DNA of 32,000 bases, taken from assembly GCA_964426185.1 (NCBI GenBank), contig CAYRPF010000012.1, positions 22,459 through 54,458 on the forward strand, given 5' to 3'. This DNA comes from an uncultured archaeon (GTDB lineage: Archaea > Asgardarchaeota > Lokiarchaeia > Sigyniarchaeales > Promethearchaeaceae). Below, piece by piece: positions 1 to 32,000 of the stretch. A program made the translations under genes and the position numbers. Numbering within the stretch: position 1 is the first letter of the stretch; each line of letters begins with the position of its first letter. Under the pieces are notes generated by a model. It had not been told where the DNA came from. It made no database searches and was given only the letters and a program-made list of their open reading frames with translations.

Positions 1-207
1 CGAGTGTTGGTGGGAAATAAATTGGATTTAACCGAAGAGCGTGTTGTGAGTCGTTCTGAAGGATCCACCTTAGCGGAGAAGTTAGGTGCAAGATTCTATG
101 AGACTTCTGCGAAAACTGGGGAGAATTTGGAGCAAATATTCAAGGATTTGAACGATAAGTTAGTTGAGATTCACGTCAAGAAGGTGAGTTTTGGTGTTTC
201 TCATTAA
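1..207 (+). CDS. Rab/Ras-superfamily small GTPase, C-terminal part (5'-truncated by window edge)
   Basis: Frame is open from base 1: RVLVGNKLDL (G4 NKxD) ... FYETSAKTGENLEQIF (G5 SAK). No C-terminal Cys. Confidence 0.9.
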   Translation, partial: RVLVGNKLDLTEERVVSRSEGSTLAEKLGARFYETSAKTGENLEQIFKDLNDKLVEIHVKKVSFGVSH

Positions 208-238
208 TAGATTCACGTCAAGAAGGTGAGTTTTGGTG
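167..238 (+). repeat. Perfect 30-bp direct repeat (2 copies, 42-bp period) straddling the GTPase stop codon
   Basis: AGATTCACGTCAAGAAGGTGAGTTTTGGTG at 167-196 and 209-238, separated by TTTCTCATTAAT. Confidence 0.95.
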
Positions 239-470
239 ATTACTTTTTCTTTGCTATCTTCATCTTTTAAAAAGTACTATATATTTTTTAACTCAAAGCT
301 TTTTATTTAGGTTATCTATTACATATGATTATTTACTATAATTACTGAAATTCAAAATAATCGAGATGTGAATGCCAGTAAATGGCATCTATAACATTTT
401 CATGTTAAAATATCTTATAGATATTTATAATTCAAATCAAATCACCTTGCAACAGTATGTGATATCTATT

Positions 471-1712
471 ATGTCAATGCAAAAAACACCAAAATTCTGC
501 TGGGGATGCGGCAAACCACTTAAACCAGGACAGAAATTCTGCACTTTTTGTGGGAAAAAGGTAAAAATTGAAGGATCTCCTTTGAATACCGCTTTGCCGA
601 ATAATGCCCCTCGTGTTGCCCCTCATGTAGCATCAAAATATAATCAACGGTCATCGAGTATCTCAAAACAACCCAGCAATTTGTATGGAAGATCTACTCA
701 AAAAGATGTCTTGCCCCAAAATCGTATATCCGCTTCTACACCCGTTTCTGGTTCTACACCTATTTCTGGTACTGCAGCTATTTCAGTTTCTTCACCAACT
801 TCTGCTTCCAATTCCATTGCTAGTTCTGATTCTAACTCTTACATTCGCACAAAGGTGGATTCTATTGAGAATATTCTGACCCAAGGGGAAGTTAAGTCAA
901 ATTTTGAAAGATTGGACTATAAACTCAATTCATTGAATATGGAAAACAAGTTAGTCGACATTGAGCACGCAATTAATGATTTGAAGATTAAAACTAACCA
1001 AGTTCAAGAGTTGGTTCAAACCCAACAGATAGAAAATTCTTCCAAATCCCAATCTCAGTCTGTTGCCATGACGGAAGATCTCAAGGAGAAGCTTGACTCT
1101 GTAGCTTCAAAAGAAGATTTACGGGAAGTTTATGATCGAATTGATGCCTTAGATATTTCCACGTTCAGCACTATTGATGCCCGACTCAGTCAAATTGAAA
1201 ATAAGGTAAGTTCGCCTTTATTAGATTCCGAACAAACCATAAATTTAGCAAAAAATACTGTAACGCGTCTAAATTCTATCGAAGAGAAGTTAGATACAAA
1301 TAATTTAGAAATTCGAACTCGACTCCATCGTTTAGATGAAAAAATCCAAGAGTTTGATTCCCGAATTGAGCGATTTACAAACAATTTGGAATTGTTAGTT
1401 CCCTCCTTGGTCAAATTAACGGAAAAAATAAACCAGCTGCAGGAAAAAGTAACTCTTATTTCCAAGAAAACTTCTTCTATTGAACGTCGTCAAAAGGCAT
1501 TGGATTTACCTCCATTTCCTCAGAATCAATCCCAGAAAGTGCTTTCACCGGATGTTTCTTCCTTGGATGATTCTTCATCGATTACCGAAAATGGCCTTTC
1601 AGATTCATATGATTTAAAAAAAAAGCAATCCGAGCCTAAAAAAGACCGTGTTTTGGAGGAGTCAGAAAAAGAATCATCCGTCCAAAATTCTGCGCAACCT
1701 CTCACTGAATAG
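471..1712 (+). CDS. Zinc-ribbon + Ser/Thr/Pro-rich linker + long coiled-coil protein, function unknown
   Basis: FCWGCGKPLKPGQKFCTFCGKK Zn ribbon, low-complexity linker, heptad-rich E/K/L/I region. Start moved from the track's 372 to ATG 471 (or 477), which follows a GTGA SD-like motif and lies just before the Zn ribbon. Confidence 0.8.
   Translation: MSMQKTPKFCWGCGKPLKPGQKFCTFCGKKVKIEGSPLNTALPNNAPRVAPHVASKYNQRSSSISKQPSNLYGRSTQKDVLPQNRISASTPVSGSTPISGTAAISVSSPTSASNSIASSDSNSYIRTKVDSIENILTQGEVKSNFERLDYKLNSLNMENKLVDIEHAINDLKIKTNQVQELVQTQQIENSSKSQSQSVAMTEDLKEKLDSVASKEDLREVYDRIDALDISTFSTIDARLSQIENKVSSPLLDSEQTINLAKNTVTRLNSIEEKLDTNNLEIRTRLHRLDEKIQEFDSRIERFTNNLELLVPSLVKLTEKINQLQEKVTLISKKTSSIERRQKALDLPPFPQNQSQKVLSPDVSSLDDSSSITENGLSDSYDLKKKQSEPKKDRVLEESEKESSVQNSAQPLTE
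735..824 (+). repeat. Degenerate 18-bp (6-aa) coding tandem repeat, ~5 units
   Basis: STPVSG-STPISG-TAAISV-SSPTSA-SNSIAS; units 1 and 2 are tctacacccgtttctggt and tctacacctatttctggt. Confidence 0.7.
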
Positions 1713-1845
1713 GAATTTTCCTTTGTTCATCGATTTTTTATTTCGGAATGTTGAACTGAAAGAAATTTCTGCTTTGAATCAAAAAAATTTTAATCAATGC
1801 TACTTTCACACACTTATAATTAATGAACTCTAGGTAGCGAAACAA

Positions 1846-2001
1846 ATGCCAGTAACAGACCCTTACCTAAGAAAAGTCGCCGACCATTATCATTTATATG
1901 TATATATATGCCGGAAATGCGGAGCTCGAAACCCATTTCGTGCGAAGAAATGCCGGAAATGCCATAGTCATGATTTACGGCCTAAGCGGCGAGAACGTTA
2001 A
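1846..2001 (+). CDS. rpl40e: 50S ribosomal protein eL40 (L40e), 51 aa, not ubiquitin-fused; absent from ORF track
   Basis: My translation: [51 protein letters not shown]; contains the ICRKCxARNP...CRKC...LRPK signature. Confidence 0.95.
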
Positions 2002-2037
2002 ACGTAAATAGAAGTTGAAATTAAAGAGGTTAACATT

Positions 2038-2235
2038 ATGCCTGAAGAAATAACTGATGTAGAAAAATTCTTAGAAATTGCCAAAACAAGAGCATCTGAA
2101 TGCCGAATTAAAAAATCGGGCGAACACGTTAAAATTAAACTCCGGACACCTTCAAAACTCTATACTTTAAAAACGGATTCCGCCCATGCTGAAGAGATTT
2201 TAAAACAAATTGAAATCGAACACATTGAGATGTAA
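2038..2235 (+). CDS. rpl38e: 50S ribosomal protein eL38 (L38e)
   Basis: MPEEITDVEKFLEIA...KIKLRTPSKLYTLK matches the eL38 pattern (MP.EI.D...FL...KFK.R....LYTL); directly follows rpl40e. Confidence 0.88.
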   Translation: MPEEITDVEKFLEIAKTRASECRIKKSGEHVKIKLRTPSKLYTLKTDSAHAEEILKQIEIEHIEM

Positions 2236-2331
2236 ATAGAAGAGAATTAAGAACCTAACCTAAGAAAATAACCGAATAAATTAAGTTAACACACCATAAC
2301 TTTCACTTAACTCTTGACAGTATGTCCTATG

Positions 2332-2341
2332 TTTTTTTTTT
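2332..2341 (+). terminator. Putative oligo-T archaeal terminator after rpl40e-rpl38e
   Basis: T10 run about 100 nt downstream of the rpl38e stop. Confidence 0.4.
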
Positions 2342-2383
2342 CGTATTTTAAATTTAATAACCAATAGGTAGAAAGTGCATGTG

Positions 2384-2749
2384 ATGACCGAATCTTCCCT
2401 TTTCAAACAAGCCATTATTTTGCGCACAGACTTAAAAATGTCCACCGGAAAAAAAGTAGCCCAAGGTTGTCATGCCGCAGTGGTGGCGGTAGAATTAGCC
2501 CAAAAATACCACACCAGATATTATGAGCGATGGAAGCAAGAAGGGCAGAAGAAGATAGTATTAAAGGTTGGAAGTGAAGAAGAGCTGTTGGAATTATATA
2601 ATGAGGCAAAGCGAGTGGGGTTGCCTTGTAGTTTGATTCAAGATGCAGGTTTGACTCAAATTCCTGCCGGATCGAAAACCGCGGTTGCAATTGGGCCCGC
2701 GCTTTCAAAAGAAGTGGATAAATTGACCAACCGCTTGAAATTGCTTTAG
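2384..2749 (+). CDS. pth2: Peptidyl-tRNA hydrolase Pth2
   Basis: KQAIILRTDLKMSTGKKVAQGCHAA, GQKKIVLKV, IQDAGLTQIPAGSKTAVAIGP motifs; start ATG 2384 (alternative GTG 2375). Confidence 0.96.
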   Translation: MTESSLFKQAIILRTDLKMSTGKKVAQGCHAAVVAVELAQKYHTRYYERWKQEGQKKIVLKVGSEEELLELYNEAKRVGLPCSLIQDAGLTQIPAGSKTAVAIGPALSKEVDKLTNRLKLL

Positions 2750-2807
2750 TGGCATTATTTGTTAGAGTGGCATTATATATTTTACTGGCGTAACTCTTAT
2801 ATTTTAC
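2748..2807 (+). promoter_or_regulatory. Two pairs of short direct repeats upstream of the RHH regulator (possible operator)
   Basis: AGTGGCATTAT at 2748-2758 and 2766-2776; TATATTTTAC at 2776-2785 and 2798-2807. Confidence 0.35.
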
Positions 2808-2836
2808 AAGATGTGATATTACACAGTGAAAAAATA

Positions 2837-3241
2837 ATGCCCATGATATCACTTCAAGTCAGTTCCGAATTGCAGAAAAATCTGGATCACGTGCAAGAGA
2901 AATTGGGTTATTCTTCCCGAAGCGAATTGTTACGCGAAATGATTTTAGAGTATATTCGAGATCATACCAAAGATTTACCAGCCATCAGCCATCAACTTGC
3001 CGTTATAACCGTTCATTATGAAGCTCGGGAGGATATTGCCACGAAATTTTCCGAAATTACCTTACAGTATGATGAACTCATCAAATCCATTACACAATAT
3101 AATTTAAAAACTCGTATAATTAAAATTATGCTGTTAGCTGGAAATTCTCGGGATATTAACGAGTTTTATCGGGAAATCAGCGGCGATCGTTTGTTTAAAT
3201 CTACAATAACCTTTTTAGTCATCCCAGAAAAGAAAGAATAA
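2837..3241 (+). CDS. CopG/NikR-like ribbon-helix-helix regulator with ACT-like C-terminal domain
   Basis: ISLQVSSELQKNLD...LGYSSRSELLREMI is the NikR-type RHH; the C-domain has NikR-like spacing but lacks the His/Cys ligands. Start moved to ATG 2837. Confidence 0.82.
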   Translation: MPMISLQVSSELQKNLDHVQEKLGYSSRSELLREMILEYIRDHTKDLPAISHQLAVITVHYEAREDIATKFSEITLQYDELIKSITQYNLKTRIIKIMLLAGNSRDINEFYREISGDRLFKSTITFLVIPEKKE

Positions 3242-3249
3242 CAAGGATT

Positions 3250-4764
3250 TCATTTTTCGGGAGGCACTGTAGGAAGAAATCGAGATATTTTTTGCTGAAA
3301 TTCTTCGAAGGAGTAAGGTTTTAACAATATATCATCAAATCCAAAATCATGGTAATTGGCCAAAACCGAATTATTACTATAACCACTTGATGCAATAATC
3401 TTTGCCTCGAGAAATTGCGATTTTAACTGTCTGGCTGTTTCTTTTCCTCCCATACCTCCCGGAATAATAAGATCTAAAATTACCAAATCAAACGGATCTT
3501 GGAGTGTAAACGCTGAAACGTATTTTACCATTAATTCTGTTCCATCGAATGCACCTTCATATTGAATTCCAAGTTGATCACACATCCGCTGTAAAAGCAT
3601 ATGTATCGATTTCTCATCATCTAATACGAGAATTTTTCCTGAAAATTTCCATTTTTGCTGTGAACTTTCTTTCTGTTCTAAATCTTTACCCCCTTTTGCA
3701 ACAGGTAGGTAAATATAAAATGTTGTACCAATGTATGGTTCTGAGGTAAATGTAATATAACCTCCATGATGTTTTATGATAGAATATGTCGTTGCCAACC
3801 CTAGTCCATTACCTTTGGATTTTGTAGTGAAATAGGGATCAAAAATTCTGTTTTGCAGTGATTTTGGAATTCCCCGCCCGTTATCTTGAATTGAAATAAG
3901 AACATATTTACCATTTGGTAGCGGAATTTTCGAGTGCTCGTCAATGGTTATATTTACTGCTGAAATTTTGATTAATGCTTGCTCTGAATGTTCCATTGCT
4001 TGATCTGCGTTTAAGATGATGTTATTTAATACTTGATTGATTTGTCCTGCATCTACATCAATTTTAGGTAAGTTTTCTTCGAAGTAATAGACACATTTTG
4101 ATTTAGTGCCACGTAAAATGAAGTTGGCTGATTCTTTTATCAGATCTTGAATTGATTCAGGCTTTTTTACTGGATTTCCTCCTTTTGAAAAAATAAGAAG
4201 TTGGTTTGTTAGCTGTTTTGCTCTGATTACGCTGTCATGCAAACTTTCAAGAATTTCGTGATATTCTTCTTCATCATTTGAAGTGAAATTAAGTAATTCC
4301 AAATTTCCTAAAATACTGGTTAAAATATTGTTATAATCATGGGCAATCCCTCCAGCCAGCACTCCAATGGATTCAATTTTTTGATTACGGAGGAATTCAT
4401 TATCTAATTGATCTTGTTTATGCCTTATCGCTCTTTTGGCGTATTTCATTTGGGTTATATCACGGAGAATTACAAGTAAACACTTCTTTTCTTCAAATAC
4501 AATATCTTTTACATTTATTTCGAGCCAAATTTTCTGCCCATTTGGAAGTATAAATGTTTTTTCTGTGGTAAATGGTGTCTTGTTGGTTTGTAGTAACTTC
4601 TCGATCTCTTCTAATTGAAATCCAACTGTTTTTGATTCAAAGAATTGATTGGCATAGATAATATGATTTGATTTAATAATTAGAATACCAAGATCGATCT
4701 GGTTTAAAATATTTCTAAACCCTTTTTCTCTCTTTGTAGATTGATTCATTAAATCCAATTTCAA
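3250..4764 (-). CDS. Hybrid sensor histidine kinase (PAS-like, HisKA, HATPase_c, receiver)
   Basis: H-box AGGIAHDYNNIL; N-box QVLNNIILNADQAM; G1 DNGRGI; F/G2 FDPYFTTKSKGNGLGL; receiver LVLDDE...LDLIIPGGMGG...SSGY...KPY. Confidence 0.95.
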   Translation of the reverse strand: MKLDLMNQSTKREKGFRNILNQIDLGILIIKSNHIIYANQFFESKTVGFQLEEIEKLLQTNKTPFTTEKTFILPNGQKIWLEINVKDIVFEEKKCLLVILRDITQMKYAKRAIRHKQDQLDNEFLRNQKIESIGVLAGGIAHDYNNILTSILGNLELLNFTSNDEEEYHEILESLHDSVIRAKQLTNQLLIFSKGGNPVKKPESIQDLIKESANFILRGTKSKCVYYFEENLPKIDVDAGQINQVLNNIILNADQAMEHSEQALIKISAVNITIDEHSKIPLPNGKYVLISIQDNGRGIPKSLQNRIFDPYFTTKSKGNGLGLATTYSIIKHHGGYITFTSEPYIGTTFYIYLPVAKGGKDLEQKESSQQKWKFSGKILVLDDEKSIHMLLQRMCDQLGIQYEGAFDGTELMVKYVSAFTLQDPFDLVILDLIIPGGMGGKETARQLKSQFLEAKIIASSGYSNNSVLANYHDFGFDDILLKPYSFEEFQQKISRFLPTVPPEK

Positions 4765-4871
4765 ACACCTCTAATTCTCACTGAATTCTTAAATACAATT
4801 AATTCCATCTGAATTGAAATAAATTCATTAATTTAAAAGAATCTTTATGGTATATTATTTCTTATTTTTGG

Positions 4872-4898
4872 AATTTTTACATCAATTTTTACATCAAT
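4872..4898. repeat. 12-bp tandem duplication including the nadC stop codon
   Basis: AATTTTTACATC AATTTTTACATC AAT. Confidence 0.75.
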
Positions 4899-5764
4899 CT
4901 TAATGAAAAGTCAGATTTCACATGAGGGTGAAAAATAATGCTGGAAGTGCTGATTATATCCACTCCTGAGCGGGCATAATCAATCAGTGTTTCATGTGTA
5001 ATATTTCCCGAAGCTTCGACCAATACATGACTTGGAATGTTGATTTCACTTAAAGTCTTTTGAATTGCAGCTGGGCTCATATTATCCATCATCACAATAT
5101 CGGCTCCAAATTCAACAGCTGTCTTAAAATCGGTTGGGTTTTCAATTTCAACTTCAATTTTTTTACTAAAACTCGTTAGTTCTCTGGTAACTTTGAGTAA
5201 CTCGGCAATATTTCCATTGTAACGTTTAAGATGTGTATCTTTTAGAAGCACCATATCCGAGAGATTCCAACGATGTGGATCACCTCCACCAAGGAACACC
5301 GCTTTCTTTTCGAAATATGCGAATCCAGGTGTGGTTTTACGTGTGGCTGCAAGTATTGTTTTTAGATCTTGATCACGCAAAAGACTGACTAATTCGTGAG
5401 TGCTTGATGCAATTGATGACAATTTCATGAGAAAATCCAAGGCGGTTCGTTCAACCATTAAAATGGACCTTAGATTTCCAGATAATTCCATAACTAAATC
5501 CCCTTTTTCAAAATTTTCTCCATCATGGATAAATTTTTTTACAATAATTCCGTTATCTTCAAAGAGTAATGCAGCTTCTTCCAATCCTGCTAAAATACCG
5601 TTTGATTTGGCAAAAATCTTCGCTTGTCCATTTTCAGTGGCGGGGATGATACTGGTGGTAATATCTCCAAAACCCACATCTTCTTCCAAATAACTCCTCA
5701 ATTTATTCAAAAGAATGGATTTAGGCAGGGGGAATGGTTGAGATGGAGAATCTTTAGGATCCAT
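4889..5764 (-). CDS. nadC: Nicotinate-nucleotide pyrophosphorylase (quinolinate phosphoribosyltransferase)
   Basis: LEEDVGFGDITT, ATRKTTPG, GGGDPHRWNLSDMVLLKDTH, KIEVEIE, DIVMMDN, EASGNI; start ATG 5764 (alternative GTG 5773). Confidence 0.96.
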   Translation of the reverse strand: MDPKDSPSQPFPLPKSILLNKLRSYLEEDVGFGDITTSIIPATENGQAKIFAKSNGILAGLEEAALLFEDNGIIVKKFIHDGENFEKGDLVMELSGNLRSILMVERTALDFLMKLSSIASSTHELVSLLRDQDLKTILAATRKTTPGFAYFEKKAVFLGGGDPHRWNLSDMVLLKDTHLKRYNGNIAELLKVTRELTSFSKKIEVEIENPTDFKTAVEFGADIVMMDNMSPAAIQKTLSEINIPSHVLVEASGNITHETLIDYARSGVDIISTSSIIFHPHVKSDFSLRLM

Positions 5765-5818
5765 AGCGATCACAATTCTATATTGAGATATATCATTTAA
5801 TTATTTATTTATTATTCT

Positions 5819-7528
5819 CTATTTCTTTTTTCTATTTTTAGGCGATTTCTGTAAATATTGCGAAGGTTGAGATTGCTTGGATTGCAGGGAATGCTGAGAA
5901 ATTCGAGAATACAACAAATTTTTCTGAATTTTCTTCTCTTTGTAAGTATAGGGCACGTAAACAGGCTCCTTAGTAAAAGGATTTAATCCGGTATAATACA
6001 TACACGTAGAAACCGACATTGGGGTTGGGGTAAAAATTTGAATAGATTCGGTGCTTTTTTCTCCCAATTGTCGAATTTTCTTGTGCAAGAATTCTACATC
6101 TTTTAATGTACTTCCTGGATGGGCCGTAATGAAATAATACTTCAAACTCTGTTTAGGATCGGGATTTAATTGCTTGAATTTTTGTAAAAATTCTTCAAAA
6201 CGGGAATTATCTTTGTTCATTAGGGCGCAGATATTGGGTGAGAAATGTTCCGGAGCTATCTTCAACTGACCGGAAATATGATGGGTAAATAACTCACGCA
6301 TGTATTCATCGTGATCTATTATCATATCAAAACGAACTCCACTGCGGACAAAAACTTTCTTAATTCCGGGTATTTCCCGCGATTTTTGCAATAATTCTAA
6401 AGCTTTTTTATGTGATCTATCCAAAATGGGACATTTCATACAATGTTGCATGCATGACTCCCGATTGGAGCAATCCATTCCATACATATTGGCAGAAGGT
6501 CCCCCGAGGTCGCTGATGTATCCTCTAAAACCATCCAAGTGCGTCATTTTTTCAATTTCTTCCAGAATATTTTTTTGACTTCGCGAAACTATCTTTGTCC
6601 CTTGATGCAAGGCAATGGCACAAAAGCTGCACTCCCCAATGCAACCTCGATGGGTGATTATCGAAAATTGAGCCATCTGGAATTCGGAGAAATTTTTGGG
6701 AATATGATAAGAATACGGCAAAGAAAAGATTGCATCCAATTCATCTGAAGTATAATTATGCATACGGTACTGTAAAACCATGAAATTGCCGGTTTTTTGA
6801 AGAAGATTCTTTGAATTAGAAAATTGAAGCTGCATATCGCAGAATCGTTCCTTGTTGGTTGCGATTTCTTCAAATGAAGGAAGGCTCTCGAAATTATCTA
6901 TATCCACAAGACATTTTTTTTGCGGAAAAGAAATTACCGTTCCTTCAATTCCCCACAAAGGTTGCTTATGTACTAATCGGCGCGCAATTTCCACCACTTG
7001 ATATTCTCCAGGGCCATATACTAAAATATCTGCTTTAGCGTCCAAAATTATGGGTTTTCTGAGAGAATTGCTCCAATAATCATAATGGGTAAATCTTCTA
7101 AGGGACGCTTCTACTCCTCCTAACACTATGTGAATCGATGAAACTTTAGAAGAATTTTGTTTTATTGCTTGTCTTATTTTTTGGGCGTAGACAATTGTGG
7201 CTCGATCAGGTATATTGGATTTAAAAGGATGATAAGGATCTTCAGCGCGCTTCTTTTTGAGGGGAGTGTAATTTTGGAGCATGCTGTCTATACTCCCGGA
7301 AGAAACGCCAAAAAATAACTTAGGCATGCCTAGTTTAGTAAAATCTGCAAGTGTATGCCAGTTCGGCTTTTCAATTATTCCCACTGAGAATCCTGCGGCT
7401 TCTAGCACCCGTGAAATAATTCCGATGCCAGAATGTGGATGATCTGCCCATTTTTCTCCCGAAACTAAAATCACGTCAAAAAATGGTGTTGTCGAAGAAA
7501 CTTCTTTAGGTAGTGAAGTAGAAATCAT
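5819..7528 (-). CDS. YgiQ/UPF0313 family radical SAM protein
   Basis: DVILVSGE..ADHP, GSIDSM..NYT, PDRATIVY, GGVEASLRRFTHYDYWS, HRGCIGECSFC (CxxxCxxC), DLGGPSANMY, QIFTPTPMSVSTCMYYTG. Confidence 0.93.
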   Translation of the reverse strand: MISTSLPKEVSSTTPFFDVILVSGEKWADHPHSGIGIISRVLEAAGFSVGIIEKPNWHTLADFTKLGMPKLFFGVSSGSIDSMLQNYTPLKKKRAEDPYHPFKSNIPDRATIVYAQKIRQAIKQNSSKVSSIHIVLGGVEASLRRFTHYDYWSNSLRKPIILDAKADILVYGPGEYQVVEIARRLVHKQPLWGIEGTVISFPQKKCLVDIDNFESLPSFEEIATNKERFCDMQLQFSNSKNLLQKTGNFMVLQYRMHNYTSDELDAIFSLPYSYHIPKNFSEFQMAQFSIITHRGCIGECSFCAIALHQGTKIVSRSQKNILEEIEKMTHLDGFRGYISDLGGPSANMYGMDCSNRESCMQHCMKCPILDRSHKKALELLQKSREIPGIKKVFVRSGVRFDMIIDHDEYMRELFTHHISGQLKIAPEHFSPNICALMNKDNSRFEEFLQKFKQLNPDPKQSLKYYFITAHPGSTLKDVEFLHKKIRQLGEKSTESIQIFTPTPMSVSTCMYYTGLNPFTKEPVYVPYTYKEKKIQKNLLYSRISQHSLQSKQSQPSQYLQKSPKNRKKK

Positions 7529-7624
7529 GAGAAAAACCAATGGGGTATGAGGAGAAAAAACGTCCTCTAATTTTGAAGTTAATGATTATAATTGAAAGCA
7601 TCCAATCCAAAAATGAAATTCAAT

Positions 7625-8251
7625 TTATTCTCCAATTTTCTTGGGAACTATCGGGCCTCGGGGATATTCTTCTTCAAATATAATGGCCGTGAATCGTTCT
7701 ACTTTGGTTTTCCCAACATCTTTCCATGCATTAGGTGGGAGGCCAGCTTTCATGCATGTGTGTTCCAGAAATGTGGTCACATCCCAATTTCTATCGAATT
7801 CCACTGGAACTTGAGGTAGAAGAAGACCGCGGTTCCAAGCTCGAGTAATAATTAAACCATCTCTTCCGATTTTAATGTGCTTTAAATAATCTTCTGGAAT
7901 GTCCACCTTGATTTCTTCCGGAACGGTTAAAATAGAGACTTCTACTACAATATTATCCATTTCCGATGCTTTTACCGAGGGAAATCTCGGATCATCAAAG
8001 GCTGCTGACAATGAGACTTTAGAAATCGTTTCCCACAACGGATAAACCGGCAATATATACCCTATGCAACCACGTAGGGGATTCCCCGTTTTCGGATAAC
8101 GGTTCAAGGTTACAAAAGCTCCTGCATTCTCTTTGTATTTTTCTTTAATTTCCGCGGGAACTGGAAGGGGTTTATTTGTTTTAAGATAGGTTTCGATATT
8201 TTTTCGGGCAAAGGCGATCAAAGCCTTTCCGTCAGATAGAGTAATTTCCAT
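7625..8251 (-). CDS. AMMECR1-domain protein (archaeal TIGR00296-like)
   Basis: GAFVTL, LRGCIGY signature, AAFDDPRF, VEVSILT, GRDGLII, GLLLPQVPVE, KAGLP. Confidence 0.95.
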   Translation of the reverse strand: MEITLSDGKALIAFARKNIETYLKTNKPLPVPAEIKEKYKENAGAFVTLNRYPKTGNPLRGCIGYILPVYPLWETISKVSLSAAFDDPRFPSVKASEMDNIVVEVSILTVPEEIKVDIPEDYLKHIKIGRDGLIITRAWNRGLLLPQVPVEFDRNWDVTTFLEHTCMKAGLPPNAWKDVGKTKVERFTAIIFEEEYPRGPIVPKKIGE

Positions 8252-8263
8252 TTCTCTCAGATA

Positions 8264-9757
8264 TTATTCATCCTTATTCATTAAAAAATTTCCGTGAGGT
8301 AAACATAAATCCTTACTCTTATCATAAACTAAATGCCCCCCTAGAATCACATATTCTATCTCAGCAGAAACTTGGAAAGAATCCCACGGAGTCCATTTTT
8401 GCTTACTTTTCATCTGCGCTTGTGAAATTTTGTAGGGGTCTGTCTTTCTTACAACTATTAAATCCGCATCCATCTGTGGTGCTATGATACCCTTTCGATT
8501 CAGTTTTAATAATTGCGCTGGGCGGGTAGAATACATGTTGACGAGTTGTTCTAACGAAATTTGATTTTCAAACACCTGGGAAAGCAAAATTTGACCCGCA
8601 AAATCAATCGATGGAAAACCTGAAGGTGCTGTGGAGAAATCTTGTTGTTTTTCTGCGAGAGTATGAGGGGCATGATCTGTACCGATGGTATCGATTTGAT
8701 TTTCTTGCCATTTTTTCTTTAAATTTTCTTGAATTTCTGCAGATCGCAGCGGAACGAGCACTTTTGCTTTATTTTCCGAAGAAAATAGCATGTCATAATT
8801 TAGAAATAAATGATGGGGGGAAGCTTCGATAGAACAAGGGTATCCTTTTTGTTTCAACATTAAATGAATTATTTCAACAACGTTGGCACTGGAAACATGC
8901 ACAAAATGAACATGCGGCGCTTGAGTAGGATCAGGAAAATACTTGTAGAGAAGGGAGATCAACATTTCCACCAAAGCTAATTCATTGGTGTAAACTGGAT
9001 GAGCTACATGATGAGCGAACAGATGGGGATTTGGAACTTTTTCGGTTTTTGCTATTTGTAGCCCATGTTCATATATCTTATGTCTTAAATTTGCTTCCCG
9101 CGGCAACTCTGGATGGAATAAAATCAATAAATCATGTTCTTTGGCTGTTTCAAAGAGTTTTTTCCAAGCGGGATACTCATTTTGAAAATTTTTCAAAATC
9201 TCGGGGATTTTTTGGGAAAATTCTGTAGGATCAAGATCACTACGCCACCCATCTTTCCATTGCAACTCAAGTTCTTCTGAAAAATCACCGGGGTATATTT
9301 TAATTCCCTGTATTCCTAATTTTTTCATTTCAGGTATGTTTGAGAGCGAAAAACCGGCTTTAACCGATGCATAATAACCTATATTGCAATAAACGGGTTG
9401 GGATTTGATTTTCTGCCAATATTTTTTCAAAACTGTCGGCGTTGATAATGGTGGGATTGTATTCGGCATGGTAACTACGCTGGTTACTCCGCCGTGCAAA
9501 GCTCCTTTCGAGCCAGATTCTAAAGTTTCTTTTGAAGCTTGTTCCATATCGCGAAAATGCACATGCATGTCAATAAATCCAGGAATAATCAATGCTTGCT
9601 GAACATCTATAATTGTTTCAGAATTTCGTCTAATATATGCTCCTTCTCCTATTTGTTGAATAGAATTGCCTTCAATAACTAAGAATCCGGATATAATTTT
9701 ATTTTGAGTGAAAATTTGACCGTTTGTTAAAATCAGTCGAGAAATTGGGGCTTCCAT
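8264..9757 (-). CDS. pyrC: Dihydroorotase-family cyclic amidohydrolase
   Basis: PGFIDMHVHFR, GGVTSVVTMPNT, KIY (carbamylatable Lys), EASPHHL, IGTDHAPH; retains the DHOase substrate residues R/N/H. Confidence 0.78.
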   Translation of the reverse strand: MEAPISRLILTNGQIFTQNKIISGFLVIEGNSIQQIGEGAYIRRNSETIIDVQQALIIPGFIDMHVHFRDMEQASKETLESGSKGALHGGVTSVVTMPNTIPPLSTPTVLKKYWQKIKSQPVYCNIGYYASVKAGFSLSNIPEMKKLGIQGIKIYPGDFSEELELQWKDGWRSDLDPTEFSQKIPEILKNFQNEYPAWKKLFETAKEHDLLILFHPELPREANLRHKIYEHGLQIAKTEKVPNPHLFAHHVAHPVYTNELALVEMLISLLYKYFPDPTQAPHVHFVHVSSANVVEIIHLMLKQKGYPCSIEASPHHLFLNYDMLFSSENKAKVLVPLRSAEIQENLKKKWQENQIDTIGTDHAPHTLAEKQQDFSTAPSGFPSIDFAGQILLSQVFENQISLEQLVNMYSTRPAQLLKLNRKGIIAPQMDADLIVVRKTDPYKISQAQMKSKQKWTPWDSFQVSAEIEYVILGGHLVYDKSKDLCLPHGNFLMNKDE

Positions 9758-9775
9758 TATCGTTCCTCAATTTTA

Positions 9776-11236
9776 TTACCATAAATACTTTTTCCGCTTC
9801 TTTTTCTGACCCTGTGCCATCATTTGTTGCAGTTGGTTAATATCCATACCTTTGGGAAGTCCACCAGATAAATCTCCTAGATTTTCCATTCCCGGAATAT
9901 TCGGTGTTGCTCCTTTTTTACCGCGTACCTTTTTCCCAAACATATTTTTCATTACACGGTTCATTTGGCGCCATTGATCTAGAAGTTTTTTAACATCAGT
10001 ATAACTCGTTCCACTTCCTTTTGAAATACGCGAGATTCGAGTTTTTTTAATAATTATGGGATCATCTTTTTCTTCTTGGGTCATTGATTGAAGCATTACC
10101 TTAATTTTTTCCATGTTGGCAGTGGCGGCAATTTTAAACTGATCTGGTAAATTTTGACCTCCTAACATTCCGATGATCTTTTTCACACCACCCATTTTCT
10201 GGATAGATTGAAGCTGCATATACATATCCGTAAGGGTAAACTTTCCTTTTTTGATGCGTTTAGCCATATCTTCTTGGTCTTCTTCATCAATACCCAATTC
10301 TTCGATTTTTTCCAGTAAACCTTCGATATCGGGGATACCCATTAAGTTTCCTACAAATTTGGTAGGATCAAATGGTTCCAAATCATCAACGCGCTCTCCA
10401 ACTCCAATGAATTTGATGGGTGCTTTAGCTGCAGCTGCTGCTGAGAGGGCACCACCACCCTTGGCAGAACCATCTAGTTTTGTGATTATAATACTGCCTA
10501 CATGAGTCGATTCCGCAAAAGCCTTGGCCTGTGAATAGGCTTGTTGGCCAAGGGTCCCATCAATTACCAGTAATGTTTCATTGGGCTTAATTACCGATTC
10601 TAATTTTACCATTTCGTTCATCAGATCGGTTTCTTGCTTATGGCGTCCTGCAGTATCAACAATGATTAAATCTCGTTTGTCTTTTCCTTTTGCCTGCAGG
10701 AAATGTTTCATCCCTTTTTTCGCAATTTTTATCGCATTTTTCTCTTTGGGCATCCCAAAATGTGGTACACCAATTGAATCCATAGTTTGTGTCATTTGAT
10801 CATAAGCACCGGGTCGCCAAGTATCTGTACAAATCGCTCCAACCTTAAAACCTCTTTTTTTGTAGTAGTTTGCGAGTTTTCCCACTGTGGTAGTTTTTCC
10901 ACTACCTTGGATACCTACGAGCATAATTACGGATTGTTTTCCCGTCTTAATTCTTTTCGGGGCTTCTTTCCCACCCAAAATTTCAATGAGTTGATCGTGC
11001 AGTAGTTTTATAATAAATTCCTTACGGTCGATTTGCGTGTTGATACGTTGGTCCATGGCCTGTTTTTTGATAGCATCGGTAACTTGCAAGCAGATTTCGA
11101 CTTTTACATCGGCCATCAAGAGCGCCCGTTGCAGTTCTTGGAGAATAGCATTAATGGTATCCTTGTCAATTTCCGGCAGTCGGCGAATTTTCCGAATTAA
11201 ACTATCCAACGATTTTCCCAATGAATCTAGAACCAA
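9776..11236 (-). CDS. srp54: Signal recognition particle protein SRP54
   Basis: GIQGSGKTTT, DTWRPGAYDQ, DTAGRH, TKLDGSAKGGGALS, Met-rich M domain; TTG start after AGGTG. Confidence 0.98.
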   Translation of the reverse strand: MVLDSLGKSLDSLIRKIRRLPEIDKDTINAILQELQRALLMADVKVEICLQVTDAIKKQAMDQRINTQIDRKEFIIKLLHDQLIEILGGKEAPKRIKTGKQSVIMLVGIQGSGKTTTVGKLANYYKKRGFKVGAICTDTWRPGAYDQMTQTMDSIGVPHFGMPKEKNAIKIAKKGMKHFLQAKGKDKRDLIIVDTAGRHKQETDLMNEMVKLESVIKPNETLLVIDGTLGQQAYSQAKAFAESTHVGSIIITKLDGSAKGGGALSAAAAAKAPIKFIGVGERVDDLEPFDPTKFVGNLMGIPDIEGLLEKIEELGIDEEDQEDMAKRIKKGKFTLTDMYMQLQSIQKMGGVKKIIGMLGGQNLPDQFKIAATANMEKIKVMLQSMTQEEKDDPIIIKKTRISRISKGSGTSYTDVKKLLDQWRQMNRVMKNMFGKKVRGKKGATPNIPGMENLGDLSGGLPKGMDINQLQQMMAQGQKKKRKKYLW

Positions 11237-11379
11237 TTGTATTCACACCTATAGAATATAGAATGATCAAAAATGCGATCGAAATCTTACTACACTAGAA
11301 GAAGGAAAGGTTGAAAATTTTTTGGATTTCAGAACGGGAAAAATTATAAGATGTGATTTTTTAGTTGTTAGTGATTTTG

Positions 11380-12396
11380 ATGGAACGAATTTCTACATTT
11401 TTTTCTAAATTTTCGTCTGTTTTACGAAAAAAGCAGATTTTGATTCCAATCATAGTATCTTTGATTCTTGGAACATTGTATGGGGGTTCATATTGGATAA
11501 TTCAATCGAGTATCGATTCACAGTTAGAAAGCAAAATGGAATTACCTATGCAAGGTGCCAATCCAATCATTTTGAAAAATATTTCTTTATTATCCATGTC
11601 TCCAGATTATTTGGATTTTAACTTTATATTTTCTTTAAATGAATCAAGTTCTGGTTCTCTACCTTCCGTCGAGGTAAAATTACATTACTTTCTTCTATTT
11701 TATGAAGCAGATCAAATTTCTTCTCTAACATTTCCCTATTCCCCTGGAGATGTGATTAATTTAAAATCTTCTAACTTCTCAATAAAGGTGCGTGTTGATA
11801 TCAGTAATCAAACCAGAATTAACAATATTTTCAATAGGATGATTCAAAAAGAGAATGTTTCATTACATGTTAAAGGTAAATTTAAAGTGCTTGGAATCGG
11901 GGTGATTTATCCACTGTTTTCAATTGATCAAAATATTATTCTACCTCCTCTAGAAGAAGGGGATGAATTATTGGATTTTAAATTTCGAAATATCCAAATT
12001 GTGGAAAAAGAAATGAAACTAAATATAGATTATCGACTTAAAGTCAAGAACCCTCTGAATTTCTCATTTAGTCTTTTGGGTGTTCAAGGAAATCTCTATT
12101 TTGATGATCCCGATGGAGTAGGTATTTTAAATCCTAGAAATAATATATTTCTTATGTCTTTTGATTATAATTGGACCGATAATCCTTTTGTTTTGCACTC
12201 AAATGCTGCAAATAGCAAAGATTTAATGCTTAACATAGATATTCCTGATTTATTTACTACATCTCGGCTTGTAGATGAAATAACAAATGATCAATTAAAG
12301 TTTAATATTAAAGGTGGAGTTTTAATAATTCAATTGCAAGATGCTGTAGTTGAATGGGAATTTAACTTGGAAAAAATACCAATTTCTACTACTTAG
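11380..12396 (+). CDS. Single-pass membrane protein with two predicted beta-rich (LEA_2/WHy-like) domains
   Basis: N-terminal TM (ILIPIIVSLILGTLYGGSYWII); LKVKNPLNFSFSL resembles the LEA_2 V.NPN motif; fold assignment is tentative. Confidence 0.55.
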   Translation: MERISTFFSKFSSVLRKKQILIPIIVSLILGTLYGGSYWIIQSSIDSQLESKMELPMQGANPIILKNISLLSMSPDYLDFNFIFSLNESSSGSLPSVEVKLHYFLLFYEADQISSLTFPYSPGDVINLKSSNFSIKVRVDISNQTRINNIFNRMIQKENVSLHVKGKFKVLGIGVIYPLFSIDQNIILPPLEEGDELLDFKFRNIQIVEKEMKLNIDYRLKVKNPLNFSFSLLGVQGNLYFDDPDGVGILNPRNNIFLMSFDYNWTDNPFVLHSNAANSKDLMLNIDIPDLFTTSRLVDEITNDQLKFNIKGGVLIIQLQDAVVEWEFNLEKIPISTT

Positions 12397-12400
12397 GTTG

Positions 12401-13138
12401 CTATTTTTTGTTAGAAATTTGGGTGATTATCTGTGGTAAAATCGAAATTAGGTGAGATACATCAGGTAATATGAAATCTGCTTGCTCTTTTTCCAGTTCT
12501 TCTCGACTGGAAAATCCTGAAAGTACTCCAATTGTAGTACAACCTACCGCCTTTCCCGCTTGAATGTCGTTTTTCATATCACCAATCATTACGATGTTTT
12601 TTAAGGGGATATTCCATTTTTTAGCCAAATGGATTATACCAGCAGGGTTTGGTTTCATTTTTTTTACCATATCTCGTCCCAATATATTATTTTCGAATGG
12701 ATCCAATAGATTTTCACGATTTTGAAATCGATCTTTGATTTCTAGCATACTGGATGTAGTTAATATGCCCACTTGACCCCTACGCTTTATTATTTCTTGG
12801 ACTGCTTTGACCGCTCCAGGAAAAAGGGGACAATTGGTTATTTCTCTTTTATAGACTATATTGCATTTTTTAATAAATTTTAGGCGATGATACCATGGAA
12901 CTCCAAAAAATTTTGCAATTTTCATGAATATTCGAAAGATAATGAAGTTAGTTCCATTTTCGCCCAAAATATTGAGAATTTTTCTTTCCAAATTGGGATC
13001 ATGAGGATGATTAATATCATATCCCATTTCTTCCAGAGCTAAATATGGTAATTTTCGGGCTAATTCGATATCATCTAGCAATGTTCCATCGAGATCAAAT
13101 ATAAAGCCATAATCAGCCAGTGATTTTTCTTCTTCCAT
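12401..13138 (-). CDS. HAD-superfamily hydrolase (phosphoglycolate phosphatase-like)
   Basis: Motif I FDLDGTL, motif II LTTS, motif III KPNP, motif IV MIGDMKNDIQAG. Confidence 0.92.
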   Translation of the reverse strand: MEEEKSLADYGFIFDLDGTLLDDIELARKLPYLALEEMGYDINHPHDPNLERKILNILGENGTNFIIFRIFMKIAKFFGVPWYHRLKFIKKCNIVYKREITNCPLFPGAVKAVQEIIKRRGQVGILTTSSMLEIKDRFQNRENLLDPFENNILGRDMVKKMKPNPAGIIHLAKKWNIPLKNIVMIGDMKNDIQAGKAVGCTTIGVLSGFSSREELEKEQADFILPDVSHLISILPQIITQISNKK

Positions 13139-13296
13139 AAGATTCGTATAATAAAAAAAAATCGTTTCTTATAAATTGCACCTTTCCAAAATTTCTTATC
13201 TGGTGAAAAAGCACAAAATTCAAAAAAACTGAGATGTTATTAGAAGATATATAAAAATGTGCTAATTCACATTTTTCAAAAAACCGACGTGATATT

Positions 13297-13740
13297 ATGG
13301 CAAGAAAGTCAGCAAATAATTTGAAGAAAGGAAATTACTTTGTTAATCCTGATGATAATGAGCCTTATTTAGTTTTATCCAACGATCATTCTAAATCGGG
13401 GAAACACGGACATGCAAAATCCCGTATTGGATGTGTGGGATTATTTACCGGTAAGAAAAAATCCTTAACCATGACCGCAGATACCACATTAGATGTACCC
13501 GAAATCCAAAAACGCCAAGGGCAGCTCATTGATATAAATGAAATGGATAGAAACGTGCAAGTAATGGATTTGGAGTCCTATGAAACATTTGATATTGCTT
13601 TTCCTCTAGATGGAACTGATTCAGAAACTCAAAAATTACTTGATTTATTGAACGATCAAAGCATCTGGGGAGAAGTCACCATTGAATTTTGGACTGTCAT
13701 GGGACGTTCATTCGTAACCCGTGTGGTTTTGCCGAAATAA
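13297..13740 (+). CDS. eif5a: Translation factor a/eIF-5A
   Basis: Hypusination loop SKSGKHGHAK; GLFTGKKK; VQVMDLESYETF. Confidence 0.96.
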   Translation: MARKSANNLKKGNYFVNPDDNEPYLVLSNDHSKSGKHGHAKSRIGCVGLFTGKKKSLTMTADTTLDVPEIQKRQGQLIDINEMDRNVQVMDLESYETFDIAFPLDGTDSETQKLLDLLNDQSIWGEVTIEFWTVMGRSFVTRVVLPK

Positions 13741-13778
13741 TCTCCTTTTTTAGATATTCTTTTTTTGCGGTGTCCGTT

Positions 13779-14711
13779 GTGAATGAAAATCCAGATATTA
13801 AATCACGTGAGAAAGGTGATGATCGAGCAATAGGTATTGCCTGTCGGTTAGATTCGCCTGAAGCGCTAAAGATTGTGCAATTTATAACTGATTTCCTTCT
13901 AAAACGAAATGAACGGATAGCATATGAAACTCGGATTTCGTCCAAATTTATTCGTCATTTTGCAAGAAGTCTGGGAGATATGACCACAGATAACACTAAA
14001 TTTGTGATTTCTGTGGGAGGGGATGGAACTGTTTTACGTGTATGCCAAAATCTTCCTAAAAAAAAGATTCCTCCTATATTGGGGGTTAATTTAGGCTCTG
14101 TTGGATTTTTGGATGAATCCATGGGTAATCCTGAATCGTTAAAGTTGGATTTAGAGAAAGTTCTTTCGGGAAAATTTTGCATTGAGCATGCGGCACGATT
14201 GGTTACCAGAATTGGAAATCATATCTTACCGGTAGCTCTTAACGAAGTGTTAATAATTTCCTCAAAGCCTTCAAAAGTGCTTTATACGAATATTATGGTG
14301 GATGATCAAAATTTTACTTCCAGCTATTTAGATGGATTGATAATTTCAACTCACACAGGTTCAACCGCCTATGCTCTTTCTGCTGGAGGATGCCTACTTG
14401 ATCCTCGCCTTAATGGATTTGAGATTGTTCCTCTTAATCCTTTTGCAGGTACTGGTGTATTTCGACCTTTAATTGTTCCCACTTCTGCGAAAATTCAAAT
14501 CAAACTTCAACGTCCGCGTTTAAATGGGCTGGTAATTATAGATGGACAAAGTGAATATAAAGTAAGTCCGCAAGTTAAAATTACTATTAGTCGGGCACCT
14601 ACCGATATAAAATTTATTCGATTCCATAGTCAGTTAGGTGGTTATTTTGATAAAGTTCGAGAAAAAATACTTTTTTCGCGTAAATTAGCGGATGATAGCT
14701 TAGAAGATTAG
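13779..14711 (+). CDS. nadK: NAD(+) kinase
   Basis: GGDGT, GVNLGSVGFL, ALNE, DGLIISTHTGSTAYALSAGG, IDGQ. Start moved to GTG 13779 (after GCGGTG) because the track start overlaps eIF5A. Confidence 0.93.
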   Translation: MNENPDIKSREKGDDRAIGIACRLDSPEALKIVQFITDFLLKRNERIAYETRISSKFIRHFARSLGDMTTDNTKFVISVGGDGTVLRVCQNLPKKKIPPILGVNLGSVGFLDESMGNPESLKLDLEKVLSGKFCIEHAARLVTRIGNHILPVALNEVLIISSKPSKVLYTNIMVDDQNFTSSYLDGLIISTHTGSTAYALSAGGCLLDPRLNGFEIVPLNPFAGTGVFRPLIVPTSAKIQIKLQRPRLNGLVIIDGQSEYKVSPQVKITISRAPTDIKFIRFHSQLGGYFDKVREKILFSRKLADDSLED

Positions 14712-14714
14712 AAG

Positions 14715-15248
14715 ATGGGCACAAATTTTTACATCTTGGATAATACTGCGTTTGCCGCTGGATTGAATTTAAATATTTTAGAAGAAGATTCAGCTACAAT
14801 CTTCCTCACCACTCCAGAAATAATTGAAGAAGCGCAAAAGAACAAAAAATCTTCACAAATGCTTTCGATTGCGTTATTCCAAAATAAAATTCAATTATAT
14901 TCATCAAGTAATTCTTCAATTTCCTATGTCAAAAAACAAGCACAGCAGAGCGGCGATATTGGTGCCCTTTCCGAACCAGATATTTCCATATTAAGTTTGG
15001 CATACGAATGGCAGAAGAACAATCCAGAGGCTGAAGTATTATTAATTTCAGATGACTATTCCGTGCAAAACACTGCAGAATTTTTAAAAATTTCCTTTAA
15101 ACCGCTCCAGCAAGACGGAATTCGCCATAAAATATCTTGGGAAGTCTTCTGTCCCCATTGTTTTCGTCGTTTTTCTTCTCTTCAACTTGGAAAAACTTGT
15201 CCAATTTGCGGAGCTAAGTTGAAACGACGCCGTAAAAAAGAAAAGTAA
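14715..15248 (+). CDS. nob1: Nob1 endoribonuclease (PIN domain + Zn ribbon), SSU rRNA 3' maturation
   Basis: ILDNTAF, GDIGALSEPDISIL, ISDDYSVQN, CPHC...CPICG..LKRR. Confidence 0.92.
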   Translation: MGTNFYILDNTAFAAGLNLNILEEDSATIFLTTPEIIEEAQKNKKSSQMLSIALFQNKIQLYSSSNSSISYVKKQAQQSGDIGALSEPDISILSLAYEWQKNNPEAEVLLISDDYSVQNTAEFLKISFKPLQQDGIRHKISWEVFCPHCFRRFSSLQLGKTCPICGAKLKRRRKKEK

Positions 15249-15351
15249 TTCCATTTGTTAACGGAATAGTAAAAGATTACTTTAAATATGCACGCAGTTA
15301 TATTTTTTAAAACATTAAATTATTAACGATATAATTTAAGAGGTGATCCTT

Positions 15352-16416
15352 TTGGGGGTTGATTTAAATCCACTGGTAAAGGATGTTAAAAAATTAATTA
15401 AATTTGAAGATTTGGTAGGAAAAAGAATTGCAATAGATGCTTTTAACACTATTTATCAATTTTTGGCAATTATTCGAGGGAGAGATGGAACTCCACTGAA
15501 AGATTATCAAGGAAATGTTACCTCACATCTATCTGGGTTATTTTATCGCTCTCTAAATCTTATAGAACATGACATTCGACCAATCTTTGTATTTGATGGA
15601 AATCCAAATCCATTTAAACAAGCTGAAATTGAACGTAGAAGAGAAATTCGTTTGGAAGCCCGAAAAAAGTTTGAAGAAGCAAGAGATTTGGGTGAAACTG
15701 AAACTGCGGCAAAATATGCCCAAGCATCTTCTAAACTTACAAGTGAGATGATTCAAGAAAGTAAGGAATTATTAGTAACCCTCGGGATTCCTGTTGTGGA
15801 TGCTGCGCAAGATGGAGAATCTCAAGCAGCATATTTAGTTTCTACAAATAAAGCTTGGGCAGTTGGATCACAAGATTATGACGCGTTTCTCTTCGGAGCA
15901 GAAAGGGTAATTCGTAATCTTTCCATGAGCCGGACTCGTAAAGTGCGTTCTACTACAATTACTGTGGATTTAGAATGGTTGAATTTGAAAAAAATTCTCG
16001 AACATACCCATCTATCTCGAGAGCAGCTTATTGACATTGGGATTTTGGTTGGAGTAGATTTCTTTCCTGGGATAAAGGGTGTTGGAGTAAAAACTGCCTA
16101 TAAATTAGTTCAAGAACATCAATCTCTTGAGGCAATGTTAGAAAAAGATATTGAAATCCGACACAAAAAAATAACTGATTCACTAGATATCAATACTATG
16201 AAAGCCGTAAAGGAGATTTTTCTAAATCCAGTTGTGAATAATGATATTCCCCCTTTAAAATGGAAATCACCACAAGTGGAAAAAGTGAGAGAAATTCTGG
16301 TAGAAAAGCATAATTTCAACCCAGAACGAGTTGATTCTGGATTAAATCGGTTGAAAAAACGGGGAACAGCACGACAAAGATCGATTTCGGATTTTTTCAC
16401 CACCAAAAAAGAATAA
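15352..16416 (+). CDS. fen: Flap endonuclease 1
   Basis: (M)GV start at TTG 15352 after GAGGTGA; IAIDAFNTIYQFL, TSHLSGLFYR, FVFDG, DGESQAA, SQDYD, GIKGVGVKTA; C-terminal PIP box QRSISDFF. Confidence 0.97.
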   Translation: MGVDLNPLVKDVKKLIKFEDLVGKRIAIDAFNTIYQFLAIIRGRDGTPLKDYQGNVTSHLSGLFYRSLNLIEHDIRPIFVFDGNPNPFKQAEIERRREIRLEARKKFEEARDLGETETAAKYAQASSKLTSEMIQESKELLVTLGIPVVDAAQDGESQAAYLVSTNKAWAVGSQDYDAFLFGAERVIRNLSMSRTRKVRSTTITVDLEWLNLKKILEHTHLSREQLIDIGILVGVDFFPGIKGVGVKTAYKLVQEHQSLEAMLEKDIEIRHKKITDSLDINTMKAVKEIFLNPVVNNDIPPLKWKSPQVEKVREILVEKHNFNPERVDSGLNRLKKRGTARQRSISDFFTTKKE

Positions 16417-16476
16417 TATTTGGCGATCAGAATTTTTTTACGAAGAGGTTCATTTAAAGGATTGAGAAAAAAGAAA

Positions 16477-18714
16477 ATGAGTACTAACAACGATTCAGAC
16501 GGAACGAGCATGGGAAATTCCGAAATCAAACTGAAAGTACAAGAAGCAAGGAAAAGAGACGTTGGGCGATCCATTATTAGGTTAGATGCAAAAACTATGA
16601 AACTCTTGAATGCAAATACTGGGGATATTATTCAAATCCGCGGGGATGAACGTATTACCGCCGCTATCGCCTGGCCTGCTTATCCACAAGATCAAGGGTT
16701 GGAAATTGTCCGTATCGATAGTCGAGTTAGAAATAATGCCAATGTTGGCATTGATGATTATATTTACATTTCAAAGGTTGAAGAAGTTCACGCAAAATCA
16801 GTCGTCCTTGCCCCTGTGTCTTTAAAAATTAAACCAAATACTCGATTTGAAAGCTTTGTTAAGCGAAAACTTTTAAATTTTCCCGTGGCAAAAGGAGATC
16901 TTATTTATATCAATATCGGAATGACAAAAGAAATAGTATTTCGGATTATATCCTTAAAACCAGCTGGAATCTGCTTAGTAAAGCAATCTACTTCTTTATC
17001 AATTAATGAAACTTCCATAGATGAAACCTCTACTGGCATTCCTTACATAACATATGAAGATATTGGTGGTTTAGATCGAGAAATTCAGCAAGTCCGTGAA
17101 ATGGTGGAATTACCATTGAAACATCCTGAAATTTTCAATAGATTGGGAATTGATCCTCCTAAAGGTGTTCTTCTCCGTGGACCACCTGGATGTGGGAAGA
17201 CCTTATTGGCTAAAGCAGTTGCAAATGAAAGTCAAGCCCATTTTATTTCCATTAACGGACCGGAAATTATGAGTAAATTTTATGGGGAATCTGAGAAAAA
17301 ACTTAGATCTCTGTTTAAAGAAGCCGAGGAGAAATCACCTAGTATTATTTTTATTGATGAAATTGATGCTATTGCTCCCAAGCGCGAAAATGTGACCGGA
17401 GAAGTTGAACGTCGTGTAGTTGCTCAAATGTTAGCCTTAATGGATGGCTTAGAGACACGTGGTAGGGTTATTATAATTGGTGCAACTAATCGACCCAATG
17501 CTGTTGATCCTGCATTACGTAGGCCTGGGCGCTTTGATCGAGAATTAGAGATGAAAGTTCCAGGAGAAACAGGAAGATTGGAAATATTGCAGATTCATAC
17601 TCGAAAAATGCCATTAGATGATAGTGTTAAATTGCAAGAAATCGCAAGAATTACTCATGGTTATGTTGGGGCAGATATTGCCAGTCTTGTTCGAGAAACT
17701 GGAATGGCTGCTTTAAGACGTTATCTTCCGGAGATAAACATCGATGTAGAAGAAATTGACCCAGAATTGTTGGAAATCATGTATGTGAAAAGTATTGATT
17801 TCGACCATGCGTTTAAGGAAATTATCCCGTCAGGTATTCGGGAAGTATTTGTGGAAATTCCCAGTGTTCACTGGAATGACGTAGGAGGATTGGAATATAC
17901 TAAACAGCAATTAATTGAATCAGTAGAATGGCCTATAAAAAACCCGAAAGCATATGAAAGGATGGGTGTTGATCCGCCATCAGGAGTCTTACTCTATGGC
18001 CCTCCCGGTTGTGGGAAAACCTTACTTGCCCGTGCTGTAGCAACTGAATCTGAAGCAAATTTTATATCCATCAAAGGTCCCGAATTAATTTCTAAATGGG
18101 TTGGGGAAAGTGAAAAAGCCGTTCGCGAAGTTTTTCGGAAGGCGAAACTGGCTGCGCCGTGCATTATTTTCTTTGATGAACTTGATTCAATTGCACCACG
18201 TCGTGGTTCTGGAGGCACAGATGCTGGGGTTACTGAACGAGTTATATCTCAATTGCTAACAGAATTAGATGGAATTTCCCAATCTCATGATATAATCATG
18301 ATTGCCGCCACAAATCGACCCGATATCATGGATCCTGCGCTAATTCGTCCAGGTCGCATTGATCGATTATCTTATGTTCCTCCTCCCAGTTTTGAAGATC
18401 GAATTGAAATCTTAAAAATTTTCACGAAATCCATGCCTCTAGGTAAAGAAGTGGTGATTGAAGAATTGGCACGGCTAACAGAATTCTTTTCAGGAGCAGA
18501 TATTGAATCTCTTTGCCGTGAAGCTGCAATTCGAGCCTTACGTGAAAATATTCGAGCCAAAACCATACAACCTCATCATTTTAGTGAAGCATTGGAAGAA
18601 ATGAGACCAAGTGCAACTCGGGAAGTCTGTGAATCCTATGAGAAATTTGAAGAAACAATAAAAAGTAGAAAATTAGGATCGACCTCACATAGAGGCACAG
18701 ATCTTTATACCTAA
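16477..18714 (+). CDS. cdc48: Cdc48/VCP/VAT-family double AAA+ ATPase
   Basis: N domain plus two AAA modules (GPPGCGKT twice, IFIDEID and IFFDELD, SRH RPGRFD and RPGRID); C-terminal HbYX tail DLYT; start ATG 16477. Confidence 0.97.
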   Translation: MSTNNDSDGTSMGNSEIKLKVQEARKRDVGRSIIRLDAKTMKLLNANTGDIIQIRGDERITAAIAWPAYPQDQGLEIVRIDSRVRNNANVGIDDYIYISKVEEVHAKSVVLAPVSLKIKPNTRFESFVKRKLLNFPVAKGDLIYINIGMTKEIVFRIISLKPAGICLVKQSTSLSINETSIDETSTGIPYITYEDIGGLDREIQQVREMVELPLKHPEIFNRLGIDPPKGVLLRGPPGCGKTLLAKAVANESQAHFISINGPEIMSKFYGESEKKLRSLFKEAEEKSPSIIFIDEIDAIAPKRENVTGEVERRVVAQMLALMDGLETRGRVIIIGATNRPNAVDPALRRPGRFDRELEMKVPGETGRLEILQIHTRKMPLDDSVKLQEIARITHGYVGADIASLVRETGMAALRRYLPEINIDVEEIDPELLEIMYVKSIDFDHAFKEIIPSGIREVFVEIPSVHWNDVGGLEYTKQQLIESVEWPIKNPKAYERMGVDPPSGVLLYGPPGCGKTLLARAVATESEANFISIKGPELISKWVGESEKAVREVFRKAKLAAPCIIFFDELDSIAPRRGSGGTDAGVTERVISQLLTELDGISQSHDIIMIAATNRPDIMDPALIRPGRIDRLSYVPPPSFEDRIEILKIFTKSMPLGKEVVIEELARLTEFFSGADIESLCREAAIRALRENIRAKTIQPHHFSEALEEMRPSATREVCESYEKFEETIKSRKLGSTSHRGTDLYT

Positions 18715-18916
18715 AGAATTGAGCGGGAGAGCGCAAAACTTTTTAATTTTCAAGAATTGAACAACTTGATAATTTCTCATATTTTTTGATGCCTTTTTGG
18801 AACCAATTTCCTAAAGCGATAAATCACCTTTTACTAAGAAATAAATCTCGCTAATTCGGCATCAATTTTCTGAATTTGTAAAAAATTATTTCATATCAAA
18901 TGAAATGGTAAGTAAT

Positions 18917-19201
18917 ATGGCCAAACTTAAAAAATGGAATTCTATCCCAGTCGAGAATGAGATCATTTCGATTCTGGTTAAAAATCGAGGTGAAATGCTC
19001 ACCTCTGATTTACTGCGACAACTTAGCAATAAATATCAAGACTTTACACGAACCGATTTGGATCAAGCGTTATTTAAATTAGAAGTTCGTTCTTTTATAT
19101 TTGTCGTATCTATTAAAAAAGATGTATCTAAAGTTGAAATCAACCCCAGAGGAAATTTCAGCCACCAAATAATGGCAGAAATCCGCAAATTTACTCATTA
19201 A
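18917..19201 (+). CDS. Small winged-helix-like hypothetical protein
   Basis: Helical EIISILVKNRGEMLTSDLLRQL...DLDQALFKLE followed by a beta-hairpin (IFVVSIKKDVSKVEIN); start 18917 or 18905. Confidence 0.6.
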   Translation: MAKLKKWNSIPVENEIISILVKNRGEMLTSDLLRQLSNKYQDFTRTDLDQALFKLEVRSFIFVVSIKKDVSKVEINPRGNFSHQIMAEIRKFTH

Positions 19202-19224
19202 ATTCTAAACAGAATTTTTTTTGG

Positions 19225-20835
19225 TTACTTATGGATTAAAGGCATAAATGATTGGGATTCACTCTCTAACGAAATTTCTTTCCGATATGGGGTTAATAAC
19301 AATCGGCGTACTTTGAAAAATACAGGGTAATTGGTTGCTCCACCCAAAATAACCGCAGATCCCGTTGGTAGAGAAGAAATAATCTTAATTGAATCACTGG
19401 TTAAAGCTTCAGAAGAATTTTTGATATGATTCAAGTCGTAAGGATTTGTTATCCGCATAATAATATGGGTATTACATTGAGAAAGTGCTGTCGTGCTCAA
19501 TCGAACAGGACGTTGCGAGATAAGCACTAATTGTGCGAAAAATTTTCGGCCTTCGCGGGCTAAAGTCTCCAAGATATGTTTAGCAAATGCACTTTTAGAA
19601 TCTTTTTCCGGTAGAAAATTATGAGCTTCTTCTAAAAAGAGAATAAATGGTGCAATTTGTCGTTTCCGGCGGAAGTAAAAAAGTTGTTTTGTAAAGAAAT
19701 CTACCAATATTTGTTTTTTCCGCATTGATAAAATCGTAGAAAAATCAAGAATTGTTAATTTTCCAGGGTGAATTAAATCAGTTATGCATGGTTTAGTGGT
19801 TTGGGTAAAAATATTTAAACGGGCTAGATCCTCCAGCCAAGCGATTAGTGTGGATTGGGTTTTGGAATTTATTTCCGTCTGCTTTTCAATTTGCTTGCAG
19901 AGTTCATTTAAATCAACGCGTGTTTGATTTTGATCTAAGTTTTCTAAGATCTGCTGTAATTCTCGAAGTTGGGGGTAAGTGATATTAGGTTGATATCTTT
20001 GAAAATCATAAGGTAACATATCAGAAATACCGATTTGCATAAAGGATGCATTAATAATTTGAATTTTCGATTGGATCTCTCCAATTTTATCTTTATCTAT
20101 CGTGTTTAATTCAATTTTTTGCTTAAGAAAACGATATTCTCCATGAAGATCGATAAGTATCATTCCTGGTGTTCCTACCGAAGAAGGGCGCATTAAAAGT
20201 TCTTCTAACATTACTGAAACAAGATAAGATTTACCTGCACCGCTTTGGGCCAAAATGGCTACATGTTTATTAAATAGTCGATTTAGATCCAAGGATACTG
20301 ATGTCGAGTAATGGTTAAGTGTCCCAATCTGAAGACCATTTGTTTTAAATCCCAAAAAATAATGCAAAAATTCTCCTTGTAGTAAATACACTTGATTTCC
20401 CGGTTTAACAGGAAATCCAGATGATTCAATCATTTTAAATTCTTCAGGCGAACTGATAGTTTCAATTTTTTTGTTAGTGTGAATATACCCTAATACTTGA
20501 ACTTCAGCAATTTGTATTTCCCATTCATCGCTTGGAAGAAAATGGTTTACTTGTAAATTTGCCACCGTAAAATTCTTTACCGTTTGAAAATCGTGGAAAT
20601 AATTATTCATGATATGAAGTTCTTCAACTAAACCGATAATTTGACCTTGGAAGGTATCTACCAGGCAATATTGACCACGTTTGACCAAAGGACTGAAGCT
20701 GGGTGAAAGCGGTGCCGAAAGAAATGCAAAATGATTAACTGAAGGGGAATTTCCATCCTTTGTAGCAATAACGATTCCTACTGGAGTGAATCTAAGTTCA
20801 TTTTTCTCATTTTTCCTATTTTCAGCCAGGGTCAT
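19225..20835 (-). CDS. herA: HerA/FtsK-superfamily ATPase (HerA-like, with N-terminal HAS-barrel-like region)
   Basis: KHVAILAQSGAGKSY (Walker A), LIDLHGEY, LFLEEAHNF (Walker B), AREGRKF, ISQRP, LSQCNT. Confidence 0.85.
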   Translation of the reverse strand: MTLAENRKNEKNELRFTPVGIVIATKDGNSPSVNHFAFLSAPLSPSFSPLVKRGQYCLVDTFQGQIIGLVEELHIMNNYFHDFQTVKNFTVANLQVNHFLPSDEWEIQIAEVQVLGYIHTNKKIETISSPEEFKMIESSGFPVKPGNQVYLLQGEFLHYFLGFKTNGLQIGTLNHYSTSVSLDLNRLFNKHVAILAQSGAGKSYLVSVMLEELLMRPSSVGTPGMILIDLHGEYRFLKQKIELNTIDKDKIGEIQSKIQIINASFMQIGISDMLPYDFQRYQPNITYPQLRELQQILENLDQNQTRVDLNELCKQIEKQTEINSKTQSTLIAWLEDLARLNIFTQTTKPCITDLIHPGKLTILDFSTILSMRKKQILVDFFTKQLFYFRRKRQIAPFILFLEEAHNFLPEKDSKSAFAKHILETLAREGRKFFAQLVLISQRPVRLSTTALSQCNTHIIMRITNPYDLNHIKNSSEALTSDSIKIISSLPTGSAVILGGATNYPVFFKVRRLLLTPYRKEISLESESQSFMPLIHK

Positions 20836-20960
20836 TTGATAATTTTCTAAAGGATCTCTTTCCTTCTTAAAATACTCCCGGCATTTGATTTTTTAAATCA
20901 TATTGCTAAGTTTACATTATTGTTCATCAGTATAGTAACTACTGGAAATATTCTGGTTAA

Positions 20961-21728
20961 TTATTCAGGGAGGATATCTTTCTTCTTGAAGATTGCATCC
21001 CATTTGGCCATTAAGGCAATAATTACCCACATTAAGTATAATAAAATTATGCCTGCAATGCTACCAGAATCGCCCCCACCTTCTCCCAATAATTTCAATA
21101 TTGGATCAATTCCAAAGATACCAGCAATTATTACTATTAGAAACATTCCTACTTTGCCGACATACATCCAAAAAAGCGTCTTTTTTATGGGATATTTTAC
21201 CAATCCTAATGGCGTTAGAAGCAGTGAATCCGGTAAGGGAGTTAAACCGAAGGCTACAATTATCCAAGGAATGGCTTTTGGTTTTTTTAAAATGCGTTGA
21301 CTCCATTTATCTGTTAAATCTGGTTGATCTTTTTCCATAACCCTTCCGGCCCCGTTCCCGATAATATAATCCAAGAAATCCCCGATGCTGTTTCCTAAAG
21401 CGGCCAAAAAAATAATACCAACGATTTTCACCCATTTATACTCAATCACAGTGGAATCATAATAGACACTGGCAATTACAGCAGCGGGAATGATATAAGG
21501 TATTGGGATAGGAACTAAAGCGCCTAAAATACTTACAACTATTAGAAACCCAATAATTGCCCAATAATTCATATTCTCATAGTTTTCAGAACCAAACCAC
21601 TTATTAATATCAAAATTTTGTGCGAAATCTGGATTGGTCAAAATAATCGGGGTCAAAATCAATATAATCGCTAAAAAAATAATCAGAAACCAATCAATTT
21701 TCTTTATTTTGTATGAGCCAATATGCAT
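20961..21728 (-). CDS. Multi-pass membrane protein, DedA/VTT (YqaA-like) family
   Basis: Several TM segments; PIPIPY and FGLTPLPDSLLLTPLGL re-entrant-type motifs; GNSIGDFLDYIIG. Confidence 0.7.
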   Translation of the reverse strand: MHIGSYKIKKIDWFLIIFLAIILILTPIILTNPDFAQNFDINKWFGSENYENMNYWAIIGFLIVVSILGALVPIPIPYIIPAAVIASVYYDSTVIEYKWVKIVGIIFLAALGNSIGDFLDYIIGNGAGRVMEKDQPDLTDKWSQRILKKPKAIPWIIVAFGLTPLPDSLLLTPLGLVKYPIKKTLFWMYVGKVGMFLIVIIAGIFGIDPILKLLGEGGGDSGSIAGIILLYLMWVIIALMAKWDAIFKKKDILPE

Positions 21729-21810
21729 TGATTAACATAAGAACAAGTACCATTAAAAAGATCAGAAAAAATCGAATGGAGCTCTAGCTCTCAAAAAAGA
21801 AATTTAAAAT

Positions 21811-22488
21811 TTAATTATTTATAGGTGCGGGAACTCCATTTTGAATCACATATTTTTGGCCGCAGATTTCGCAAAACGTTTCATTTTTTCGTTTTAACAA
21901 AGAATACATAATTGGTGTGAATGATCTACCACATTTTGAGCAAAAATATTTTGGCATTACCGACTGTGGGCCTGAAGATGCAAAGTGATGAATTTCAGTT
22001 TTTATATTTAATTCCTGCGCTTTTTGTATATTTCTTGCTTGTCTGGAAACGTTACCGGGTTGAGGTTGAGAAACCTTGCGAGTTTTTCTTGAAATACTTG
22101 GAGCTTCATAAGGTAAAACATTTTTTTTTCCATGTGCTTTTCTATTTTGAGATTCTTTTTTGTCTTTCTCACTTCTTGGAAAAAATAATTTTACCATATA
22201 CTCGATATTTCTTCCATAGATAACTAAAGATTCAGATAAATCTCTTTCTACTGAAATCAAGTTCAAAGGAAGGATTAATACTACAAAAACGGTTGAATAA
22301 ACTGAAATTATACCTGTTAAGCATGCACCTTTCACACTTTGAATGCTAATCCAGAATGCAAACTCGGTTAATTCAACCGCTAAATAAAGGGCTAAATATA
22401 CAGATAAAACGATAATTATACAAGATGCAATTATTCCTACAGGATCATTCCACCAGAAATACGAAAATATTTGATACCAGTGTTCCAT
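21811..22488 (-). CDS. Membrane-anchored protein with C-terminal Zn finger, function unknown
   Basis: 2-3 hydrophobic N-terminal segments, basic linker, FCSKCG-x16-FCEICG; start ATG 22488 or 22521. Confidence 0.7.
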   Translation of the reverse strand: MEHWYQIFSYFWWNDPVGIIASCIIIVLSVYLALYLAVELTEFAFWISIQSVKGACLTGIISVYSTVFVVLILPLNLISVERDLSESLVIYGRNIEYMVKLFFPRSEKDKKESQNRKAHGKKNVLPYEAPSISRKTRKVSQPQPGNVSRQARNIQKAQELNIKTEIHHFASSGPQSVMPKYFCSKCGRSFTPIMYSLLKRKNETFCEICGQKYVIQNGVPAPINN

Positions 22489-22640
22489 TATAATCGACCA
22501 GTTATAGGTTCTTATTATCATTTAGTCAACATTCTTTCTTTAAAGATCCAGAAGCCAATCTTTATCAGAATTTTTTTTTTTCAGGAAAACGTAAAATCAA
22601 AAATATGAAAAAACTTCAGAAATAGTAAAAATTATAATAG

Positions 22641-22691
22641 CGGAGTAAGGAATTTATAGAACTGGGCACCACCAATTCTATCCTTACTCCG
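22641..22691 (-). other. Strong bulged hairpin in the divergent intergenic region (candidate sRNA or 5' leader structure)
   Basis: Minus strand: CGGAGTAAGGA-TAGAATTGG-tggtgc-CCAGTTCTA-taaat-TCCTTACTCCG (11-bp perfect stem plus 9-bp stem with one U-G). TTTTTATA lies upstream at 22742-22735 and T-rich tracts downstream. Confidence 0.6.
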
Positions 22692-22835
22692 AGGATTCGC
22701 TTCCGCTTCTCCAAGATCATATATAGAATTGATCTATAAAAATATCACTGATTTTTCCATTAATAAATCGTTATCTATTTAAGTCAAACGAATTTTAAAG
22801 TAAGTAATACCATTTTAAAATCATGGTGAAGCAAA

Positions 22836-23765
22836 ATCACAGATGATCCCGCCGAAATTTCAAATATTCTTGGTAAAAACTATTCAAAAAGTGATGAATT
22901 TCAAGAAAAATTAAAGGAAATTAACAAAAAATTACAAAAGCTCGGGGCTTTTACTCTTAATGATTCACGAATTTACACAACTTTGCTAGTTCATGGTCTA
23001 AGTTCTCCTGCGAAAATTTCTGAAAAAAGTCAAGTAGATCGGGCCAGAGTTTATGATTCACTAAAAAGATTGGTTAAACGAGGAATTGTAGAAGAAGAAC
23101 CAGTGCCTCGAGCTCCACGGTATAAAGCAGTTCCTCCAGAAATAGTATTTGGAGAAATTAAATCAAAATTTCAATCCAAAATTGCATTAGCTGAAGATCT
23201 CACAAAAGATTTGGAAAATCTCTCTAAATATCAACCAGTTGAAAAAAATTCAGTTTGGACCATTCAAGGGGAAAGAAAAATACAAAAATTGACTCAAAAA
23301 TTCGTTAAAGAAGCTGAAAAATACTGTTATATGATTCTGCCTTTAGATTTTTCTCTAGCCTCGCTACATGAGTTTGAGTCAATAACAGAGTGGATTTTGG
23401 CAAAATTATGCAAAAGTGATATAGAATTTCGCATTGCAATGAAAATTTCAAAAGATCAAAAACAATTCACGCCTCTAATAAATCATCTATTTCATGAAGG
23501 CGTAAAATTCTATAATTGGATTTCTTCTCCCATTTTACCGTTTGGGTTGATAATAACTGAAAAATCATATATTCAAACCTACTTGTCAAATTCAGTTCCA
23601 AAACCGAAATACGATTATGGTGTTTTTATGGAAAATGCTTCAAAAAACCAAATTAAAGGCTTACACACATTGTGCATTTGGGTTTATACACATTTGTGCC
23701 AGCAAGTAATTTTTGAAAAGAAAAAAAAAAAAACACAACCAGGAGATAAATCAAATGGAATATAA
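22836..23765 (+). CDS. TrmB-family transcriptional regulator (wHTH + putative effector domain); start probably non-canonical
   Basis: LQKLGAFTLNDSRIYTTLLVHGLSSPAKISEKSQVDRARVYDSLKRLVKRGIVE...YKAVPPE is the TrmB HTH; SVWTIQG. The conserved helix extends upstream of the track's TTG 22983; the frame is open back to TGA 22827. Confidence 0.88.
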   Translation: MTDDPAEISNILGKNYSKSDEFQEKLKEINKKLQKLGAFTLNDSRIYTTLLVHGLSSPAKISEKSQVDRARVYDSLKRLVKRGIVEEEPVPRAPRYKAVPPEIVFGEIKSKFQSKIALAEDLTKDLENLSKYQPVEKNSVWTIQGERKIQKLTQKFVKEAEKYCYMILPLDFSLASLHEFESITEWILAKLCKSDIEFRIAMKISKDQKQFTPLINHLFHEGVKFYNWISSPILPFGLIITEKSYIQTYLSNSVPKPKYDYGVFMENASKNQIKGLHTLCIWVYTHLCQQVIFEKKKKKTQPGDKSNGI

Positions 23766-24327
23766 AGGTAAGGTAAGTGTGATCGGTCCCGAAGGCACTG
23801 GAAAAACCTCATTAATCCTTCGATACATTAAAAATACCTTTTCAGAAGAATATATCGCAACTTTAGGCGCTGATTTTATTGAAAAAACTTATGACAGCGT
23901 GGATTTACCTCAATTGCGAAGTCGAGAAAAAATGACTATTGTTTATTGGGATATGGCTGGTCAATCCGTTTTTAAAGAAATATCTTCTATTTACTGTGAA
24001 GGTTCTTTAGGATTAATAATCGTTTTTGATGTTAATGATCGGAAAACCTTTGAAGAGTTACCTAAATGGTTGGAGTTTCCCAAGCAGATTTGTCCAGATG
24101 CAATAACTATGGTGGTGGGGAATAAGACAGATTTGGAATTTAAAATTTCGCCCAAGGAAATTTCACAGATGGAGAAACGTTTGAATCTTAAAATTGAGTT
24201 TGTATCAGCCAAGCGGGAGTTAGATGACGAGCGATCAAATGTTCGGAATGTTTTTACAAAGATGGCATCTGAGTTGTTGAAAAAGTTTACCGAATATCGG
24301 AAAATTTCAACCAAGGCATCTGATTAA
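23755..24327 (+). CDS. Rab-like small GTPase
   Basis: G1 GPEGTGKT, G2 YIATLGADF, G3 WDMAGQ, G4 GNKTD, G5 SAK; ATG 23755 follows AGGAGA and overlaps the TrmB 3' end by 11 bp. Confidence 0.94.
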   Translation: MEYKGKVSVIGPEGTGKTSLILRYIKNTFSEEYIATLGADFIEKTYDSVDLPQLRSREKMTIVYWDMAGQSVFKEISSIYCEGSLGLIIVFDVNDRKTFEELPKWLEFPKQICPDAITMVVGNKTDLEFKISPKEISQMEKRLNLKIEFVSAKRELDDERSNVRNVFTKMASELLKKFTEYRKISTKASD

Positions 24328-24343
24328 TTTTAAATTTCTTATT

Positions 24344-24871
24344 TTATCCGTTTTTACCTATTTTTTTAATATATGCAGACACTATGTCTTCGGAAATTTC
24401 CAAAAAGGCAAGACTGGGCTTTGGTACAAAATCATTTGCAAAATTACGAAGTAGATAAGGGGAAGGACGTGGTTGGGTGAGTGAACCTGGATTGAGGATG
24501 AGACATCGATCTTGTGTTTCTTGAATTCGTGGATAGTGAGTATGGCCATGAATGAATACTCTTGGTTTTTCTTCCAATTGAAAATAGACTTCTGGACTAT
24601 GGGCTACCACAATCGACACTTTTTTAAAATTTAATGAAAGCTTTAAGGGCCATTTTTTAACATTATCCATATTACCGCGGACTACACTGGTGGGAGCAAT
24701 TTTTTCTAGATCTTTGATAAAATCTTCGATTAATACATCTCCAGCGTGAATGATATGGTCAACATCTTGAAAATAATACCTGATAACTTTCAGTAAATGG
24801 GAATATTGGTTTTCAGCATCAGAATTTCGCTTGAAATTTAAATGAGTATCCGATAATACCCCTATTTTCAA
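24344..24871 (-). CDS. YfcE/MJ0936-family metallophosphoesterase
   Basis: SDTH, HAGD, VRGNMD, HGHTH, LNPGS motifs; TTG start after GGAGG. Confidence 0.92.
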   Translation of the reverse strand: MKIGVLSDTHLNFKRNSDAENQYSHLLKVIRYYFQDVDHIIHAGDVLIEDFIKDLEKIAPTSVVRGNMDNVKKWPLKLSLNFKKVSIVVAHSPEVYFQLEEKPRVFIHGHTHYPRIQETQDRCLILNPGSLTQPRPSPYLLRNFANDFVPKPSLAFLEISEDIVSAYIKKIGKNG

Positions 24872-24899
24872 AGTATTTCCTCCAATTTAATCAATTTCA

Positions 24900-25949
24900 T
24901 TACATCACAGAAAGGAACAACCATAACAAGAGTAGAATAAATACATCTAAGATTATAAATTTCCAATTTTCTACTGTAGAAAAATAATTGCGCCAATTTT
25001 CCCTAATAATCGAAAAATATTGTTTAACTTTAAAAATTCTTGTAATATATAAGATAAATGCAATGCTCAAAACAGGAATGTATAACCAAAGAAAAGTGGT
25101 TTTCCAAAAAGGATATCCCAAGAAATAAAGCCTAACCACAACTGCAGAAAAAACATTATTAAACCAATGGGCAAAAATCACCGGAAAGATCCGTTGTTTT
25201 TTTAAGAAATAGGTTGCCGCAACTAAACCGATTACAAAACCATTAATTGCCCACCAAATGGGATAGAAAATGGGTTGATCGGTATTAGATGAAACAAATA
25301 CATAGTTAAAATGAGCTAAACCAAAAAGAAAGGAGCTGTAAAAGAAAGCTAAAGGGGATTTCAACTCATCTTTACCAATTGTCAAGAAAAACTCTCGATA
25401 TAAGAACTCTTCCCTAACCGCAACAAAAAAATGCACAATAATTGTTGAGATGAGCATTAAGGGAAATGAATAAAGAAAATAATTCAAAGGATCTTGGGTA
25501 TCTGATATATTTAATGAATTAACTGTATAATCTAAAACGCCCGGTATAAGATAGCTTAGAAAATCTAAAGGAATATAGATACAAAGAAACAACAGTAAGC
25601 CATCTTTTAATTGGGAGGGGAATTTCTTAGTTGTTAATCCTCGAAAAAAGGGAGAAATTTGTTGATTTAGATTGGTGGAATTAATTTCTTTAGTAAGTTT
25701 CAACTCATTATTTTTTGCGGTTTTTTCTTTATTATATTGTGGAAAGAGTTTGGAAACTATCCACATAGCAAAAATCAGGGCAATTATATTGTCAAAAGCC
25801 ATGATAAACCAATATAAATATAAATAAAACATAGATTTTTCGAGTAGAATGTCCAACAAATTGCTAAACAAGAAATAAAGCAGAAAGTTAATTATTGCAC
25901 TAATTAATAGAATAAGAATAAACCGGGCATAATTTTCAATTGACGGCAT
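24900..25949 (-). CDS. CPBP-family intramembrane glutamic protease (Abi / type II CAAX protease, Rce1-like)
   Basis: EEFLYR (EExxxR), FGLAH (FxxxH), AHWFNN (HxxxN); multiple TM helices. Confidence 0.9.
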   Translation of the reverse strand: MPSIENYARFILILLISAIINFLLYFLFSNLLDILLEKSMFYLYLYWFIMAFDNIIALIFAMWIVSKLFPQYNKEKTAKNNELKLTKEINSTNLNQQISPFFRGLTTKKFPSQLKDGLLLFLCIYIPLDFLSYLIPGVLDYTVNSLNISDTQDPLNYFLYSFPLMLISTIIVHFFVAVREEFLYREFFLTIGKDELKSPLAFFYSSFLFGLAHFNYVFVSSNTDQPIFYPIWWAINGFVIGLVAATYFLKKQRIFPVIFAHWFNNVFSAVVVRLYFLGYPFWKTTFLWLYIPVLSIAFILYITRIFKVKQYFSIIRENWRNYFSTVENWKFIILDVFILLLLWLFLSVM

Positions 25950-25979
25950 AAGTCAGTTCAATCCGTTTGGTGAATAAGC

Positions 25980-27173
25980 TTAGTACTTGTAACTATATTC
26001 AAAATTTCCATTTGAAGTTTCTATCTTTAATTTATTAAAGTTTTTTTCTGAAGATTGCTCCACTGAACCAATTATTTGAGCATTGACATAGTATTTTTTC
26101 GCGGTTTTGATGACATAATCTTGGGCATAATCTTCAGGGCAAATAATCTCCATTCTGTGCCCCATATTGAAGACTTGATACATCTCTTTCCAATCGGTTT
26201 TTGAAGATTCTTGAATTAATTTAAAGAAGGGAGGGGTTGAAAACAGATTGTCTTTGATGTAGTGAAGGTTTTTTCCGAACTTTAAGCATTTAGTCTGCCC
26301 ACCGCCGGTGTTGTGAAAAATTGCATGAATTTGTGAATGTTCTTGACTGAATAAATCCAGTAAAATGGGTGTATACGTTCGTGTAGGTGATAAAAGCGCT
26401 TGACCCATCGTCAGATTTGTATTAGGGACTTTATCTTGTAGTCTATATTTACCGAAAAAAATCCAATTTTCATCAAGTTCTGGGCTATAACATTCTGGAT
26501 ATTTATCAAAATAATCGTGATGCAATAATCCATGACGGGCAAGTGTCAATCCATTGCTTCCAATTCCGCTATTGTATTGTTCTTCATAATTTGACTTTCC
26601 GAAACTGCTTAAACCGACAATTACATCTCCTGGTTGAATAGAATCTGGAGTAATAACTTCCGATCGTTTCATTCGGGAAACTAAAGTAGAATCTACAATC
26701 AAAGTCCGGACTAAATCTCCCACATCAGCAGTTTCACCTCCACAAGACTCTATTGGAAGTCCCATCTTGTTCAATTTATGAATAAAACTATCATAGGCAT
26801 TAATAATGGTCTTGATTACAGCACCCGAGATGAGTTTCTTATTTCTACCAATTGTATTGGATAATAAATAATTGGATCCCGGGCCAACACATAATACATC
26901 ATCGACATTCATCACGATACTATCTTGGACAATTCCCTCAAAATAGGATAAATCTGCTGTTTCATTAAACATCATATATGCCAAAGATGATTTCGTTCCT
27001 GCCCCATCTGCATGAACTAAAGAACAATAATTTTGATTTCCCGCAATATCTTTAATTATTTTACAAAATGCCCCTGGAAATAGACCTTTATCGATATGGC
27101 TTATGGCTTCATGAACTTCTTCTTTTTGAGAAGAAACTCCTAAAATTTCATACATTGGTTTTTTTTGCGCCAT
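25980..27173 (-). CDS. purM: Phosphoribosylformylglycinamidine cyclo-ligase (AIR synthase)
   Basis: HADGAGTKS, MNVDD, GGETADVGD, GIGSNGLTLARH, LLSPTRTY, HNTGGG, MYQVFNMG; ATG 27173 lies just after the purB stop. Confidence 0.92.
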   Translation of the reverse strand: MAQKKPMYEILGVSSQKEEVHEAISHIDKGLFPGAFCKIIKDIAGNQNYCSLVHADGAGTKSSLAYMMFNETADLSYFEGIVQDSIVMNVDDVLCVGPGSNYLLSNTIGRNKKLISGAVIKTIINAYDSFIHKLNKMGLPIESCGGETADVGDLVRTLIVDSTLVSRMKRSEVITPDSIQPGDVIVGLSSFGKSNYEEQYNSGIGSNGLTLARHGLLHHDYFDKYPECYSPELDENWIFFGKYRLQDKVPNTNLTMGQALLSPTRTYTPILLDLFSQEHSQIHAIFHNTGGGQTKCLKFGKNLHYIKDNLFSTPPFFKLIQESSKTDWKEMYQVFNMGHRMEIICPEDYAQDYVIKTAKKYYVNAQIIGSVEQSSEKNFNKLKIETSNGNFEYSYKY

Positions 27174-27174
27174 G

Positions 27175-28608
27175 TTATATTTCACGGTGATTATCATCAA
27201 GTATGTAATTACTTTTAATAAAGCTTATAGCTTGTTCCACTTGTGGAATGGCCATTCCTAAATATTGCTTTGAATCTAATAAATTATTTATTTCTTCTTC
27301 ACTAAAACGGGAGTTAATTTCAGGGTTGGCTAAAAGAATTGATTTCATCGAGTCATGTTTCTGGCGCGATTCAATTGCAGCGGTTCTTAGTAGTTCATGT
27401 CCTGTTTGACGCCCGATTCCCTTATCAACTAAAGCAACCATGATCCTTTCCACCAAAAATGCTCCGTGAGTGAAATTTAGATTTCGCTCAATTGCTTCTT
27501 CATTAAATTCTAAACCTTCCAGAATTTGACTCAATTGAGATAGCATGTAATCCAATAATATGAAATTTTCTGCAAAAATTATTCTTTCATTGGCAGAATT
27601 TGTTAAATCGCGTTCATCTTCTAAACCAATATTATCAATCCCGACTATTAAATTAGATTTAATAACTCGGGCAAGAGAGCATAATCGTTCGGCTTTATGG
27701 GGATTTCTTTTATGTGGCATAGTAGAGCTGCCAACTTGGCTTTTTGTGAAAGGTTCAAACATTTCACCAATTTCAGTACGTTGGAGTATACGCATTTCTC
27801 TGGCAATTTTATCAATTGTTCCGGCGATTAATCCTGTTAAATTTATTGCTTCAGCATGTCTATCTCTTTGAACAATTTGATTTGCGACTATTACTGCACG
27901 TAAAGGGATTTGAAACTCTTTTGCTAATATTTCCATTACAATTTCTTGAATTTTGAATCCTTTCTCTCCGAACGAAGCCATAGTTCCAACTGCTCCAGAC
28001 ATTTTACCAACGGCAATTCTTGGAAGTAAATCTCTTATTCGATCTAAATGTCGAGCCATTTCACAAGCCCATACTGCAAATCTCATGCCGTACGTAGTAG
28101 GTAAAGCTTGTTGCCCGTGAGTTCGTCCCACACAAAGGTGATTTTTATGTTCTTCAGCCAGTTGAATTAAAAGAGTTAGAACTTTAGTAATGGAATCATT
28201 CAAGATAAAGAAGGCTTGTGTAAGTTGAATAGCGGTGGCCGTATCTTCGATATCGTAAGAAGTCGCCCCCAAGTGAATGTAATTTCCTGCAGTACCTTCA
28301 CATTGCTCTGTTAAACCTTTTACCATCGCCATTAGATCATGGTGAATCTTATGTTCGATTTCAAGAACCCGTTTAATTTTAACGAAATTTAAAGTTGCTT
28401 TCTTGGAGATTTCATCCGCAGCATCTTGAGGTATATCCCCGATGGAAGCATGAGCTTGAGCTAAGGCAGCTTCTACGCGAAGCCAACGATAAAGTTTAGC
28501 ACTTTGGGTAAATAATTTTGCCATCTCAACTGTTTGATATCTTTCTTCAATTGGATGAATGGAATTTTTACTCATTATATTCTCAAATAATCCAATTTCA
28601 GAATCCAT
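27175..28608 (-). CDS. purB: Adenylosuccinate lyase
   Basis: HLGATSYDIEDTA, GRTHGQQA, GAVGT, GSSTMPHKRNP signature; start may be ATG 28575. Confidence 0.96.
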   Translation of the reverse strand: MDSEIGLFENIMSKNSIHPIEERYQTVEMAKLFTQSAKLYRWLRVEAALAQAHASIGDIPQDAADEISKKATLNFVKIKRVLEIEHKIHHDLMAMVKGLTEQCEGTAGNYIHLGATSYDIEDTATAIQLTQAFFILNDSITKVLTLLIQLAEEHKNHLCVGRTHGQQALPTTYGMRFAVWACEMARHLDRIRDLLPRIAVGKMSGAVGTMASFGEKGFKIQEIVMEILAKEFQIPLRAVIVANQIVQRDRHAEAINLTGLIAGTIDKIAREMRILQRTEIGEMFEPFTKSQVGSSTMPHKRNPHKAERLCSLARVIKSNLIVGIDNIGLEDERDLTNSANERIIFAENFILLDYMLSQLSQILEGLEFNEEAIERNLNFTHGAFLVERIMVALVDKGIGRQTGHELLRTAAIESRQKHDSMKSILLANPEINSRFSEEEINNLLDSKQYLGMAIPQVEQAISFIKSNYILDDNHREI

Positions 28609-28644
28609 AAAGAATTTGTGGATGAAAAAAAGAGAAAGTGAAAT

Positions 28645-29091
28645 TCAATCTAAAATTGCCAAATAGAAGGTTCCTTCCATTTTTATGGTGCTTCCTTCAG
28701 ACATCTGCACCGTGCCACTGATTAAAGTGGCTTCTTCATTCATATCCCCCATGAAGACAAAATGTTGCGAACTTGTTTCGTTATAAAAGTAAATACTGAA
28801 TTCCACATGAGTATCTTGGCAGAAGTATTCCATATTATCGAATTCTTTAGTCGAATTTTCAATTTGGATCGTTCCATTCAAGGTTCCACGGCCATCAAAC
28901 GTAATATTTATTATATAAGGGTTTTTATCCTGGAAATTAACAATTCCTCTGTAATTTCCATTAAGATTTTCATTAGTAAAGATGTTTAGATTCCTAATAA
29001 TGGAAATCAAGAGAATGATCAGAACGATAAATACCACGCTCGTAATAACATAGAAACCACGCTTAGAATTGGATGTTGGTAAAAATCCCAT
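28645..29091 (-). CDS. Membrane-anchored/secreted beta-rich hypothetical protein
   Basis: KR followed by hydrophobic VITSVVFIVLIILLISII; alternating beta-strand pattern; several NxS/T sequons. Confidence 0.65.
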   Translation of the reverse strand: MGFLPTSNSKRGFYVITSVVFIVLIILLISIIRNLNIFTNENLNGNYRGIVNFQDKNPYIINITFDGRGTLNGTIQIENSTKEFDNMEYFCQDTHVEFSIYFYNETSSQHFVFMGDMNEEATLISGTVQMSEGSTIKMEGTFYLAILD

Positions 29092-29195
29092 TATGATTAT
29101 TAATCCTTAATGACAAAAAAAAATACTTTTTACAAATACTTGCTTTTAAAATAATAGTTATTTAATTAAATTATACGCTTTGATAAAGGTGGATT

Positions 29196-29687
29196 ATCGT
29201 TTATTACGTTGTTCGCTGTTCTAATTGCGGAACCCCGCAATATATCCAAGAATCTCAAAAAACCCGCACTTGTCCTAAATGTCGAAAGAAAATTAAGTGT
29301 ATCACTTTGAAAATTCTCGCAAAGGCTGAATCAGTACAAGAAGCACTTCAAATTGTTCAACATATGAAATCTCCGCATAAATACGAGCTCCAAATTGAAA
29401 AATTTAAGGCTAAGCTCCAAGGGACTAAAAAAAGCGAAGAGGTTATAATAGGAGACTTGCTTTCCGAATTGATTCAATTATTCCCCAATCAATTGCCTAA
29501 AAGCTATCTAATCCAAGCCGCTGAAAATATAGAATTAGATTTAGATACTTTGGAAAAAAATCTAGAAAAATTGAACCAAGCAGGATTAGTGCTAATAAAT
29601 AGAGATTTTCGGCCCAATTCTCATGATTTTCTGCTTAAATTTCCTTCTATTCCTTTTACATTCGGAAAAATTCAAGTAAAGAAATAA
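29196..29687 (+). CDS. DUF1922-like Zn-ribbon protein with C-terminal winged-helix-like region; start probably non-canonical
   Basis: In frame upstream of the track's TTG 29307: IIVYYVVRCSNCGTPQYIQESQKTRTCPKCRKKIKC. No ATG/GTG/TTG lies between in-frame TAA 29184 and 29307. Confidence 0.75.
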   Translation: MVYYVVRCSNCGTPQYIQESQKTRTCPKCRKKIKCITLKILAKAESVQEALQIVQHMKSPHKYELQIEKFKAKLQGTKKSEEVIIGDLLSELIQLFPNQLPKSYLIQAAENIELDLDTLEKNLEKLNQAGLVLINRDFRPNSHDFLLKFPSIPFTFGKIQVKK

Positions 29688-29712
29688 ATTTCAAATATGC
29701 TAAAGGATTAAA

Positions 29713-31143
29713 ATGAATTCCAAATCCATTGAACAAGATACCAAGCTGGAACCTATTTCCATCGAGCGAGACGATTTAGATTTTCTTCGAGATATAACTA
29801 AAGAACGAGACCTTGATTATTTCAATCTACGAATTGGAAAAGGTATAACAACCTCCATTTCACTATTACATAAAATCACCAGATCATCCAGTGCAGGAAT
29901 TGGGAAAGGCTTCTCCATCCAAGCATTTACACAGGGAGGTTATGGATTCGCAGTAGGATATAAATTTGATAAAGAATCGATCACAAAGGTTTTTCATCAA
30001 GCCGCAGATCTTGCACATTGGAGCGCTCAATTTGTTAAAAAGCCATTTTTAATCGATGAAACTGATGATCGTCAGGAAAGGTATAGCATTCCTCAGAAAA
30101 TTTCCATTGGAGACACTCCACCAGATGAAAAAATGAAATTGCTCTTAGAAATTGAAAATGAAGCATATTTCGATCCAAGAATTGTCTCCACCAACGTTAA
30201 TTATACAGATTTAGAAGTTGAATATCTCATTTACAATAATTTTAATCGATTCATTAGGTTGAAAAATAGCTGGGTTTATTTTACAATGCAGGCCGTAGCT
30301 CGAGAAGGTCATCGTCAAGAGGGTTATCATGTATCCCATGGAAAAATCGGTGGCTTTGAAGGTTTGCATGATGCTTTTGGCTTAGGTCGTTCGACTGCAG
30401 ATTCTGCAATTGAATTGCTTTCAGCAAAAACTGTACCTGGTGGAAAATTCGATTTAATTGTGGATCCCCTCCTTTGTGGAACTTTTATCCATGAAGCCTT
30501 TGGGCATACTGTAGAGGCGGATACTATATTGACAAGCGAGAGCATATTAGCGGATAAAATAGGCAAAAAGATTGGAAATCCGAATGTAAACATTGTAGAT
30601 AATCCAGAATTAGTAGATGGGTTTGGATATATTCCTGTTGACTCTGATGGTACTAAAAGTCAGAAAACTCAGATTGTAAAAAATGGGGTTTTAGTGAATT
30701 ATTTACATTCTTTAGAAACCGCCTCCAGAATGAATGTAACTCCAACTGGTAATGGGAGAGCAAGTGGATTTTCAGTTCCCCCACAAGTTCGTATGACTAA
30801 TACTTATTTAGAACCTGGAGATTCCAATTTTGATGAAATGATTGCAGAACTCAAGAATGGGCTTCTTTGTGTCAATTGGAAGTATGGATATGTTGATCCC
30901 ATTGAAGGTACGCACCAATTTAAAATGTCTAAAGCATATATAATTGAAAATGGGGAAAAAATCCAAGTTGTTAGAGATGCTGCTATTTCTGGATTGACTT
31001 TGGATGTGCTAAATCGAGTTGATTTAATTGGAGATAAAATTGAATATGATTCAGGATATTGTTCAAAAGGTGGTCAACACATCCCAGTTGGTAGTGGGGG
31101 GCCATATGTATTGATAAAGGATATGATAGTAGGAGGAATATAA
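29713..31143 (+). CDS. tldD: TldD metalloprotease subunit
   Basis: FIHEAFGHTVEAD (HExxxH), DSDG, TGNGRA, PQVRMTNTY, CSKGGQHIPVGSGGP. Confidence 0.94.
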   Translation: MNSKSIEQDTKLEPISIERDDLDFLRDITKERDLDYFNLRIGKGITTSISLLHKITRSSSAGIGKGFSIQAFTQGGYGFAVGYKFDKESITKVFHQAADLAHWSAQFVKKPFLIDETDDRQERYSIPQKISIGDTPPDEKMKLLLEIENEAYFDPRIVSTNVNYTDLEVEYLIYNNFNRFIRLKNSWVYFTMQAVAREGHRQEGYHVSHGKIGGFEGLHDAFGLGRSTADSAIELLSAKTVPGGKFDLIVDPLLCGTFIHEAFGHTVEADTILTSESILADKIGKKIGNPNVNIVDNPELVDGFGYIPVDSDGTKSQKTQIVKNGVLVNYLHSLETASRMNVTPTGNGRASGFSVPPQVRMTNTYLEPGDSNFDEMIAELKNGLLCVNWKYGYVDPIEGTHQFKMSKAYIIENGEKIQVVRDAAISGLTLDVLNRVDLIGDKIEYDSGYCSKGGQHIPVGSGGPYVLIKDMIVGGI

Positions 31144-31169
31144 AAATCGAAGCAAATTCATGTGAAATT

Positions 31170-32000
31170 ATGAGTTTATTTGAAGATGGTTTTTTCCACA
31201 ATCAAAGTGAAAAAATCTATTCTTTAATTAAGAATTATCTATCAATCAAACATGTTGAAATTTATGCAAACGCTCTGAAATCAACCAAGGTTAATTTTGA
31301 AGCAGGTTTTATTAAAGATGCCTCTCAAAGAACATCTGCTGGAATTGGAATTCGGGTAATTGATACAGATGGTCGGGAAGGATTTACTTTTACATCTGAT
31401 TTTTCTGATTATGCAATCGATATAACCGTGCGTAATTCATATAAAATGATGAAAGCGGCTACACCGAATCCGGATTTTAAAGATCTGGCCCATCCCCAGA
31501 AAAAATATGTTTCCGTTTCTGGAATTTATGATCCCGCTTTAGAAGACATTTGTCTTGAGGAAATAAATGAAATTCTTCACCCCATATTTGATTTAAAAAA
31601 GAAAGAATTAGCCCCAAAATCATTAAGTGGAAGCTTTTCCAATTCAGTAGGCGGGACTTTCATTTGGAATAATAATGGAATATCTATTTGGGATCGGTTC
31701 TCTACTGCAAGTGTTACAGCAGAAGTAGGGCTCTCCCGTTCAAGTATACCAAGTTCTGGATTTAACTGGCAATCTGAATGTCAATTAAAAAATATTAATA
31801 CGAAATCAATTGCAGAAGAGAGTTATGCCATGGCTTTACGGGGATTAAAGAAAACTACCATTGAAACCAAAGAATATCCTGTAGTTTTTTCTCCACTTGC
31901 TACTGCCTATTTTTTAATTGACCCAATAACTTCAGCAATTAATGCCGAGCGAGTTCAAAATCAGATGTCTTTCTTAGGGGATTATCTGGATAGGCAGATT
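31170..32000 (+). CDS. pmbA: PmbA/TldE subunit, 3'-truncated by window edge; absent from ORF track
   Basis: I translated an open frame from ATG 31170 to the end: GIGIRVIDTDGREGFTFTSD ... EYPVVFSPLA ... AINAERVQNQMSFLGDYLDRQI; directly follows tldD. Confidence 0.88.
   Translation, partial: MSLFEDGFFHNQSEKIYSLIKNYLSIKHVEIYANALKSTKVNFEAGFIKDASQRTSAGIGIRVIDTDGREGFTFTSDFSDYAIDITVRNSYKMMKAATPNPDFKDLAHPQKKYVSVSGIYDPALEDICLEEINEILHPIFDLKKKELAPKSLSGSFSNSVGGTFIWNNNGISIWDRFSTASVTAEVGLSRSSIPSSGFNWQSECQLKNINTKSIAEESYAMALRGLKKTTIETKEYPVVFSPLATAYFLIDPITSAINAERVQNQMSFLGDYLDRQI

Follow-up and report, generated by a model that had tools for sequence, protein, structure and literature searches.

TrmBL2 of the Thermococcales (TK0471 / PF0496; PDB 5box, 5bpd, 5bpi and 5bqt) is a stand-alone abundant chromatin protein, built from a winged helix-turn-helix (wHTH), a long helix and a PLD-like domain, without the sugar-binding subdomain of its sugar-sensing relatives. 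In those relatives, TrmB and TrmBL1 (PDB 3qph and 2f5t), the wHTH and a first effector subdomain are followed by a C-terminal subdomain (past residue 243 of 335), which makes most of the sugar contacts. The Asgard Rab-like GTPases (Thor-Rab and the MK-D1 set) share a Ras-family G domain with motifs G1-G5; Asgard genomes encode dozens of such Rab/Ras-like proteins, whose partners are hard to assign by gene order, and in MK-D1 the GTPase genes do not, as a rule, share operons with genes for roadblock, longin or TRAPPC3 (Tran et al. 2024, PMC10933270). Finally, in the A9/T9 slippage genes (IS-element transposases, dnaX), a homopolymer of at least 9 joins two overlapping frames, and orthologues retain both the run and the arrangement of frames (Baranov et al. 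2005, PMC1088944).

The locus described here touches on all of these systems. It lies in a Lokiarchaeial stretch of 32,000 nt, called the window, and has the following features:

22825-22829, plus strand: GGTGA Shine-Dalgarno-like motif, 6 nt ahead of the probable ATC start of the regulator (from sequence and recurrence)
22836-23765, plus strand: TrmB-family regulator gene of TrmBL2 architecture, 309 codons from a probable ATC at 22836 to the TAA at 23763-23765 (from fold match and AF2 model)
22932-23141, plus strand: wHTH DNA-binding domain (Pfam TrmB, PF01978), residues 35-104 of P0001
23238-23714, plus strand: C-terminal PLD-like fold domain, corresponding to the N-terminal subdomain of the TrmB effector domain (from structure match)
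23721-23733, plus strand: A13 run, which with AAG 23718-23720 forms the K5 codons of a disordered Lys-rich tail that follows the folded domain directly (from sequence, pLDDT and three other assemblies)
23741-23746, plus strand: AGGAGA Shine-Dalgarno motif of the GTPase gene, inside the last regulator codons (from sequence; a GGAGAT block is common to the same-genus locus L002)
23755-23765, plus strand: 11-nt overlap between the 3' end of the regulator gene and the 5' end of the GTPase gene, a translational-coupling arrangement (from sequence)
23755-24327, plus strand: Rab-like small GTPase gene, 190 aa, G1-G5 intact, no C-terminal Cys prenylation motif (from Pfam, PDB matches and alignment)
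24328-24375, plus strand: T-rich stretch past the GTPase stop, followed by a convergent gene (from sequence and ORF list)

The initial annotation of this DNA read the junction as a possible switchable TrmB-Rab fusion, and the sequence facts on which it drew were all recovered at the same coordinates. The run at 23721-23733 is flanked by G23720 and C23734, and the 3' end of the regulator gene reads TTT GAA AAG (A)13 CA CAA CCA GGA GAT AAA TCA AAT GGA ATA TAA, which places the run 10 codons from the stop. The TrmB-like frame stays open between 22830 and its TAA at 23763-23765; the Rab-like ORF (ATG 23755 to 24327) is in +1 relative to it, with no stop from 23710 onward, and has its own AGGAGA with the ATG 8 nt past the motif. 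In silico loss of one A gives a single frame of 496 codons and a continuous 496-aa protein with the junction ...FEKKKKKHNQEINQMEYKGK..., exactly as had been described, and A14 or A11 gives a short tail with the end NTTRR*. As in the known slippage genes, a homopolymer of at least 9 thus lies at the overlap of two frames, with +1 open to 23755. Only seven codons outside the run separate A13 from the GTPase ATG, and a stretch of that length is free of stops about 60% of the time as estimated from genome base composition, so the open junction is unremarkable given that the genes overlap. Taking the evidence below together, we consider it very probable that A13 simply encodes a poly-Lys tail in an ordinary translationally coupled two-gene operon, with fusion at most rare noise.

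Membership of the first protein in the TrmB family, as initially assigned, was confirmed by Pfam (PF01978, E 6.4e-17, 61.6 bits against a cut-off of 25.6). Its AF2 model (pLDDT 89.2) comprises a wHTH, a 30-residue helix and an alpha/beta domain, and matches TrmBL2 over the full length (5box_A, Z 16.2, model residues 21-288 on 2-264 of the 263-residue chain). The two proteins are similar in length, with about 15% identity, and the TrmBL2 equivalog NF041141 of NCBIfam scores 28.7 bits against a cut-off of 530, so the regulator has a TrmBL2-like build but is not a TrmBL2 orthologue. Unlike TrmBL2, it has an acidic N-terminal extension and a Lys-rich tail, and it is hard-wired to a GTPase gene rather than standing alone. 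The match to TrmB 3qph_A covers residues 8-243 of 335 only, i.e. the wHTH and first effector subdomain which the two have in common. Similarly, the C-terminal domain alone (model residues 133-289) aligns with the nuclease Nuc (1byr, Z 15.2, rmsd 2.7, 139 aligned) and with residues 110-243 only of TrmB 2f5t_X (Z 14.3). Hence the effector domain is not that of a complete TrmB/TrmBL1 sugar sensor: nothing in it corresponds to the sugar-binding C-terminal subdomain of TrmB, the protein stops 16 residues past the PLD-like domain, and the TrmB/TrmBL1 equivalogs of NCBIfam reach 45-54 bits against cut-offs of 600-650. With that subdomain missing and the equivalogs far under threshold, the sugar-responsive, nutrient-sensing role first proposed is unsupported. 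Model confidence drops past the folded part, which ends at the Phe directly ahead of the Lys run: the final two blocks of 10 residues have pLDDT of 59 and 53.

Across 49 sequences the recognition helix (VDRARVYDSLKRL) varies little or not at all, with R65, R67, V68, Y69, D70, S71, L72, R74 and L75 invariant, and this near-invariance suggests a conserved DNA target for the regulator. A crude scan for upstream operators in 14 loci of family f1 found shared 8-mers and perfect 5-nt inverted arms at levels not above shuffled controls; the same scan in 18 loci of family f3 returned only TTGAC-N5-GTCAA, in four closely related loci. P0003, a truncated 260-aa call of the regulator, is carried by no other contig and was discarded.

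The second protein is a Ras superfamily small GTPase (Pfam Ras family, E 3.9e-33, again in agreement with the initial assignment), with the motifs GPEGTGKT, T36, DMAGQ, NKTD and SAK. Among 31 orthologues, G11, G16, K17, T18, T36, D66, K124, D126 and S151 are invariant, and the start position M-E/D-Y-K is common to all GTPase orthologues. Rab12, Rab35, Rab1 and Sec4 are the nearest proteins of known structure (E about 1e-24), and the GTPase is Rab-like by these best PDB matches only: the C-terminus, ...YRKISTKASD, has no Cys for the prenylation that defines Rab sensu stricto, likewise in the orthologues. The missing C-terminal Cys sets it apart from the described Asgard Rab-like proteins, as does the fixed gene partner, a DNA-binding protein. 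The genome has 41 Ras-family matches, this one included. In a tree with 33 other Ras-family paralogues of the genome, the linked GTPases cluster, with one long-branch paralogue next to L012 and a backbone without resolution; a single origin of the linked GTPases is conceivable from this tree, and their orthology across the phylum plausible.

In the regulator frame, the first ATG, GTG or TTG is the TTG at 22983, which is inside the wHTH. Further upstream, all five genus-level genomes carry GGTGA-N6-ATC/ATT, the motif itself containing an in-frame TGA (window 22825-22838; L002; L003; L014:10-23; L015:2893-2906). ATG 22823 combined with a frameshift was considered as the regulator start and dropped in favour of ATC 22836 because of this recurrence; translation thus probably starts at ATC 22836, and the pattern points to AUC/AUU initiation in these genomes. 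The NCBI annotation of near-identical MAGs places the start at an ATT at window position 22920 (L083: 666-1511), which is also non-canonical. Separately, in five f3 genomes (L019, L024, L054, L057 and L058) an ATT or ATA aligns with the Met of the GTPase, with no canonical start before the P-loop, an SD-like GGAGG or GGGGTG ahead of it in 5/5 and an in-frame stop 1-2 codons upstream in 4/5. Judging from these alignments, AUU/AUA starts may be fairly common in this order.

To place the window in context, the orthologous locus was gathered from 55 other genomes or contigs and the junctions were tabulated. In 53 of the 56 loci with enough downstream sequence for the comparison (two further loci were too near a contig edge), the TrmB-like gene is followed directly by the Rab-like GTPase gene. 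These pairs, the window and 52 other loci, span nine Asgard families (f1, f2, f3, f4, f5, f11, f17, f21 and f23), which is the fairer number since related genomes are not independent samples, and the regulator comes first on the same strand in all 53. Two cultured relatives, Lokiarchaeum ossiferum (L004) and Promethearchaeum syntrophicum (L007), also carry the pair. The pairing is conserved far beyond chance and over large evolutionary distances, and the operon-level coupling first suggested for this locus stands. Adjacency of TrmB and Ras/Rab genes in Asgard genomes had been proposed as something to look for, along with fusion; the former is borne out by these loci, and the latter is not, as no fused homologue was found (see below). 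The literature searched contained no paper linking TrmB-family proteins to Asgard archaea or to Ras-superfamily GTPases, in line with the initial remark that the pairing was not known as a described system. One GTPase lineage has a fixed TrmBL2-type DNA-binding neighbour in at least nine families, which provides a concrete pair for testing binding and GTP-dependent control of DNA binding; the window contributes a Lokiarchaeial pair whose genes overlap by 11 nt, along with evidence for starts at codons other than AUG. Co-folding of regulator, GTPase, GTP and Mg gave a median score of 0.31 against a mark of 0.32, and controls gave 0.00, which speaks neither way on binding.

The exceptions are two genomes of one f3 genus and one f18 genome; moreover, two f17 genomes have second regulator paralogues without a GTPase. 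In the two f3 genomes (L082 in G019 and L051 in G033), the regulator has no GTPase within 1.5-3.5 kb downstream, and in G019 its alignment crosses a stop codon (TAG in one search, TAA in another). A third genome of this genus, G017, has kept the pair, and the pair may be decaying in the G019/G033 lineage. At another locus (L035, G040), a fragment at 3953-4093 matching the first 47 GTPase residues lies between the regulator and the full GTPase gene at 4213-4755, and appears to be a partial tandem duplication.

How would the two genes be expressed? The first would yield a DNA-binding regulator of TrmBL2 architecture (wHTH, long helix and PLD-like domain) from the ATC start behind GGTGA, and the second a soluble Rab-like GTPase from its own AGGAGA and ATG. 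Past the GTPase stop, the T-rich stretch is followed by a metallophosphoesterase-type ORF at 24344-24871 on the minus strand, convergent to the GTPase gene, which makes the unit bicistronic; with a divergent gene upstream and this convergent gene downstream, the regulator and GTPase genes are presumably co-transcribed. Neighbour genes of the window are also found at L014 and L015. GTPase translation would be coupled to the regulator's termination, which occurs 8 nt past the GTPase ATG, and overlaps or abutments of -8 to +1 nt, which recur in the distant families f2, f5, f11, f17 and f23, are consistent with translational coupling there as well. We infer that the conserved pairing reflects a functional link: the regulator may set the expression level of the GTPase, or the GTPase may act on the PLD-like domain of the regulator in place of a small ligand. 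A13 itself would be a lineage-specific lengthening of AAA/AAG codons in a conserved disordered Lys-rich tail, where slippage would cost little.

Given the 11-nt overlap in +1 phase, loss of one A from the run by an mRNA or a ribosome would carry reading on into the GTPase. Selection against transcriptional slippage in bacterial genomes is seen from a run length of about 9 (PMC1088944), and ribosomes are reported to slide on A runs (PMC5009743). A13 is well above this length, so it is physically plausible that some fused molecules arise from slippage, and since the pairing is deeply conserved, a fusion would not necessarily be harmful. Most likely such a product is rare noise and not a selected switch; the data give no sign of selection or regulation of fused molecules.

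The run length of A13 is supported by other assemblies. Four further public contigs, two of them from NCBI MAGs and two from ENA metagenome assemblies, encode the identical GTPase protein and are 99.94-100% identical to the window over 1.2-3.2 kb, and all three of those that span the site read A13, so that four assemblies agree when the window is counted. These data bear on heritable phase variation, in which slipped-strand mispairing would toggle the population between A13 (two proteins) and A12 (fusion). Homopolymer tracts of about this length are mutable in many organisms, and the fourth contig, L085 (ENA ERZ27227322, contig k141_1224434), although 100% identical to the window, breaks inside the run with two A kept; assembly may simply have broken there, or the reads may be heterogeneous at the run. 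Against toggling, the consensus is A13 in 4/4 assemblies across the site and no record of an A12 allele or fused gene was found; phase-variable loci, moreover, are usually surface or restriction genes and not regulators. We therefore regard phase variation as very unlikely. We give the same slim chance to A13 yielding, in this species, a measurable minority of fusion, in which an active tethered form of two proteins that normally work together would alter the response of the regulator to the nucleotide state of the GTPase; if true, this would show recoding in an Asgard archaeon at an early stage of its origin.

Programmed recoding, in which A13 would be a selected transcriptional or ribosomal slippage site giving a defined share of fusion and thus a switchable covalent coupling of two conserved neighbours, would if true be a striking case in a close relative of eukaryotes. 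In its favour, the run is long enough, no stop interrupts +1 between 23710 and the GTPase ATG, and A12 encodes the fusion. The comparative data are against it, and the conservation of run and +1 phase on which it depended failed in the Asgard relatives. Over the 53 junctions, A-run length varies from 3 to 14, frame offset is 0, +1 or +2, and the intergenic gap ranges from -11 to +262 nt, with stops in most spacers of the relatives. Even within the genus-level clade, A13 of the window corresponds to A5 in L002 and L003, A8 in L014 and A6 in L015. Only 12 of the 53 pairs, essentially those with overlapping or abutting genes, have a GTPase frame free of stops back into the regulator ORF, and in the other 41 it is closed beforehand; none of the 11 other open junctions has a run of at least 9 within the open stretch. 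L014 (A8, +1, open for 51 nt) is the sole other locus where losing one A from a run of at least 8 fuses the genes, and is a point for recoding. Neither run nor frame arrangement is thus conserved as in established slippage genes.

A natural fusion of TrmB and Ras domains was not found in four large searches. The regulator search at similar lengths gave 53 relatives of 197-341 aa, all with PF01978 alone, and that for proteins of at least 535 aa gave none; the best 150 matches of the regulator profile to 1.84 billion representatives were all at most 394 aa, and the GTPase-side search for longer forms gave only an unrelated fungal protein. What is kept in family f1 is the basic tail, F-x-K-K, as protein, while the runs encoding it vary in length. 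Of the possibilities originally listed, neutral poly-Lys coding, then a fallback, accordingly fits best: run, phase and open junction are not conserved, and the tail is disordered. In another genus, L006 (G012) has an independent A14 at the same Lys-tail position (about 2380-2393), followed by a 54-nt spacer with stops, which makes fusion impossible there; L010 (G008) has an A14 at about 2380, inside a 226-nt spacer. The Lys-tail site seems prone to recurrent homopolymer expansion.

Long homopolymers are also enriched genome-wide: at a G+C content of 34%, the genome has 211 A/T runs of at least 10 and 8 of at least 13, compared with 62 and 2.2 expected from base composition. Among the 66 A/T runs of at least 11, about half are poly-Lys on the sense strand of long ORFs, often mid-gene, and many fall, in frame, within the middle part of ORFs of 500-1100 codons (for example A12 at codon 187 of 530, 493 of 619 and 619 of 789). 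Long A runs are therefore ordinary Lys coding in this organism. Equally long runs in the middle of large genes, where slippage would only be harmful, speak further against programmed recoding, which we consider very unlikely. Long homopolymers are error-prone on several sequencing platforms, and a miscall, as the initial annotation had cautioned, with a true A12 and the locus encoding a single fused regulator-GTPase protein, is the least probable reading of all: the assemblies agree, the spacing between the conserved Phe codon and the GGAG motif (27 nt in the window, 24 nt in L002 and 33 nt in L014) is always a multiple of 3, as fits frame-0 translation of the tail and A13 rather than A12, the other long runs of the genome leave large ORFs intact, and no fused homologue was found. 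As poly-Lys tail coding, the run is at the position where a frame error is cheapest, 10 codons from the regulator stop. The longest homopolymers of the genome are at C57:21897 (T18), C17:25254 (A14) and C6:9739 (A15); two of these three are at, or at most about 8 codons from, the start of open frames of 549 and 4293 codons, and could affect start or expression of these frames.
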